This document shows, piece by piece, positions 1 to 62,723 of a stretch of 62,723 bases of DNA. The stretch covers positions 1 through 62,723 of the IMG/VR virus record IMGVR_UViG_3300044700_000299; one strand, 5' to 3'. Each line of letters begins with the position of its first letter. The first letter of the stretch is position 1. The position numbers and the translations under genes are program-made. The stretch comes from a virus (Duplodnaviria > Caudoviricetes). The notes beneath the pieces are model-generated. The model did no database searches, was not told the origin of the DNA, and saw only the letters and a list, made by a program, of their open reading frames with translations.

Positions 1-19
1 CTAAAAAAACCAAAAAGAT

Positions 20-799
20 ATGATTAAAAAATTAGTTCATTTTTCAGACCTACATATTAGGTTATTTAAAGACCACGATTTATATCGTGATATAGTGACA
101 GATATGTTATCTAAATTTAGTGAGATAAAACCTGACAGGATTGTTTTTACCGGTGATTTAGTTCATTCTAAAAATCAAATGACACCTGAACTTATTGAAA
201 TGGTGTCTTGGGTTTTAACTGAATGTTCCAAGATTGCGAAAACAGTTCTTATTATTGGTAACCACGATTTCTTGGAAAACAATATGTCAAGATTGGACGC
301 TTTAACCCCAATTATTGATTCATTAAACAATGAGAATATTGTTTATTACAAAGATAGGGGTGAGTATACCGATGATAATATTGATTGGGTTGTGTATTCA
401 TTAATGGACCACAATATCCCACCTGACATTAGTAAATCAGATAGGGTTAAGATTGGTTTGTTTCACGGACCTGTTCAGGGTTTAACAACGGACATTGGTT
501 ATAAGTTTGAGTCAGGATTTGAAACTGATAAGTTCGCAGGTTGTGATTTGGTTTTATGTGGGGATATCCATAAACGACAAGTCTTCAACATACCGGGTGG
601 AAAGAAAGCTTATATGATTGGTTCAACTATCCAACAAAACTATGGTGAAACAATTAATAAACACGGATTTGGAATTTATGATATCCAAAACGATAACTAT
701 GAGTTTGTGGATTTACATAATCCAAGACCTTTCTTATCGTTTAAGTTGTCATCATATGAAGATATTGAAAACGAAAAAGAATATTTAGCAAATGCTTAA
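20..799 (+). CDS. sbcD: Mre11/SbcD-like metallophosphoesterase nuclease
   Basis: Motifs DLH, GD, GNHD, HG, GDIH; Rad50/SbcC gene 1.3 kb downstream. Confidence 0.85.
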   Translation: MIKKLVHFSDLHIRLFKDHDLYRDIVTDMLSKFSEIKPDRIVFTGDLVHSKNQMTPELIEMVSWVLTECSKIAKTVLIIGNHDFLENNMSRLDALTPIIDSLNNENIVYYKDRGEYTDDNIDWVVYSLMDHNIPPDISKSDRVKIGLFHGPVQGLTTDIGYKFESGFETDKFAGCDLVLCGDIHKRQVFNIPGGKKAYMIGSTIQQNYGETINKHGFGIYDIQNDNYEFVDLHNPRPFLSFKLSSYEDIENEKEYLANA

Positions 800-1466
800 T
801 GTAAATTCTAAATACGAATATGACATCCTACAGTATTGTAAAATAAACAATATTGAGGATGTCTCAATGTTTGTTACTCAATGTTTCAAACAAGGTTTTG
901 ATATAAAGAAGTACGGATTTTTGGGAAATTCACTTAATGAAGGTGAAAAACACTTAAAAACTGAGGTAATTGTTGAAAAACGTATAGAAATACCTGTTGA
1001 GGTGATAAAGGAAGTTGAAGTTCCTGTTGAAATTAAAGTTATCGAATATGTGGATAGAGAAGTTGTTAAGGAAGTTCTTGTCGAAATTCCTAAAGAAAAA
1101 ATCGTCACAAAAATAGAATACATTAGTGACAAAAAAACGGAGAATGAACTGTTGTTAAAAATACAAGAGTTGGAACAAACCATTTTCCACTTAAATGGTG
1201 ATTTGGAATTTGAACGGCAAGAATTTTCCACTAAAACGGAAGAAATGTCAAAAATTTTCCAAGATAAAATGTCTAACAAGGATGAAAATACGGATAGTTC
1301 TAAACAAAAAATGTTAGAGTCAACATTACAAAATTTAAGAAAAGAATTAACTCAAAAAAATCAAACGATTGAAGAGTTAATTCAAAAAAATAAACTTTTA
1401 GAATCTCAATTAAATAATAAAAACGCAGTTTATTTAAAAGGTTCTAATTTAAATGAAAGAATATAA
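792..1466 (+). CDS. Hypothetical protein with VEVIKE-type repeats and C-terminal coiled coil
   Basis: EIPVEVIKEVEVPVEIKVIEYVDREVVKEV low-complexity stretch; overlaps sbcD end. Confidence 0.7.
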   Translation: MLNVNSKYEYDILQYCKINNIEDVSMFVTQCFKQGFDIKKYGFLGNSLNEGEKHLKTEVIVEKRIEIPVEVIKEVEVPVEIKVIEYVDREVVKEVLVEIPKEKIVTKIEYISDKKTENELLLKIQELEQTIFHLNGDLEFERQEFSTKTEEMSKIFQDKMSNKDENTDSSKQKMLESTLQNLRKELTQKNQTIEELIQKNKLLESQLNNKNAVYLKGSNLNERI

Positions 1467-1812
1467 TATGGAAATTTTTATTTGGGTATTAATGGCTTAC
1501 GGTATGAGTAACATACTTGTTTATGGGTCAATTTTTGGATGGTTAAGAAATGGTCTTAGAAGTTGGGGAGACAATCCATTTGCTCCACTTCAATTCATAG
1601 GTGGGTTTTTTGCTGATTTACTATCTTGTATGATGTGTACAAGTACTTGGGTTGGGTTTTTCTTCGGGTTAGTTTTATACTCACCTAATAAGATATTTTT
1701 AGGGTGTGATAATCACGTCTCTTGGTTTTTTGACGGATTATTTGCCTCAGGATGTGTATGGGCAATTAATTCAATTGTTGAATGGTTTGAGGAAAATAGA
1801 CCGGCCAAATAG
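1453..1812 (+). CDS. DUF1360-like membrane protein (start may be the second Met, 1468)
   Basis: Three hydrophobic segments and LLSCxxCxxxWVG motif. Confidence 0.65.
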   Translation: MKEYNMEIFIWVLMAYGMSNILVYGSIFGWLRNGLRSWGDNPFAPLQFIGGFFADLLSCMMCTSTWVGFFFGLVLYSPNKIFLGCDNHVSWFFDGLFASGCVWAINSIVEWFEENRPAK

Positions 1813-1813
1813 T

Positions 1814-1842
1814 TTGACAATACAATTTAAAATGTATATGTT
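1814..1842 (+). promoter_or_regulatory. sigma70-like promoter
   Basis: TTGACA-N17-TATGTT upstream of ORF 1869. Confidence 0.45.
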
Positions 1843-1868
1843 TAATCAAATCTTAATTAATAAATAAA

Positions 1869-2117
1869 ATGGGGAAAAAAACACAAGAACACAGAAGAAA
1901 AGTTGAGAAACGTAACGCACGTATCCAACACGAGAAAAATTTAATGAATAAATTATATCGTGAAGCTATGAAATTTTCAGTGGATGAGTTAAAAGAGAAA
2001 TTGGGTAATGCTGAGATATCTGACGAACAAGTTACTGAATTGAGTGAATCAATTGCTGACGAAGTTGTTGATGCAATTATTGAAGAAACTACACAAACTG
2101 AAGAATCTGTTAAATAA
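1869..2117 (+). CDS. Hypothetical protein, basic N-terminus and acidic C-terminus
   Basis: ORF coupled to sbcC start by TAATG. Confidence 0.7.
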   Translation: MGKKTQEHRRKVEKRNARIQHEKNLMNKLYREAMKFSVDELKEKLGNAEISDEQVTELSESIADEVVDAIIEETTQTEESVK

Positions 2118-4447
2118 TGAGTAAAAAAGTAGATTTAACTAATGTTGAAAATCCCTACATACAAGTAGTATGGGAGGATTTTGCTGAAAACTTTACACAG
2201 GAAAAAATTAAAAGTGTTAAACATTATTTCCAAAAGAAATATAACTCAAACAATATTAATGTTATCACTAAAACAAAAGTTAGTGAAGCGACAAATCATA
2301 ATGTTGATATCTCTTTTAATATCTTAGACAAAAATTATCAATTAACATTAGTTGAATCTTTCTTATCATCAAAATCTAATCAAGAGTATTCCGATAAGAT
2401 TTTAGAATTGGATAGACAGGTTGATAATGAATTAATTCTAAATCAAACTGAGGTGACACCATTTAAAAAATGGTTTATTAAAAACATCGAGTTCTCAAAC
2501 TTCTTGTCTTACGGTGAGAATCAAAGATTAGATTTTGATAAATGTAATGGTATCTCAGTAATCGAATCTAACCCCCCTAACTTTGGAGGTAAAACGGTAT
2601 TAAGTGTTGACTTATTATTCTTTTTATTCTTTAACGAAACGACTAAAACAACTAAGGCAGAAGAAATCTTCAATAGATTTACAGATAAGAATAAGGTATC
2701 AGTTAAAGGTGAAATTGTTATTGATGGGGATGATTATATTATTGAGAGAAACATTACTCGTAAGTTATCCAAGAGTGGTGATTGGACGGTTAAGACTGAG
2801 TTAGACTTCTTTAAGAAGTTGGCTGATGGTAGTTTACAGAATTTCACAGGTGAACAACGACGTGAGACTGAAGCGTTCATTAAGAATTCTATTGGAACAA
2901 AGGAAGATTTCTTAATGACAATCTTAACTACGGCAACAAACTTAGAGGAGTTAATTGATTCTAAACCAACTGCCAGAGGTCAAGTATTATCTCGTTTTAT
3001 GGGACTTGATTTCTTAAAACGAAAAGAGGAGGCCGGAAAGGACTTGTATTCCAAGTTTTCAAAATCAATGATTTCAAACATATATAGTTCTGAAAAATTA
3101 AAAACTGACATCGAAACTTATAAATCAACAATTGATGGGTTGAAAGAAAGTGGTCTTCAGTTAAACAAACAGTTAACTGACGTTCAGGATAGAATTATTA
3201 GAGGTCAACAATTTCGTGATGATTTAACGAGTAAGAAACATATGGATATTGACCGAGAGATTAGTCAATTATCACCAGAAAAAATTGAGAATGAAGTTAA
3301 GGGGTATGAGAAACAAATTGATGACAATAATAAGTTATTAAAGGAATTAAACGTTGTTGAACCAACCGAATTTTACCACGAAGACAAACACGATGATGTT
3401 AAAAAAGAATACGACATTCAATATAAAGAATTCGTTAGAGTTGAAACTGAAATAAAATCAATTCAAAAATTACAGGCATCGGTTAGTGGTGGTATCATTT
3501 GTGAACACTGTGGAATTGATTTAATGAACGCTTCAATTACTCAAGCAAAAATCAATGAACTTGCTGGTTTTATCACGCATAAAGACGAAATTACGGGGTT
3601 AATGCAGGTTTTATCCGACAAAGAGAAGGGTTTTGTTAAACTTAAAAAAGAGTTTGATGAATATGAGAAAAATAAGTTAATCAAAGAAAAATATGAGTTA
3701 ACTATCGAATCGTTGGATATGAAAATTAAAAACTTGAAAGATAAGCTAACTAAGTATTTTGAATTACAGAGTAAGATTAATGATAACGAGAAGATTGAGA
3801 CACAACTATTAAAGGCTAACCAACGATTAACTGACTTAGACAATGAGAAGAATGGTGTGATTAGACAAATGGAGAATGCCAAATACCAAATTGAAACTAA
3901 TCAGGAAAACATTGAAGGTAACTTAAAAAAGATTCAACAAATTAATGAAGAGTCTGAAAAAGAAAAAGTGTATAAAATATACTTAGAGATTTTTGGTAAG
4001 AATGGTATTAGTAAGTTAATTATGAAAACTATGATACCGCTAATCAATTCGGAGTTACAAAGATTGTTGGAGGACAGTTCTCATTTTAGACTTGAAGTTC
4101 GTATTAATGATAAAAACGAGGTTGATTTTATTATGGTTGATAACAACACTCAGGTTGAGAAGAATATTGCATCAGGTTCGGGGTATGAAAGAACTATTGC
4201 ATCATTAGCTTTAAGGTCAGTGTTAAGTAAGATTTGTTCTTTACCTAAACCTAACATCATTGTATTTGATGAGGTGTTTGGTAAAATATCAAATGACAAT
4301 TTGGATATGGTTTCAGAGTTCTTTACTAAAATTAAAGAATATTTTGAAAAAATATTTGTAATAACACACAACCCTATGGTTACAAATTGGGCTGACAGTG
4401 TAATTAAAGTAAGAAAAGAAGAAAACATTAGTTATGTTACCCAATAA
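2117..4447 (+). CDS. sbcC: Rad50/SbcC ATPase
   Basis: NFLSY, Walker A NFGGKT, coiled coil with CEHC zinc hook, SGSGYE signature, IVFDE Walker B, ITH. Confidence 0.9.
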   Translation: MSKKVDLTNVENPYIQVVWEDFAENFTQEKIKSVKHYFQKKYNSNNINVITKTKVSEATNHNVDISFNILDKNYQLTLVESFLSSKSNQEYSDKILELDRQVDNELILNQTEVTPFKKWFIKNIEFSNFLSYGENQRLDFDKCNGISVIESNPPNFGGKTVLSVDLLFFLFFNETTKTTKAEEIFNRFTDKNKVSVKGEIVIDGDDYIIERNITRKLSKSGDWTVKTELDFFKKLADGSLQNFTGEQRRETEAFIKNSIGTKEDFLMTILTTATNLEELIDSKPTARGQVLSRFMGLDFLKRKEEAGKDLYSKFSKSMISNIYSSEKLKTDIETYKSTIDGLKESGLQLNKQLTDVQDRIIRGQQFRDDLTSKKHMDIDREISQLSPEKIENEVKGYEKQIDDNNKLLKELNVVEPTEFYHEDKHDDVKKEYDIQYKEFVRVETEIKSIQKLQASVSGGIICEHCGIDLMNASITQAKINELAGFITHKDEITGLMQVLSDKEKGFVKLKKEFDEYEKNKLIKEKYELTIESLDMKIKNLKDKLTKYFELQSKINDNEKIETQLLKANQRLTDLDNEKNGVIRQMENAKYQIETNQENIEGNLKKIQQINEESEKEKVYKIYLEIFGKNGISKLIMKTMIPLINSELQRLLEDSSHFRLEVRINDKNEVDFIMVDNNTQVEKNIASGSGYERTIASLALRSVLSKICSLPKPNIIVFDEVFGKISNDNLDMVSEFFTKIKEYFEKIFVITHNPMVTNWADSVIKVRKEENISYVTQ

Positions 4448-4478
4448 TTTGGTGTTTTGAATTTTAGTAGTATCTTTG
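4448..4478 (+). promoter_or_regulatory. Bacteroidota housekeeping-sigma promoter (-33/-7)
   Basis: TTTG-N19-TATCTTTG matches the TTTG/TAnnTTTG consensus. Confidence 0.7.
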
Positions 4479-4494
4479 TTTAAAATAAAACGTT

Positions 4495-5103
4495 ATGAAA
4501 AATAAAACTTTTAAGTATATTCTTTTTGTATTTGCAAAAAGTAAAAACCAAGATGACTTTGTAACTGAAATTGCTGAAGAAATTGCGGTGATTACTAAAT
4601 CAAAGAACATTAGGTATTACTATGGTCCTGAGGCTTGTGTGTTCACTTTCAGCACATTGGATGATTTAAAAAGTGTTACAGAATATGTGGATATCATATT
4701 AAGTGAAGGTGAAGTGTCTTACTTTTTATTACCATACAGTCCTGACAATATGTCTTTTGGTTTACCTAAAGAAATTTCCGAACATTTATTTACTGACAAA
4801 TTGTCAGATATTGAAAAAATGGACCGAGATTTGGATGTGAAATGGAATAAATTAGATTCTGATTTTAAAAAGTTGGATGAGGAAATGTTTGACAAATTTA
4901 TGAATGCGTTCTCTGATGAAGATGAGGAGGATGATGATATTTCTAAATTAATCAAACGAACAAAAACAACTAAAGTTGATGACTACGTATCTGAAAATGA
5001 ATTCAATTTTATTTTAGATAAAATAAACAGTGACGGTATGTCCTCATTAACAAAAAAAGAGTTAAATTTGTTAAAACAATATTCAAACCAAGTTAAAAAA
5101 TAG
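4495..5103 (+). CDS. Hypothetical protein with C-terminal DUF6576-like motif
   Basis: C-terminal ILDKINSDGMSSLTKKELNLL resembles ILDKI..SG..SLT..EK..L. Confidence 0.6.
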   Translation: MKNKTFKYILFVFAKSKNQDDFVTEIAEEIAVITKSKNIRYYYGPEACVFTFSTLDDLKSVTEYVDIILSEGEVSYFLLPYSPDNMSFGLPKEISEHLFTDKLSDIEKMDRDLDVKWNKLDSDFKKLDEEMFDKFMNAFSDEDEEDDDISKLIKRTKTTKVDDYVSENEFNFILDKINSDGMSSLTKKELNLLKQYSNQVKK

Positions 5104-5105
5104 AT

Positions 5106-5906
5106 ATGAAAGAAAAAGGTTCTACAATTCCGATTAATCAAGATGAGATTCAACTTTACTTGAAAGATATTCGTAAAATTAAGGTAATGACTCCTGAAAG
5201 GGAGAGACAATTATCTGAAATGGTAACTCAAGGTAATTTAACTGAACGTGAGATTAATAAAATCGAGACTGAGGTTGTGTTAGGTAATTTACGTTTTGTT
5301 ATTACTGTGGCAAAACAATATCAAAATCAGGGGTTATCATTAGCTGATTTAATTAATGAAGGTAATTTTGGTTTACTTAAAGCGTTCAGAAATTTTGATT
5401 GGTCTAAAAATTTGAGATTTATCTCATATGCTGTTTGGTGGGTTAGACAATCAATATTACAATCACTAAACGATAACGCAAGAACTATTAGACTACCTGT
5501 TAACGTAGTTCAAGAGTTACACAAGGCGAAACGTCAAATCGAAAGTAACGGTGGTAAGTTAGATGATAAGTTCCAAAATTTACCAAGTATTATTGATTTG
5601 GATATGAATATCAATGAAGATGGTGATACTTTGGTTGACATTCTAAAAAATGATGATGCCGAGATGCCTGACGAAGCATTCAACAGTAAAGATTTGTTAA
5701 AGTCTAAATTGATGTCTCTATTGGATATCTTAGACGAGAGAGAGAAAGTAATCATTGGTGACTACTTTGGTCTAACAGGAACTTGTAGAACGTTAGAAGA
5801 TATCGGGGATGATTTTAATTTAACTAAAGAAAGAGTCCGACAAATCAAAGAAAAGGCTCTTAGGAAATTAAGAAACGAAAGTTCAACCTTGTTTGACTAT
5901 ATGTAA
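5106..5906 (+). CDS. Phage RNA polymerase sigma factor, RpoD/sigma70 family
   Basis: Region 1.2 (LYLKDI), region 2 (NLRFVITVAKQY, DLINEGNFGL, FISYAVWWVRQ), RTIRLP, region 4 (TLEDIG, LTKERVRQI). Confidence 0.92.
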   Translation: MKEKGSTIPINQDEIQLYLKDIRKIKVMTPERERQLSEMVTQGNLTEREINKIETEVVLGNLRFVITVAKQYQNQGLSLADLINEGNFGLLKAFRNFDWSKNLRFISYAVWWVRQSILQSLNDNARTIRLPVNVVQELHKAKRQIESNGGKLDDKFQNLPSIIDLDMNINEDGDTLVDILKNDDAEMPDEAFNSKDLLKSKLMSLLDILDEREKVIIGDYFGLTGTCRTLEDIGDDFNLTKERVRQIKEKALRKLRNESSTLFDYM

Positions 5907-5911
5907 AAAAT

Positions 5912-5945
5912 AAAACCTTCTATTTATTATGGTAGAAGGTTTTTT
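5912..5945 (+). terminator. Intrinsic terminator with TATTTAT motif in its loop
   Basis: AAAACCTTCTA...TAGAAGGTTTTTT after the sigma gene. Confidence 0.7.
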
Positions 5946-5969
5946 ACATTTATAAATAAAACTTAGAAT

Positions 5970-6260
5970 ATGAAAAAAATTGAAGAATTTATTGTTAAAC
6001 ATTATCAAAAATTGGTATTGTTACTATTAGTTGTTATCTTGTTTAACACTTGTGGTAATCCTAACAAACAACTAACAAAGAAAGTAGAAGTGTTGTCCGA
6101 TAACATTGATTCCTTAGAAGTGGTTACAGTAACTAAAAAAGACTTAACGATTGAAGGGTTAAAAGTTGAGAAAAGATTGATTCAATCAACTGATAGAAAA
6201 ATTTTAGATGTTAATAGACAATCTGAAATTGATAAAGAATTGGAAACATTAAATAAATAA
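5970..6260 (+). CDS. Putative lipoprotein (spanin-like)
   Basis: Signal peptide with lipobox-like LFNT-C followed by coiled coil. Confidence 0.5.
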   Translation: MKKIEEFIVKHYQKLVLLLLVVILFNTCGNPNKQLTKKVEVLSDNIDSLEVVTVTKKDLTIEGLKVEKRLIQSTDRKILDVNRQSEIDKELETLNK

Positions 6261-7402
6261 TGAAAAATATTTGGATATGGATTAAGAACAACCCAATTAG
6301 GTTTATGTTCTTGGTCCCAATTATTCTAGTTGCGATTATCTCAATCTCTCACGTAGTTTCTTGGTATGAATTGGCAAACCCATTTACTTGGGCGGTTTAT
6401 TTATCAATCGCCATTGAGATTGGGGCAATGACTGCGTTAGTTGCGGTTACAAATAGAATTAAAGGTGGGGTTTGGTTAATGTTTGGGTTGGTTACGTTCA
6501 TTCAAATGGTTGGTAATATTTTCTTCTCTTATAAAGAAGTTGATACCGCAAGTTACTTATTCAAATCTTGGATTGAATTAACCGCACCTATTTGGGAGGC
6601 GTTAGGTTCGGATTCTACAGATTTAGTAGCTATGAAACGTTGGATTGCGTTTTTGGAAGGTGGTTTATTACCGGTCATATCATTAACATCTTTACACTTC
6701 TTTGTTAAATTTGATGATGGTAGACCAAAGATTGAAGAAACTGATAACGACCAAATTACCGATTCGGTAACTCAATCAATTGAAGAAGATGTTGAACCTA
6801 TGATTCATCCTGACGCTATTGAAAATGGGGTTTATGAGACAAGTAAAATTGTGAGTGAACATAAGGAAGATGAGTCTAAAAAAGTTTGGGATAAAGTTCG
6901 TGAATTAAGAGAGGAAGGTAAATTACCTACACCAACTCAGGAAGATTTAGAAGATGAACCAACAGCATTAGCATTCACACCGTATGAAGTTGAGGAAGAA
7001 TCACCAATCGTTGAAACATTTGTTAGTGAGGATGAATATCTTGATTTACAAGAAAGTCATTCACCTGTAAATGATACTGTAAATGATACTGTAAATGATA
7101 CTGTAACTGAGGGTGTAAATGAGGGAGTAAATGAGGGAGTAAATGAGGGTGTAAATGAAATCATTGAAGTACAACCTATGGAATTTCCTGACGGTACGGG
7201 TATTTTATCATCAATGGATGAAGTTTATGAAGAACCAATTATTGAAACAACTGAAACTATTAGTGATGATGTTAGAGAAATCTTGGAAGAAGGTATTATT
7301 GAAGAAGTTCCTGAACAAATAATAAATGTTGATGATATTATTTCACAAGACGAACCTGAAGAAAATAAAGTAAGACGTTTGAGTTATGTGAAAAAATCAT
7401 AA
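6260..7402 (+). CDS. Membrane protein, about 4 TM helices with a long acidic tail
   Basis: Hydrophobic N-terminal 150 aa; E/D-rich C-terminus with VNDT/VNEG repeats. Confidence 0.7.
   Translation: MKNIWIWIKNNPIRFMFLVPIILVAIISISHVVSWYELANPFTWAVYLSIAIEIGAMTALVAVTNRIKGGVWLMFGLVTFIQMVGNIFFSYKEVDTASYLFKSWIELTAPIWEALGSDSTDLVAMKRWIAFLEGGLLPVISLTSLHFFVKFDDGRPKIEETDNDQITDSVTQSIEEDVEPMIHPDAIENGVYETSKIVSEHKEDESKKVWDKVRELREEGKLPTPTQEDLEDEPTALAFTPYEVEEESPIVETFVSEDEYLDLQESHSPVNDTVNDTVNDTVTEGVNEGVNEGVNEGVNEIIEVQPMEFPDGTGILSSMDEVYEEPIIETTETISDDVREILEEGIIEEVPEQIINVDDIISQDEPEENKVRRLSYVKKS
7067..7159 (+). repeat. 12-bp in-frame tandem repeat, about 8 units
   Basis: GTAAATGATACT x3, GTAACTGAGGGT, GTAAATGAGGG(A/T) x3, partial GTAAATGAA. 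Confidence 0.9.
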
Positions 7403-7430
7403 CACATATTTATAAAAGATAAAATATGGG

Positions 7431-8030
7431 TTGATGGTTGACATTATTGAATATAAAAATTTTAAGTCGTTAAGTGAGAATACTGATAAAACACAAATCA
7501 TATTAACTCACACTTCAAGGTATATTAACGATTATCTACAATCATTAAAATATAGACATAATGGGGATTATACTAAAATCCCCAATTATGTTATTGGTCG
7601 GGATGGTAAAATTCTTCAATTATTAAACAATGAAGAATGTTCTCAAATATTTAAAAATCCTGACATAGATAACGAATCAATTGTAATTTCATTAGAAAAT
7701 TTAGGGTGGGTCCAAAAAGAACCATTAACAAACCATTACGTTAACTGGATTGGTGATATTTATAATGGAGAGGTGTTTGAAAGAAAATGGCGTGACTACT
7801 ATTTTTGGCAACCGTACACTGATGAACAGATTGATTCATTGGTGTATTTGTGTAAAAAAATATTTGGTGAAACCAAGATTGAATTTCAATTCATCGGTCA
7901 TAATACAAAAATAACTGATTTTCATAAATATGAGGGGTTATTAACAAGAAGTAATTACGATGTGTCATTTACCGATGTTAGTCCAGCATTTAATTTTGAA
8001 GATTTTATAAAAAAAATAGAAAATGAGTAA
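7431..8030 (+). CDS. N-acetylmuramoyl-L-alanine amidase-like protein (Amidase_2 fold), possibly degenerate
   Basis: IILTHT, YVIGRDGKI.Q, SI.ISLEN, YTDEQIDSL..L, IGH, DVSP. Confidence 0.75.
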   Translation: MMVDIIEYKNFKSLSENTDKTQIILTHTSRYINDYLQSLKYRHNGDYTKIPNYVIGRDGKILQLLNNEECSQIFKNPDIDNESIVISLENLGWVQKEPLTNHYVNWIGDIYNGEVFERKWRDYYFWQPYTDEQIDSLVYLCKKIFGETKIEFQFIGHNTKITDFHKYEGLLTRSNYDVSFTDVSPAFNFEDFIKKIENE

Positions 8031-8643
8031 TTCACACGACGAAATTAAAAAATTATTAAAAGCCTCAAGAACATTATTATCTAGTGATAAGTTAAATGAG
8101 GAATATGAGGATATTAGAATCAAATATAACTTATTATCAGAACAATCATCAGTAATTGATAGGTTTGATGTTGGTAAAAGTATTGAGGATGAAATTGATG
8201 ATGATGAGTACGAAACTGCTGAAACGGATGATGAGGAAATGGATGATGAGGATAGTTCTAACGATAAAAAACAGGGTTATAGAGTGTCAGGTGGTATTTT
8301 GGTGTTGCACGGTAAAGAACAAACTGATTTAGAATTGACAACTGATGAGAAAACCACGTTTCAAGAAACTATGGATGAGTTTGTTACTGAAGTTTCTGAT
8401 TTGGTAGATTTTAATAAACTTAATGTTTTCCCAAAAAACGTGGAGTGGTCGGGTAAAATTATTGATTTTGATATTGAATTTTATTTTAGTATTGGTGAAG
8501 AAAACGGTGTTTATGTAAACAGTCAAATGGTTAAGGTTGATGAAAAATTCTTAGACTTATTAACTAAATTACAAAATTACTATGAGAAATTCAAATCTAA
8601 ATGGTCTAAAGTTTTGGCGAGTAGAAAACGAACAAGTATATAA
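8023..8643 (+). CDS. Hypothetical acidic protein, putative virion protein
   Basis: ORF in TATTTAT-driven cluster; LNEE and LLSEQ motifs. Confidence 0.65.
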   Translation: MSNSHDEIKKLLKASRTLLSSDKLNEEYEDIRIKYNLLSEQSSVIDRFDVGKSIEDEIDDDEYETAETDDEEMDDEDSSNDKKQGYRVSGGILVLHGKEQTDLELTTDEKTTFQETMDEFVTEVSDLVDFNKLNVFPKNVEWSGKIIDFDIEFYFSIGEENGVYVNSQMVKVDEKFLDLLTKLQNYYEKFKSKWSKVLASRKRTSI

Positions 8644-8662
8644 TAAATTAAAATAGAATGAT

Positions 8663-8911
8663 ATGGCTTTAAGTACGACTGACAAACGAGAAATTGAAAA
8701 TATTGTTAGAAAAGAAATAAAAGACTTCTTGGGTTCTAATACTATTAAACAATTTGAAAATAAATTATTGGATATGATAGCTAATGAATTAAATAACCGT
8801 AGTAAAGTTAATACTAATGTTAAAGAGATTGTGGTTAAAGTTTTTAGAGAATTTTATTACTATATGTGGTCTCAAAAAAGTTCTTGGGAACCTAAATTAA
8901 GAAACGCTTAA
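8663..8911 (+). CDS. Hypothetical protein
   Basis: Clean ORF with A-rich upstream region. Confidence 0.65.
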   Translation: MALSTTDKREIENIVRKEIKDFLGSNTIKQFENKLLDMIANELNNRSKVNTNVKEIVVKVFREFYYYMWSQKSSWEPKLRNA

Positions 8912-8913
8912 AA

Positions 8914-9543
8914 ATGGAAAGTATTGTTAAAAGACTAGTTGACGGGTTTAACAAAAATAGCTCAGGTAAATTAACAGGTATGGAAGGAGCCTTGGTAAAA
9001 AATGATTTTATGAGAGATATTAGTGAAGAAGATATGGATGAAAAATGGTCTGAAAAATATAAGGAAAGTATAGACTGTGATAATCCAAAAGGATTTTCTC
9101 AAAAGGCCCATTGTCAGGGTAGAAAGAAAAAAGGGGAACATCAAGAATCAACAGGAGCGGCAAGTGCCGGTGGTTATTCGGCTCCATTGTTTGGTGAGTC
9201 TGATGGGGAAATTACTAAAGTTGAAGCTAATGAAGTGACAAGTAGTTCTTCTGTTGGTGCGTATGACGCTCCAGGTTTTGAAGACGTGAAGATGAGAGGT
9301 AATCATACTCGTGGTTCAGGTAGGTCTTATAAAAAGACTCAAGTACCGGGTGGTTCTTTTGTTGAAGTTAAATCAAAATGTAAAAAATTCCCATATTGTA
9401 ATCAAGGTATTGGTGCGATTAAACTATATGGTGGTAAAAAACTGAACGAGGCGATATCCAAGGTAAGTAATAAAATGAATATAAGTGAAGATACTGTTAG
9501 AGAAATCATAGCTTATGAATATAGAAATTTACTTTCAAAGTAA
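8914..9543 (+). CDS. Putative head-associated protein
   Basis: KWSEKYKESIDCDNPKGFSQKAHC module recalled from T4-like phage proteins; CKKFPYC. Confidence 0.6.
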   Translation: MESIVKRLVDGFNKNSSGKLTGMEGALVKNDFMRDISEEDMDEKWSEKYKESIDCDNPKGFSQKAHCQGRKKKGEHQESTGAASAGGYSAPLFGESDGEITKVEANEVTSSSSVGAYDAPGFEDVKMRGNHTRGSGRSYKKTQVPGGSFVEVKSKCKKFPYCNQGIGAIKLYGGKKLNEAISKVSNKMNISEDTVREIIAYEYRNLLSK

Positions 9544-9583
9544 TTTAAAATAAAAACTAAATATTTATATAAAAAAATATAAA

Positions 9584-11305
9584 ATGAAAAGAGAAAATAG
9601 TTTAATATCAAAATTAGTTGATAAAGTATTAAATGAAACAATCGAAGAAAGAGCCAATTCTTTAGTTTCAAGATTAAAACATAAAGAAATGAAAGAAACT
9701 CATACAGGTTCAAAAATCAAAGGTATCATCAATAGTATGAAAGGTGAGGTTAACGAAATGGGGGGTATGGATGACGGTCACCCAAAATTGGGACGTAAAA
9801 AATTACCGAAAGATATGTCTGACGACGAGATTGATGATATCCTTAATCAACTAAGAATGGGTGATGATGATGATTTTGAAGATGGTGTTGATGAAATGCC
9901 ACCATTTGAAAGAGGTCGTCGTGATTATGAGGATGATGATTTTGATAATGAACTTGAGGAAAATTACGATAGTGAAGAATTACAAAATCATTTTGATGAT
10001 GAGGAATATGATGAGTTTAATTTTGAACCAATGGATGATGTTAGACCTAATTTAAGGGATTTAGAAGGTGGTACAACACACGGACGTGAGTTTATGAAAG
10101 ACTTTGAAGATAAGCGTGATTTTATTAAAAAATTAAGACGTGGTTTCAGAGGAGAAGAAAATGAAGAACAACTATACGAAATCGAAATGGGACCTCAAGG
10201 TAAAGTTTGTGAACAATGTGGAGTTGGTGAGATGTCTGAAGGTGTTTGTAATGAGTGTGGTAGTTCATCAGGTATGATGGATGAATCTGAAGATATGGAA
10301 GTTACTGAAACAAACATTGAAGGGTGTAAAACTGTTAAAGAAGTTGTTAAATCACAAAACGGTGAAGTGACAGAATTGGACCAACAATTAATGGAAAGAT
10401 ATAATTGTGGTTCATTAAAAGAATCGTTAATCCGTAGAGGTTTAATGACAGAATCTTTAAAAGGTAATCAGAAAAAAATTGACAAAAACAAAAATAATAA
10501 AATTGATAGTGAAGATTTTGCAATCCTAAGAAAAGGTAAAAAAACTGAGACTAAAGAAGGTGATAAACCTGACTTTTTAGATTTAGATAAAGACGGTGAT
10601 AAAAAAGAACCGATGAAAAAAGCATCTAAAGATAAAAAAGAAACTGTTAGAGTTACTGAAAGTGAGTTAATTGCATTGATTGAAGAAATGGTTAATGAGG
10701 AGTTTGAAACTATTGGTACTAAACCAAGAGGTTTGTCTGAATATGAGAGAGCTCATAAAAAATCAGGAAGTGAAAACAAAGAATATTTCAAATCACTAAA
10801 GAAAAAAATGGATGATTATTTAAAAGATGGTTCAAACAATGATTATGAAGAAAACCCAAAACATTTTCCAAAAGGTAATGGGCAATTGGCGAAGATGAAG
10901 GCTAAAAAATATGATATGTCTGATGATGGTAAAGAATTTATTGATGATTATATGAGTCCTGGTATGGAGAATTTAGATTATGATGAAGTTCACCCAAATG
11001 AAGATTGGATGAAAAAAAATATTGAAGGTTCTTCTGAGACAGGTAATAATCCAAAATGGGCAAATGCTGAAGAAACTGAATTAGGTGAAAAACTAAATAA
11101 AAAACGTAAAGCTAATAAGTTTGCTAAGGCTAAAAGACAAGCGTATAATAAAGCACCTCAACCTGTTGTTAGTGATAAAACAGGTGATGACAATGGAACA
11201 GGTATACATATTAAAGTCGAATCTACGGATAAACAAACTAAAGTTTTAAATGAAGAATTCAATAAGATTAAAAACTTAATGAATTACAATAGAAAAACAC
11301 AATAA
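9584..11305 (+). CDS. Large acidic low-complexity protein (scaffold/core-like)
   Basis: TATTTAT at 9562; many LxE sites, CEQC..CNEC, DxDxDG-like loops. Confidence 0.65.
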   Translation: MKRENSLISKLVDKVLNETIEERANSLVSRLKHKEMKETHTGSKIKGIINSMKGEVNEMGGMDDGHPKLGRKKLPKDMSDDEIDDILNQLRMGDDDDFEDGVDEMPPFERGRRDYEDDDFDNELEENYDSEELQNHFDDEEYDEFNFEPMDDVRPNLRDLEGGTTHGREFMKDFEDKRDFIKKLRRGFRGEENEEQLYEIEMGPQGKVCEQCGVGEMSEGVCNECGSSSGMMDESEDMEVTETNIEGCKTVKEVVKSQNGEVTELDQQLMERYNCGSLKESLIRRGLMTESLKGNQKKIDKNKNNKIDSEDFAILRKGKKTETKEGDKPDFLDLDKDGDKKEPMKKASKDKKETVRVTESELIALIEEMVNEEFETIGTKPRGLSEYERAHKKSGSENKEYFKSLKKKMDDYLKDGSNNDYEENPKHFPKGNGQLAKMKAKKYDMSDDGKEFIDDYMSPGMENLDYDEVHPNEDWMKKNIEGSSETGNNPKWANAEETELGEKLNKKRKANKFAKAKRQAYNKAPQPVVSDKTGDDNGTGIHIKVESTDKQTKVLNEEFNKIKNLMNYNRKTQ

Positions 11306-11352
11306 TTTACTTTACAAAATAACTAATTATTATTTCTCCATAGACAAACTCT

Positions 11353-11817
11353 ATGGAGAATTTTTTTAACTATATAACAAAACCTGTGAGACCTGAAGAC
11401 GTTGATGTGTGGTTTAGAAGTAATAACATAATTCCTGAAAAATTGGAATTATTTTATGATTTCACGTATTCACTAAATATGTTAATTGTTGACACATATT
11501 TAGGTAATACTACGGGTAATGAAACTAAAATAGTTATGACAACTGATGACATCGAAAATCATTTTAAATGGTGTTGGAATAAAACAGTTGAGACTTTCAA
11601 GAAAGAGAGTATTACTTTCAATATAAATGGAGAACATTATGAATATTATAATTCGTTTTTCTTAGATACATTTTACAATCAAAAGAATGATGATATCAGA
11701 AACTCAATTGACGGTTTCTTTGATGATTTGTTCGACACTCAAAAACCATTTACTAAATCCGATTTAGACATGATATCAGCTATCTACAAAGCGTTGGATA
11801 AAAATATTAGTAAGTAA
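11353..11817 (+). CDS. Hypothetical protein
   Basis: Clean 154-aa ORF. Confidence 0.7.
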   Translation: MENFFNYITKPVRPEDVDVWFRSNNIIPEKLELFYDFTYSLNMLIVDTYLGNTTGNETKIVMTTDDIENHFKWCWNKTVETFKKESITFNINGEHYEYYNSFFLDTFYNQKNDDIRNSIDGFFDDLFDTQKPFTKSDLDMISAIYKALDKNISK

Positions 11818-11895
11818 AAAAATCCCCCTACTATTTACATTAGAGACTATAAAATTAAATTATAGTATAATAATAAAATTAAACAATTTAATAAA

Positions 11896-12075
11896 ATGGA
11901 AACATTAGAACAAATCAAAATTTTAACTGAGGAGTTATCAGTTGACGCAACTAAGTTCTTTAAAGGTAATAACAGTGCGGGAACAAGAGCGAGACAATCA
12001 GCTCAAAAATTAAAGAATTTATTACAATCTTTAAGAGAAGATATTTTAACTGAAAGAAAAAAAGAGGAGAAGTAA
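11896..12075 (+). CDS. Histone-H1-like (Hc1-type) small DNA-binding protein, not in ORF track
   Basis: METLEQIKILTEELSVDATKFFKGNNSAGTRARQSAQKLK..., matching GNxxAGTRAR motif. Confidence 0.8.
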   Translation: METLEQIKILTEELSVDATKFFKGNNSAGTRARQSAQKLKNLLQSLREDILTERKKEEK

Positions 12076-12263
12076 TGAACGACTTTAGTACAATATATCT
12101 TTTTGTATTTATCTTTTCAATGTTAACTGTGTTAAGAACAGTTTTCAGGTTTATAGTTTCCCTATTACAAGAATCACCACAAAAATTGGTTCTTAGTAGT
12201 AGGGAACTAATATCCCTCGCCATTTCAATATCATATTGTTTAACGTATATAATAAAATTATAA
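12075..12263 (+). CDS. Small membrane protein
   Basis: Two hydrophobic segments; TAATG coupling. Confidence 0.6.
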   Translation: MNDFSTIYLFVFIFSMLTVLRTVFRFIVSLLQESPQKLVLSSRELISLAISISYCLTYIIKL

Positions 12264-12715
12264 TTATGAGTTTATTTACAGAATTTTCTACATTGTTCCC
12301 TTATCTACAATCGGTTAGAAAATTAAAAAATTATTTAAGTTTTGATGTGCATTTCCCGATTAGTTGGAAAATACCTAAGAAGTTTGTTAATGAACAGAAA
12401 GTTGTGGAACAAGATTCTAAATTAGATGGACATAGATTAATATCTTTTGTGTCTGAAATTAGTGAGACTTCCGTTGCCGATACAACATCTGATATTCAGA
12501 ACATTATTAAATATAATTTAGATAGGGAGGAAAAAGATAAGTTATTTCAAACTAAGGTTAACGAATTAAAAACAATCTTTGAAAAACAAAATTTAAGTAA
12601 ATTAAAAAATTTAATTTTCGATTATAAATCTGAAAGAATAACATTAGATGACGATGATGACACCGAAGAATCAGTTGACGAAGGAAGAGAGGTTGTTGGA
12701 GAGGGACAGGAGTAA
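12236..12715 (+). CDS. Hypothetical protein (start probably MSLFTE, 12266)
   Basis: ORF in operon. Confidence 0.65.
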   Translation: MFNVYNKIIIMSLFTEFSTLFPYLQSVRKLKNYLSFDVHFPISWKIPKKFVNEQKVVEQDSKLDGHRLISFVSEISETSVADTTSDIQNIIKYNLDREEKDKLFQTKVNELKTIFEKQNLSKLKNLIFDYKSERITLDDDDDTEESVDEGREVVGEGQE

Positions 12716-12851
12716 ATTATTTAATGAATTGGAACGTGAAAAGTTACAGTTAATTAAAAATATAAAACAACAAACTAAAGAGGATATTTTACCTAAAATA
12801 CCTGAAAAAAAATCATTATGGAAGAGAATTATAAAAGTGTTGATGGGATAA
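12648..12851 (+). CDS. Hypothetical small basic protein
   Basis: Fills the gap between neighbours; ends SLWKRIIKVLMG. Confidence 0.5.
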   Translation: MTMMTPKNQLTKEERLLERDRSKLFNELEREKLQLIKNIKQQTKEDILPKIPEKKSLWKRIIKVLMG

Positions 12852-13084
12852 TTGAGAAACTAGCATTGATTAGTGATGCGGTTGACTCATTATTTCCTGA
12901 AGGTAGAAGTGCGGTTGTTTTCCAATTGAAGGATGAAGAGTTTAAAAAAGTTCAAAGTAATTTTAGAGAAATTGATATGAGTCACAAACAATTTAAAATT
13001 GATATCTCTGGAGTTGAGTTTATTTTTTTAGAGGAAACGTCGTTGACTGACGAAATAGATACTGTTTCGGATAACCAAGATTAA
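12818..13084 (+). CDS. Hypothetical protein
   Basis: ORF; 3' end overlaps a convergent gene. Confidence 0.6.
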   Translation: MEENYKSVDGIIEKLALISDAVDSLFPEGRSAVVFQLKDEEFKKVQSNFREIDMSHKQFKIDISGVEFIFLEETSLTDEIDTVSDNQD

Positions 13085-13658
13085 CTAGCATATCGTAAAG
13101 ATATTTTCGTTGTGGGGTGGATGAATCTTTAATAAAGATACAGTCCATCCTTTTTTCATTTATATACTTTTGAGATAAGTTATCAATAAAACGTGACGAA
13201 TCAATTTCATTTTTAAATGTAAAAAGATTAGTTGTTTCATTTAGTTGGACTATGACTTTATTGTTTAATTTTGAAACCATTTTTAAACCATCACCACTTA
13301 AATACTTTTTAATTAATTCCTCACAATTAATTTTCTTTTTAGTTGAATAATCAACAAACTCTTCATTTATATTATATTTGTTGATTTGTAACATACAGTA
13401 ATCATTATCTTCAACATCAACTTTGTTTCGTCTACCAAACTCATCTGTTATATAAATTGTTTGATTATTTGATTTAGGACCTAATAAACCTAATTCGAAT
13501 ACGCTATGATGTCCGTTTTCGTGTTGTTTATCGAAAATCACCTCATCACTAATAGATAATAGATTATTATAATACTTTTGTGCTCTATCAAATGTTTTAA
13601 ATTTCTTGATAATTTTCTTTTTTACTCTATTTTTGAATAACACTATAATATAGTCCAT
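13020..13658 (-). CDS. Hypothetical protein
   Basis: 212-aa ORF with TATTTAT 5 nt upstream of ATG. Confidence 0.7.
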   Translation of the reverse strand: MDYIIVLFKNRVKKKIIKKFKTFDRAQKYYNNLLSISDEVIFDKQHENGHHSVFELGLLGPKSNNQTIYITDEFGRRNKVDVEDNDYCMLQINKYNINEEFVDYSTKKKINCEELIKKYLSGDGLKMVSKLNNKVIVQLNETTNLFTFKNEIDSSRFIDNLSQKYINEKRMDCIFIKDSSTPQRKYLYDMLVNLGYPKQYLFRQSTTFPLKK

Positions 13659-13691
13659 ACATAATAAATAATTTTATAATTAAATAAGTAA

Positions 13692-14621
13692 ATGAGTCAA
13701 GATAATTATTACAACGTACTTGGTGTTCAAGAAAATGCCGACCAAGATACAATTAAGAAGGCTTATAGGTCTTTAGCTAAAAAACACCATCCTGATAAAG
13801 GGGGTAATGATGAGATGTTTAAGAAAGTATCTCAAGCCTACGATGTTTTAGGGGATGACAATAAACGAAGACAATATGATAACCAAAAACAAAATCCATT
13901 TCATAATGCCGGTGGTAATGGTGGTGGTGGATTTGACCCATTTGGTGATATGTTCCATATGTTTAATGGTGGTCGACAAAAACAGAGAACAGTTCCTGAT
14001 AAGATAATTGATATCTTAATTTCACCTGTTGAATCGTATAATTCAGTTGATAAACATATTAAATATCAAAGAAAACATATGTGTGTTGACTGTAACGGTA
14101 ATGGTGGGGATAGACAACATTGTGGGGTTTGTAACGGTTCGGGTATAATAACACAACGAATAGGGACCGGTATGTTTATTCAAATGGTTCAGTCACATTG
14201 TAATGCGTGTAATGGTGTTGGTTATACATATACCAGAGTTTGTGGTGGTTGTAAAGGTTCTTGTACTACAGAAAAAACGGATAGTATTAGTATTAAATTA
14301 CCTCACGGTATTGATGACGGACAATTTCTAAAAGCTCAAGGTAGAGGTGATTTTAGTAATGGTGTTTATGGTAATCTAATTATTAGAGTTAAAGTTAAAA
14401 ATGATAGTAATTTTGAAAAATTTGGGGATGATTTAATCTATAATAAGTTTTTGAATTTAGATGATTTAAAAACTGATTCGTTTATTATTCCACATCCATC
14501 AGGTGATTTATCTATAAAAATACCACCTGTATTTGACACATCAGTACCTCTAAGAGTTAAATCCAAAGGTTATAATAATGGGGAGTTGTATATAAAATTG
14601 TTTGTAAAGTTCACACGTTAA
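13692..14621 (+). CDS. dnaJ: DnaJ chaperone (class A)
   Basis: J domain with HPD, G/F region, four CxxCxGxG-type motifs, C-terminal domain. Confidence 0.93.
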
Positions 14622-14634
14622 TTAACGTGTGAAC
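14609..14634. repeat. Perfect 26-bp palindrome at a convergent gene junction
   Basis: GTTCACACGTTAA|TTAACGTGTGAAC. Confidence 0.9.
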
Positions 14635-14846
14635 AATGAAGCAACATCTTTAACGATTTGAACTAAACCGTAAAATCCAAGAAATAATATTGTGACACCA
14701 ATGGCAACTAATTTTAGGTTACCTGATGACAAAGCTTTAGATTTACAAGTTTTACATTCCTTTTCCTTTTTAATAGGTTCTGTGTAGTTCGGGAGTTCAA
14801 CTAATGTTGAAAAAATTTCTTGTTGATTTGTTTCTTGATTTTCCAT
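14622..14846 (-). CDS. Small membrane protein with CKTC motif
   Basis: CxxC followed by one TM helix. Confidence 0.65.
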   Translation of the reverse strand: MENQETNQQEIFSTLVELPNYTEPIKKEKECKTCKSKALSSGNLKLVAIGVTILFLGFYGLVQIVKDVASLFTR

Positions 14847-14919
14847 ATTTTTAGGTATTATTGTATAATGATAATTAGTTATCGTCTAATTTTAAATAAA
14901 TAAATAAAAAAAATAAAGT

Positions 14920-15762
14920 ATGTTATCTTATATTGGGGGTAAAAGTAAAATTGGTAAATGGATAGTTCCATTCATACCTAAAGACATTGAAACATATGTT
15001 GAACCGTTTAGTGGTATGTATTGGGTTTTCTTCAATATGGATTTGAAAGAGTATCCCAACCTAAAGAAAGTTGTTTACAACGACTTTAATCCGTTAAATT
15101 ATAATCTATTCAAGTGTGTTCAGAACCCTCAAGAGTTGTTGAAAGCAATCAATTCAATTGAGTGTCAACAATTCGGTGTAGAGGTTACACCACCACACTT
15201 AAAAGAACAGTTTATCAGCTTTCAGGCTGAAATTTTTAAGGAAGGTTTCAGCGTAGAACCTGGCGATTATGTGGTAGCCGCTAAGTATGTGTATATTTTG
15301 ACTCAGGTGTTCTCAGGTTCAAAACCTGAAACCTCATCATATATTGACTTGAAAGGTAAGTATAAATCAAAGTATTTGACGTTTAGAGATAAGTTAAGTA
15401 AACCTGATTGGGTGAACCACTTCTTAAAGATAACTCACGTTGAGAATATGGACTTTGCTGATGTAATAACTAAGTATGATGGGGAGAAAACTTATTTCTA
15501 TACTGACCCTCCATATTGGAAGACTGAGAACTACTATTCAAATCACGACTTTGATAGAAACGACCATGAGAGATTGGCAAATACACTAAAAGGTATTCAA
15601 GGTAAGTTCTCATTATCTTACTATGATTTTGAAATATTATCTGAGTGGTTTCCAAAAAATGAGTATATTTGGGAGAGTAAACTATTCGCCAAAGCGGCTG
15701 CAGCTAAAAAAGGTAAAACACAAACTATGGGTGAAGAGTTATTAATAATGAACTATTTATAA
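14920..15762 (+). CDS. DNA adenine methyltransferase (Dam/D12 family)
   Basis: YIGGKS, YVEPFSG, YND, DPPY. Confidence 0.9.
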   Translation: MLSYIGGKSKIGKWIVPFIPKDIETYVEPFSGMYWVFFNMDLKEYPNLKKVVYNDFNPLNYNLFKCVQNPQELLKAINSIECQQFGVEVTPPHLKEQFISFQAEIFKEGFSVEPGDYVVAAKYVYILTQVFSGSKPETSSYIDLKGKYKSKYLTFRDKLSKPDWVNHFLKITHVENMDFADVITKYDGEKTYFYTDPPYWKTENYYSNHDFDRNDHERLANTLKGIQGKFSLSYYDFEILSEWFPKNEYIWESKLFAKAAAAKKGKTQTMGEELLIMNYL

Positions 15763-15774
15763 ATTAAAAATAAA

Positions 15775-16350
15775 ATGATAAATGTTAACAATAGATATGA
15801 CTTCTTAAAAGAAGTTAAAAATAAATTACCGGAAAATCCTATTTGTTGTGAGATAGGTGTGTATCAAGGTGGTTTTAGTGAAGTAATATATGATATATTA
15901 AAACCAAAAAAATTATATTTAATTGACCCATTTGAGAATATGGTCGACCCAATTACCAATGAAGAATTTTATCCTGAACTGAATTGGCATAGAACAGTCT
16001 ATTCTGAAGGTTGTTTGGAACATGTGAATAATCTATTAAGTGAGGGTATTAATAACAATACTGTAATCATTGATAAAAATTTATCGACAAATGCTGTAAA
16101 TAATTATGAGGATGGATTTTTCGATTTTATATATATCGACGCTTGTCATTTATATGAATCGGCTTATTGGGATATAGTTAATTATTTTCCAAAATTAAAG
16201 AGTGGTGGTATAATGTCAGGTCACGACTATATTGATATGCCGTCATTTGGGGTTAAAAGAGCGGTTAATGAGTTTTGTCATAACTATAATTATGAAATTG
16301 AGATATTAGACAATCTTATGGGTGATTGGGCTTTAACAATCAAAAGGTGA
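15775..16350 (+). CDS. Class I SAM-dependent methyltransferase (Methyltransf_24-like)
   Basis: EIGVYQG, IDPF, DFIYIDACH.YE, GG.MSGHDY. Confidence 0.85.
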   Translation: MINVNNRYDFLKEVKNKLPENPICCEIGVYQGGFSEVIYDILKPKKLYLIDPFENMVDPITNEEFYPELNWHRTVYSEGCLEHVNNLLSEGINNNTVIIDKNLSTNAVNNYEDGFFDFIYIDACHLYESAYWDIVNYFPKLKSGGIMSGHDYIDMPSFGVKRAVNEFCHNYNYEIEILDNLMGDWALTIKR

Positions 16351-16413
16351 AATAGGGATGATGAATTATTAATTATTTTTGAATTTAGCAATATTTATAA
16401 ATAAAAATAAAGT

Positions 16414-17802
16414 ATGAAAATAACATCAGTTTTAAGAAACATATTATTAGAAGATTCACGTTTTGAAAATTTATATACTAAATTTGTTGAACCTACTCCG
16501 TCGAAAGACCCGGCTAAACCAAATAAACCTAAACTTAAATTTGACACGTTAAAGCAATTTATATTTGCTGACCCTACGTCAAGGATGCCTGAGGGTGTTG
16601 ATGCTGAAGGTTTATCATTGGCAGATATTAGAACTTTAGGTAATAAGTTTAAAGTAGGTGCTTATACACAATGGTTGTTGAAAAACTTCTTTAAACCAAC
16701 TTTCCAAGGAGACCAAGCAAATGTTGACCCATCAAGTCCTGAGTACAAGGAAATGGTGAAGGAATTCAGACGTTTATTCCTTGAGGATTTGTTTAAGATG
16801 AATGATATTATTGGAAAGTTTGAACGTGTTAAACCATTAATACCGGTGGACCAACGTAATATTGATTCATATACTCCTACGACTTTAACAAACTTAATTC
16901 TTAATTTACCTGAAGAATTAAAAACGAAGATTCAAACTAAAGATGTAAAATCTCAGGCGAGAGAAGAAAGAAAGACTAACAGATTTGCCCATCCAGGTGC
17001 TACAATTATGAAAGAGGGGACTAACTATACCCTTATTAAAATTGAAGGGACTGATACACCTCAGAAAGAGGCTGCACAGTGGTATGGTGGATTCTATGAC
17101 TACATGAATGGTGAGTCACATTGGTGTACTTCACCTCCGGGGTCTAACTACTTTATGACTTACGCGTCGGCAGGTCCATTATATGTTATTATGGCTAACG
17201 ATGATAAAGGGTTGGTTGGTGCAAGAACAGGATTACCTCAAGAAAGATACCAAATCAACTTCCCTAAAAACCAATTTATGGATAGAATGGACAGTAGATT
17301 TGATGTTGTTGAGAAATTCAATGGAGACTTCGCTGAGTTCAAAGAAATCCTGAAATCTGAGTTTGCTAAAGGATTCGTTGTTCCAAATACTGATGAGGTT
17401 GAAATTACATATCCTGGAAGTTCTGCGGGTGTATTCATTGCATTATATGGATTTGATGATTTGATTAAATCATTACCAAAAACTATTAAACAGTTACACG
17501 TAATTAATACTTCAAACACACCGGTTTATTTAGAGTTAAGTGAGGCTATCGGTCAATTCACTGAATTAGATACGTTATTATTACAAAATGTTGTAAAAGA
17601 AATTCCTGAGTCAATCGGTAATCTAAGAAACTTAGATATATTGTCATTAACTGATAATAAAGAATTGAAAACAATACCAAATTCAATCCTTAATTTGGAG
17701 AATTTAGCGTTCTTAGTGTTAACAGGTAGTGGTGTTGAATTGTCAAGTGAAATGGCTGAAGAGTTTATGGTAACTGCTGACGGGGTTTATGCACGAGCTT
17801 AA
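16414..17802 (+). CDS. Putative virion-associated protein with C-terminal leucine-rich repeats
   Basis: TATTTAT at 16392; leader ILLE; IPESIGNLRNLDILSL-type LRRs. Confidence 0.75.
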   Translation: MKITSVLRNILLEDSRFENLYTKFVEPTPSKDPAKPNKPKLKFDTLKQFIFADPTSRMPEGVDAEGLSLADIRTLGNKFKVGAYTQWLLKNFFKPTFQGDQANVDPSSPEYKEMVKEFRRLFLEDLFKMNDIIGKFERVKPLIPVDQRNIDSYTPTTLTNLILNLPEELKTKIQTKDVKSQAREERKTNRFAHPGATIMKEGTNYTLIKIEGTDTPQKEAAQWYGGFYDYMNGESHWCTSPPGSNYFMTYASAGPLYVIMANDDKGLVGARTGLPQERYQINFPKNQFMDRMDSRFDVVEKFNGDFAEFKEILKSEFAKGFVVPNTDEVEITYPGSSAGVFIALYGFDDLIKSLPKTIKQLHVINTSNTPVYLELSEAIGQFTELDTLLLQNVVKEIPESIGNLRNLDILSLTDNKELKTIPNSILNLENLAFLVLTGSGVELSSEMAEEFMVTADGVYARA

Positions 17803-17812
17803 ATAACTATTT

Positions 17813-18103
17813 ATGAAAAATTTAGAAGTTGATTTATACATTACACAATTTAGAGGTTTCTTTGATAAGAACCCAAATGACTTGTTGTCATTGATTGGTG
17901 ATGTTTTGGTTGAAGATTTTTTTAAACGTGTTGAAGAACAATGTTACAAAAATTTTGAAAAAGGTGATGAAGTATCTGTAACAAGACAACAACTAATTGA
18001 TATTGTTGTTGACCTTAAATCTGAAGAAACTGAAAAAGATATTCAGAGTTCAATCACAAAAGTATTCGAACATACTAAATTTGGAGACATATGTCTTAAC
18101 TAA
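17813..18103 (+). CDS. Hypothetical protein
   Basis: Clean ORF followed by terminator. Confidence 0.65.
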   Translation: MKNLEVDLYITQFRGFFDKNPNDLLSLIGDVLVEDFFKRVEEQCYKNFEKGDEVSVTRQQLIDIVVDLKSEETEKDIQSSITKVFEHTKFGDICLN

Positions 18104-18107
18104 TTAT

Positions 18108-18132
18108 AACCCCCAAGTCTTGGGGGTTTTTT
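18108..18132. terminator. ACCCCCAA-type intrinsic terminator
   Basis: AACCCCCAA-gtc-TTGGGGGTTTTTT. Confidence 0.8.
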
Positions 18133-18160
18133 ATTTCATTATATTTTAATATTATTTATT

Positions 18161-18460
18161 ATGGTTAATTGGAGTGACTATAAATACAATCAGGAAATCG
18201 CTATAACAATTATGGATGGGGGTTTGAAATATTGCTTGAGGGTAATTATTATGGACTATGAGTATAATTTACACAGACATCCCCACTTAGTTGACTTAAA
18301 GGTTGTAGAAACTAATAATGATGAGGTTTATCCAATCGGTAGTGTATTACGATTACCTGTAGAGACCAAGGACACGGTTAATTTCTTATTGTTCGCTCCG
18401 TGTGACAAATACCCAAATAGAGAATTTAATAGAAAAGGAAATTTATTTTTGAATTTATAG
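18161..18460 (+). CDS. Hypothetical protein
   Basis: Clean ORF. Confidence 0.55.
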   Translation: MVNWSDYKYNQEIAITIMDGGLKYCLRVIIMDYEYNLHRHPHLVDLKVVETNNDEVYPIGSVLRLPVETKDTVNFLLFAPCDKYPNREFNRKGNLFLNL

Positions 18461-18509
18461 TGCAGATTCAAAAAACTGCGTATCTTTGAAAAACCAAAAC
18501 GATAAAGAT

Positions 18510-19274
18510 ATGAGAAACACAGTTATGACATTAGACCAAGTAAAAGAAGTAGCACCATCTGTATTCGCTACAAGTGCATCACCAAAAGTATCTAACAGAT
18601 ACACATTCGTTCCAACAGTGGACATCGTAGAGAACTTCCAAAGAGAGGGGTGGGAGATAGCAAGTGTTAAACAAACAGGTAAAGGTGTGTACGGATTACA
18701 CGAAATCAAGTTCCGTAACGGTGAATTACCTAAAGTAGGTGACACATTGATTGAGGCGATAGTGTCTAACTCACACAATGGTATGGCGACGTTAAACATT
18801 AAGGCAGGTTTACACCGATTAGTATGTGCTAACGGATTAACAGTACCTACAGCGTTATCTGAGGCTTTCAGAGTAAGACACACAGGGTTCGAGTTAGACG
18901 ATGTTAAACGTTTGACTGAGGACTTCTCAAAAAGATTACCATTAATCGAAGGTTCAGTTAACCGAATGATGGAGAGAGAATTGTCTACAGACGAGAAGTT
19001 GGACTTCGTTAGAAAATCAGCTGAGGTTCGTTGGAAAACAGGTTCAATCCCTGTGACATTAGACTACGAAGAAATCTTGAACCCATTGAGAGATGCTGAC
19101 AACGGGGATTCACTTTGGCAAGTCTTCAACGTGGTTCAAGAGAAATGGGTTAGAGGTGGTATCCAATACAAATCTAACTCAGGTCGTAAGACTAAACTTA
19201 GAACTTTGAACGACATCATGAACACCAACCGAATCAATACAAAACTTTGGGAGTTGGCTGAGGAAATGTTCTAA
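18510..19274 (+). CDS. DUF932/DUF945 family protein
   Basis: APSVFA, S.RY.F.PT, NSHNG, AGL.RLVC.NG, LW.VFN.VQE, N..LW; TATCTTTG at 18481 favours the ATG at 18510. Confidence 0.85.
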   Translation: MRNTVMTLDQVKEVAPSVFATSASPKVSNRYTFVPTVDIVENFQREGWEIASVKQTGKGVYGLHEIKFRNGELPKVGDTLIEAIVSNSHNGMATLNIKAGLHRLVCANGLTVPTALSEAFRVRHTGFELDDVKRLTEDFSKRLPLIEGSVNRMMERELSTDEKLDFVRKSAEVRWKTGSIPVTLDYEEILNPLRDADNGDSLWQVFNVVQEKWVRGGIQYKSNSGRKTKLRTLNDIMNTNRINTKLWELAEEMF

Positions 19275-19278
19275 GACA

Positions 19279-19309
19279 ATGGGGAGTAAAATCCCCATCT
19301 TTTTTTTTT
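19279..19309 (+). terminator. Intrinsic terminator
   Basis: ATGGGGA-gtaaaa-TCCCCAT plus long T run. Confidence 0.75.
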
Positions 19310-19342
19310 GTGTAAAATCAGAATAATAACTATATTTGTTGT

Positions 19343-21112
19343 ATGGAAGTATTATTAGAGTTGATATCAGTTGTGTCTCAGGTTAATCATTACAAGAATA
19401 CTTGTAAACTTGACGGTGATTTTGTGGATTTATTCGGTGACGGTGAACCTATTAGAATCCACCAATATACTAAGGGGTCAAAACCTCATTATGATTTAGA
19501 TAAAAATGTTAATGGGACTGATTCTCAATTATTTGAAGAATACAAAAACAATCCATTGTGTGAACCTCAATTACATAGTAAAAAAATATTTGTAGTTAAA
19601 TCTGAGAATAAAATAACGATTAAAACTTACACATATCACTTATGGAGAAGGATTGGTGAACCGTTTTTTAGAAAGACAACCGGATATCAATCACTAACTT
19701 ATAATTTTAAACGTAATCAATTATTTAATTGTCGAATAGGTAATTACCATAAAAAGAAAAAATTCACGAAAGAGGTTAGATGTATTAGTCCATATCTTGG
19801 GGCAAATATGTTTGAAAATTATTTAAATGATTTATCACATAACTATATGACCTTTGGTGATGGTTTATTACCACGATGGTTTGAAGTTAATAGTGTTATG
19901 GAGGTATTTTATAATGCGATTGCCGATAATATCGTAAATAGTATGGATTTTACTGAATACGTTGTAACTAAACAAGGTTTTAAATTACCTAATAACTTTG
20001 ATGTGTTTGTGAACCAAATTAATGGCTTTTATCAAGGTAGAATACCAACAAAGGCTGACGGTAAACGAAATGGGTTCAAGTTTATTGATACGTTAATGGG
20101 TATTAATATTTTGCAAGGTGATAAACTTAAAAGGGTATTACATAAAGTTGAAAGATTTAACCTGGGGTTGTATTATAATATTGCGAGTTTTTTCACCACT
20201 AAGTTTATGTTATCGAGACCTGATGAGGAGCTGATTAAAATCTTTAATACTGAGATTAATTATCAGTCGTTAAATAATAAGGTTGAGTTGACTAAACACG
20301 AAAAGATGAATGTGTATAATATCATCATTGAAATGATTAGTGATGAACATACTGATTTATTTAGTATTTCGGACCATTTAAATATTAAAGAGAGATTGGT
20401 TAAATACGAGAAAGTGAAATGGAAATCTAAAACATATGATGAGTTTGTTGATGAACACGTTGAATGGTCTCGTAATGTTGAGTCATACACTACAGGTATT
20501 GTAACTAGACGACACAATAAAGAGTTTACCAATTTAATTCAGAAACCATTTGTTATTGGTGGAGTTAGATATTATCCTGTCTTATTAACCACTACTGATG
20601 AATATAATAATGAATCGACAGTTCAAACCAATTGTGTTAGAACTTACGTTCAAAAAGCCGCGTCGGTTATTATTTCATTAAGAAGGGGGTCCAAGGATAG
20701 TGATGAAAGATTAACTATTGAATATAATATATTCTCAGGTTCGAATGAGTTTGACATTACATTAAGAAGAGTTCAAACTAAAGCTAAAAGAAATACGACA
20801 CCTGATGAAACTTGGTTGGGGGCTAATTATGAGTTGGATAATATAATTGATAAGATAAACAATAATAGGTTATTTACTTTACCCGAAATGGATGTAATTT
20901 ACAGAATGGGATTACCTAGACACACTAAAGCGATTGTTAAGTCCTTTGAGGTTTTTTCAACTGTATGTTGGGATGATGAAAATGTTGACGAAGAGACAGG
21001 CGACTTTTATTTTCCTGAATATAACGATGAGGTAACCCAAGAAGAAATTGATTATTTATTATCAGATAACCCCCCGAATTACGTTACAGAGGAAGATGAT
21101 TTACCACTATAA
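19343..21112 (+). CDS. PcfJ-like protein
   Basis: C-terminal E...Q.NCV..Y motif, SLR, TIE, Q..AK.N; promoter TATATTTG at 19331. Confidence 0.7.
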   Translation: MEVLLELISVVSQVNHYKNTCKLDGDFVDLFGDGEPIRIHQYTKGSKPHYDLDKNVNGTDSQLFEEYKNNPLCEPQLHSKKIFVVKSENKITIKTYTYHLWRRIGEPFFRKTTGYQSLTYNFKRNQLFNCRIGNYHKKKKFTKEVRCISPYLGANMFENYLNDLSHNYMTFGDGLLPRWFEVNSVMEVFYNAIADNIVNSMDFTEYVVTKQGFKLPNNFDVFVNQINGFYQGRIPTKADGKRNGFKFIDTLMGINILQGDKLKRVLHKVERFNLGLYYNIASFFTTKFMLSRPDEELIKIFNTEINYQSLNNKVELTKHEKMNVYNIIIEMISDEHTDLFSISDHLNIKERLVKYEKVKWKSKTYDEFVDEHVEWSRNVESYTTGIVTRRHNKEFTNLIQKPFVIGGVRYYPVLLTTTDEYNNESTVQTNCVRTYVQKAASVIISLRRGSKDSDERLTIEYNIFSGSNEFDITLRRVQTKAKRNTTPDETWLGANYELDNIIDKINNNRLFTLPEMDVIYRMGLPRHTKAIVKSFEVFSTVCWDDENVDEETGDFYFPEYNDEVTQEEIDYLLSDNPPNYVTEEDDLPL

Positions 21113-21122
21113 AAATTAAACT

Positions 21123-21452
21123 ATGATACCAAAACATTGTATAGAATTATTTAATGCGAGATATGAAACATATCCATCACATACTAAGTTGTTGATGGAT
21201 ATGGAAGTATTTAAAAAATTAGTTAACCGAAGTGAATTAATATGGTGTAGTCACTCAATTAGAGATAATCAGGATAATGTGGTGGCGTCCTTACATTCTT
21301 TTCACGAATCGGGTATTTATATTTACTTGGACACTGAACTTCAGGGTTCAATTTATGAAAATGTAGTTTACTTTATGTATCAGGTTGATAAAAAACATAT
21401 TGTTGACTTTACAATAAACCAAATAAAAAAAATGAATAAAAATGGAAATTAG
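21123..21452 (+). CDS. Hypothetical protein
   Basis: ORF in operon. Confidence 0.6.
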   Translation: MIPKHCIELFNARYETYPSHTKLLMDMEVFKKLVNRSELIWCSHSIRDNQDNVVASLHSFHESGIYIYLDTELQGSIYENVVYFMYQVDKKHIVDFTINQIKKMNKNGN

Positions 21453-21765
21453 TAGTTTAGAATTACAAGAAAAAATTAACAAAGGTGAAAAATTAGTGAT
21501 TGACTTTTGGGCAGAATGGTGTGGACCTTGTAGAATGCAAAAACCAATCTTTGAACAAGTTAGTAATACGGCAATTGAAAACAATTCAGAGGTTTCTTTT
21601 TACACATTCAATGTGGAATCTGATAAATCATTCGCAGCGTCATTAGGTATTAGAAGTATCCCAACTATCAAATCATTTTCAAATGGTGGTGAGGTTACAA
21701 CTAAAGTTGGTGTTATGGATGAATCACAATTAAAATCATTAGAGTCAATATTGATTAATGGATAA
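21442..21765 (+). CDS. trxA: Thioredoxin
   Basis: DFWAEWCGPC, GIRSIPT. Confidence 0.93.
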   Translation: MEISSLELQEKINKGEKLVIDFWAEWCGPCRMQKPIFEQVSNTAIENNSEVSFYTFNVESDKSFAASLGIRSIPTIKSFSNGGEVTTKVGVMDESQLKSLESILING

Positions 21766-22045
21766 GTTATTAATTTTGTATACGATGGACGGTTGTCCTT
21801 TCTGTCAAATGATGAAAGAAAAGTTAATTGAATCTAACATCATTTATTATGAGCGTGACATTGACGAGTATAAAGATGAATATGATTTGTTTGTTGAAAT
21901 TACGGAAAACGATTATGTTCCAGCGTTTATGATAATTGAGGGTGATGATGAGAAACAACCAATCACGTCATTGTACGCACCTGATAGAGATTTTAATGAC
22001 TTGGATGAAGGTCTTGAAATAATTAAAAATAAAATGGTACTATAA
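21758..22045 (+). CDS. Glutaredoxin-like protein
   Basis: LYTMDGCPFC, YVP. Confidence 0.85.
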   Translation: MDKLLILYTMDGCPFCQMMKEKLIESNIIYYERDIDEYKDEYDLFVEITENDYVPAFMIIEGDDEKQPITSLYAPDRDFNDLDEGLEIIKNKMVL

Positions 22046-22046
22046 A

Positions 22047-22072
22047 AAAACCCCCAATAACTTGGGGGTTTT
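22047..22072. terminator. Bidirectional ACCCCCAA-type terminator
   Basis: AAAACCCCCAA-taac-TTGGGGGTTTT between convergent genes. Confidence 0.8.
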
Positions 22073-22075
22073 GTT

Positions 22076-22882
22076 TTAAAAGATAATACAGTTATTTGTT
22101 TGGTCTTTAAATAACCAAGGTTTTGGTCCGAAGGGTTCGTCAATATCTTTGGTGAATTCATATGTTGATAATGTATGTTTGAACGATTCTAAATCAAAAT
22201 TAAATACATCTAACACCATTGATTTAATTACCTTATCGTTATACATTGAATCCGATTTAATCTCAATCATAAAATCTTCATCATCATCTATCCTTGTTGA
22301 GATTTTAAATGTTAATTTTTTTGAACTAATACTTGTCATAATGTTATGGGCAATATATTCTGAATAATAATAATGTATTCGACCCATATTTAGACTGTAA
22401 CCGTGAGGAAATTCAGATGTGATTGTTATTGGGGGGTAAATGAAATTAGGTAACACATCAATATCAGTACTTAAAAAATCAATTTCATAAACTAAATCAT
22501 TTGTTATTGAAAGGGAATTATCTAAACTTGCGTGTTGAATTAAGAAGTCGGAGTATGTTGGTCTTGATGTGTTATAGAATGTAAACCAATAGTCTTCTTG
22601 GTTCTTAGGACTAACGTCGTATTCAACTAAATCAACAAGATTAAGGTCTTTATATCCCAACACCTCTAAAACATCCTTATTTTGTTTTAAAAACGATTCT
22701 TTGATGTGTGTAAGGTCTAATGGTTTCTCATATGATGTGAATCCGTTAATTATTATAAATTTACCACAATCTGATGTTTCAATTACAGAGTCGTAATCAC
22801 CTAATTTATTAATTTCATTTAAAATATGGTCCGCAAATTTGTTAACTATACCTCTATTTCTTTTTGGATTAATGTATTTCAT
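22076..22882 (-). CDS. Degenerate S-adenosylmethionine synthetase (MetK)-like protein
   Basis: N- and C-terminal segments align by eye with MetK; catalytic motifs absent. Confidence 0.5.
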   Translation of the reverse strand: MKYINPKRNRGIVNKFADHILNEINKLGDYDSVIETSDCGKFIIINGFTSYEKPLDLTHIKESFLKQNKDVLEVLGYKDLNLVDLVEYDVSPKNQEDYWFTFYNTSRPTYSDFLIQHASLDNSLSITNDLVYEIDFLSTDIDVLPNFIYPPITITSEFPHGYSLNMGRIHYYYSEYIAHNIMTSISSKKLTFKISTRIDDDEDFMIEIKSDSMYNDKVIKSMVLDVFNFDLESFKHTLSTYEFTKDIDEPFGPKPWLFKDQTNNCIIF

Positions 22883-22940
22883 ATTAAATATTTTACATAA
22901 TTAATATTCAATTAATTTTAGACTCTAAATAGTTAAACAA

Positions 22941-22968
22941 AAAATGGGAGTCACTGACCCCCATTTTT
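22941..22968. terminator. Intrinsic terminator hairpin
   Basis: AAAAATGGG-agtcactgacc-CCCATTTTT. Confidence 0.65.
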
Positions 22969-22986
22969 ATAGAATTTCTTTACACC

Positions 22987-23130
22987 TTACCTTTTTGTAT
23001 AGTATTTTTCAACCACTTTTTTAATTGATTCTTGAATCGTTTGATTCTGAGGTTGAGGTTGAGGTTGAGGTTGAGCCCCTTGTTGTGGTTGTGGTGCTTG
23101 ATTTCCACCGTTTTTACATCCGCATCCCAT
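22987..23130 (-). CDS. 47-aa MGCGCK/(PQ)n peptide, not in ORF track
   Basis: MGCGCKNGGNQAPQPQQGAQPQPQPQPQNQTIQESIKKVVEKYYTKR; TATTTAT (minus strand) at 23161-23167; terminator downstream. Confidence 0.75.
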   Translation of the reverse strand: MGCGCKNGGNQAPQPQQGAQPQPQPQPQNQTIQESIKKVVEKYYTKR

Positions 23131-23232
23131 TGTTTTGTTTGTTTTAAAGTTTATTCATCAATAAATATCTGACAAACAACTTAATTGTAAATAATAGATA
23201 ATTATTAATAGAATTAATTGATATTTATTGAT

Positions 23233-24726
23233 ATGAAAAATTTTAAACTAATAGAGTCGGACCTTAGAAAAATGGTAAGGTTAATCATAGAAGAAAATGA
23301 GAATGAAACCGAAAGTGAAGTAGTTAAGATACTTGCTAGTGATTTTTTAAAAATATTTAGATATACAAATAGTGTTGACGCTATTTTAAATACAAAAAAA
23401 TATAAAGATAGTAAAGTTGTTATTGTTGGAGATTTAAATTTCCCTAGTAACGATAAAGTTAAAACTTTAGGTAGGTTATACGGGGTGGAAGGTAAATTAG
23501 ATGTTAGTAGTTTAAGTAGTTTACAGTCACTTGGTGAGTTGAAATTTGTTATGGGACATGTGGACATTTCAAATACAAAAGTTAGTTCAGTTGAAGGGAT
23601 TGAAATTGATGGGTATATTAGGGATTATAATACACCTTTAGAAACTAAACGATTGAGAAAAGAATTTCAAAGTAAATTAGATGAAGCTAATGAAAGACGT
23701 GAAAGTGGTGTGTGGGAAGATGTTGATTATGATGATGAGTCAGCAAAAGCACACGCGTTACTAGAATACATTGGTAATAATGAGTCTATTGATATATGGG
23801 ATGAGGAGTCCAAAGAGGAATTTGATGGGTTGAATCGTAGATTAGAATTACTTAAAGACCAATATAATGAGACTGATGATGATGATAGGATTGTTGAGTT
23901 GACTAGTGAAATTGATGAAATTGAGTCTAGAATTGATGAGATGACAGGTCTTTATTATGACGTATATGATGCGTTACCAACAGGTTATAATCATTATGGT
24001 GGAATGACTATGTTTAATTTTAGAAACCAAGGTAATTTACGTAATTTAAAAGAATATGCGGTAGGAACATCCGATAGTGCTGATAATGCGTTAAAAGAAT
24101 ATTACAAAAATTTAATTGATGATATTGGTTTAGAAGGTATTAATCAATATATTATTGAAAATAATATTGATGGTGATAGTGTTGCTGATGAATTTGAGAA
24201 TTATTACGAAGAAGAAGTTAGAGATAATTTAGATGTTTATTTTAATCTTGATGATTTGGAATTAAGTCCGGAACAAGAAAGTAGAAAAAGAGATATGGAA
24301 TCGTATATTGGTGAATTAGAATCATATATTGAGGAAATGGAAGAAAAACAATCATCACTTGAAGATGAGATTGAAGACCCTGACGAATATTCCCAAGAAT
24401 ATGATAGGGTTCAAGTGTTAATTGAGGAAGCTGAACAGAAAAAAGAAGATGCCCAAGAAGAAATTGATGAAATGAGGGGTGAAGTAACTGATGATATGAT
24501 TCAAAGTGAGGTTGAAGATAAATTATATCAAATTAGACGTGACCCATATGATTTCTTAAAAGATATGGGTTATGACCAAAAGACAATTCTGAATTTCGTT
24601 GATTTGGATGGTGTTGTTGAGGATTTGTATCAAGGTGGTGACTATGGTGATTTAAATGGTTATGATGGGAGTTATGACGAAATTAAAATCGGTGGTGATT
24701 ATTACGTAGTGATGAGAATTAATTGA
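23233..24726 (+). CDS. Acidic coiled-coil protein with N-terminal LRR/beta-helix-like region
   Basis: TATTTAT-TGAT-ATG start; leader MKNFKLIESDLRKMVRLIIEE. Confidence 0.7.
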   Translation: MKNFKLIESDLRKMVRLIIEENENETESEVVKILASDFLKIFRYTNSVDAILNTKKYKDSKVVIVGDLNFPSNDKVKTLGRLYGVEGKLDVSSLSSLQSLGELKFVMGHVDISNTKVSSVEGIEIDGYIRDYNTPLETKRLRKEFQSKLDEANERRESGVWEDVDYDDESAKAHALLEYIGNNESIDIWDEESKEEFDGLNRRLELLKDQYNETDDDDRIVELTSEIDEIESRIDEMTGLYYDVYDALPTGYNHYGGMTMFNFRNQGNLRNLKEYAVGTSDSADNALKEYYKNLIDDIGLEGINQYIIENNIDGDSVADEFENYYEEEVRDNLDVYFNLDDLELSPEQESRKRDMESYIGELESYIEEMEEKQSSLEDEIEDPDEYSQEYDRVQVLIEEAEQKKEDAQEEIDEMRGEVTDDMIQSEVEDKLYQIRRDPYDFLKDMGYDQKTILNFVDLDGVVEDLYQGGDYGDLNGYDGSYDEIKIGGDYYVVMRIN

Positions 24727-24765
24727 TTAAATAACAATCAATCGTTATAATTAAAGAAAAAAAAT

Positions 24766-25527
24766 ATGACTAAGAGTAGGAAAAATGATTTCATAATGGA
24801 TACCGATTGGTTGTTCCAAGGAATCATTGATGCGGAGCAAAAACAATATATCCTGTTAGATTATTTTCAAAAGTTAAATAAGGATTTTGATGAAATGAAA
24901 ATATATCCAATGTTTATTGAGTTGTCATTACATTTGGGTAATATGCAAACATTACTAACCCAAGACAAAATATTATATACTGAAAAGAAATTCACAACTC
25001 CTGATGATGAATTACTTTTATCTGATTTAAAATTAAAAGAGATACCGGTATTAACTGATGAAGAAGTTGATGAGTATAAAAAGATTTTAAAACATTTCCA
25101 ACCACAAATTCACGACTACTTCAACTTCGCTAAATCATTATGGACTATTGTTTATGATTCTGTTACGCTTAAAGTTGTAAAGAATGTTGAAAACATTGAT
25201 AATAAAGTTGGTTTTTTCTATATTAAATACAATGAGAAGAATTACGTATGGAGGTATGACAAGAAACGTGGTTATAAGTCACAACCTGAAGGTAGAACTG
25301 AATTAAAATTAATATATAAAACATTTGATGACTTTGATTTAACTGAAGTGATTTCAACTAATTCAAAGACATATGATAAGAATAAAGAATCGGAGAGTCC
25401 GATTTTTGAAGTTGTGTGTGATAATATATTTCCATTGAAAGAAACTGTTATTCCGATTGTTAAAAGAAAAATTTTGGCGTATATTAGCCAAACGAAGAAA
25501 GAGAAAAAATTAATAATGATTGATTAA
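24766..25527 (+). CDS. Hypothetical protein
   Basis: Clean ORF with DW...ID.E.KQYILL.Y motif. Confidence 0.7.
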   Translation: MTKSRKNDFIMDTDWLFQGIIDAEQKQYILLDYFQKLNKDFDEMKIYPMFIELSLHLGNMQTLLTQDKILYTEKKFTTPDDELLLSDLKLKEIPVLTDEEVDEYKKILKHFQPQIHDYFNFAKSLWTIVYDSVTLKVVKNVENIDNKVGFFYIKYNEKNYVWRYDKKRGYKSQPEGRTELKLIYKTFDDFDLTEVISTNSKTYDKNKESESPIFEVVCDNIFPLKETVIPIVKRKILAYISQTKKEKKLIMID

Positions 25528-25724
25528 TGGGTTTTCATAAAAGATATATCAATATGGCGACAACACAAACGTATTTAAACCGAGGGGATTTGGACGAACT
25601 ATATAACGCTGACGCATACTTCTTCAATGATGAAGAAAGTTATGAGGTTTATAGGATGTATTTAGAGGAGTTGACTGAAAAAGAAATCAAATTAAAACTA
25701 AATAACAATGGAAAAGACTCTTAA
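25527..25724 (+). CDS. Hypothetical protein
   Basis: TAATG coupling. Confidence 0.6.
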   Translation: MGFHKRYINMATTQTYLNRGDLDELYNADAYFFNDEESYEVYRMYLEELTEKEIKLKLNNNGKDS

Positions 25725-25896
25725 ATTATTAGAATCAAAACTTAGAAGGCCAATTCACATCACCTACATTTCAGAACACATTCTGAAAAAAGATATGAAT
25801 GAAACTCGTACACTAATCAACAAACTAATGGAGGATGGTTATGTGTTTGAAAGTGAAACATCAAAAGATTATTTTTATATTAAACCAAATGAGTAA
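25708..25896 (+). CDS. Small winged-helix-like protein
   Basis: Helix-rich, L..LM.DG.V.E pattern. Confidence 0.5.
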   Translation: MEKTLKLLESKLRRPIHITYISEHILKKDMNETRTLINKLMEDGYVFESETSKDYFYIKPNE

Positions 25897-26119
25897 AGAA
25901 CACGTAAACCATCCAACACATTATGGGGGTGAAAACAATCCTTATGAGGCAATCAAAGTAATTGATGCTTGGGAATTGGGATTTAGTTTAGGTAATACTG
26001 TAAAGTATATCTCAAGAGCCGGCAAGAAAGAATCTGATAAGGAATTACAAGACCTTAAAAAAGCAATGTGGTATCTTCAACATCACATAGAAGAATTGGA
26101 GAAAAAACAATCTAAGTAA
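25889..26119 (+). CDS. DUF3310 (SaV-like) protein
   Basis: VNHP.HY, GF.LGN.VKY..RAG.K, DLKKA.WYL. Confidence 0.88.
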   Translation: MSKEHVNHPTHYGGENNPYEAIKVIDAWELGFSLGNTVKYISRAGKKESDKELQDLKKAMWYLQHHIEELEKKQSK

Positions 26120-26130
26120 ATCTACAGAAT

Positions 26131-26186
26131 AAAATAGTCTGGACTTATATTTATTAATAAAAATAAATTAAAGTTCAGATTATTTT
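26131..26186 (+). promoter_or_regulatory. 16-bp RNA hairpin abutting the start codon, with TATTTAT in the loop
   Basis: AAAATAGTCTGGACTT pairs with AAGTTCAGATTATTTT (2 G-U); ATG at 26190. Confidence 0.65.
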
Positions 26187-26189
26187 TAT

Positions 26190-27800
26190 ATGCCAAATCA
26201 AAAAGTCCCTCAATTACCGGTATTATCTGCAGTCACAGGTGAAGATTTATTTTACGTTGTTGACGTTAGTGATACAACGGATGACCCCACCGGTAGTTCG
26301 AAACAAATATCACGAGACAATATATTACAAAATATAACAGGTTTAACTGCGACCACAATATCTGCAACAACATATCAAAATTTACCAACGGATGTTTTTG
26401 TGACAGGTGGAACATACACATCTGGAAACGCAATATTCACTAACAATACAGGTGGTACTTTTACCGTAAGTGGGTTTACTGTAGGTGGTGGTGGAGGTCA
26501 AATATTTTACTTAAATTTATCACAATCACAAAACGGGAATAGATTATTAAGTACGACCGCAAGTACTGCGTCAGAACAAACGAGTGGTGTTACCATTAAT
26601 AATGGTGTGACAGATACTATTGCATCTTTTCAATCACAACCATTAAACATAATATTATTACCAGGTGGTATTTGGAGTTTTTATTTACATTCATATAAAG
26701 AGAATACAAACGCATCTTTTAATATATTTGTTGAATTGTATAAGATAACAAGTGGTGGGACTCAAACGTTGTTATTCGCAACCGACCCCACACCTGTAAC
26801 GACTAATTCACCTAATCCGTCAATGCAACTTACTGATGGTTATTTTAGTGGAACATCATTGGATGTTAGTGATAGTATAGTTGCAACTGTTAGAGCTACT
26901 AATACGGATAACCAATCACACACAATAACTTTGGTTACGGAAGGAAGTACTCATTATTCATATGTTGTTTCAACAATACCAACACAACAAGGTTTAACCT
27001 GTGATACTTTAAGTGGTTGTAGTGTTATTCAAACAATTCAAACTAATATTTCAAATAAGTTTGATAAAAGTGGGGGAACAATTAATGGTGACTTAACGGT
27101 TACGGGTAATACATCTTTACAAGGTGTTACCGCAACAACAATTTCCGCAACAACAATATCGGCAACCACATATTATGGTAGTGGAACAAACTTAACAGGT
27201 GTTGTTAAAGGTTCGGGAACTAATAATTACTTACCTAGATGGACCGGTACAACAGGGTTAGGTAATAGTATTATTCAAGATAATGGTACTAATATTGGTA
27301 TTGGTACATCGCCAGGGTCTGATAAAAAAGTTACGATATTTACGGTTGATATTGATGCCGCTGCGGCTTTATGGGTTAGAAATGGTAGTAGTAATGGTGG
27401 TAGCGGTATATACGCTATTAGTGATAGTGGTAAAGGTTCTCAAGTGGGTGTTACCGCAATGGCACAAGGTCATCAAACAACAGGAACTAGTATTGGTTTT
27501 CAAGGGTTTGCAACTAATGGTTTATTGGGGATAGGTGTTTATGGTCAAGTAGGTGTTAGTGAAAGTAATACTATGACAACAGGTATTGGTGGTTACTTTA
27601 ACGCTAGAGGCGATGGTGAATTTGGTTATCCCACAACATCATATGGTCTTCAAGTTATAGATGGTACGGAGGGTGTTGATAAAATATTACAATCAAAAAC
27701 CTCTGATGGTAAAACCAATTGGGTTGACCCATTAACAGTACAAACGGCATTCAACTATGGATTAGCAAATGCTATAATGACAGGAAACTTTTTAACATAA
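26190..27800 (+). CDS. Tail fibre-like structural protein
   Basis: T/G/S-rich; ATTISATT repeats; KSGGTINGDLTV; NIGIGT; G.YG beta-repeats. Confidence 0.7.
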   Translation: MPNQKVPQLPVLSAVTGEDLFYVVDVSDTTDDPTGSSKQISRDNILQNITGLTATTISATTYQNLPTDVFVTGGTYTSGNAIFTNNTGGTFTVSGFTVGGGGGQIFYLNLSQSQNGNRLLSTTASTASEQTSGVTINNGVTDTIASFQSQPLNIILLPGGIWSFYLHSYKENTNASFNIFVELYKITSGGTQTLLFATDPTPVTTNSPNPSMQLTDGYFSGTSLDVSDSIVATVRATNTDNQSHTITLVTEGSTHYSYVVSTIPTQQGLTCDTLSGCSVIQTIQTNISNKFDKSGGTINGDLTVTGNTSLQGVTATTISATTISATTYYGSGTNLTGVVKGSGTNNYLPRWTGTTGLGNSIIQDNGTNIGIGTSPGSDKKVTIFTVDIDAAAALWVRNGSSNGGSGIYAISDSGKGSQVGVTAMAQGHQTTGTSIGFQGFATNGLLGIGVYGQVGVSESNTMTTGIGGYFNARGDGEFGYPTTSYGLQVIDGTEGVDKILQSKTSDGKTNWVDPLTVQTAFNYGLANAIMTGNFLT

Positions 27801-27825
27801 AAATAAATAAATAAAATAATATAAA

Positions 27826-28251
27826 ATGGCAAATACATCATTAAACACACAACCAATTTATACGGCATCGGCGGATACCCAATGGATTGGTTCTGCAACA
27901 ACCGCGAATACAACTAAAGATTTAACATCAGGAACCGCTTATTTGGCGTTTACCGCATCTTCAACAGGTGGTGGTTATGTCCAAAGAATGAGATTCAGAG
28001 CGTTAGGAACTAACGTAGCGACAGTTGCTAGGGTTTTCATTAACAATGGTGGTGTAACAGGAACTACAGCAAATAATATTCTATGGGATGAAATTTCATT
28101 ACCTGCAGTAACAATTTCTGAAGTTTCAGCTTTACCTACTTATGAATTACCATTAAACTTTGCATTACCCCCATCTTACAGGTTATTTGTAACAATCGCA
28201 ACAGTAGTTGCTGCAGGATATGCGATAACAACAATAGGTGGAAAATATTAA
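27826..28251 (+). CDS. Virion structural protein, tail-associated
   Basis: T/A-rich beta protein in the fibre cluster. Confidence 0.6.
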   Translation: MANTSLNTQPIYTASADTQWIGSATTANTTKDLTSGTAYLAFTASSTGGGYVQRMRFRALGTNVATVARVFINNGGVTGTTANNILWDEISLPAVTISEVSALPTYELPLNFALPPSYRLFVTIATVVAAGYAITTIGGKY

Positions 28252-28254
28252 GAT

Positions 28255-28434
28255 ATGAACGAATATTATTTATGTGAATTCGAATATGGGTATGAAGGTC
28301 AATTCTACCAAGAAATATTCAATAATCAGGTAGTTAGATACGCTGATTTAGATGGTAATACCTTAACACTTGAAGGTGAATATGGTTGTAGAATAATAAA
28401 TTTAAATCCTGAAAGACCCGTTTGGGCTAATTAA
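28255..28434 (+). CDS. 59-aa protein, possible fibre chaperone, not in ORF track
   Basis: MNEYYLCEFEYGYEGQFYQE...PERPVWAN fills the gap exactly. Confidence 0.65.
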   Translation: MNEYYLCEFEYGYEGQFYQEIFNNQVVRYADLDGNTLTLEGEYGCRIINLNPERPVWAN

Positions 28435-28436
28435 TT

Positions 28437-29360
28437 ATGGGTATAGATTATAATCATATAAATGATAATAGTTTAAAAAACCAAGTTTTTTATTTTGCAG
28501 GAACTGATGCTTGGCAAACTTGGATTAAACCACCTAATTGTAAATTCGTTAACTTCTTCTTAGTTGGAGGTGGTGCGGGTGGACGTGGTGGGGCGACAGG
28601 TGCCGCATCAACACGAAGTGGTGGTAACGGAGGTGGTTCAGCCGCGTATGCTTACATAACCGTTCCCGCTTTTAGTTTACCTGATATGTTATATATTCAA
28701 GTTGGTGGTGGTGGTGTTGGAGGAGCGTCAGGTAATGGTGCTGGTGGTGTTGGAGGTTTAAGTTATGTTTGTTCTATTCCTGATATTTCAACACGTTATA
28801 ATATTTTAATGAAAAGTGGAACATTAGGTGCGGGAACAACATTATCACAAAATGCTGGAACAATAATTGTTCAGGCGGATGTTATATTAGGTCAAGTTGG
28901 TTTACTTTCGGCGTATGCAGGTCAAGCCGGTGGTTTAGGTGGTTCATCAAGTGCTGCCGCAACTAACGTAACACCAACAGGTATTCCATTTACAGGTGGT
29001 GCGGGTGGTGCAGGTTGTAGTTCGGTTGGAACTTTAGGAACATCAGCAAGTGTTCTTGGAATTTTAAATTTCCCAACGATATCAGGTGGTACTAACACGG
29101 CAGTTCAGAGTGCTACCGCCAATCCGGGTAATAATGGATATTCGACAAGAGAAAACTTCATCGGACCAAATTTTAATACTCCAATGTTCTTTAGTGGTGG
29201 TGCGGGTGGTGGAGCCGCTTCACAAACTTTAGGTATTGGAGGTAAAGGTGGTGATGGTGCTTTCGGTTGTGGAGGTGGTGGTGGAGGAGCCGGTGGTAAC
29301 TCAACTGCGGGAATTGGTGGTCGTGGTGGTGACGGATTCGTTATGGTAACAGTTAGTTAA
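28437..29360 (+). CDS. Glycine-rich domain protein, paralogue 1
   Basis: TW.KP.N..FV....GGG.GG, GGAGGG, GG.GG.G.V. Confidence 0.8.
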   Translation: MGIDYNHINDNSLKNQVFYFAGTDAWQTWIKPPNCKFVNFFLVGGGAGGRGGATGAASTRSGGNGGGSAAYAYITVPAFSLPDMLYIQVGGGGVGGASGNGAGGVGGLSYVCSIPDISTRYNILMKSGTLGAGTTLSQNAGTIIVQADVILGQVGLLSAYAGQAGGLGGSSSAAATNVTPTGIPFTGGAGGAGCSSVGTLGTSASVLGILNFPTISGGTNTAVQSATANPGNNGYSTRENFIGPNFNTPMFFSGGAGGGAASQTLGIGGKGGDGAFGCGGGGGGAGGNSTAGIGGRGGDGFVMVTVS

Positions 29361-29363
29361 ATT

Positions 29364-30308
29364 ATGATAGATACTTTTAATATAGTTGACGGTAGTCAAA
29401 ACAGACAAGTTTTTTACGCCAATGGTGTGAATTCATTCTATACTTGGATTAAGCCTCAAAATTGTCAATTCGTTCATTTCTTCATACTCGGAGGAGGTGG
29501 AGGAGGTGGTGGTGGTAACAGTGGTGGTACTGCAACTGCGAGACGTGGAGGTGGTAGTGGTGGTTCATCGGCAGGTATGAACGCTTTAGTTCCCGCATCT
29601 TACTTACCTGACCACCTTGACATTCAAGTTGGTAGTGGTGGTTCTGCGGGAATTGGTGGAACTACTAACAGTAACGGTGGTTCAGGAACATTATCTTATG
29701 TTTTAGTCGCTCCTGACACAGGAAAAACCGCATCAAATGTTTTATATCAAAGTGGAACTGCGGCTGCGGGTGGTGGTGCTTCAGGATTAAATGGTGGAAC
29801 TGCGGGAACTCAAGGAACTCTTTGGAGTGAAACGACAGGTATCTTCTCTGAATTTAGTTTAGTGCCGGCATTTGATGGATTGGCGGGTGTTTTAGGTCAA
29901 ACAACACCAACACCGAACTCAATTACTATTAGTGGGATAACAACACCGGGAGCTGCGGGTGCGGGAACGAATGGTGGAACCGCTCTAGCGGGAGGTTCCG
30001 TAATTGCGGGTGGTAATATCCCTACGATGACAGGTGGACCTGCGGGTGGTTCAGCGACTAGTACAACACCAGGTGGTAATGGTAGTGGTGGTTATATGTC
30101 GTTTACTCCAAACACTAATGGATATTCATCTGACCCTTTGGTTTTCTTAGGAGGTGCGGGTGGAGGTTCATCTGATGGTGGACAAGGAGGACAAGGAGGA
30201 CACGGAGCCTATGGTAGTGGTGGAGGTGGCGGTGGAGCCGGAATAACTAACCAAGGTGGTAATGGTGGTAGAGGTGGTGACGGATTAGTCATAATAACAT
30301 ATTGGTAA
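29364..30308 (+). CDS. Glycine-rich domain protein, paralogue 2
   Basis: Same architecture; ends GGDGLVIITYW. Confidence 0.8.
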   Translation: MIDTFNIVDGSQNRQVFYANGVNSFYTWIKPQNCQFVHFFILGGGGGGGGGNSGGTATARRGGGSGGSSAGMNALVPASYLPDHLDIQVGSGGSAGIGGTTNSNGGSGTLSYVLVAPDTGKTASNVLYQSGTAAAGGGASGLNGGTAGTQGTLWSETTGIFSEFSLVPAFDGLAGVLGQTTPTPNSITISGITTPGAAGAGTNGGTALAGGSVIAGGNIPTMTGGPAGGSATSTTPGGNGSGGYMSFTPNTNGYSSDPLVFLGGAGGGSSDGGQGGQGGHGAYGSGGGGGGAGITNQGGNGGRGGDGLVIITYW

Positions 30309-30314
30309 ATAATA

Positions 30315-31274
30315 ATGATAGATATATTTAACTTAGCCGGTAAAGAAAATAGTAATCAAGTTTTTAGTGTTAACTCATCAGGTTCAACAGGTTGGCAAAC
30401 TTGGTCAAAACCAAATAACGCATCATTCGTTTATATTTTATGTATAGGTGGTGGTGCTGGCGGTGGTGGTGGTCGTGGAAATAGTAACAACTCAGGAGCA
30501 GGAGGTGGTGGAGGTGGTTCTTCTGCCTTCGCCGCAGGTCTTTTTCCCGCGTCATTATTACCTGACACATTATTCGTTCAAGTAGGTAGAGGTGGTGTCG
30601 GAGGTGCTGGTGGTATCGTTAATGGTAATGGTGGAACAGGTGGTAGTGGAGAACATTCTTATGTGTCAGTAACACCATCAACCTCAACTACTGCGGTATT
30701 AATGAAAAATGGTGATGTAGCCCCAACAGGTGGTGGTGGTGGAACATCATCAGTTATTGGTACGGCAGGAGCTGCGGGTACAATATGGACTTACTCAACT
30801 TCATTTATATTTCCTCAGTTAGGACAAGTAAATCCTGTTGCGGGTCAAATCGGTGTTGTTGGTGGTTCAAGTGCCGGTGGTAATGGTAACTCAATTACAT
30901 TAATATCACCTGTTTCTGCGGGTGCTAGTGGTGGTGGAAACTCTGCGGGTGGTGCAACTGCAAATGGTGGTAACATTACAGGTACAGGTATAATACCTTC
31001 AATTAGTGGTGGAACTGCAAATTCCGCAACAGTAATTGATGGTGGTCACGGAATGGGAGACCAAGTTGATGGTGCAGGAGGTAATACTGATACCCCATTA
31101 TTTTACACAGGTGGTGCTGGTGGTGGTTCATCAAGTACTGCGAGTAGAGTTGGTGGATTTGGAGGTGATGGAGGTCACGGTTGTGGTGGTGGTGGTGGAG
31201 GTTCCGCACAAAACGCTGCCGGTGGTGGAGGAGGTGATGGAGGTCACGGATTAGTCATTATTACTTGTTGGTAG
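30315..31274 (+). CDS. Glycine-rich domain protein, paralogue 3
   Basis: Same architecture; ends GGHGLVIITCW. Confidence 0.8.
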   Translation: MIDIFNLAGKENSNQVFSVNSSGSTGWQTWSKPNNASFVYILCIGGGAGGGGGRGNSNNSGAGGGGGGSSAFAAGLFPASLLPDTLFVQVGRGGVGGAGGIVNGNGGTGGSGEHSYVSVTPSTSTTAVLMKNGDVAPTGGGGGTSSVIGTAGAAGTIWTYSTSFIFPQLGQVNPVAGQIGVVGGSSAGGNGNSITLISPVSAGASGGGNSAGGATANGGNITGTGIIPSISGGTANSATVIDGGHGMGDQVDGAGGNTDTPLFYTGGAGGGSSSTASRVGGFGGDGGHGCGGGGGGSAQNAAGGGGGDGGHGLVIITCW

Positions 31275-31303
31275 TTGACATTCCAACTCAAAAAATTTAT
31301 TAT
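31275..31303 (+). promoter_or_regulatory. sigma70-like promoter
   Basis: TTGACA-N17-TATTAT just upstream of ATG 31309. Confidence 0.55.
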
Positions 31304-31308
31304 TAAAT

Positions 31309-32172
31309 ATGGAAAAATATATTGGAAAAATTATAAACGGTAGTTGTATTGATGTTATGTCAGAGATGCCAATAAACTCGGTTGACTTGATTGTCACATC
31401 ACCCCCATACGGAGTAGGTATTGCTTATGATGTTCACGATGATGATGTATATTTTGAGGAGTATTTGAACTTCACTAAAGAATGGTTAACACAAGCCTAT
31501 CAAATATTAAAGGATGATGGTAGGATTGCTATCAACATACCTTATGAGATAAACAGACAAGACAAAGGTGGTAGAATTTTCTTTTGTTCTGAAGTTTATC
31601 AAGTAATGAAAAGAATCGGATATAAGTTCTTCGGTATTGTTGATTTGGAAGAAGACTCACCTCATCGAAGTAAAACAACGGCTTGGGGTAGTTGGATGTC
31701 CCCTTCAAGTCCTTACATTTATAATCCAAAAGAGTGTGTGATATTAGCATACAAACACAAACATATTAAAACAGTAAAAGGGGAACCACAATGGAAAGGT
31801 GTCCCAACAGAGATTGAACAAGAAGATGGAACAGTTAAGAAAAAAGTCGTCTATGATGAAATGGATAAGAAAGAGTTTATGGAATTGGTTTTTGGTCAGT
31901 GGAAATATTTTGCGGACACTAAATCGTTAACTAAAGCGACTTTCTCTATGGACATTCCAACAAAGGCCATAAAAATATTATCATATAAAAATGATGTTAT
32001 ATTGGACCCATTCGCGGGTTCAGGGACAAGTATGGTTGCTGCTGAGATATTAGATAGAAGATGGGTTGGTATTGAATTATCCCCAAATTATGCTGAGATA
32101 GCACGGAATCGGGTCCAAGGATTTGTGGAACAAAAGAAACAATCTGTAATGGAATTTGAAAAGGGGGAATAA
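31309..32172 (+). CDS. DNA N4-cytosine/N6-adenine methyltransferase (beta class)
   Basis: VDLIVTSPPY near N-terminus, LDPFAGSGT near C-terminus. Confidence 0.9.
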   Translation: MEKYIGKIINGSCIDVMSEMPINSVDLIVTSPPYGVGIAYDVHDDDVYFEEYLNFTKEWLTQAYQILKDDGRIAINIPYEINRQDKGGRIFFCSEVYQVMKRIGYKFFGIVDLEEDSPHRSKTTAWGSWMSPSSPYIYNPKECVILAYKHKHIKTVKGEPQWKGVPTEIEQEDGTVKKKVVYDEMDKKEFMELVFGQWKYFADTKSLTKATFSMDIPTKAIKILSYKNDVILDPFAGSGTSMVAAEILDRRWVGIELSPNYAEIARNRVQGFVEQKKQSVMEFEKGE

Positions 32173-32188
32173 AAATCCCCCTTTTTTT
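32159..32188 (+). terminator. Intrinsic terminator
   Basis: AAAAGGGGGA...TCCCCCTTTTTTT. Confidence 0.75.
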
Positions 32189-32218
32189 GTTTTCATAATA
32201 TTTATAATAAAAAATGTT

Positions 32219-33292
32219 ATGAGTCATTATATTATAAATAAACACGAATTTAAAAGTGTTGTTAATAAAATTTACACAGAAGAACAAACAAAAATTATAA
32301 ACGAACATTGGAATCGTTTAACTGAATCTGAAAAAATATTTGCAATTGAAATTCTAAAAGTAATATATCCTGAGAAATCTAAACAAATTAATGAGGCAAC
32401 AGGTTGGAATACCTTTTTTGATTTTGTAGGTATTCTCGACCCATCAGGAGCCGTTGACTTTTTTAATGGTCTTAGTTATTGGTCTCAAGGTGATAGATTG
32501 TTTGCGATTTTATCGTGGGTATCGGTTATACCTTATTTAGGTGATATGTTAGCCAAACCTGTTATTGGTTTATTAAAAATTGGGGGTGATAGTATTAAAG
32601 CTTTTAGAGCGGCGACAGTTGCGGGGGATGCGGTTAAGATTGCTGAAACTGCGAGTAAATCAGGTGGTATTGTTGCTAAGTTTGTTGAAAAATCACCGTC
32701 TTGGGGTGCTAAATTACTTGAAATATTAGATAAAGCAGCACTTAAACACCCTTCAATTAAAAGATTAATCAAGTTAGTTCGTGAGTATATTAGTTTGTTT
32801 GTTTCAGCGGGAAAAGAAATGAAGGCTGGAAGTACTTTGGCTAAAGGTCTTGGGACTGCTGAAAAAGAAACTTTAAAACAAACGTTCAGAGGTTTTAGAG
32901 ATTTTGGGGGATTTAAAAATAAATACTTTAAATACATATTCTCCAAAGATGTTCCTATGTGGAATAAATTTGCTGCGGGTATGCCTCGAGCATTTGGTGG
33001 TAATCCGGCTGTTAGGTCATTAATGAGACGAACTAAGTGGTATTTAGGATTTCTTGATTTCTTAGGTATTGCTGATACTAAAACAACACCTGATGAATTA
33101 TTGAAGAAACACCCTGAACTTTCGAATAAAATTAATGAATATAATAAGACAACTGATGCACAACAAAATTGGAGTCAAGATTTTGGTTCAGGCGAGGGTG
33201 AGGTAACTCAACAATCTGATGGTGGTATAGATATAAAAAATATTACGGGAATTAACCCATTAGAAGTTTTTTTAAACCCTTTGTTTAAATAA
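32219..33292 (+). CDS. Putative virion-delivered protein with pre-toxin-TG-like hydrophobic hairpin
   Basis: TATTTAT at 32199; D.VGI.DP.G..D..NG..Y...GD...A.LS...IP..GD motif. Confidence 0.6.
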   Translation: MSHYIINKHEFKSVVNKIYTEEQTKIINEHWNRLTESEKIFAIEILKVIYPEKSKQINEATGWNTFFDFVGILDPSGAVDFFNGLSYWSQGDRLFAILSWVSVIPYLGDMLAKPVIGLLKIGGDSIKAFRAATVAGDAVKIAETASKSGGIVAKFVEKSPSWGAKLLEILDKAALKHPSIKRLIKLVREYISLFVSAGKEMKAGSTLAKGLGTAEKETLKQTFRGFRDFGGFKNKYFKYIFSKDVPMWNKFAAGMPRAFGGNPAVRSLMRRTKWYLGFLDFLGIADTKTTPDELLKKHPELSNKINEYNKTTDAQQNWSQDFGSGEGEVTQQSDGGIDIKNITGINPLEVFLNPLFK

Positions 33293-34737
33293 TGAAAAAA
33301 ATAGTAAGATTAAGTGAGAATCAAATGACTGAGGTCGTTAAACGAATGTTAATTGAATCAGGAATTCGTGATATAAATAAAATTGCTGACAGATACCAAA
33401 AGGCTAAGATATATTTTCACCAAGATTTAGATGGTGTTACAACCGCGATTGCAATGAAAGAGTATTTAGCTCAATACGGAATTAAAACAGTTGATTGTGA
33501 GGTAATACAATATGGTGATAAAGAATGGTCTATTAAAAAACCTGAAGGTAGTGGTGATGTTATGCCGGTATTGGTTGACTTTGCTCACGGTAAACCAATG
33601 TTTGTTATTCATACGGACCACCACGATACTCAAGCGGGTGTTGAATCAGGGACTGCAACAAACTTTAGGTCGTCAAGGTCTAATGTTGAAACTATATCAC
33701 AATCAATATCACCGAAAGAATTATTCCCAACTGAAGATTTAACATTAATATCAACAGTTGACTCGGCGAATTTCGCACCAAATGATATAACAGTTGATGA
33801 GGTAAATAATTACATCTTCAACTTAGATAAAGAAAAATCAGTTCCAAAAAACAAAATGGCTCTTGGTTTAACAATTAATAAATTATTATTGGCGTTTAAA
33901 AACAAACCTGGATTCTTAGAAGAATTGGTTATGGAATCAACACCATCTTTACTTAATATCTTAACTAACATTAAGAGGATTATGAAAGAGAAGGGATTTG
34001 CGTCAGTTGATGTTTTACAACAAAATAGGGACAACTACGTTCAATCAATGAAGAATCATCCTAACGTTAAAGTTATGGATAATATCATCGTTCAATACGG
34101 TGGTGGTAATATGATGAAACCTGGTTCATATGATAGGTATACACCATTTAAGAATAATCCTGAAGCTGACTTTATAGTTATTGCTTGGCCGTTGGGGTTA
34201 GTTCAAGCATCTTGTAACCCATTTAAAAAAGAGAGAGCATTGAAAGGTGTTAATTTAGGTGAGGTTAAAGATGAGGTATTATCTAAATGGGAAACACAAT
34301 TAAAACAAAAAGAAATTCCATTATCTACAATCAAATGGGTGTCTGAGAACAAATTAAATACTGAGTCAGTTGGATTTACGTTTAAAGATTTTGAAGCTTT
34401 GTATGGTGAAAAATTCAGTAAGATTAACAACGGACCTGAATTACTAAACATTATTAATAATATAATGCAAAAACCATATAATAGTTTAAGTGATAAACAA
34501 AAATCTATTATGGAGAAAGTAACTGTTAGTGCTTGGGATATAATTCAGGCTAATAGTGGTGGTCACAAATGTATTACAAATATATCAGGTCTTAGTTATT
34601 TAGGTAAGAACCCACAAAAATCTTTTGGTGGGGGTGGTTACCAAAAAAGTGAAGAAGATTCACCATCGGTTAAGTTTACCAAAATGATTCAAAATGAATT
34701 TGTAAGAGTCTTACAACAAAAAATACAAGAAGGTTAA
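33292..34737 (+). CDS. DHH-family phosphoesterase-like protein
   Basis: HQDLDG, LVDF, TDHH, D motif, GGH near C-terminus. Confidence 0.75.
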   Translation: MKKIVRLSENQMTEVVKRMLIESGIRDINKIADRYQKAKIYFHQDLDGVTTAIAMKEYLAQYGIKTVDCEVIQYGDKEWSIKKPEGSGDVMPVLVDFAHGKPMFVIHTDHHDTQAGVESGTATNFRSSRSNVETISQSISPKELFPTEDLTLISTVDSANFAPNDITVDEVNNYIFNLDKEKSVPKNKMALGLTINKLLLAFKNKPGFLEELVMESTPSLLNILTNIKRIMKEKGFASVDVLQQNRDNYVQSMKNHPNVKVMDNIIVQYGGGNMMKPGSYDRYTPFKNNPEADFIVIAWPLGLVQASCNPFKKERALKGVNLGEVKDEVLSKWETQLKQKEIPLSTIKWVSENKLNTESVGFTFKDFEALYGEKFSKINNGPELLNIINNIMQKPYNSLSDKQKSIMEKVTVSAWDIIQANSGGHKCITNISGLSYLGKNPQKSFGGGGYQKSEEDSPSVKFTKMIQNEFVRVLQQKIQEG

Positions 34738-35075
34738 AATTCTATTCGGTCGTCAAGTTTAATACCTAAACGTTTGCATGTTCCACCTTTAACTTCTAAA
34801 ATCATATCACCTTCACCACAATAGTTTCCACAATCTTTTGATTTACAAGGGGGACAATTGTGGTGGATGTTTGATATCATACCATCTTTAATAAAGATAA
34901 TATCCAAAGGAATTACACAATTTTTCATCCAAAAACAATGGTCGGTGTCGTCCATTAAAAATAACATACCTTGATTAGGTGATGTGAACTTTTTCCCCAT
35001 CATACCGGTTGATTTATCCTTGGGGGTAATCATAGTTTTTACTACAAACTTGTTATTATTAATTCGAATATTCAT
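34734..35075 (-). CDS. DUF192 family protein
   Basis: GMLF, FWMKN..IPLDIIF, LEV.GG. Confidence 0.88.
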   Translation of the reverse strand: MNIRINNNKFVVKTMITPKDKSTGMMGKKFTSPNQGMLFLMDDTDHCFWMKNCVIPLDIIFIKDGMISNIHHNCPPCKSKDCGNYCGEGDMILEVKGGTCKRLGIKLDDRIEF

Positions 35076-35122
35076 ATCTATAAATATTGTGTGGTTAAAT
35101 AAAATTAACTATATTTGTTTCT

Positions 35123-35557
35123 ATGAAATCGAAAGTGAATTTAGTTAACAAGAAAGTTAAGTTTGAATACTTTTTCGTTGAGACATTTGTCGTTGGGATT
35201 AAACTACAGGGTTCTGAAGTTAAATCAATCAGTGATTCAAAAGTTTCAATGACTGACACGTATTGTTACTTTAAGAATGGTGAGTTATATGTTAAAGGAT
35301 TAAACATTACTAGTTCTAATGTATCTTATGCTCACGAACCTACGAGGGAACGTAAATTGTTAATGAAGAAAAAAGAATTACGTAAACTTGAGAACGAATT
35401 AATTAATGGGTTAACCATTGTTCCGTATAGATTGTATCGTAATGAGACCGGATTGATTAAGATGGAGATTGTGTTAGCCAAAGGTAAGAAGTTGTGGGAT
35501 AAGAGAGATTCAATTAAAGAACGAGATATAAATAGAGAGTTAAAACGAGGTTTATGA
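35123..35557 (+). CDS. smpB: SsrA-binding protein SmpB
   Basis: NKK..FEY, GI.LQGSEVKS, H.P.RERKLL, G.TIVP, AKGKK..DKR. Confidence 0.93.
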   Translation: MKSKVNLVNKKVKFEYFFVETFVVGIKLQGSEVKSISDSKVSMTDTYCYFKNGELYVKGLNITSSNVSYAHEPTRERKLLMKKKELRKLENELINGLTIVPYRLYRNETGLIKMEIVLAKGKKLWDKRDSIKERDINRELKRGL

Positions 35558-35793
35558 CAAAGGTATTAAAAGGTAAAATAGTTCACCAAGGTGGTGAACT
35601 AATGGTTGAACATTCACCAAAGAAAATATTTGGTGAGTTAAGAGGTAGTACTGTTGAAAAAGTATTTTACAGTTATGACATTCTTGACCCATTCACTGAA
35701 CACGATTTAAAGGAGGGTGATGAGGTTGAATTTGTTTTTGAATTATATATTGATAACGGAGGTTCATTTAAATTTTGTGAAATAGTAAAATAG
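35554..35793 (+). CDS. Hypothetical protein
   Basis: ATGA overlap with smpB. Confidence 0.55.
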   Translation: MTKVLKGKIVHQGGELMVEHSPKKIFGELRGSTVEKVFYSYDILDPFTEHDLKEGDEVEFVFELYIDNGGSFKFCEIVK

Positions 35794-35822
35794 TATTATA
35801 TTTGTTGAAATAATTAAAGGAT

Positions 35823-35936
35823 ATGAAAACAATAGAGATAACACCACAAGAATTAAGAATGGCGACAAGACCTAACATCTATCGTAATAAGAAAAAATAT
35901 TTTAGAAAGAGTAAGCACAAGAACACAGAAAATTAG
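35823..35936 (+). CDS. 37-aa basic peptide, ArfA-like C-terminal motif, not in ORF track
   Basis: MKTIEITPQELRMATRPNIYRNKKKYFRKSKHKNTEN; own TTTG-N19-TATATTTG promoter (35774-35804). Confidence 0.65.
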   Translation: MKTIEITPQELRMATRPNIYRNKKKYFRKSKHKNTEN

Positions 35937-35966
35937 TATATTTGTTGAACATTTAAAATTTGAGAT

Positions 35967-36245
35967 ATGGTAATTAATAGTTTTCATAACATTAAAATAG
36001 AACACGAAAAGTTTGGGATTGTATTAAATGAGACATTCATTGATGGAACACAATTCAAACTATTCCTTAAAGCGATTCACGGGTGTTTAGTTGAGAAAGA
36101 GGATTTGACATTCTTCAACGGAACAGACTTCTTAGTTCACGTTCCATTTAAACATTTGGTTGATTCAATAATCAAAACAGGTAAGACTGAGTATACCTCA
36201 TCTGACCACGTTAAAAGTAAAATTGAAGCGTTAGTTACAAAATGA
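35967..36245 (+). CDS. Hypothetical protein
   Basis: TATATTTG at 35937. Confidence 0.65.
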   Translation: MVINSFHNIKIEHEKFGIVLNETFIDGTQFKLFLKAIHGCLVEKEDLTFFNGTDFLVHVPFKHLVDSIIKTGKTEYTSSDHVKSKIEALVTK

Positions 36246-36691
36246 TTAGATTAATTTACATATTGTTGGTGGTGTTGGGGGTGAGTTCTTGTTATAAAGA
36301 AGACCCCCAACCAAAAGAGAGTAAACCTATCATCACATATCCATATGTGACAGACACAGTTACAGATTCAATACCAACATTGAAAGGTACGACTTGGGTA
36401 TTAACGGGAATTAGAATTGGGGGAATAGGTAATCCTCAAACAGTTAGTGATACATTACATTTCATTACCAACACTAGTTATAAGTATAACGGATATAGTT
36501 CAAAATATTCGTTGTATTACACAGGTGGTGGTTTTAATATGACGATTAACGGAACGTCTTGGGGTAATTTAAGTGGGACAATCTACGAATACAATTTAAA
36601 GAGTGGTAAGATTGAAGGTTTAAAGTTCATTGATATAACACCAGGTTCGAGTAATCAAACAAATTATTTTCTTTGGATGAATAAAATCTGA
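36242..36691 (+). CDS. Lipoprotein
   Basis: Signal peptide with VSS-C lipobox; LKGTTW lipocalin-like start. Confidence 0.7.
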   Translation: MIRLIYILLVVLGVSSCYKEDPQPKESKPIITYPYVTDTVTDSIPTLKGTTWVLTGIRIGGIGNPQTVSDTLHFITNTSYKYNGYSSKYSLYYTGGGFNMTINGTSWGNLSGTIYEYNLKSGKIEGLKFIDITPGSSNQTNYFLWMNKI

Positions 36692-36739
36692 TTGATAGTT
36701 TGAAATATAATGTGTAAGTTTGTTAACAATTAAAAATCT

Positions 36740-36985
36740 ATGAGTTATGAAATGAAAAGTTGGTTAAATTTAAGTAGTAATGGTTGGTTGGTATTAGCCT
36801 CTACGATTGTCTACATCAGTGTCCTTACAATAATATTTGAATATGTTATTAGTAGAGAATTTCCGATGTTCTTACAAATGATATCAGTGTTTTTTGGGTT
36901 ATTTTACACTGTGTTCCAATTAAAAACAATTACCCGATATGTTATAAATTTATTTAATTTTAAAGAAAAAGAAGAAGAAATATGA
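36740..36985 (+). CDS. Two-TM membrane protein
   Basis: Hydrophobic; TAAGTTTG at 36715. Confidence 0.65.
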   Translation: MSYEMKSWLNLSSNGWLVLASTIVYISVLTIIFEYVISREFPMFLQMISVFFGLFYTVFQLKTITRYVINLFNFKEKEEEI

Positions 36986-37884
36986 TTACAATTATTTTAT
37001 TAGTAGTGAGTTTGATTATCGCGGGTGTGATGATTTTTAAAGGTATCACCAATGATGATACTGTGAGTTTAAGAAATGGGATTATCTTTGGTGTATTGGG
37101 GATTGTTATCTCATTAATTCAACCATTCTCAACTGAAAGAGTTGATACCGGTAATGTTGGTATCAAAGTTAATTTAACAGGTGATGCTCGTGGTGTGTCA
37201 AAATATGAGTACAAAACAGGTTGGGTTGTTTATAACACTTGGACTGAAACAATGTATGAGTTCCCTGTGTTTCAGCAACACATTGAGTATGGTGACCAAT
37301 TGGTTATTACTAAGGGTGGATTTACAACAACAATTAATCCAACGTTTAACTATAAATTAAAATCTACTACAGTTGGGGATATGTTCCAAAACTTGAGATT
37401 ACCGATTAAAGAAGTGGAACAAGGATGGTTGAAAAACGCAATTGTTGGAGCGGTGAATGACGTGGCGAATACTTGGTCTGTCGATAGTATCTTTAACCAC
37501 CGTGAAAACTTTGAGTCTAATATTGTTGTCGAATGTAATAAACGATTGATTAAATGGTTTGACGTATCTCAATTGAGAACTAACATTACACCTCCTGAGG
37601 CGTTACAAGAATCTATCATCGCAAAAACAAGAGCTATCCAACAAGCTGAAGCGTCTAAACAACAGGCGATTGCTGCTCAGGCTGACGGTCAACGTAAAGT
37701 TGCGGTTGCAAAGGCTGACTCCGCAGAGACTGTCATCAACGCATCCGCTAAGGCAAGAGCGATGGATTTAACACAACAAAAGTTAACCCCTTTGTATGTT
37801 GAATACAAGAAAATTGAGAAATGGGACGGACAATTACCGACAACTATGGCGGGTGGTTCAGGAACATTCTTGAATATAAAATAA
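36982..37884 (+). CDS. SPFH/Band 7 domain membrane protein
   Basis: Two TM helices, RVD.G.VGI, A/Q-rich coiled coil, IEKWDG.LP. Confidence 0.88.
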   Translation: MITIILLVVSLIIAGVMIFKGITNDDTVSLRNGIIFGVLGIVISLIQPFSTERVDTGNVGIKVNLTGDARGVSKYEYKTGWVVYNTWTETMYEFPVFQQHIEYGDQLVITKGGFTTTINPTFNYKLKSTTVGDMFQNLRLPIKEVEQGWLKNAIVGAVNDVANTWSVDSIFNHRENFESNIVVECNKRLIKWFDVSQLRTNITPPEALQESIIAKTRAIQQAEASKQQAIAAQADGQRKVAVAKADSAETVINASAKARAMDLTQQKLTPLYVEYKKIEKWDGQLPTTMAGGSGTFLNIK

Positions 37885-37899
37885 GAATCTTAACACAAT

Positions 37900-37927
37900 A
37901 TGGTAACGACAATGGTGTCGTTACCAT
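37900..37927. repeat. Perfect 12-bp inverted repeat without a U tract
   Basis: ATGGTAACGACA-atgg-TGTCGTTACCAT. Confidence 0.85.
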
Positions 37928-37957
37928 TAATAACCAATAACCCCAAAACTTATAGAT

Positions 37958-38473
37958 ATGAAATTAGATGTGTCAAACTTATTATTAAACGAATTAGTTG
38001 AACTTAGAGATAAAATCAACGGAATGATTTGGGAATATAATGATGGGCACATCTACATCTGTAAGGTTAGGTCTTATGGTCGTAATTGGGAAGAAAAAGG
38101 TATTACGAATGTAAAAACATTACAGGAATTGTGTTATGAATATTGTGGTGAAGATGGTATTGTTGATGTTTACACAACTAATACTGACTTAGGTGAAGGT
38201 TTTTATAATTATGGAGATACTAAAGTGATAAAATCACTTGAAGATTACGAGAAGTGGAATAAACACAAATCATTGACTCTTAATATTCAAAGGGTTGAAC
38301 AAGAATTAATTGATGACGCTGAGGACCAAGAGAGACCGTTTAATCAACGACGTTCTCATTTTAGAACATCCTACACTCAGGAAATGATTGATGAATTGAA
38401 GGAAGATATAAAAAACCTTCCGATGGACTTTGAACCTCCAAAAAATTATTTTCAGTATGAAGATGCTGAGTAA
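37958..38473 (+). CDS. Hypothetical protein
   Basis: Clean ORF. Confidence 0.65.
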   Translation: MKLDVSNLLLNELVELRDKINGMIWEYNDGHIYICKVRSYGRNWEEKGITNVKTLQELCYEYCGEDGIVDVYTTNTDLGEGFYNYGDTKVIKSLEDYEKWNKHKSLTLNIQRVEQELIDDAEDQERPFNQRRSHFRTSYTQEMIDELKEDIKNLPMDFEPPKNYFQYEDAE

Positions 38474-38514
38474 TTGAAAATTTGTTTATATTTGTATATA
38501 TAAAACAAACGGAT

Positions 38515-38739
38515 ATGAACTCAGAAGTATTGGCAACATTAGTTATAGTAGGTTTTGGTGGGTATATGATTTTCAAATTTTGGAAGAGTATATTAAAACT
38601 GATAATAGGTTTATTATGTTTTTGTGTCGTGTATACTTACTTTTCATTGAAAAAGTATTTTGATGGTTCGAATGAAGGTAAACATAAAATAGAACAAGTT
38701 GTTGAGGAAACTGTTAGACAATCAACACCTGGTTATTAA
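38515..38739 (+). CDS. Small membrane protein
   Basis: TATATTTG at 38487 favours the MNSEV start; two hydrophobic segments. Confidence 0.6.
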   Translation: MNSEVLATLVIVGFGGYMIFKFWKSILKLIIGLLCFCVVYTYFSLKKYFDGSNEGKHKIEQVVEETVRQSTPGY

Positions 38740-38795
38740 GAAAAAACGTTTCTTTGTATCGTATAACAAAGTGGTGGATGTGCCTTTACGGCCCC

Positions 38796-38823
38796 AAAGG
38801 GAGATTTCGGTCTCCCTTTTTTT
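38796..38823 (+). terminator. Intrinsic terminator with UUCG loop
   Basis: AAAGGGAGAT-TTCG-GTCTCCCTTTTTTT. Confidence 0.8.
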
Positions 38824-38853
38824 ATTTAATGATATTTATAAATAAAAACGATT

Positions 38854-39219
38854 ATGGCTAGTATTATTATAAATGAAAAACAATTAGAGAGATTAGTTAG
38901 TAAAGTTAAAACTAACATCAATGAAGGTGGTAATCATGATAACACTCGTTATATGTTCTTTAGTAATTTGGAACAAATGAAAAGACAATGTGAAATGTTA
39001 TTAGATATGGATGAATCTACAATTAATGAGATATTAGAAAACGGTCACGATTGGGCTCAGGACCATATTGCTGAGGCAAAAAACAATATGGACCAAGTAT
39101 TTGATTTCTTAATGAATGAAACTAATGGTGAGGGTGAGGATGATGAAGATTATGGTGATGAAGAAATGGATGATGAAGAAATGGGTGATGATGACATTGA
39201 ATTCGGTGACGATTTTTAG
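38854..39219 (+). CDS. Acidic putative virion protein
   Basis: TATTTAT at 38833; leader MASIIINEKQLERLV...INE; DWAQDHIA. Confidence 0.7.
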   Translation: MASIIINEKQLERLVSKVKTNINEGGNHDNTRYMFFSNLEQMKRQCEMLLDMDESTINEILENGHDWAQDHIAEAKNNMDQVFDFLMNETNGEGEDDEDYGDEEMDDEEMGDDDIEFGDDF

Positions 39220-39276
39220 TTAATTACTATTTGATATTATAAAACCTTTATCTTATAATTAGATAAAGGTTTTTTT

Positions 39277-39798
39277 ATGGAACATCCCCAAGTTAACAAT
39301 AATCCGGTGTTTGTGGACCACCGAGGAACATTTGCCCCACTATCATTAGAATCTTATGATAAGGATTGGTTACAGAGTAACATCAGTTTTAACCCCTTAA
39401 TTCACACTCTAAGAGGTTTACACTTCCAAGTTGGGGAGAAAGCTCAGGCGAAGTTAATTAAAGTAATTACAGGGTCTATAGTTGATTTTATTGTAGATAT
39501 TCGTGAGGACTCTCCTGAGTATATGAAATTATATCATTACGATATGAATTCTGGTGATGAGTTGTTAGTTCCGAGGGGATTTGCTCACGGGTTTATGACA
39601 ACATCATTCAACACTATAGTTCAGTATTTAGTTGATAATGATTATTCACCTGAATCCGAGGGTTCAATTTATTGGAGAGAGATTGAAGGATTATACGGTG
39701 TATTGAATTCATATGTGTTAATAAGAGATTTACAAGATGTTGACTTAACAATGTCAGATAAAGATTATTTAACTAAAAATTTTAAATTAAACAAATAA
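39277..39798 (+). CDS. rmlC: dTDP-4-dehydrorhamnose 3,5-epimerase
   Basis: D.RG.F, LRGLHFQ, QAKL, VDIR..SP, VP.GFAHGF, Y.VDN.Y. Confidence 0.9.
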   Translation: MEHPQVNNNPVFVDHRGTFAPLSLESYDKDWLQSNISFNPLIHTLRGLHFQVGEKAQAKLIKVITGSIVDFIVDIREDSPEYMKLYHYDMNSGDELLVPRGFAHGFMTTSFNTIVQYLVDNDYSPESEGSIYWREIEGLYGVLNSYVLIRDLQDVDLTMSDKDYLTKNFKLNK

Positions 39799-39809
39799 AA
39801 TCTAAAGGT

Positions 39810-40028
39810 ATGTTATACGAAAATGAAATTAAAAAATTAGATGTGTATTTTGAAGGTAAGTATCTTATTGATGAGGAGAAAGACCTTGAGTTAAAGAAAA
39901 TACTAAGTTACGTTATTGAAGAACGTAAAAAGTTCAAACAGATGGTAAAAGAAACTCCAAACGATATGGATTTAGGTAAACTAGTGAGAAGTTATTATAG
40001 AAATTTAAATGAGAACGAAACGATTTAA
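39810..40028 (+). CDS. Hypothetical protein
   Basis: PND..LG..VR motif. Confidence 0.6.
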   Translation: MLYENEIKKLDVYFEGKYLIDEEKDLELKKILSYVIEERKKFKQMVKETPNDMDLGKLVRSYYRNLNENETI

Positions 40029-40218
40029 ATTAGATATACCTGAAAATATTAAAGGTATGACTTTGGACCGAGCAAAAATTGCGTGTATTACTGAAGGGTA
40101 TGTGTTACAAACAAAAGATAGTTCTATTTTAAGTATGGAATTACCTGAAACTTATATTGTTACAGTTACTGAACTTGATTCTGATGGTAAAATATTAAAT
40201 GCCAAGTACGGTAAATAA
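40009..40218 (+). CDS. Hypothetical protein
   Basis: ORF in operon. Confidence 0.55.
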   Translation: MRTKRFKLDIPENIKGMTLDRAKIACITEGYVLQTKDSSILSMELPETYIVTVTELDSDGKILNAKYGK

Positions 40219-40253
40219 GAGTATTCTACATATTTATAATAAAAGTTTATAAC

Positions 40254-40721
40254 ATGGAGAAAGTTTTTAGTAAAAAATCAATATTGAATAAAAGACTATT
40301 CGAACAGGAAGAGGAAAACGACGATACTAACGTTGAAAAATCTGAAGGTAAAGTAAGTGGGTCATTTGTTGATATCGTATCTGGAATGTTACATTCAAGA
40401 ACTCAAATACATATTTATCATTTACAAACTAAATCGTTTGCGGTTCATAAAGCCTTAAATGATTATTATGATGGTGTTGTTGATTTGTTTGACGGTTTGG
40501 TTGAATCATATCAAGGTAAACACGGAATAGTTGAGAACTACAAATGTGATGGTTATGATAATTACTCAAGTGTTAACAGTGCTATCGAATACTTACAGAA
40601 ATTGGATAAGACAATTGAAGGTTCAAGAAAATCTATCAAAGAAAGTTTTATTCAAAATCAGATAGACACAGTTCAGGAATTAATTTATTCAACTATTTAT
40701 AAGTTGAAATTCTTGGAATAA
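40254..40721 (+). CDS. Ferritin/Dps-like four-helix protein (DUF5856-like)
   Basis: Q.H.YH.QT.S.A.HKAL..YYD, D.L.E.YQG..G, YKL.FL; TATTTAT at 40231. Confidence 0.75.
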   Translation: MEKVFSKKSILNKRLFEQEEENDDTNVEKSEGKVSGSFVDIVSGMLHSRTQIHIYHLQTKSFAVHKALNDYYDGVVDLFDGLVESYQGKHGIVENYKCDGYDNYSSVNSAIEYLQKLDKTIEGSRKSIKESFIQNQIDTVQELIYSTIYKLKFLE

Positions 40722-40748
40722 TATACTTTTCATAGTATTTTAATTTTT

Positions 40749-40778
40749 ACCCCAATTTTAATTAGTTGGGGTTTTTTT
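40749..40778. terminator. ACCCCAA-type terminator
   Basis: ACCCCAA...TTGGGGTTTTTTT. Confidence 0.75.
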
Positions 40779-40791
40779 ATATCTTTGTTTT

Positions 40792-41118
40792 ATGGATGAC
40801 AAAGGTAAAGATAAGTTAGCTGAATTACTTGTTGATAAGACAAAATTGGTCGTAAATTACGAAGGGCTTAACTTCATCCAATTCAAGATTGAATTTCCAT
40901 TTTTAAAAGGTGATGTGAATAAAGATTACTATTTAAAACTTGAGTTGGAAAAAGATTCTTGGAATTTTGGAATGCCACCAGGTTATCACTTAATTACTTA
41001 TTTAGAAACTTTATTCAAAATTAAAGGTGAATCAATAATAAGTGAGATTCGTGAATTATATATTGATAAATTTGAAGAAAGAATTAAAAATTTACGAGAA
41101 TACCTATTGACAGATTGA
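40792..41118 (+). CDS. Hypothetical protein
   Basis: TATCTTTG 4 nt before ATG. Confidence 0.65.
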   Translation: MDDKGKDKLAELLVDKTKLVVNYEGLNFIQFKIEFPFLKGDVNKDYYLKLELEKDSWNFGMPPGYHLITYLETLFKIKGESIISEIRELYIDKFEERIKNLREYLLTD

Positions 41119-41135
41119 AATAAAATCTATATGAT
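41107..41135 (+). promoter_or_regulatory. sigma70-like promoter
   Basis: TTGACA-N17-TATGAT. Confidence 0.55.
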
Positions 41136-41161
41136 TGTTATATAAGAAAAAAGATAATAAT

Positions 41162-41596
41162 ATGACAATCAAACAGGCGTTAAAGGAGAAGAACCGATTG
41201 ATTAAAGCAATCGACGATGAGTTCAAAAAAGTTTACTCATACAACTCAATAGATGAGGGTAATGTTAGACCATACTCAACGGTTACGGCATTAGAAAACA
41301 TAATGACTTTGGAAGAAGGTCTAATCGACATCAAAACAAAAATCCATAGAGCAAATATGGGTGTTTACAATAAGATTTTCAGATTGTCTGAATTGAAATC
41401 TTTGGCTAAGAAACTTAACCAAATTGATTGTAGTGAAGGTAAAGTAACTGACAGATACCTTAGAGGTGCTGAACCATCAATTAAAACCGCTGAAGTATCA
41501 GTTGTTGATAGAGACTCACGAGTTAAAATGATTGAAGAAGAGATTGAACAATTGCAAGAAGAGTTAGATACTCACAACGCAACGACATCAATATAA
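41162..41596 (+). CDS. DIP1984/DUF6847 (septicolysin-like) coiled-coil protein
   Basis: M.I.QAL....RL, EG..P, I..AN, C-terminal E...LQ..LD..NATT.I. Confidence 0.7.
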   Translation: MTIKQALKEKNRLIKAIDDEFKKVYSYNSIDEGNVRPYSTVTALENIMTLEEGLIDIKTKIHRANMGVYNKIFRLSELKSLAKKLNQIDCSEGKVTDRYLRGAEPSIKTAEVSVVDRDSRVKMIEEEIEQLQEELDTHNATTSI

Positions 41597-41769
41597 TCGG
41601 ACTTGTTGTTGACTAACAAATATATTACTATTAGACATTCAGTGATGTTCGATGTTTGTGAATGTGATGCCGACTCAAAGTTCAACTATCAAAAGTATTC
41701 AAAGTTCAACCATTAAACTTTAAAACTCATCTAACCTGGTATTTGTTTTTCGACACAATAAGATTATAT
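41591..41769 (+). ncRNA. Candidate structured RNA with 7-nt periodic TYAA array
   Basis: Long closing stem 41591-41623 with 41739-41769; inner ACATTCA/TGAATGT helix; array at 41675-41730. Confidence 0.6.
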
Positions 41770-41771
41770 CT

Positions 41772-41801
41772 CCCCCCATCTGTTAAAGGTGGGGGTTTTT
41801 T
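41772..41801 (+). terminator. Intrinsic terminator
   Basis: CCCCCATC...GGTGGGGGTTTTTT. Confidence 0.8.
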
Positions 41802-41833
41802 AATTATATTTGTATTTAGTAATATTTATTGAT

Positions 41834-42514
41834 ATGGAAGACAAAAAATATATTGAAATCTTTAACAAATACTATAAAAACGCACTTGATATTGAGGGTA
41901 TCAAATTTAAGTTGATAGGTATCAATAACCCTGGCGTCGGTAACACATTAATCAATGAACAATTGGTTTTTATAATGTCAAATGATGCTGATTTATCTTA
42001 TAATAGAATTGCGTTAGAAGAATTAATTAAGGAGAAAATTCAAAAGTTTAACAGGTTATTTAGTTTGGGGAATTTTGGTTTTGACCAAGTTGAAATTAAA
42101 AATACTGATGGAGTTCATATTGGTAAAGGTGATAATGTTGGGGAATTAATAAGTGGTGTATTTGAGAGGGTTAATAAATTAGTGACTTATAAATATTATT
42201 CAACTGACTATCGTCAAGAAGTAATAGATATGTATATGGTTAAACACATTTCATTTACATATGAAATGACAGGTGATTTTATACGGTTTGTAAATAAAGT
42301 AAGACCACTAAAAGGTTATGTGGTTTCATTTAACACTAAACAACCTCTTGAAGGGCTTGACCTTGAGGATGCTGAATATGTATATCAGGAAGGTTTTAGA
42401 GGTTCGTATGAGGAAACTGAAATTAATTATCTGGATATTGATATGATTGAATTTCCAGAAAGATTCGTTGTTAGTGAATTCCAATCAACTTATGTATATA
42501 CTGAGTTTATATAA
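41834..42514 (+). CDS. Hypothetical protein
   Basis: TATTTAT-TGAT-ATG start. Confidence 0.65.
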   Translation: MEDKKYIEIFNKYYKNALDIEGIKFKLIGINNPGVGNTLINEQLVFIMSNDADLSYNRIALEELIKEKIQKFNRLFSLGNFGFDQVEIKNTDGVHIGKGDNVGELISGVFERVNKLVTYKYYSTDYRQEVIDMYMVKHISFTYEMTGDFIRFVNKVRPLKGYVVSFNTKQPLEGLDLEDAEYVYQEGFRGSYEETEINYLDIDMIEFPERFVVSEFQSTYVYTEFI

Positions 42515-42540
42515 AAAAACCCCCAAGATAGGGGGTTTTT
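42513..42540. terminator. Bidirectional terminator
   Basis: AAAAAAACCCCC-aagata-GGGGGTTTTT between convergent genes. Confidence 0.8.
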
Positions 42541-42542
42541 AG

Positions 42543-43151
42543 TTATTTGATATCTGTTGATTCTAATAATGTGTAACTGAATTTGTTACCGTGAATTTTA
42601 GCAGCTTTTTTACAGATTGACATAAAGACATCAAAGTCTTTTACTCTTTTGAATACCTGACATCCTTCAGACCAATTTTCAACCCAAGTTGAATCAATAC
42701 CAGCTTTGTGTATGTTAATACCAAACATACCATTATCCTTAACAGTTTCTTCAAACAGTAAGTTTTTGTTAGCATCTCTCCAAACATCAACTTTATTTAA
42801 TCTTTGACAAAGTGCTTCGTATTTCCCCTGATGTTTATCAATTGCCCAAGTTGTACGATATTGATTAGGCACTAATCTAGCGACTCCTTTATTGTTGTGA
42901 AATTCCATAACACCTTTTTTACCTGGGTCAGTTGTTGCGTTCCAACAATAGAATTGCCAAACACCTTTCTCATCTTTAAATGAAATTGTGATATGGTCAT
43001 CAAATACGTTAGTTACCTTTTTAGCAACTGATGGTGAATTGTTTCTAACACCAATGATATTAACATCGTAAGATTTATTAGCATCATCGTTAAACCACTT
43101 ATATCCTTTTGATTTAAGTGCTGATTCAATCTGTTCTCTTGTATAAGACAT
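42543..43151 (-). CDS. Putative peptidoglycan hydrolase/endolysin (L,D-transpeptidase-like His/Cys motif)
   Basis: NIIGVRN, FDD, ATTDPG, GINIH...WSEGCQV; TATTTAT (minus strand) at 43181. Confidence 0.65.
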   Translation of the reverse strand: MSYTREQIESALKSKGYKWFNDDANKSYDVNIIGVRNNSPSVAKKVTNVFDDHITISFKDEKGVWQFYCWNATTDPGKKGVMEFHNNKGVARLVPNQYRTTWAIDKHQGKYEALCQRLNKVDVWRDANKNLLFEETVKDNGMFGINIHKAGIDSTWVENWSEGCQVFKRVKDFDVFMSICKKAAKIHGNKFSYTLLESTDIK

Positions 43152-43302
43152 AATTAATTTTTTTTTTGTTTATTTTAATTATAAATATGTGGTCAGGTAT
43201 ATTTATAAGTTTAACCCCCGAAAAGATATGAACGAGACGATTTTTGACTATGATGATGATGAGTTTGGAGACCACACTATCTGCACATTTTAATGTGAAT
43301 GG

Positions 43303-43471
43303 TATGGATGAAACTATTGGAAAATTGATTAAGAAGATAATTGATAAACAATTAAACTCGCCGCAGTGTGGCGAGTTTTCATCAGAAATTGATTATGATA
43401 AAATCATAAAAGATTTAAAGAAATTGAAAAAAAGGTTAAGTACTGGTATGGTTATTGATGATGATAAGTAA
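43303..43471 (+). CDS. Small hypothetical protein (start uncertain)
   Basis: MDETIGKLIKK... portion of the track ORF. Confidence 0.4.
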
Positions 43472-43579
43472 AACTTATATTATGATACACAATACAGAAG
43501 CCATCGTTCAAATTACACTGTCATCAGTTCTAACATTATTAGTTATCGCTCATTTAGTGATTACTAAAGTGAGGGGGAA

Positions 43580-44077
43580 TTAAATTGGTTTAACATCACG
43601 TTTATGAATACCCCAATCATCCATTGAACCTTCTAAATGGTCCTGACTCATTTCTTTACCACTATATAAATCTAACGCACCGTCATATTCTAATTCATTA
43701 AATAGATTAATAGCGTCGGAACTATCACCATACGACTCAACTTTTTCCATGTATTCAGTTCTAGTAACACTAGTTTCAATAACCCAATATGGTATTTGAT
43801 AAGTGTTAAATTGAGGTTCAATTAAATTATCATAATCTTCGTTTTTTAAACTATTATTATTTAATTTAATAAAATTAACAATGTATGATGTGTCAAGTCT
43901 TAAATCATCAGATTTGATACCAAATAATTTAAGTAACTTACTAACTTGATTTAATATATCACCATATTCGATATAATCAAACTGATATTCTAAGATACCT
44001 TCAAGTAAATCTGTGGTTTTATAAAGACGTTTAACAATCGCGTGTTTTAATTTTTCAGGTTGGTCTCCTAATCTCAT
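43580..44077 (-). CDS. Hypothetical protein
   Basis: TATTTAT (minus strand) at 44096. Confidence 0.65.
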   Translation of the reverse strand: MRLGDQPEKLKHAIVKRLYKTTDLLEGILEYQFDYIEYGDILNQVSKLLKLFGIKSDDLRLDTSYIVNFIKLNNNSLKNEDYDNLIEPQFNTYQIPYWVIETSVTRTEYMEKVESYGDSSDAINLFNELEYDGALDLYSGKEMSQDHLEGSMDDWGIHKRDVKPI

Positions 44078-44150
44078 AATGTTAAATTTATATGTATAAA
44101 TAGTTGAGTTGTTTAATAATTTTAGTTACTTTTATTCAAAAGAAAAATAT

Positions 44151-44366
44151 ATGCAAACATTAGTATTTAACACAACAACAAAAACTGCAAAACTTTATGA
44201 AGGGATTGCTGAAGGTACAACCCTAATCGCTCACTACACTGACGTTCCAACTGTGAAAGTTATGGATGATGGGTATTACCAAGTAATGCAAAGAGACGCA
44301 TTAGAAAAACAATTACCGGTACTAAGAGTTCCAATCGCTAACACCAATATGTTTATTAAAGAGTAA
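44151..44366 (+). CDS. Hypothetical protein
   Basis: MQTLVFNTT start; TAATG coupling downstream. Confidence 0.65.
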   Translation: MQTLVFNTTTKTAKLYEGIAEGTTLIAHYTDVPTVKVMDDGYYQVMQRDALEKQLPVLRVPIANTNMFIKE

Positions 44367-44677
44367 TGAAATCAATCAGTCAAATTTTTAGAAGTAACAG
44401 AGAATTAATGGATGAACCTGAAGTTCAGGAGTTAATCGAATATTGCCGTGAATTGGAGGGGCAAGTTATGGATAGAAAGATTGATGATAATTACGATAAG
44501 GAACATGTTCTACGTAGTATGTTAAAGGACATTAGAACAGGTATTGATGACACATTAAAAGACGACGAGGAATCAATCAGATTCAATGAAACACCAAGAG
44601 TTGATTTCAAAGATGCTATGTTGAATTTGAAAAAATTCCTTGCCGAAATGTGTTTTATTAACAAAATTATTTTATGA
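44366..44677 (+). CDS. Hypothetical protein
   Basis: Coupled ORF. Confidence 0.65.
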   Translation: MKSISQIFRSNRELMDEPEVQELIEYCRELEGQVMDRKIDDNYDKEHVLRSMLKDIRTGIDDTLKDDEESIRFNETPRVDFKDAMLNLKKFLAEMCFINKIIL

Positions 44678-45060
44678 AGAAAAGAGTTTATTTAGTCGAT
44701 ATTGATGGGACTATTTGTGATGATATAAAGAACGAAGAGAGTCATTTATATCCTGACGCTAAAGTATATGATGGTGCTTTAGAGGAATTGAATAAGTTGT
44801 ATGATGAAGGTAACATTATAACATTCTTCACCGCCAGGGAAAGTAAAGACCGTGAGGTTACTGAAATGTGGTTAAAGGATAATGGGTTCAAGTATCACGG
44901 ATTAATCACTGACAAACCAAGAATCAAAGATGCTCAGGAGTATGTTTGGATAGACAACATTCCAATCAGAGGTATCACCTATAAAGGTAAGTGGTCACCA
45001 ATCATTGAGAAACAATTATTCTGTGATGAGGTGAAATCAATGTTGATGTTTAAGAAATGA
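44674..45060 (+). CDS. HAD-superfamily phosphatase-like protein
   Basis: DIDGT, FTAR, KP, WIDN. Confidence 0.8.
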   Translation: MKKRVYLVDIDGTICDDIKNEESHLYPDAKVYDGALEELNKLYDEGNIITFFTARESKDREVTEMWLKDNGFKYHGLITDKPRIKDAQEYVWIDNIPIRGITYKGKWSPIIEKQLFCDEVKSMLMFKK

Positions 45061-45087
45061 AAAAAGGGGTCTAATTCGACCCCTTTT
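45061..45087. terminator. Bidirectional terminator overlapping the RlpA-like stop codon
   Basis: AAAAGGGGTC-taattc-GACCCCTTTT. Confidence 0.75.
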
Positions 45088-45406
45088 CAATTGGAATTAC
45101 TTTTACTCTAATACGTCCCACTTGATGGTTTGCTAACTTGCCAAATGATTTTTTACTTAAATCAATCCTGTTTTGTGATTTATTACCCATCCTATCGGTA
45201 ATTTCAACAGTATCTGATTTATTGTTTGATAAGTTAACAACGACTACTTTTGAACGTAATGGTAAGTAATTGTATGCTGCCGTTGAATATTCTCTATGAA
45301 CTTTTGGATGACCTGTTGTGTCATACCAAGTTGCGGTATGAACGTCAGGTTGAGTGTTCGTTAGGGAGGTTAATGACAGACATAATAAAATAAATATTAC
45401 TCTCAT
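45071..45406 (-). CDS. RlpA-like double-psi beta-barrel lytic transglycosylase, secreted
   Basis: Signal peptide, ATWY, TAA...LP, V.ITDR, IDLS..SF..L. Confidence 0.8.
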   Translation of the reverse strand: MRVIFILLCLSLTSLTNTQPDVHTATWYDTTGHPKVHREYSTAAYNYLPLRSKVVVVNLSNNKSDTVEITDRMGNKSQNRIDLSKKSFGKLANHQVGRIRVKVIPIEKGSN

Positions 45407-45473
45407 AGTATATAAGTATACGTACAATCTTGACAAAAGGAAAGATTTAAGTATTTATTAATAAAAATCTGAT

Positions 45474-46607
45474 ATGAAACATAAAATAATAATTACCGAA
45501 TCTCAATATGGTGCTTTGTTGTCAAAATTAAACGAACAAAGTAGTATGCAATTTGGTGGTCAAAAACTTCGTTTTGGTAAAAGTAAATTTGAAAAAAATG
45601 AGTTTAATCAAAGTGGTGGTAAATATAGTGTAACAATCCCTGAAAATGAATGGGACTCGTATATTGCTAAAAATGAGAATGAAATAATCTCAATTTTTAA
45701 GAAAAATGGTTCTAAGGTAAGTATTACTAATTGGTCTGAAATTAAGATGAGTGATAAAAGATTCGCTGTTGGTATATTAGAGGCGTTTATTGATGGTGAT
45801 TTTACAAGTATTAGAATTACGAAAAAAGGTGAAACTGTTACAGAACCTGCTAAAACAGATGATGGTAGTAAGACATATCCGTCAGAGGTATTTAGTTTAC
45901 CGGCATCAGTTCCACCTAACTCAGATTTCTTTGTTGATAATGAGTGGATTTTAACTGACGTGTTTAAACAAATGGTTGAAAGTGATATCGTGAATATAAT
46001 TACAACTAATGTTGATAAAATAATACAACAATTTCCACAGGCAAAAGACAGACCTAATGTGTATTTAAGAAGTTTAAGTATTGACACATCATGTTCTACT
46101 TTACCTAATGGAATTCCTAAGAATAGTCCTGGAGCGGCTAATTACTCAAAAGGAATAACATTCGTTCAATTATCCACGGAAAGAAATAATGCCGCTAAAC
46201 AATACATAATTGAAAGATTAAAACAATTGAGTGTTGGTATTGATGATAATACTAAAATAAGTCAAAACCCTAATGGTTCTAATAAAGGTAATTTACTTGG
46301 GACTTCGGGACCAACTTGGAATTCAGGTTTAAGTAAGGTTGAAAAAAATAAATTAAGACCTCAATATGAGCAATATAAATACGCTAAAATAAATCTTGAT
46401 TTACAATTTAATACGTATCAACCAATACCAGGTCCTGAGTCAGGTAGTACAACACCTAATAAAGTAATTACAAGTGTAGATTACGATGTAAGAATGACTA
46501 AATATAAAGGTGGGTTTACTATTAACATACCTAAATTTAGTTTCAAGTTCGGTAAGAACAAAGGATGGAAAGGGACTAGAAGTTTGGCTTGTCCTTATTT
46601 CGGGTAA
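45474..46607 (+). CDS. Putative virion protein with OmpA-C-like motif
   Basis: TATTTAT at 45452; leader IIITESQY..LL..LNEQ; LS.ER...AK.YI. Confidence 0.6.
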   Translation: MKHKIIITESQYGALLSKLNEQSSMQFGGQKLRFGKSKFEKNEFNQSGGKYSVTIPENEWDSYIAKNENEIISIFKKNGSKVSITNWSEIKMSDKRFAVGILEAFIDGDFTSIRITKKGETVTEPAKTDDGSKTYPSEVFSLPASVPPNSDFFVDNEWILTDVFKQMVESDIVNIITTNVDKIIQQFPQAKDRPNVYLRSLSIDTSCSTLPNGIPKNSPGAANYSKGITFVQLSTERNNAAKQYIIERLKQLSVGIDDNTKISQNPNGSNKGNLLGTSGPTWNSGLSKVEKNKLRPQYEQYKYAKINLDLQFNTYQPIPGPESGSTTPNKVITSVDYDVRMTKYKGGFTINIPKFSFKFGKNKGWKGTRSLACPYFG

Positions 46608-46624
46608 AATAATGGATATTAAGG

Positions 46625-46651
46625 AAAGGGGTGTTTTACACCCCTTTTTTT
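46625..46651. terminator. Bidirectional terminator
   Basis: AAAGGGGTGT-ttt-ACACCCCTTTTTT. Confidence 0.75.
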
Positions 46652-47216
46652 ATTTTACCATACCTCTGATTACGATATTGATAGTTGAATCAGTGAATGT
46701 TAATCCGAAACCGTATGTTTTATAGTTATCAGATAGTAACAAATCCATGTGGTCGTCAGAACGAACAAAACTATCGAATACAGTTTCAGCGATTATTTTA
46801 TTGATATCACCATCAATTTTTTTAGTGGAAGTTAAAAATGTCATTAATAACAAGTTAATACATTCCATAGAGTTTTTACCGATGTTATTTGAGTGTGCGT
46901 ATTTTTTAGTTAATGTTCTTGAGAATTTTTCGCACACATTAGATAACGAGTCAGAAGATTTAACAGTTGGTTTACCATAATCTTTTCTAAATTCATTGAA
47001 AGATACTGATAAGTATTTTTTGATTTTAATTGTGTCGATAACACCAATTAAAGAATCAACTTTAAACATATCAAATCTACCACCATTTTTTGGTACTGCA
47101 GTTTTTGATTGGTTTTCAAATTTCCAAATGTCAGAGTATAACTTGTATTTAGTCACACCTTGAGAGTTAACGTTGAACGTTAATAAGATTGTCAATATCA
47201 AGAATAATGTTTTCAT
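46650..47216 (-). CDS. Secreted CAP/SCP-domain-like protein
   Basis: Signal peptide; N.FR...G, H, E, S..H..LLL...Y..YGFG. Confidence 0.7.
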   Translation of the reverse strand: MKTLFLILTILLTFNVNSQGVTKYKLYSDIWKFENQSKTAVPKNGGRFDMFKVDSLIGVIDTIKIKKYLSVSFNEFRKDYGKPTVKSSDSLSNVCEKFSRTLTKKYAHSNNIGKNSMECINLLLMTFLTSTKKIDGDINKIIAETVFDSFVRSDDHMDLLLSDNYKTYGFGLTFTDSTINIVIRGMVK

Positions 47217-47300
47217 AGTATGATGTGTTTGTCTTATAAAAATACAACAATTATCCTTTACTCAAACAATTTCTTGAGTATTTATTAATAAAGTTTTAGA

Positions 47301-48200
47301 ATGAAAAAAATATTGTTAGAAGAAATTAGTAGGATAAAAGTAATGATGGGTCTTAACGATGACTTATTAACTGAGGGTTCTAAATTAAAAATACTAACAG
47401 ATAAATTAGGGTTAAGTCAAGAGGCTGCCGAGTATTTGGAAAAAACTTGTGGTTCTAGTTCGGTGTGGATGTTTCATAAACTATTAGATAAACTTAATTT
47501 AATTTATAAAGTTTTTTCTGATGATAAAGAATTGGTGGATATTATTTTAGTCGCTGATGGTCTTAAAACTTGGAATGAATTTGTAGTTAAACAACTAGGT
47601 GTTACAATTCTTAGTGATATGGAAATTCGACGAGATATTCCAAAAATTATGGATTGGATTACTGTTACATTAAAAGGAAATTGGAAACCATTCGAAAATG
47701 ATACTTTCGACGAATTAGTGCAAAAAAGTAAAGAATTAACTAATTATATTGAAAAAAATCCTGTAATATTAGATTTCCGTGATAAAGAAGGTAATGGGTT
47801 CTATTGGGCGTATTTAGAGGGAAATACTTCAAAAGAAGAGTGTGATAGAATGGGACATTGTGGTAGGTCTGATAAAGGTCAATTATATTCGTTAAGAAGT
47901 TCTAAATATTATCATGGTATATTAGAAAATAAAAGTCATTTAACCGCGGCAATTGGGAATGGTCTGTTATATCAGTTAAAAGGTGTTAAGAATTCTAAAC
48001 CAAAAGAAGGATATCATAAATATATTTTACCATTGTTTTACGATAAAAGATATGGTGACTACTTAATTAAAGGAATTGGTTCGGAATATGAAACGGGTGC
48101 AGACTTTAAAATTGATGATTTATCTGATAATATGAAAACAGAGTTAAAAAATAAAAGACCTGATTTATTTGGGGGTGATGTAAATAATGAAATGAAATAA
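47301..48200 (+). CDS. Putative virion protein, paralogue A (MGHCGR family)
   Basis: TATTTAT at 47279; shares GFYWA, E...MGHCGR, YSLR, SHLT.A, QLKG.KNSKP with the next gene. Confidence 0.7.
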   Translation: MKKILLEEISRIKVMMGLNDDLLTEGSKLKILTDKLGLSQEAAEYLEKTCGSSSVWMFHKLLDKLNLIYKVFSDDKELVDIILVADGLKTWNEFVVKQLGVTILSDMEIRRDIPKIMDWITVTLKGNWKPFENDTFDELVQKSKELTNYIEKNPVILDFRDKEGNGFYWAYLEGNTSKEECDRMGHCGRSDKGQLYSLRSSKYYHGILENKSHLTAAIGNGLLYQLKGVKNSKPKEGYHKYILPLFYDKRYGDYLIKGIGSEYETGADFKIDDLSDNMKTELKNKRPDLFGGDVNNEMK

Positions 48201-49882
48201 TGAGAAACTTATTATCTGAACAAATAAGTAAGATGCAATCAATGATGGGTATTAAAGATGACCTATTAGTTGAGGCTTCAAAATTAGAAATATTAACCGA
48301 TAAAGAAGGGTTGGATGAAGACCAAGCTAAGTTACTTGATGAGTTATGTGGTGGTTTATCGGTTTGGATGTTAGGTCGTGTTAAGAACTATTTAATGGTC
48401 GTAAGTACTAGCATTTCAAAATTTAATGATGAAAGACAAGGTGCAGGTTTAAATAAATTCATCATAGACGAAATTAATAAAAACAGTTATGTCAACAGAT
48501 GGCGTCAGGATATTATTGGAATTATGGATTGGATTCGTGTTGGTTTGGATGGTAATGTAAAACCATTTAAAAACTTACAGTTAGACGAACTAGTTAGAAA
48601 GTCTAAGGAATGGCACGATTCGTTAGGGTTGGGTAATGGTGATATCAATTATGTTGAGAAAAATGAGATTATAAAAGATTTCCGTGATGAAAATGGTAAT
48701 GGATTCTATTGGGCTGATTTAAATACTAAGGATTCAAAAGAAGAGTCGGAAAGAATGGGCCACTGTGGACGTTCAAGTTATGGTTATATATATTCATTAC
48801 GTGAGACAAAACCAATTAATAATAAATACACAATTAATAGGAGTCATTTAACTACTGCAATTGGTAATGATGGTATTATGTATCAGTTAAAAGGTCCTAA
48901 GAACTCAAAACCAAAAGAAGAATACCATAACTACATTTTACCATTGTTTTATGTGTTAGGTGGTGAAGGTGAAGAAGATGATTATTTAGTTAAAGGATTT
49001 GGAACCGAATACGCGTCACAACAGGATTTCAAATTAAGTGACTTACCTGATGATGTTATTAGAGAGTTATATCGAAATAGACCTGAATTGTTTGAAGGTA
49101 GAGCAATGATGAGAAAATTGGTTGATATGGGTATAATTGAAGCTCCTAATGTTGAATATAATATTACACTTAATATTGATGCTGATGATGTTGGTAGATA
49201 TGTTGATGGTGATTATGTTTATAGACGATATAAGAAAAAAGTTACGACACCTGCGGGACAAGAATATGATAAAACAGTTGAGGTTACAATGTTTGAAATA
49301 ATCTTAGCGGGTGACACTTATGATATATATTATAATGACTATACCGATTGGAAAGATTGTCTTACTTATCATGTGGATGATGCTCATAAACAAGAGATTA
49401 GGGAAATATTAAGAAAAGTTGCTGAACGTGGTGATGATGAATTTATTGCTGAAGATTTTGACCAAAAGGATTTAGAGGATATTATTGAAGAATATGATGA
49501 TTATGATAGTGTGAAAAGTGCGTTAGGTAATGCACAAAATAACGCTGAATCTAGTGATTATTCTGATTATTTATATAGACTATTACAAGATGCTTTAAAA
49601 GAATACGGGACAATTGAGAAAATGGATGACACAGGTGTTATCTTACACATAGACACTAAACGATATTTTGATGAAGCTAATCCTGATTATCTTGATGATT
49701 ATTTTGAACGATGTGATGATGATATTGAATGTACCTTTAAGGAACTTGTTACTGAAGATGAAATTGAAAAACCAAAGTGGAACTTTGATGATAGATGGTA
49801 TCCAAGTGTTGATAATGGATATTATAATGAAATGTTATCCGATTATCTCTACGATGTTAAACGTGATTATAAGATAGATTAA
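48200..49882 (+). CDS. Putative virion protein, paralogue B with acidic C-terminal extension
   Basis: Paralogous to 47301 over about 300 aa. Confidence 0.7.
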   Translation: MRNLLSEQISKMQSMMGIKDDLLVEASKLEILTDKEGLDEDQAKLLDELCGGLSVWMLGRVKNYLMVVSTSISKFNDERQGAGLNKFIIDEINKNSYVNRWRQDIIGIMDWIRVGLDGNVKPFKNLQLDELVRKSKEWHDSLGLGNGDINYVEKNEIIKDFRDENGNGFYWADLNTKDSKEESERMGHCGRSSYGYIYSLRETKPINNKYTINRSHLTTAIGNDGIMYQLKGPKNSKPKEEYHNYILPLFYVLGGEGEEDDYLVKGFGTEYASQQDFKLSDLPDDVIRELYRNRPELFEGRAMMRKLVDMGIIEAPNVEYNITLNIDADDVGRYVDGDYVYRRYKKKVTTPAGQEYDKTVEVTMFEIILAGDTYDIYYNDYTDWKDCLTYHVDDAHKQEIREILRKVAERGDDEFIAEDFDQKDLEDIIEEYDDYDSVKSALGNAQNNAESSDYSDYLYRLLQDALKEYGTIEKMDDTGVILHIDTKRYFDEANPDYLDDYFERCDDDIECTFKELVTEDEIEKPKWNFDDRWYPSVDNGYYNEMLSDYLYDVKRDYKID

Positions 49883-49885
49883 TTT

Positions 49886-49914
49886 AAACCCCCAGGTAAA
49901 ATTGGGGGTTTTTT
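49886..49914. terminator. ACCCCCA-type terminator
   Basis: AAACCCCCA...TGGGGGTTTTTT. Confidence 0.8.
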
Positions 49915-49964
49915 ATTTGGTAGATGTTTGAAGTTGTATTATATTTGTAAAAACGATAAGAGTT

Positions 49965-50117
49965 ATGGAAAGATTTTCAATGAGAGAAGTGTTAAAGGAG
50001 AAATACGGTGAAACTGAGAAAAACACTAAAACTGCTAAGTCAACTAAGAAAGTTGAGAAGAAAGGTAACTATGTTGTGAAGATAGTTGATGGTGTTAAAT
50101 ATATGGTATTGAAATAA
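49965..50117 (+). CDS. 50-aa basic protein, not in ORF track
   Basis: MERFSMREVLKEKYG...VDGVKYMVLK after TTTG-N20-TATATTTG. Confidence 0.65.
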   Translation: MERFSMREVLKEKYGETEKNTKTAKSTKKVEKKGNYVVKIVDGVKYMVLK

Positions 50118-50118
50118 T

Positions 50119-50655
50119 ATGCAAAAGAGAGCGGTAAGTGGTGTTGTCTTCGAAAATTCATTCCAAGGTGATGGTTGGGTAAGACAATCAACTTCACCAA
50201 AGTTTAAATGGTCAGGTAATGGACGTTCAATTATAGACAAAATTAAATCAGTTGAATTTAAACCTGAGTTATTTATTTTGGATGAGGAATCACGAATGTC
50301 TAAGTATGATATCTACAACACAATCACGGGTAAAAAACGTGAAGTTAAAAAATACACCAAGGAGGGATTAAACAGTTGGTCTTTGTATTCCGAGGCGTTT
50401 TTCAAGATAGCGTCAAGACATACCGCAAGTCAAATAAGTGTTGAGACTTACAATAAATTTGTTGAGGATTACTACGAACATTATAAGAACACAGGTTTAT
50501 TTGAAAGAGTTATTCACAAATTAACCAAAGATGTTGAAGGTGTACAAATAATAGATACCTTTATACCGATGACTGAATTAGAGTTCAAAGTTGATATAGT
50601 TAGAAACAGTTGGAAGGGTTATTACAGATTGACAGTATTAATTAAATTAAAATAA
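50119..50655 (+). CDS. PD-(D/E)xK-like nuclease
   Basis: G..FE helix, KYD...EVK spacing. Confidence 0.45.
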   Translation: MQKRAVSGVVFENSFQGDGWVRQSTSPKFKWSGNGRSIIDKIKSVEFKPELFILDEESRMSKYDIYNTITGKKREVKKYTKEGLNSWSLYSEAFFKIASRHTASQISVETYNKFVEDYYEHYKNTGLFERVIHKLTKDVEGVQIIDTFIPMTELEFKVDIVRNSWKGYYRLTVLIKLK

Positions 50656-50660
50656 GAGAT

Positions 50661-50975
50661 ATGAATATAGTTAATAAAACATTAATGGTTGATATTGAGA
50701 ACGATATTACATTAGAGAACGGGTCAATAACAATGACTGTTATACATCAAGCGTACATTGGTCCAAGTCACGTTGATATTGAGTTGGCTGATTATTATAA
50801 CGTTAAATTCTTAGGTAAGGAAATTACATTCTCTAAGTTAAGAGAAACATTAAAAAATATTGACATCGACATAGATTTATTAGTTGGTGAGAAAACTGAT
50901 AAATTATTCACAGATGAAGATATCGAATATTTACAATCATTATATTCAAGTATTAAATCACCATATACGAAATAA
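50661..50975 (+). CDS. Hypothetical protein
   Basis: Clean ORF. Confidence 0.6.
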   Translation: MNIVNKTLMVDIENDITLENGSITMTVIHQAYIGPSHVDIELADYYNVKFLGKEITFSKLRETLKNIDIDIDLLVGEKTDKLFTDEDIEYLQSLYSSIKSPYTK

Positions 50976-50976
50976 G

Positions 50977-51294
50977 ATGACATTTGAGAATTTTTTTAAG
51001 ATATTGGATTGTTACAAGAGAGGGTCTGAAATGATATCGGACCTTCACGATTTAGGGTTTGATTTGATGGAGGGTAGATATCAATTATCCGATATTTTAT
51101 TTGAACAATTACAAAACTCAATACGTTTTGTTTATGGTGATGAAGGGTTGGATTGGGTGGAATGGTTCATCTTTGAAAATGGTTATGGGGATAATAAAAT
51201 GGGTGCGAATGATGAAAATGGTAAATTAATTTGTCAATCATATGAAGAATTGTTTCAATATTTAGAAAAAAATCATAAGTTATGTATACATTAA
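50977..51294 (+). CDS. Hypothetical protein
   Basis: MTFENF start; DWVEWFIFE motif. Confidence 0.65.
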   Translation: MTFENFFKILDCYKRGSEMISDLHDLGFDLMEGRYQLSDILFEQLQNSIRFVYGDEGLDWVEWFIFENGYGDNKMGANDENGKLICQSYEELFQYLEKNHKLCIH

Positions 51295-51551
51295 AAAGAG
51301 GTGACGGTTTGGTTAAACGGTCCGAAGATGTCAGGTGGATTGAGTTTGATGAATATGGTAGGGGAAAAGAATTACACGAAACACCAAAGGTTGGACTAGG
51401 TTTAATTATGTCCCCATTCAATATGTTTTTTACTTGGCAAACAACAGAAGTAACAGAACTATTGGAAGTTTCGGAAAATTGCGTTAAATTTAGAACTAAG
51501 AATAGTGATTACGAATTAATTAAGGAAAACGATGACTTGGATAAATCCTGA
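51282..51551 (+). CDS. Hypothetical protein
   Basis: TWQTT.V.E, F.T.NS.Y motif. Confidence 0.65.
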   Translation: MYTLKRGDGLVKRSEDVRWIEFDEYGRGKELHETPKVGLGLIMSPFNMFFTWQTTEVTELLEVSENCVKFRTKNSDYELIKENDDLDKS

Positions 51552-51927
51552 TGCTTGGTTCAAGAATTTTGATAACAAGCCAATTAACATTAACATAGAC
51601 ACTAAACTTAAAACATATGATGAGTATCTTAAAGATAATTTCTTCTATAAGTTTGGTGAGTTATTTAGAACTTTGGTTGGAACTAAATTTATGTGTTACG
51701 AAGGTGATGAATTAGTTACTAAAACAATTAAAGAAATCAAATTTAATCCTGATATAGTTGTTGACGAGGACCGTAAAAAATATGTTGAGGATAAAAACAA
51801 GTTCGTGGCAATGCACGAGTTACCAATACCAAACGATTACACAGGTTACAAATTGTTTGTGTTCGTAATAAGTGAAGATGATGTTCAATACAACTTCAAT
51901 GAAATATTTTTAAAACCTGAAAAATGA
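51532..51927 (+). CDS. Hypothetical protein
   Basis: ORF in operon. Confidence 0.6.
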   Translation: MTWINPDAWFKNFDNKPININIDTKLKTYDEYLKDNFFYKFGELFRTLVGTKFMCYEGDELVTKTIKEIKFNPDIVVDEDRKKYVEDKNKFVAMHELPIPNDYTGYKLFVFVISEDDVQYNFNEIFLKPEK

Positions 51928-52091
51928 GAAGAGTTAAAATACCTATTAAATCTGCAATGACCATATTTCCTGAAATGAGTGATTTGGGAAATATGCCACG
52001 TAAGAAAAAGAAAAAGATGAAGAAAGAGTTTTCAAAACTCTTCGTTAAAAAATTAACAGAATGGATTGAAAATGGAAAACGAGAAATATGA
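51924..52091 (+). CDS. 55-aa basic protein, not in ORF track
   Basis: ATGA overlap; PRKKKKKMKK. Confidence 0.55.
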   Translation: MRRVKIPIKSAMTIFPEMSDLGNMPRKKKKKMKKEFSKLFVKKLTEWIENGKREI

Positions 52092-52290
52092 AAAAATGTT
52101 AGAGCGTTTAATTGAGGATGCTTTAAAATATGGTTCAGGTTTGGAGGCCGCTTTAGACCATCTTAATATGGGGTTCGTTCATTTATTTAGATATTTGAAT
52201 GGTGATGATAAACAAAATCTGTTACAAGACTTACAGGAGTATAATGAAAGACTAAAAAAAATATTAGTGGATGAAGGAGATAGCGTTTAG
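52072..52290 (+). CDS. Hypothetical protein
   Basis: ORF in operon. Confidence 0.55.
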   Translation: MENEKYEKMLERLIEDALKYGSGLEAALDHLNMGFVHLFRYLNGDDKQNLLQDLQEYNERLKKILVDEGDSV

Positions 52291-52450
52291 TATTGGTGGT
52301 TTGTTGATATTCTTAACTGTTATATTAATGGTTAATTATTTCTTGAGAATGAAAAGTTTTGGGTTTGATAATAAAAAGTATATTAATTTTTTAGTATATT
52401 TGTTATTCATAGAAATGTTATTATTAGGAATCAGTCAAATTATACTTTAA
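52271..52450 (+). CDS. Small membrane protein, not in ORF track
   Basis: 59-aa hydrophobic ORF filling the gap. Confidence 0.45.
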   Translation: MKEIAFSIGGLLIFLTVILMVNYFLRMKSFGFDNKKYINFLVYLLFIEMLLLGISQIIL

Positions 52451-52454
52451 GATT

Positions 52455-52709
52455 ATGGCGGCAATTACAATGAGTGAGGTGAAGATAGGTAGAACAACAT
52501 ATCCTGTTAAGAGTGGTGATTATATTTTATATAATGGTGCTTGTTATCAGTTTATGGCGGGTGATGGTAGAACTTTGAAACAAGAAGGGTTTACCGGTTA
52601 TAGTAATTTGAAAATGCCAATGACATTAGTTAAGAAAATACCGTTCATCAGAATGACAAAAGTTAGTTTCAATAAAGATGGTATGGATTTAGTAAAATGG
52701 TATTTCTAA
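52455..52709 (+). CDS. Hypothetical protein
   Basis: TATATTTG at 52395. Confidence 0.6.
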   Translation: MAAITMSEVKIGRTTYPVKSGDYILYNGACYQFMAGDGRTLKQEGFTGYSNLKMPMTLVKKIPFIRMTKVSFNKDGMDLVKWYF

Positions 52710-53035
52710 ATATAAGGGTTACCAAACTCTTTTAAACTTATGAAGACATCTTCGATACGTTTACATTCTTTAATGAAGTTAGATGCAATCTCAGGGGGTA
52801 ATTGAAACCATTCAGTTCCCCCTTCTAAATTATACTTAAAGTAATCCCGTTTCATTGTGGATTCAATTCGATTATAGTATTCTGATTTGTGTTTACGTAG
52901 TAAGACTAACTCGTGTGGATTTGAAGTCTGATGTGTTTTCAGTCTTAACTTGGGGTCATTTTTTGAGATACCGATTTTATATCGTTCAGGTTCGGAACCC
53001 CACTCAACTATTAGATATACATAACCATAATCCAT
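52706..53035 (-). CDS. GIY-YIG / T5orf172-like nuclease
   Basis: YVYLI, YKIG.S, RL...QT.NP, E, EWF. Confidence 0.85.
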   Translation of the reverse strand: MDYGYVYLIVEWGSEPERYKIGISKNDPKLRLKTHQTSNPHELVLLRKHKSEYYNRIESTMKRDYFKYNLEGGTEWFQLPPEIASNFIKECKRIEDVFISLKEFGNPYI

Positions 53036-53070
53036 ATGGTTAAATGTAAATCAAGGGGATTTTAAGTAAA

Positions 53071-53541
53071 TTATTCTTCGTTTCTTACGAATTTTATTTT
53101 ATTAACATCAATATCTACTCTACCCATATATTCAGGGTCCAATTCACCATTAACCTTCATTTTTGTGTAGAATTTATATTCTTTTGGTAAGTATCTGTGA
53201 TACTTGTTAAGTAGTTTTTTTAATTCAAAATAGTCTTTAAAACAAGGTCTGTCTTCAAAGTTATCCATTGATAGGTATTTTAGTGGCCCACATAAAGAAT
53301 AACCTCTTCTCATAAATTCATATTCCATGAAATACTCAAATACTGGTACTTTAAAATAATCTGATAATTTATCAACATCAACTACAATATCAATACCAAC
53401 TATTGTTGAAAATCTATTAGGTTCATTATCGGTAAATTCCCAACCAACAATATACGGGTATTTTTTATTAACTGTTTTAAGTAACATATCAATACCTTTT
53501 AATTGGTTTTCGGTTGGCTCATCTCTAAAAATATCGAACAT
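53071..53541 (-). CDS. Hypothetical protein
   Basis: TATTTAT-TAAT-ATG start. Confidence 0.65.
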   Translation of the reverse strand: MFDIFRDEPTENQLKGIDMLLKTVNKKYPYIVGWEFTDNEPNRFSTIVGIDIVVDVDKLSDYFKVPVFEYFMEYEFMRRGYSLCGPLKYLSMDNFEDRPCFKDYFELKKLLNKYHRYLPKEYKFYTKMKVNGELDPEYMGRVDIDVNKIKFVRNEE

Positions 53542-53603
53542 ATTAATAAATAGTTTTGTTTTTAAAATTAAAAAGTTATCTTTGTTCTATAAATATATCA
53601 CTT

Positions 53604-53843
53604 ATGAGAAAGACGTGTAATGTAGTTGAAATGATAGAATATGCAAATATGCAATTGGCAAGAACTGATGAGTTTGCAACTAAAGATTTTAAAGTCGGTA
53701 TTAGTGTAATGATTGAATCAATTTTACACGTAACCGGTAACTATTCAGGGTTTATGTTTATTAATAACGAAGATTCTGACACAGGAACATTAGGTTATTA
53801 CAGTAGATATTATTTCACTAACAGAAAATTGGAGAAAAAATGA
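53604..53843 (+). CDS. Hypothetical protein
   Basis: TATCTTTG at 53577; E.ILH..GNY.GF motif. Confidence 0.65.
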   Translation: MRKTCNVVEMIEYANMQLARTDEFATKDFKVGISVMIESILHVTGNYSGFMFINNEDSDTGTLGYYSRYYFTNRKLEKK

Positions 53844-54211
53844 CATACGATGAAATGAAAGAGTTTTTGGAGTCCATTGGTGGACTTGAAAATGGATTTT
53901 TCACTGACCAACCACCAATTACCGACCCTCATTTTTTTGGTGTTAAAGAAGGTTGGTTTCAATTAATTAAAGACTTGATTGTTGACCTAAATAAAATGGG
54001 GTGGGATAAACAGGTGACTCAAGTTAAAGAGAAGTTCGGTGGGTTAAGATTTTATATCAATTCAGGTGAATCTGAAATCCATCAAAGAATATTACAAGCT
54101 GAAACAGAAAGTTATAACATATGTGAAATATGTGGGGAACATGGTAAACCACGAACTAATGGATGGTATCAGACCCTATGTGATTCGCACAAAAGAGAAG
54201 GAGATAAGTGA
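53840..54211 (+). CDS. Conserved phage protein with zinc ribbon
   Basis: GW..LI..L, QVKEKFGGLRFY, CE.CG..G, TLC..H. Confidence 0.75.
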   Translation: MTYDEMKEFLESIGGLENGFFTDQPPITDPHFFGVKEGWFQLIKDLIVDLNKMGWDKQVTQVKEKFGGLRFYINSGESEIHQRILQAETESYNICEICGEHGKPRTNGWYQTLCDSHKREGDK

Positions 54212-54616
54212 ATGAAAAAGGTTAGTTTTGATTATGATGGGACATTAGCATTACCTGCGGTAGAAGAGTTTGCTAAGGAGTTGGTAGACCAAGGATATGA
54301 TGTTTGGGTAGTCACTTCAAGAGTGGGTGATGACAATTTAGATAAGTCATTCCAACCTTGGAAGACACCTGATTGGAATCGTGATTTATGGGACACTTGT
54401 TTAAATGTGGGTATACCTAAAAGTAAAGTTGTATTCACAAGTTTTGTGGATAAGATTGAATTTTTGAAAGGAAAGAATTATATTTTTCATTTAGACGATG
54501 ATTTGTATGAGTTGACCGCAATTATGGAATCCAAAGATGGTTGTATGCCATTGAATGTTGGTCACTCAGATTGGAAAAGAAATTGTTTAGAAGAATTAGA
54601 AAAACATAAAATATGA
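54212..54616 (+). CDS. HAD-superfamily protein
   Basis: FDYDGTL, TSR, K, HLDD. Confidence 0.75.
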   Translation: MKKVSFDYDGTLALPAVEEFAKELVDQGYDVWVVTSRVGDDNLDKSFQPWKTPDWNRDLWDTCLNVGIPKSKVVFTSFVDKIEFLKGKNYIFHLDDDLYELTAIMESKDGCMPLNVGHSDWKRNCLEELEKHKI

Positions 54617-54978
54617 AAAAAAATAGACGTAGAGCGGTCCACGCTGAGTTAATTAGAGAAAGTAGAGATAACCCAGGTTATTTCAGGTATAACATTACCA
54701 TCAGGGAAAAAGATGGGATGGAACACGTAGTTCCTGCTTATGGTAAAGATATGCAAGATGCAATCGAAAGATTGTTATGGAACGAAAGAGTTGATAAGGT
54801 AACCAAATCAAAAATTATGGCACCAAGTTTTGCTATATTATTACTTGCCGTTGTTGCATTATCAGGTATGACAGGCGTAATCTACGACAATCCATTATGG
54901 GTTGCAGGTGGTCTTGGATTTTGTGGTGTTTCATTATTATTAACAACATTGGTTGATAAATATTTAACTAAAAAATAG
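54613..54978 (+). CDS. Membrane protein
   Basis: Two C-terminal TM helices. Confidence 0.65.
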   Translation: MKKNRRRAVHAELIRESRDNPGYFRYNITIREKDGMEHVVPAYGKDMQDAIERLLWNERVDKVTKSKIMAPSFAILLLAVVALSGMTGVIYDNPLWVAGGLGFCGVSLLLTTLVDKYLTKK

Positions 54979-54979
54979 T

Positions 54980-55228
54980 ATGACAAGTAGAGATTTTGCG
55001 TTTTGGTTGCAAGGGTTCTTTGAAGTTGCAAACCCAATTAGTATCGGTTCAAAAGAAACTGAAATGATTAAAAGACATCTGAATCTTGTTTTCAAACACG
55101 AGATTGACCCAAGTATGGGTGATGAAAAACATCAACAAGTGTTAAATGAAATTCATTCAGATGATTTTCATATACCCCCAAGTAAATGGCCTCCGTATAA
55201 TCATGATAAAGAAGTATTACGTTGTTGA
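54980..55228 (+). CDS. Conserved phage protein
   Basis: F..WLQGFFE, I..HL.LVF. Confidence 0.65.
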   Translation: MTSRDFAFWLQGFFEVANPISIGSKETEMIKRHLNLVFKHEIDPSMGDEKHQQVLNEIHSDDFHIPPSKWPPYNHDKEVLRC

Positions 55229-55230
55229 GT

Positions 55231-55419
55231 ATGAGTGAATTTATTTTACCTAATTATACTACATCAGAGTGTAGTGAAGGACCTAAGTCAGGTGCTATAG
55301 TATTAAAAGAGTATATTGTTCGATGGGATTATACCGGTGATGGTAGTATTACTGTCACATTGAATAATAGTGATGATAAATTAATCCAAAGTTTGGAACA
55401 TACAAAGTCAAAAGTATGA
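55231..55419 (+). CDS. Hypothetical protein
   Basis: Fills operon gap. Confidence 0.45.
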   Translation: MSEFILPNYTTSECSEGPKSGAIVLKEYIVRWDYTGDGSITVTLNNSDDKLIQSLEHTKSKV

Positions 55420-55676
55420 GAATTGATTATTTAACAGAAAATTTTGAAGGTGAAGATTTTTTGGTTGCCGATGGTTTTGATGATGCTATTATTGGTGTTG
55501 ACGAAAATAGTATGAGAATTATTTATTCTGTAACTAAATCCATTGAAATTTTAATGAAAGAAAATATGACATATGAAGAGGCTAACGAATATTTTTATTT
55601 TAATGTTAGTGGTTCTTATGTTGGTGATAAGACACCGATTTGGTGTTACGATAATTGTTTAATGAATAATAATTAA
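55416..55676 (+). CDS. Conserved phage protein
   Basis: ADGFDDAIIG, EA.EYF.FNV.GSYVG..TPI. Confidence 0.75.
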   Translation: MRIDYLTENFEGEDFLVADGFDDAIIGVDENSMRIIYSVTKSIEILMKENMTYEEANEYFYFNVSGSYVGDKTPIWCYDNCLMNNN

Positions 55677-55680
55677 AACT

Positions 55681-55836
55681 ATGAAAGAAGTTAAAACATT
55701 TGATTTACCTCACGGGAGTGATAAAGCAACCACAGTCAAAAAAATTAGTGAAGTGTTAGAATCATTTGGACTTACAATCCATACTCTTGAAATTGGGGAC
55801 GAGATTACTACCTACTCAGTTGAGCCACTAAAATAA
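55681..55836 (+). CDS. 51-aa protein, not in ORF track
   Basis: ORF ending just before a terminator. Confidence 0.5.
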   Translation: MKEVKTFDLPHGSDKATTVKKISEVLESFGLTIHTLEIGDEITTYSVEPLK

Positions 55837-55843
55837 CAACTTT

Positions 55844-55876
55844 AAACCCCAAGTATTTAATATTTGGGGTTTTTTT
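55844..55876. terminator. ACCCCAA-type terminator
   Basis: AAACCCCAAGTATT...AATATTTGGGGTTTTTTT. Confidence 0.8.
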
Positions 55877-55937
55877 ATTTACATAATCGTAGCGTTATAG
55901 TAACACCGGTAATCATACTTAAACGATAATTATAAGT

Positions 55938-56645
55938 ATGAAATTACATCCGTTATTAACAATTGTAATCCCTTGTAAAAATGAGGGTAAAATCATTGAC
56001 ACCACGTTAAATTTATTGAATCAACAAGAGAATATTGAGTATGTTAAAGTAATTGTTTGTGATTCATCTGACGACAAAATAACCAAAAATTTATTAAAAA
56101 ATAGAGTTAATGACAAGTTCAATTTAATCGTTGCAAATGGTGGTTTACCATCTGTTGCAAGAAATGTTGGATTTGGTTTTTGTGATACACCCTATGTTTT
56201 ATTTATGGATGCTGACGTATTCATATTGGATTATGACCTATTGGTTAACTCTGTTAGTAATATAATTAATGAAAAATTAGAATTGGTGACTTGTAAATTC
56301 AGGAGTACAACCGGTGAATACAATAATGTGTTTAGAATTTTTGACACAATACAACAAATATCAAAACCATTAACACCATTCGCATTAGGTGGATTTATGT
56401 TATTGGACTCAAAAAAATTCATTGAGATTGGTAAGTTTAATGAAAAAGTTAAAGTTGCTGAGGATTATCTTCTATCAAAAAAAATCGGGTCTTACAAATT
56501 TAAAGTATATAATTCAACGGTGTTTACAACACCAAGAAGGTTTAAATCGAAAGGTTTATTCTATATGTTAAAATTAATGATAAACTCTATAATTCATAGG
56601 GATAATGAAGATTATTTTGAGAATGACAAAAACTATTGGAAATGA
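55938..56645 (+). CDS. Family 2 glycosyltransferase
   Basis: IVIP.KNE, D.S.D, ARN.G, DAD, GGF, ED, RRF. Confidence 0.9.
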   Translation: MKLHPLLTIVIPCKNEGKIIDTTLNLLNQQENIEYVKVIVCDSSDDKITKNLLKNRVNDKFNLIVANGGLPSVARNVGFGFCDTPYVLFMDADVFILDYDLLVNSVSNIINEKLELVTCKFRSTTGEYNNVFRIFDTIQQISKPLTPFALGGFMLLDSKKFIEIGKFNEKVKVAEDYLLSKKIGSYKFKVYNSTVFTTPRRFKSKGLFYMLKLMINSIIHRDNEDYFENDKNYWK

Positions 56646-57352
56646 AGTGGAGAACAATAATTATGAGTGATTTACACTTAGGTGCCAGACAATCACAAAC
56701 AGATAAAATTTTGAAATTTTTAGATGAAAATACCTCAGATAAAATAATACTGAATGGTGATATCATTGACGGTTGGGCTTTGAAAGGTAAAGGTAAGTGG
56801 ACTGTTGAATGTAATAAAATCCTGAGAAGGTTTATGAAGATGTCTGAAAAAGGTGTTGATGTTGTTTGGGTTAGAGGTAATCACGATGACTTTTTAAAAG
56901 GGTTTATACCATTTACTATTAATAATATTGAAATAGTTAGAACTCACGTTCATTACGGTCTTGATGGTAGAAGATACTTTTGTTTCCACGGGGATGTTTT
57001 AGATTTTGTTATTATGAAGATGAGGTGGTTGGCCGTTGTAGGTGGGTATTCTTATGACATCGTAATCAAGTTCAACACATGGTATAATAAGGTTAGAAAA
57101 ATGTTTAACTTACCTCATCATTCATTAGCAAATGTAATTAAACAATCGGTTAAAGGAGTTATAAATTTTGTTTCGGATTTTGAAACTAACGCTAAGAACT
57201 TAGCAACTCAAAAAGGTTATGATGTTGCTGTTTGTGGTCACATTCATCTACCTAAAATTGAAGAGAACTATATGAATTCAGGTGATTTTTGTGAGAATAC
57301 CACTTGTCTTGTTGAAGACAAGTATGGTAATTGGTTTATAATTACCGTATAA
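56636..57352 (+). CDS. LpxH-like (UDP-2,3-diacylglucosamine hydrolase) metallophosphoesterase
   Basis: SDLHLG, GDIIDGW, GNHD, HGD, GHIH, NSGD. Confidence 0.85.
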   Translation: MEMKWRTIIMSDLHLGARQSQTDKILKFLDENTSDKIILNGDIIDGWALKGKGKWTVECNKILRRFMKMSEKGVDVVWVRGNHDDFLKGFIPFTINNIEIVRTHVHYGLDGRRYFCFHGDVLDFVIMKMRWLAVVGGYSYDIVIKFNTWYNKVRKMFNLPHHSLANVIKQSVKGVINFVSDFETNAKNLATQKGYDVAVCGHIHLPKIEENYMNSGDFCENTTCLVEDKYGNWFIITV

Positions 57353-57373
57353 AATCATTCTTATTTATTTTTT

Positions 57374-57402
57374 ACCCCCATTGATAATTTGGGGGTTTTT
57401 TT
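57374..57402. terminator. ACCCCCA-type terminator
   Basis: ACCCCCA...TGGGGGTTTTTTT. Confidence 0.8.
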
Positions 57403-57424
57403 ATATTTTTTTAAAAAAAAAGAT

Positions 57425-57694
57425 ATGGGTATTTCAATTCACGTTGATTTAGATGAGGTTTACGACCAAATGGATTCTTGGGATAAAAAAGAAATGGTTA
57501 GTTTCCTTCGTGATGATGGTTATTTAACTGAGGAAAAAACACCTATTAATGAAGGTGTTAGTTTACAAATACCATTGGATGCGACGTTTGAACAGGAACA
57601 ACATTTAAGGATGATTTCAAAATTAGGTGGATTATTTTATCGTATGAGTGACGAGGATATGGAAATAATTCGTAATATTGTAAATAAATATTAA
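57425..57694 (+). CDS. Hypothetical protein
   Basis: MGISIHV start downstream of the terminator. Confidence 0.6.
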   Translation: MGISIHVDLDEVYDQMDSWDKKEMVSFLRDDGYLTEEKTPINEGVSLQIPLDATFEQEQHLRMISKLGGLFYRMSDEDMEIIRNIVNKY

Positions 57695-57698
57695 GACT

Positions 57699-57920
57699 AT
57701 GAAACCAAAGAAATTTGAATTTAAAGTAAAAGACCGTAAGTCAATCAGTGCTAACCTAACTGATTTTTGTTATTTAAATAAACCTGACTCATTTATTGAG
57801 GTGACTGAGTGGTCAAACGGTGATGGGTTTGATATAACAATCAATGATAAGATAACTTCATTTACAAGAGGTGAGTTGGATGCTATTAAAGCGTTAGTTA
57901 AAAAAATAGATAAATTATGA
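57699..57920 (+). CDS. Conserved phage protein
   Basis: FIEVTEW.NG.G.DI, T.GE..A. Confidence 0.7.
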   Translation: MKPKKFEFKVKDRKSISANLTDFCYLNKPDSFIEVTEWSNGDGFDITINDKITSFTRGELDAIKALVKKIDKL

Positions 57921-58090
57921 AAAAAGTTATTTTAATACCCTTTTTATTATATGGGTATGCAATTGTAGCTTGGATAGTAAACATTGTAAAATTATTAAAC
58001 TGTGATTTCGCAGGTCCTGTATGGAAAGAGGAAATTATTCACGGTGTTGGTTTAATACCTGGTGTGTCAATGATTACTTGTTGGTTTTAA
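57917..58090 (+). CDS. 57-aa membrane protein, not in ORF track
   Basis: W..NI.KL..CDF...W..E.I..VG; ATGA overlap. Confidence 0.6.
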   Translation: MKKVILIPFLLYGYAIVAWIVNIVKLLNCDFAGPVWKEEIIHGVGLIPGVSMITCWF

Positions 58091-58102
58091 AAATTATTCT
58101 TG

Positions 58103-58588
58103 ATGAACTTATACGAAACATATCTTAATACTAAATCATCAGGTTCAGTTGAAGATAGAATTGAGGTGATGAACGACATCATCAGACAAAATCCTAAGTT
58201 AATGGATTATATTGAAACCAAGATTGATTCCTGTTATGGGACTCACATTGTTTACTTGGTTAATATGAGGGTTAACGGTGAAGATATGTTGAAGATAGGT
58301 TATACCAAGAATTCTGTCGATGGTAGATTCGGAGAACATAGATATGCCGGAAGAGATAGTTTGGAGATTGTTGAGAAAATCCGTGAGGAGAAGTTACAAG
58401 CCAAAGGTGCTATAGAGTTTGAAAAATCACTTAAAGAGAAGTTTAAAGACTTCAAAATCACAACTGATTTGACACTACCCGGTAAAGGTGAGTTCTATGA
58501 TATCGTTTTCTATGATGAAATGATAAGGGTATACGATGAAGAATATCCCAAATTTATAAATGTTATCGGTTTAAAGTCCCCTAATTAA
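58103..58588 (+). CDS. GIY-YIG / T5orf172-like protein
   Basis: VYLV, LKIGYT, RF, FE, G..EFY. Confidence 0.6.
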   Translation: MNLYETYLNTKSSGSVEDRIEVMNDIIRQNPKLMDYIETKIDSCYGTHIVYLVNMRVNGEDMLKIGYTKNSVDGRFGEHRYAGRDSLEIVEKIREEKLQAKGAIEFEKSLKEKFKDFKITTDLTLPGKGEFYDIVFYDEMIRVYDEEYPKFINVIGLKSPN

Positions 58589-58609
58589 TGTTAGGGGATA
58601 TTTATTTAT

Positions 58610-59161
58610 ATGAAAATATTAATTACCGAGAATAATTTAAAGACTGCGATATTCAAATACTTTGACTTGATGAAAGGAAAAGGTAAAGAACCGTCAGTTA
58701 ATAAAACTCTTCCTAAGTTATTTCAAATAGATGAATATATTTTATTTGGTTACCTTATTGATTATTTGGGTGGTGAGACAAAGGCTATTGAATTAACTAG
58801 GTCAAAGTTAAAACAGTTACCTGATAGAATTAAAATCATTGATTCTCAATTTAATGGTGAACTTTATTTTAGTATAGTTGATATTGCCCGTGAAATACCT
58901 GAATATGAAGACGCTTTACCCGTTGATGTTGATGTATACGGTGATGTGTATGGTGTTGATGTTTGGAATCATGAGAATGATGAATATGATTATGTTGAAA
59001 AAATATCATTATCTGATTTTTACGAATATGAAGATATGTCAGGTTGTTGGGAAATTAGGGAGACTTTTATGTCGGATATAAATAGTCAATTATTTGAAAT
59101 GGTAACTAGACAAACAGGAATACCACTAGATGTTGGTCAATTATCAATAATTGATGGATAA
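58610..59161 (+). CDS. Putative virion protein (MKILITE leader)
   Basis: TATTTAT-TTAT-ATG start. Confidence 0.65.
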   Translation: MKILITENNLKTAIFKYFDLMKGKGKEPSVNKTLPKLFQIDEYILFGYLIDYLGGETKAIELTRSKLKQLPDRIKIIDSQFNGELYFSIVDIAREIPEYEDALPVDVDVYGDVYGVDVWNHENDEYDYVEKISLSDFYEYEDMSGCWEIRETFMSDINSQLFEMVTRQTGIPLDVGQLSIIDG

Positions 59162-59163
59162 AG

Positions 59164-59194
59164 AAAACCCCCAACATAACATTGGGGGTTTTTT
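59164..59194. terminator. Bidirectional ACCCCCAA-type terminator
   Basis: AAAACCCCCAA-cataaca-TTGGGGGTTTTTT. Confidence 0.8.
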
Positions 59195-59196
59195 AT

Positions 59197-59718
59197 TTAT
59201 AGTTTACATAAAACTATATCATTGAATTTATACATTGGGGTTCCTTCAGTTTCTAAGATATCAATTCGATTCACATATCTTTTATTCATTGTGTCGGCAA
59301 CTTTATATATACCTGATTTTTTACCGGCATTAGTAATCAAAACCTCATCACCATAATTAAATTGACCTCCCCATCTTTTTAATAAGTTACGACTCATTGC
59401 TATCCATTTATGTTGACTAGCCTTTTTTGGGTTTATCTTATACATTCCCGCAGTCACTAATGGGTCTTTATCACATTGTTTAACAACGGGGTAATACATT
59501 GTTGCCGTAAGATGTTTTAAGACTTTTTTAGATTTCTTCAACGTCTTGAATTGGACGGTCACTTCAAATGATTTTGGTTTTTCAACCTTTGACACAGTTT
59601 CTGTTTTGTGTTTCTCATTTAATTCCTTGGCTAAGTTCATCATATAGACTACATAGGAATGGTAATACATACCTAACACTAAAATAACACTCGATTTAAA
59701 AAGCTCTTTAAGATTCAT
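59197..59718 (-). CDS. 3D-domain (MltA-like) cell-wall protein with N-terminal anchor
   Basis: T.T.Y, QCD.DP..TA, IA.SR, G...V.DTMN.R...RIDI. Confidence 0.75.
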   Translation of the reverse strand: MNLKELFKSSVILVLGMYYHSYVVYMMNLAKELNEKHKTETVSKVEKPKSFEVTVQFKTLKKSKKVLKHLTATMYYPVVKQCDKDPLVTAGMYKINPKKASQHKWIAMSRNLLKRWGGQFNYGDEVLITNAGKKSGIYKVADTMNKRYVNRIDILETEGTPMYKFNDIVLCKL

Positions 59719-59813
59719 AGTATTTAAGTTTATTGGTTACGAATACGAATATACTTAATATTTAAAATTTGGGGGTATTTTAATTTCCGAAATAAATCAC
59801 TATAATTAGAGAT

Positions 59814-60200
59814 ATGAGTAGAGTTAATTTAATTGCATCAACAGGGTTAATCTTCAATGAAGATAAGTCAATGGTATTAGGTGTGTCACGTAAAGACGAT
59901 AAAACTAAATTTGGTTTACCTGGTGGTAAGGTTGATGAAGGTGAAACAATGTATGAAGCATTGGTTAGAGAGTTGAAAGAAGAAACAGGGTTGGATGTTA
60001 TTAAGTCGGTCCCGATATATTTCAGAGAAGATGGTATATACGTGACCGTGGTTTATTTGATTAGTGAATATTCAGGGGATATTTATACAGAAGAGGCTGG
60101 TGTTGTTAAATGGGTTACATTTGAAGAATTGAAACACGGTGCGTTTTCAGAATACAATACAATGTTGGAGGAACATTTGAAATTTATAAATTTCATATAA
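59814..60200 (+). CDS. NUDIX hydrolase
   Basis: LPGGKVDEGETMYEALVRELKEETG. Confidence 0.92.
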   Translation: MSRVNLIASTGLIFNEDKSMVLGVSRKDDKTKFGLPGGKVDEGETMYEALVRELKEETGLDVIKSVPIYFREDGIYVTVVYLISEYSGDIYTEEAGVVKWVTFEELKHGAFSEYNTMLEEHLKFINFI

Positions 60201-60215
60201 ATTTTATCTCAAGTG

Positions 60216-60245
60216 TTGTGGGTTAACAAAAGATAGTTATATTTG
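60216..60245 (+). promoter_or_regulatory. Bacteroidota-type promoter of the repeat RNA
   Basis: TTG-N19-TATATTTG. Confidence 0.65.
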
Positions 60246-60249
60246 TAGT

Positions 60250-60475
60250 GTGTGAGTGTCACACAGGATGTCAGAACTCCTAACTTACAATCTGACCACT
60301 AAGTATCAGGTGAGGTGATACGGGTTGATTACCCCAACTTAATAAGTGAAACAATCAGGATGTCAGAACTCCTAACTTACAATCTGACCACTAAGAATCG
60401 GGTGAGGCGGTTCGGGTTAAACACCTCAATCCAAAGGATGAAATTTAAACCCCCAAGTAACATTGGGGGTTTTTT
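60250..60475 (+). ncRNA. Candidate ncRNA made of two structured repeats, 92-nt period
   Basis: 40-nt identical block at 60264-60303 and 60356-60395, then covarying hairpins; flanked by promoter and terminator. Confidence 0.65.
60447..60475 (+). terminator. ACCCCCAA-type terminator
   Basis: AAACCCCCAA-gtaaca-TTGGGGGTTTTTT. Confidence 0.8.
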
Positions 60476-60497
60476 CTTTTACATAATATTTATTGAT

Positions 60498-60983
60498 ATG
60501 AAAATATTAATTACTGAAAATAAACTTGATAAATTAATTGAGAAATACGGGATTGTCAAAACAATTAAAAACATAGGTGGATACGATAATTTTGATAAAC
60601 TCGCACCTGATTATTTTTATTCTCGTGATGAAAATAATGTGATGAAGTTTAACAAAGAACGTGCGATTGATTTCATTAATGAATGTGTTGAGGTTAATAA
60701 CAAAAGAGAAGATGAATCTAGTATATATCTTTATGATTATTATAGTGATATCTTATATCAAGAGTGGGATGGTGAAGGTGATGATGATAATGAATTTTAC
60801 GCTTATGAGTCTAGAATTGAATCGGTTAGTACTGATATTGCTTACGGTTCAATTTGGCAATTTGATGATGAAGGTCAAATGTTTGACGACGCATACGACA
60901 ATTTTCAAGTTCCCCTGAATAGATTACCGGAAAAGATTCTTAGGGATGTTTTTCATATGTTATATGAAAGTTTTAAAGTATGA
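60498..60983 (+). CDS. Putative virion protein (MKILITE leader)
   Basis: TATTTAT-TGAT-ATG start; the track's upstream extension crosses a terminator. Confidence 0.7.
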   Translation: MKILITENKLDKLIEKYGIVKTIKNIGGYDNFDKLAPDYFYSRDENNVMKFNKERAIDFINECVEVNNKREDESSIYLYDYYSDILYQEWDGEGDDDNEFYAYESRIESVSTDIAYGSIWQFDDEGQMFDDAYDNFQVPLNRLPEKILRDVFHMLYESFKV

Positions 60984-61456
60984 AGTTATTAAAATTATTA
61001 TCGACATTAATTACTGAAGGTAAGTTATTGGATAGATTCGTCATCAATGGTCTTGTAGTTGATATAACAAGTACTCACGAATCTGATGTTGCGGTAATGG
61101 ATAACACAACATTCGGTAGAGTTTCCAAAGAAGAAATATTAGAATCAATGAGAGATATCATTGAGGTTATTGTAACACAAGGATTGGTAGTGTTAGATAC
61201 TTGTGAAAGAAGATGTGGGTTATTAGTTAGTGATTATTCAATGGGGTTTGATTACCAACTTTGGGTAACAATGAAAACTAATAATTTAGAATTGAAAATT
61301 AACACATCAATTAAACACCCAAAAGAGTTATTCAACAATAAATTCAAAACAAGACGTGTTATCGTAACTAGAGACGGTGAAACCGTTATCAGAGAATCAT
61401 TAGAACATTATCGTTCAGTTAAAATCGGAAAAAAAATCGTTTATTTTATAGACTAA
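60980..61456 (+). CDS. Putative virion protein (LITE leader)
   Basis: ATGA overlap; MKLLKLLSTLITEG. Confidence 0.65.
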   Translation: MKLLKLLSTLITEGKLLDRFVINGLVVDITSTHESDVAVMDNTTFGRVSKEEILESMRDIIEVIVTQGLVVLDTCERRCGLLVSDYSMGFDYQLWVTMKTNNLELKINTSIKHPKELFNNKFKTRRVIVTRDGETVIRESLEHYRSVKIGKKIVYFID

Positions 61457-61492
61457 ATCGTAATTTATCTATAACTTTAGTCATAAAAAGAT

Positions 61493-61693
61493 ATGACAAT
61501 AAATGTTATAGCAAAGTTCGATTTAAATTCTTCTTTGCACGAAGCGAAACAAAGATGTTTTTGGTTTATTGATGGTGTCGGTAAACACGGGTTAACTGTT
61601 GATATGTTTAGTCAAATGTCAACCGAAACTATTTGTGAAATCTACAATGTGGATATAAGTTATTTTAGATTAAATACTAAAGATTATGAATAA
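61493..61693 (+). CDS. Hypothetical protein
   Basis: Short ORF. Confidence 0.5.
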   Translation: MTINVIAKFDLNSSLHEAKQRCFWFIDGVGKHGLTVDMFSQMSTETICEIYNVDISYFRLNTKDYE

Positions 61694-61883
61694 ACATAGA
61701 ATAAACATCGTTAACAAACAGGGTAGTAAGTTAATACATAAGAATGACTTAGATAGTTGTTTGGAAAATTTATCAATAGCCCATTTTTATTTATCAAAAC
61801 ACTTAAAAGGTAAAAATGATATGGGGTTGTTAACTAATATATTAAACTCATCGTATGAGATAAAAAAACATTTTAATAAATAG
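61686..61883 (+). CDS. Hypothetical protein
   Basis: Short overlapping ORF. Confidence 0.5.
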   Translation: MNKHRINIVNKQGSKLIHKNDLDSCLENLSIAHFYLSKHLKGKNDMGLLTNILNSSYEIKKHFNK

Positions 61884-62294
61884 ATGGAAAGAAAAGTTGG
61901 GTTTACATGTTCCTGTTTTGATTTATTTCATGCGGGACATATTATGATGTTAAAAGAGGCGAAAAGTGTTTGTGATTATTTAATTGTTGGTCTACAGAGT
62001 GACCCCACATTAGATAGACCTGAGAAAAATAAACCCGTCCAAAGTATTGTTGAACGATACATTCAATTAGAAGCCTGTAGGTATGTTGATGAGATTGTTG
62101 TTTACGCAACCGAAAAAGATTTAATGGATGTTCTATTATCCTACCCAATCAACATTAGAATTGTTGGTGAAGAATATGCTGAAGTTAATTTTACCGGTAA
62201 AGATTTATCCCACATTGAAAATTATTATAATAAAAGGAGACATTCATTTTCAACAACTGAGTTACGTAAAAGAGTAATTATGTTGGATAAATAA
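61884..62294 (+). CDS. Cytidylyltransferase (TagD/glycerol-3-phosphate CT-like)
   Basis: FDLFHAGH, LIVG, YVDE, R...STT. Confidence 0.88.
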   Translation: MERKVGFTCSCFDLFHAGHIMMLKEAKSVCDYLIVGLQSDPTLDRPEKNKPVQSIVERYIQLEACRYVDEIVVYATEKDLMDVLLSYPINIRIVGEEYAEVNFTGKDLSHIENYYNKRRHSFSTTELRKRVIMLDK

Positions 62295-62316
62295 TCTGTT
62301 TATCATATTTATTAAT

Positions 62317-62723
62317 ATGGACAAGAAAGCGTTACTTAGAAAAAGAATAGATGAAAAAGGATTAGACGATGTTAGTAAATTAATTAGAATGCCTGTATTC
62401 CAATTAATTGATTTTTGTGATTATCCGATTAACACACCAAAAGTAATACACGAAATTCTTTACAGTTACTTTAAAACTATTTCAGATTTACCTGGTGGTG
62501 GTATCTATTATAAGGAATATGCAATAAGATATGAAAATTTTGAAGGTTTATTGACTTGGAATGATGGATTATTTGTGGATAAAAATGGAGGTGGAATTTC
62601 ATTTGAAATTTATGCAACACCATTTTATGATGGGGAACCTGTAGTACCGATTGCTATTAGTAATGTTTGGGGTGATAATATTGATGGTGATGATGTTATG
62701 ATTCTTACTGATGAGATTCCTGA
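62317..62723 (+). CDS. Hypothetical protein, truncated by the window end
   Basis: TATTTAT-TAAT-ATG; frame open to the end; YATPFYDG. Confidence 0.65.
   Translation, partial: MDKKALLRKRIDEKGLDDVSKLIRMPVFQLIDFCDYPINTPKVIHEILYSYFKTISDLPGGGIYYKEYAIRYENFEGLLTWNDGLFVDKNGGGISFEIYATPFYDGEPVVPIAISNVWGDNIDGDDVMILTDEIP

What the first reader, a model, noticed from the sequence alone, without database searches (positions are those of the whole stretch)
41107..41801. DIP1984/DUF6847-like gene followed by a structured RNA with a 7-nt-periodic array
Seen: a self-contained unit of promoter (TTGACA-N17-TATGAT), a 144-aa coiled-coil gene, about 175 nt of non-coding sequence and a terminator, in a genome with very short spacers. 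The non-coding part is closed by a long stem: ATATAATC (41591, includes the stop codon) with GATTATAT (41762), TTGTTGT with ACAATAA, AACAAATAT with GTATTTGTT. Inside are an ACATTCA/TGAATGT helix and an unpaired array TCAAAGT|TCAACTA|TCAAAAGTAT|TCAAAGT|TCAACCA|TTAAACT|TTAAAAC|TCA (41675-41729). Inference: regularly spaced UYAA sites suggest binding by an oligomeric protein, one repeat per subunit as with TRAP, so this may be an undescribed protein-RNA module (ribonucleoprotein, RNA antitoxin or autoregulatory element).
Basis: partly seen in the sequence, partly recalled or inferred. Interest (0 to 1): 0.82.

Follow-up and report, generated by a model that had tools for sequence, protein, structure and literature searches.

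The report
Jumbo-phage protein with heptad-repeat RNA partner
A small, highly conserved jumbo-phage gene is always followed by a previously undescribed ~180-base RNA, a long stem clamping a loop of 7-base repeats; the pair is strongly expressed in lakes and rivers and probably forms a protein-RNA particle of unknown role.

Summary
The window is a fragment of an uncultured ~300-kb freshwater jumbo phage. Gene 41162-41596 encodes a 144-aa helical protein with the DIP1984 (PDB 3KDQ) fold, a remote relative of DUF6847. From its stop codon runs a ~179-nt non-coding RNA (41591-41769): a long interrupted closing stem, 3-4 GAU units, then 6-8 heptads UYAAnnn ending UUAAAACUC. The same gene-RNA pair recurs downstream of homologues down to about 30% protein identity, with no other shared neighbour. 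The stem changes sequence but keeps pairing (13 of 13 pairs with compensatory changes). The 7-nt phase is conserved (133 of 257 neighbour spacings are exactly 7). There is one copy per genome in four near-complete 308-324-kb phage genomes. Contigs from four metatranscriptome runs cover the unit at far higher depth than its flanks. No Rfam family matches. The protein is predicted to self-associate as a symmetric dimer. Function is inferred, not shown: most likely an RNP in which the heptad lattice binds several copies of the protein. A lattice for another single-strand binder, such as the phages' gp32-type SSB (7-nt site size), is the main rival. A type III toxin-antitoxin reading is not supported.

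The parts
41107..41135 (+). sigma-70-type promoter TTGACA-N17-TATGAT of the unit
   Evidence: Best site of the scan, 11 of 12 matches. A TTGAC(A/T)-N16-18-TATnnT site lies just upstream of the gene in the close relatives and, by eye, in 9 of 12 printed distant loci (none seen in L015, L046, L066).
41162..41596 (+). 144-aa DIP1984-fold (DUF6847-like) helical protein gene
   Evidence: ORF. AF2 model with pLDDT 96. 3kdq_A is the top fold match at Z 12.5. The family has 1060 50%-identity clusters at E<=1e-3. Symmetric homodimer predicted, ipSAE 0.68 against best control 0.02.
41591..41769 (+). about 179-nt non-coding RNA, bounded by the outermost pairs of the closing stem P1; it begins 3 nt before the stop codon
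   Evidence: Fold. Boundaries from arm duplexes. CM R1 match at 41614-41754. Sequence-profile core hit at 41649-41728, E 5.7e-14, the only one in the window. No Rfam family and no tRNA or tmRNA.
41591..41635 (+). 5' arm of the interrupted closing stem P1 (AUAUAAUC, UUGU, GUUGA, AACAAAUAU, UUAGA)
   Evidence: Covariation.
41642..41669 (+). block of four GAU/GAA units spaced 6-9 nt apart
   Evidence: 2.9 GAU per 40 nt against 0.88 in shuffles over 55 RNAs; spacing is 6-8 nt in 69 of 104 neighbour pairs.
41675..41728 (+). heptad array: seven UYAAnnn units ending UUAAAACUC
   Evidence: Natural variants in metatranscriptome contigs fall mostly on heptad positions 5-7 (table 3).
41730..41769 (+). 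3' arm of P1 (UCUAA, GUAUUUGUU, UCGACACAA, GAUUAUAU)
41773..41801 (+). intrinsic terminator (9-bp stem with 6 G-C pairs, then a T run)
   Evidence: Present in the window's clade, but no comparable terminator is visible after the RNA in several other lineages (L052, L053, L066, L072).

Best explanation
The unit is an autonomous, strongly expressed transcription unit of a freshwater jumbo phage. It makes two products that work together: a small helical DIP1984-fold protein that self-associates, and a stable ~180-nt RNA derived from the 3' end of the same transcript. The RNA is one giant hairpin. A 25-30-bp interrupted stem clamps a loop of roughly 100 nt or more (94-138 nt in the window, depending on which inner pairs form). 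The loop is largely unpaired, A/U-rich and G-poor, and presents about 10 phased short motifs: 3-4 GAU, then 6-8 UYAA every 7 nt. The most likely mechanism is that this lattice binds several copies of the co-encoded protein side by side, about 7 nt per binding site, giving a defined ribonucleoprotein. The RNA would then either scaffold the protein or buffer (sponge) it. Shown: that the RNA family exists, its stem, its periodicity, its exclusive linkage to the gene, its single copy per genome, and its presence in RNA libraries. Inferred: the protein-RNA contact, the stoichiometry and the biological role.
For: Linkage, by sequence profile: a core profile finds its best hit 46-266 nt downstream of the stop, on the same strand, in 66 of 78 homologue loci at E<0.01. 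Another 8 loci have weaker hits at the same place and 4 have none (L022, L087, L088, L092). L022, L087 and L092 show degenerate arrays by eye; L088 was not printed separately.

Linkage, across divergence: the pair persists at 48% (L015), about 30% (L022, L023) and in a further branch (8 of 9 loci L230-L238). No other neighbour is shared with L015, L022 or L023.

Linkage, reverse test: of 118 IMG/VR sites matching a 16-mer of the array, 4 carry the full RNA core and all 4 have the gene upstream. The other 114 have neither. None is discordant.

Copy number: one copy per genome in 4 of 4 near-complete 308-324-kb genomes.

Stem: cognate arms pair at -26.6 kcal/mol against -18.5 (sd 5.4) for non-cognate arms, with a median rank of 3 among 54. 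On the CM alignment 13 of 13 pairs show compensatory changes, and the covariation score is 0.380 against 0.158 in shuffles (0 of 500 reach it) and at most 0.153 when slid. On a MAFFT alignment 12 of 17 pairs do.

Periodicity.

Expression: contigs from four RNA libraries cover 41163-41797 at word depth 24-140 against 0-5 in the flanks. One contig spans 41587-41796 at depth 114, against 23 for the CDS contig of the same run.

Protein: it is more conserved than its neighbours, 87-96% against 30-97%, and is predicted to self-associate.
Against: No result here shows that the protein touches the RNA. The protein has no known RNA-binding fold. Most invariant residues (N28, K58, E77) lie in the predicted dimer interface rather than on a free surface. 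The predicted assembly is a two-fold dimer, not a ring with one site per repeat. Adjacent genes are inherited together, so linkage alone cannot separate 'partners' from 'co-transcribed passengers'. In some lineages another small ORF sits between the gene and the RNA: a Zn-ribbon-like ORF in L051, L056, L059 and L070, and a lysine-rich ORF in L023. The window protein itself fails the curated DUF6847 and DIP1984 cut-offs. The contig depths are one figure per contig and cannot strictly rank parts of a transcript. The CM alignment used for one search is fitted to the model's structure.
Confidence: 0.45

Rival explanations
1. The RNA is a lattice or decoy for a different single-strand-binding factor, and the DIP1984-fold protein is only co-transcribed or an accessory. 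The prime candidate is the phage's own gp32-type SSB. That protein occupies about 7 nt per monomer and, in T4, is titrated by an mRNA operator built from a structured nucleation element plus an unstructured run of UUAAA/UAAA repeats. A 55-57-nt array of 7-8 heptads would seat about 8 monomers. A host factor that binds unstructured A-rich or UC-containing RNA is a variant of this rival.
For: Passages of PMC535899 describe the T4 operator as a pseudoknot plus more than 40 nt of less-structured RNA carrying UUAAA/UAAA repeats, bound cooperatively. Passages of PMC4627071 give a gp32 site size of about 7 nt, so 56 nt holds 8 monomers. All 4 of 4 near-complete relatives encode a PF08804 gp32 above the cut-off. 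Their gene-32 leaders carry UUAA repeats; L229 has four at an 8-nt period. The array is about 57 nt long and G-poor (10% G).
Against: The RNA is never next to gene 32; in the complete genomes they lie tens of kb apart. It is invariably next to the DIP1984-fold gene. Position 2 of the heptad is C in 77% of units, whereas the gp32 operator motif is UUAAA/UAAA. The GAU block has no counterpart in the gp32 operator. gp32 was not found in the window itself, which is only a 21% fragment.
Confidence: 0.25
2. The element acts in cis. It would be a 3'-UTR structure that protects the abundant mRNA from 3' exonucleases, is a processing (for example RNase III) site, or feeds back on translation of the upstream ORF, since the stop codon sits inside the first helix.
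For: P1 begins -4 to +10 nt from the stop of the preceding ORF in 49 of 55 unique RNAs, and at the stop of the inserted Zn-ribbon ORF in the L051-type loci. The RNA always lies on the same strand downstream of the gene. A long stem at a 3' end is a classical stabiliser (established knowledge).
Against: A stabiliser needs only a stem. It does not explain conservation of about 10 phased motifs in a loop of ~100 nt or more across lineages whose stems share no sequence. The RNA can be separated from the gene by another ORF. RNA-only contigs start at 41587 in two studies, and one is deeper than the CDS contig (a weak hint).
Confidence: 0.12
3. It is a type III toxin-antitoxin-like pair, in which the repeat RNA neutralises a toxic protein.
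For: It is a protein gene with an adjacent repeat-containing RNA in one transcription unit, which is only a formal likeness.
Against: There was no PADLOC hit for 5 of 6 family members, and one weak LmuB-like hit (E 9e-4) for the sixth. The fold is a helical bundle like 3KDQ, and no endoribonuclease appears among the structural matches. The repeats are 7 nt and lie downstream of the gene, not about 36-nt units upstream of it separated by a terminator (type III layout recalled from the literature; no paper was read). It is a single-copy, highly conserved gene of large lytic-type phage genomes.
Confidence: 0.04
4. The repeats act at the DNA level, as iterons or a protein-binding array, and the apparent RNA structure is incidental.
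For: Short phased A/T-rich repeats can be DNA-binding sites.
Against: There is strand-specific placement behind the gene in every locus. Compensatory changes keep a 25-30-bp stem. Cover in RNA libraries is high relative to the flanks. The unit is bounded by a promoter and terminator.
Confidence: 0.02

Closest known systems
T4 gene 32 translational operator (gp32 autoregulation)
   Same: A structured element sits next to a 40-60-nt unstructured A/U-rich run carrying repeated (U)UAAA-type motifs, read by a protein that binds cooperatively with a 7-nt site size (PMC535899 and PMC4627071, passages read). It is a phage element, and the relatives encode gp32.
   Different: The T4 operator lies in the 5' leader of gene 32 and overlaps its ribosome-binding site. 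This element is a 3'-end RNA behind an unrelated gene, its loop is clamped by a long stem, the main motif is UCAA rather than UUAAA, and it has an extra GAU block.
TRAP-binding trp leader RNA (Bacillus)
   Same: Many short repeats at a fixed small spacing in unpaired RNA, each thought to contact one protein subunit.
   Different: TRAP sites are (G/U)AG triplets with 2-3-nt spacers, bound by an 11-mer beta-sheet ring. Here the repeats are 4-nt motifs at a 7-nt period, and the candidate protein is helical and predicted to be dimeric.
CsrB/RsmZ-type protein-sponge sRNAs
   Same: An RNA carrying many copies of a short motif that could titrate a dimeric RNA-binding protein.
   Different: Those motifs are GGA in hairpin loops (recalled), and the RNA genes are not fused to the protein's gene. 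No GGA array is present here.
DIP1984 / DUF6847 ('septicolysin'-labelled) protein family, PDB 3KDQ
   Same: The same fold over the full length. Family members hit PF20935.
   Different: That family has no assigned function. The only paper holding 'DIP1984', 'DUF6847' or 'PF20935' in the library is a genome survey, and only its search listing was seen. The window's clade is viral and falls below the curated cut-offs. Whether bacterial members have any such RNA could not be tested.
Type III toxin-antitoxin systems (ToxIN and relatives)
   Same: A protein gene plus an adjacent repeat RNA.
   Different: See the rival explanation above: repeat size, order, protein fold and genomic setting all differ.

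Membership tests
DUF6847 (PF20935) / DIP1984 family (NF038048) | Score above the curated HMM cut-off | tested here: not met
   For the window protein, PF20935 is not listed even at E<=10. NF038048 scores 15.3 bits against a cut-off of 70, E 0.017, though aligned in register over residues 5-105. Of 60 family members, 20 hit PF20935 at E<=1e-3.
DUF6847 (PF20935) / DIP1984 family (NF038048) | Fold of the structural prototype (PDB 3KDQ, C. diphtheriae) | tested here: met
   3kdq_A is the top match: Z 12.5, rmsd 2.9 A, 140 of 144 residues, with the next entry at Z 9.2. Foldseek gives TM 0.70 and probability 1.00. The profile of A2 against PDB sequences gives 3kdq at E 0.16 over the full length.
Any Rfam 15 RNA family | Covariance-model score at or above the gathering threshold | tested here: not met
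   There were 0 matches in the whole window at gathering thresholds. In 41500-41850 at E<=10 only 9 sub-threshold hits appeared (best 21 bits against 52 needed), to unrelated sRNA and miRNA models.
tRNA / tmRNA | Cloverleaf or tmRNA detected by ARAGORN | tested here: not met
   0 genes in the window.
Type III toxin-antitoxin | Toxin is a ToxN/AbiQ-type endoribonuclease | tested here: inconclusive
   No PADLOC family matched the window protein or 4 further members; one weak LmuB-like hit appeared. The structural matches are helical bundles. A missing match does not exclude the family.
Type III toxin-antitoxin | Antitoxin is a tandem array of about 34-36-nt repeats upstream of the toxin gene, with a terminator between (recalled) | tested here: not met
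   The sequence shows 7-nt units downstream of the gene.
gp32-type translational operator | Structured nucleation element plus an unstructured run of (U)UAAA repeats | tested here: met
   A stem plus a 55-57-nt G-poor array of UYAA(A) heptads. The definition was taken from passages of PMC535899.
gp32-type translational operator | Lies in the 5' leader of the SSB gene and overlaps its start | tested here: not met
   The RNA follows the DIP1984-fold gene. Gene 32 lies elsewhere in the complete relatives.
TRAP-type RNA target | (G/U)AG triplets with 2-3-nt spacers, bound by a beta-sheet undecamer (recalled) | tested here: not met
   The motif is UYAA at a 7-nt period. The protein is helical.

The most novel reading that the evidence does not exclude
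This would be a new class of phage ribonucleoprotein. Its RNA is a stem-clamped loop displaying a phased 7-nt lattice of about 10 sites. The lattice would assemble a fixed number of DIP1984-fold dimers into a defined particle, giving the first function for the orphan DIP1984/DUF6847 ('septicolysin'-labelled) fold: a sequence-specific single-stranded-RNA binder.

A still bolder variant is not excluded. Read as N-U-(C/U)AA-A-A, the heptads loosely resemble 7-nt tRNA loops (an anticodon loop of tRNA-Leu CAA/UAA, or a T loop). The module also sits beside same-strand tRNA genes in 10 of 57 loci. The particle could therefore act as a decoy or handler for a tRNA-directed host or phage factor.
Probability: 0.3. 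Interest if true: 0.88.

Novelty: new variant of a known kind. Interest (0 to 1): 0.78.

Why it matters
RNAs that carry phased short repeats for protein binding are few and have been very instructive (the TRAP leader, the gp32 operator, Csr/Rsm sponges). This one is widespread: 247 confirmed loci in IMG/VR from one scan, in a protein family of 1060 50%-identity clusters. It is single-copy in 300-kb phage genomes, better conserved than its neighbours, and among the most highly represented stretches of the phage in river and lake metatranscriptomes. It matches no Rfam family and is tied to a protein fold that has had a crystal structure since 2009 but no function. The architecture makes sharp, cheap predictions about stoichiometry, phase dependence and motif dependence. 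These can be tested in vitro without culturing the phage. Confirming them would give the orphan fold a function and identify an abundant new viral RNA.

Tried and rejected
- **Cultured phages.** BLASTN of the unit and of 20 kb around it found no match. tblastn with the window protein and with the L023 protein found only two uncultured huge-phage records. No cultured model phage was found.
- **Bacterial genomes and plasmids.**
  - The genome-contig scan gave 2 loci, both MAG contigs.
  - PF20935 in 400 genomes of one class gave 1 hit, inside an 897-aa frame and probably spurious.
  - tblastn of P0239 against plasmids gave nothing.
  - Whether bacterial DIP1984 genes carry such an RNA therefore stays open.
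- **Global alignment.** RNAalifold on a MAFFT alignment of all 55 RNAs gave no structure. This is an alignment failure, because the stems share no sequence. It was solved with arm-duplex tests, a subgroup alignment and a covariance model.
- **Innermost helix.** A helix directly flanking the arrays is not supported: cognate -3.4 against non-cognate -3.1 kcal/mol, p = 0.065.
- **Mini-arrays elsewhere.** Short TYAA arrays elsewhere in the window, as possible targets, are not enriched: 6 against 4.1 +/- 2.4 in shuffles.
- **Fused forms.** No longer fused forms of the protein were found (weak evidence).
- **T4 comparison.** The T4 stable RNAs rnaC and rnaD show no likeness by eye. T4 trna.3 is not homologous (hhalign probability 0.1).
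- **Protein atlas.** The search added only the automatic label 'putative septicolysin' for a bacterial DUF6847 cluster.
- **Distant scans.** A P0254 scan of IMG/VR found no relative. CM R1 missed 14 of 67 sources at E<=0.01; nine of those had a sequence-profile core hit at E<0.01.
- **Tool availability.** The supplements of PMC10690425 (10,006 candidate viral structured RNAs, 29-151 nt) could not be read, so part of this RNA may be listed there unnamed. Only passages of its main text were read.
Full report
**What the window is.** The window is a whole IMG/VR virus record of 62,723 bases. CheckV estimates it as 21% complete, which implies a genome of about 300 kb. It has about 30% G+C, phage-type genes (SbcC-like nuclease, tail-fibre assembly, endolysin-like), and no nucleotide match among 50,697 GenBank phage records. 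By a crude ORF call the median intergenic gap is 20 nt, and only 6 gaps exceed 150 nt among 105 ORFs. The gap after the gene in question is one of them.

**The observation.**
- The promoter at 41107-41135 is the best sigma-70-like site in 40000-43500, matching 11 of 12.
- The 144-aa ORF is 41162-41596.
- The terminator is 41773-41795 plus a T run.
- The 221 nt from 41585 fold into a long closing stem around a largely open interior, at -51.3 kcal/mol against -37.7 +/- 4.1 for shuffles (z = -3.3).
- ARAGORN finds nothing in the window.
- Rfam 15 finds nothing at gathering thresholds, and only sub-threshold noise in 41500-41850.

**The protein.** Pfam gives only weak coiled-coil noise for the window protein. 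NCBIfam gives DIP1984_fam at 15.3 bits, against a cut-off of 70, though aligned in register. The family is nevertheless large:
- 574 proteins at E<=1e-3 among 624 candidates in the 90%-clustered set; two members at 69% identity carry PF20935.
- 1060 clusters at 50% identity (344 at E<=1e-10), nearly all 140-150 aa.
- Of 60 diverse members, 20 hit PF20935 (DUF6847) at E<=1e-3.

An AlphaFold2 model built on that alignment has pLDDT 96 and consists of four long helices plus a small beta-hairpin. Its best solved relative by far is 3KDQ, the function-unknown protein of Corynebacterium diphtheriae. Foldseek gives TM 0.70 and probability 1.00. VIA-align gives Z 12.5, rmsd 2.9 A over 140 residues, with the next entry at 9.2. 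The protein atlas places it among mostly viral clusters; a bacterial DUF6847 cluster there is automatically labelled 'putative septicolysin'.

Four copies co-folded give a symmetric dimer interface (residues 21-120 on both chains). The ipSAE is 0.68 against 0.02 for the best of 3 controls, the runs agree in at least 95% of contacts, and the partner pLDDT is at least 88. The tool notes that the mark was reached by 20 of 30 solved homomers and 1 of 23 solved monomers, that the calibration used two copies, and that a pass may reflect a solved look-alike such as 3KDQ. Several invariant residues (N28, K58, E77) lie in that interface. The conserved N-terminal ALKxKNKL and C-terminal LQxELDxHNAxTxI segments mostly do not, and are the obvious candidates for a functional surface. 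That last point is inference.

**The RNA is conserved and tied to the gene.**
- A first IMG/VR scan gave 20 loci and a second gave 247 confirmed relatives, of which the best 80 were kept. Contigs reach 334 kb.
- In every close relative, and in the 48%-identical L015 group, the gene is followed by about 170 nt of non-coding sequence containing the same array.
- The two uncultured huge-phage records in GenBank (about 30% protein identity) show it too. This includes LR756511, where a small lysine-rich ORF separates gene and RNA.
- A sequence profile of the core (GAU block through UUAAAACUC) finds its best hit 46-266 nt downstream of the stop, on the same strand, in 66 of 78 loci with at least 250 nt of downstream sequence (E<0.01). 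There are 8 weaker hits at the same place and 4 misses. Three of the misses show a degenerate array by eye.
- A further, more distant branch shows it in 8 of 9 loci.
- None of the window's other nearby ORFs has a detectable homologue in L015, L022 or L023. Within the window's clade the protein is 87-96% identical, while neighbours range from 30 to 97%.
- The reverse test: 118 IMG/VR sites match TCAAANNTTAAAACTC. Of these, 4 have the full core and all 4 have the gene upstream; 114 have neither; none is discordant.
- In 1.33 Mb of fetched loci no locus has two core hits, and the window has exactly one (41649-41728, E 5.7e-14).
- A covariance model finds exactly one match in each of four 308-324-kb genomes that are 97-100% complete, each at the gene.

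**Structure.** The closing stem has entirely different sequences in different lineages but is always complementary (listing).
- *Alignment-free test.* For 55 unique RNAs the 5' flank pairs with its own 3' flank at -26.6 kcal/mol on average, against -18.5 (sd 5.4) with other RNAs' flanks. 43 of 55 have at most 7 better non-cognate partners among 54.
- *Subgroup MAFFT alignment.* In 17 sequences, 12 of 17 stem pairs show changes on both sides. The covariation score is 0.381 against 0.240 +/- 0.020 in shuffles (0 of 500 reach it).
- *Covariance model.* Model R1 matched 53 of 67 sources at the expected place, plus one partial extra hit. On its alignment 13 of 13 pairs show compensatory changes, 84.7% of cells are paired against 64.9 +/- 1.3, and the score is 0.380 against 0.158 (0 of 500) and at most 0.153 for slid partners. 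That alignment is fitted to the model, which favours the structure.

The RNA is 159-202 nt long and starts -4 to +10 nt from the stop codon in 49 of 55 unique RNAs; the other six follow an intervening small ORF or have shifted duplex boundaries. A helix directly flanking the arrays is not supported. Many lineages have a variable side hairpin between the stem and the GAU block.

**Periodicity.** In 55 arrays averaging 57 nt:
- TYAA occurs 5.7 times against 1.42 +/- 0.14 in shuffles.
- Neighbour spacing is 7 in 133 of 257 cases, 8 in 41, and 14 in 22, against about 1.7 per spacing in shuffles.
- Base identity peaks at lags 7 (0.448) and 14 (0.419).
- The heptad is U, C (77%) or U, A, A, then A (63%), A (53%), U (43%).
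- Upstream lie 2.9 GAU per 40 nt against 0.88 in shuffles, mostly 6-8 nt apart.
- Natural variants seen in RNA-library contigs fall mostly on heptad positions 5-7, and 1-2-nt indels occur in the variable part. That is expected for non-coding sequence (tables 3-4).

**Expression.** Twenty of 22 listed public runs hold part of the stretch, six of them RNA libraries. Contigs from four metatranscriptomic runs, each from a different study, cover 41163-41797 at word depths of 24-140, while the flanking genes have 0-5. In X18 a contig spans exactly 41587-41796 at depth 114 against 23 for the CDS contig. Contigs start at 41587 in X16 and X18. Contigs show presence, and their depths are one figure per contig. 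The higher level of the RNA part and a 5' end near 41587 are therefore only hints. The contrast with the flanks, however, argues against DNA carry-over. A TTGAC(A/T)-N16-18-TATnnT promoter just upstream of the gene is seen in the close relatives and, by eye, in 9 of 12 printed distant loci (none seen in L015, L046, L066). The terminator is not universal.

**How it most likely works.** The shown facts are as follows. There is a single-copy, autonomous, highly expressed unit. It has a self-associating helical protein. It has an RNA whose conserved features are a clamp stem and about 10 phased short motifs in unpaired, G-poor RNA. The two genes are exclusively linked across deep divergence.

The simplest mechanism is a specific RNP. 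The lattice would bind several protein copies, about 7 nt each, with the stem holding the loop closed. The RNA would either scaffold the protein or titrate it. I put this at 0.45.

The main rival (0.25) is that the lattice serves another single-strand binder. T4 gp32 occupies about 7 nt per monomer, so 56 nt holds 8 monomers (PMC4627071, passages). Its mRNA operator is a structured element followed by more than 40 nt with UUAAA/UAAA repeats (PMC535899, passages). All four complete relatives encode a gp32 whose leaders carry UUAA repeats. Against this rival, the RNA never neighbours gene 32, and its main motif is UCAA.

A purely cis-acting role (0.12) does not explain the loop. A type III toxin-antitoxin reading (0.04) fails on repeat size, gene order and fold. 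A DNA-level role (0.02) is contradicted by the covariation and by the RNA cover.

**Comparison and novelty.** No Rfam family matches. The words DUF6847, DIP1984 and PF20935 occur in one paper of the library, a genome survey of which only the search listing was seen. 'Septicolysin' occurs in 34 papers. The 25 listed, judged by title and abstract start only, are genome surveys and other unrelated studies, and none concerns the mechanism of this fold. A catalogue of 10,006 candidate viral structured RNAs (PMC10690425; passages of the main text read) reports motifs of 29-151 nt from IMG/VR. Its supplements are closed, so an unnamed partial overlap cannot be excluded.

In kind, this belongs with repeat-lattice protein-binding RNAs (the gp32 operator, the TRAP leader, Csr/Rsm sponges). 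It differs from each in motif, period, topology (a stem-clamped loop), position (the 3' end of its partner's mRNA) and candidate protein fold. I rate it a new variant of a known kind, with a real chance of being a new RNP class.

**Limits.** No protein-RNA contact was modelled or measured. The hosts are unknown: two homologue-bearing contigs sit in a Bacteroidetes MAG and a Polynucleobacter MAG.

Noticed in passing
L231, L232, L233, L238; L053, L064, L076, L089, L092, L093: In 10 of 57 loci scanned, same-strand tRNA genes lie within about 1.2 kb of the module. Examples are four tRNAs starting 15 nt after the RNA in L233, four just upstream of the gene in L053, and tRNA-Leu(UAA) three times. 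This suggests a recurrent placement at the edge of the phage tRNA cluster.
   Followed up: partly
L051, L056, L059, L070 (about 1640-1830 in each locus); L023 1990-2076: Some lineages have an extra small ORF between the gene and the RNA. One is a 62-aa CxxC...CxxC zinc-ribbon-like ORF whose stop again abuts the RNA's first helix. In LR756511 it is a 28-aa lysine-rich ORF.
   Followed up: no
L226-L229 (gene 32 loci of G403-G406): The relatives encode T4-type gp32, and the short leaders of these genes carry UUAA repeats. L229 has four at an 8-nt period, directly before the ATG. This suggests a conserved gp32 autoregulatory operator.
   Followed up: partly
L066, L072, L081: GAU block, just upstream of the heptad array: In one subgroup the GAU block reads CUGA-N5-UGAUGA. 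This resembles the D'/C' (K-loop) arrangement of archaeal box C/D RNAs (motif recalled from memory), so the GA dinucleotides might form sheared G-A pairs.
   Followed up: no
window 12716-13019, 22883-23232, 35794-35966, 50656-50913, 60201-60359: These are the only other intergenic gaps over 150 nt in a genome with a median gap of 20 nt. They may hold further RNAs or regulatory regions.
   Followed up: no
window 28000-32000: A G+C-rich island (0.42 against about 0.30 elsewhere) coincides with three consecutive ORFs of about 310 aa (28437-31274). The first has a weak tail-fibre-assembly hit.
   Followed up: no
window 40254-40721: A DUF5856 / phrog_858 gene, labelled 'starvation-inducible regulator' and Dps/ferritin-like, lies two genes upstream. 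It has its own terminator-like site at 40749-40772.
   Followed up: no
window 41802-41824: Upstream of the next gene the sequence TATATTTG resembles the Bacteroidota-type -7 promoter element TAnnTTTG (recalled). In contrast, the studied unit has a classical -35/-10 pair. The host phylum remains open.
   Followed up: no
L063 2784-2831: A partial second match to the RNA model (positions 124-172, E 0.0013, 19% G+C) lies about 950 nt downstream of the true RNA. It is probably A/T-rich chance.
   Followed up: no
L232 about 1555-1650: Just after the RNA there is a tRNA-like sequence that ARAGORN did not call, possibly a tRNA gene with an insertion.
   Followed up: no
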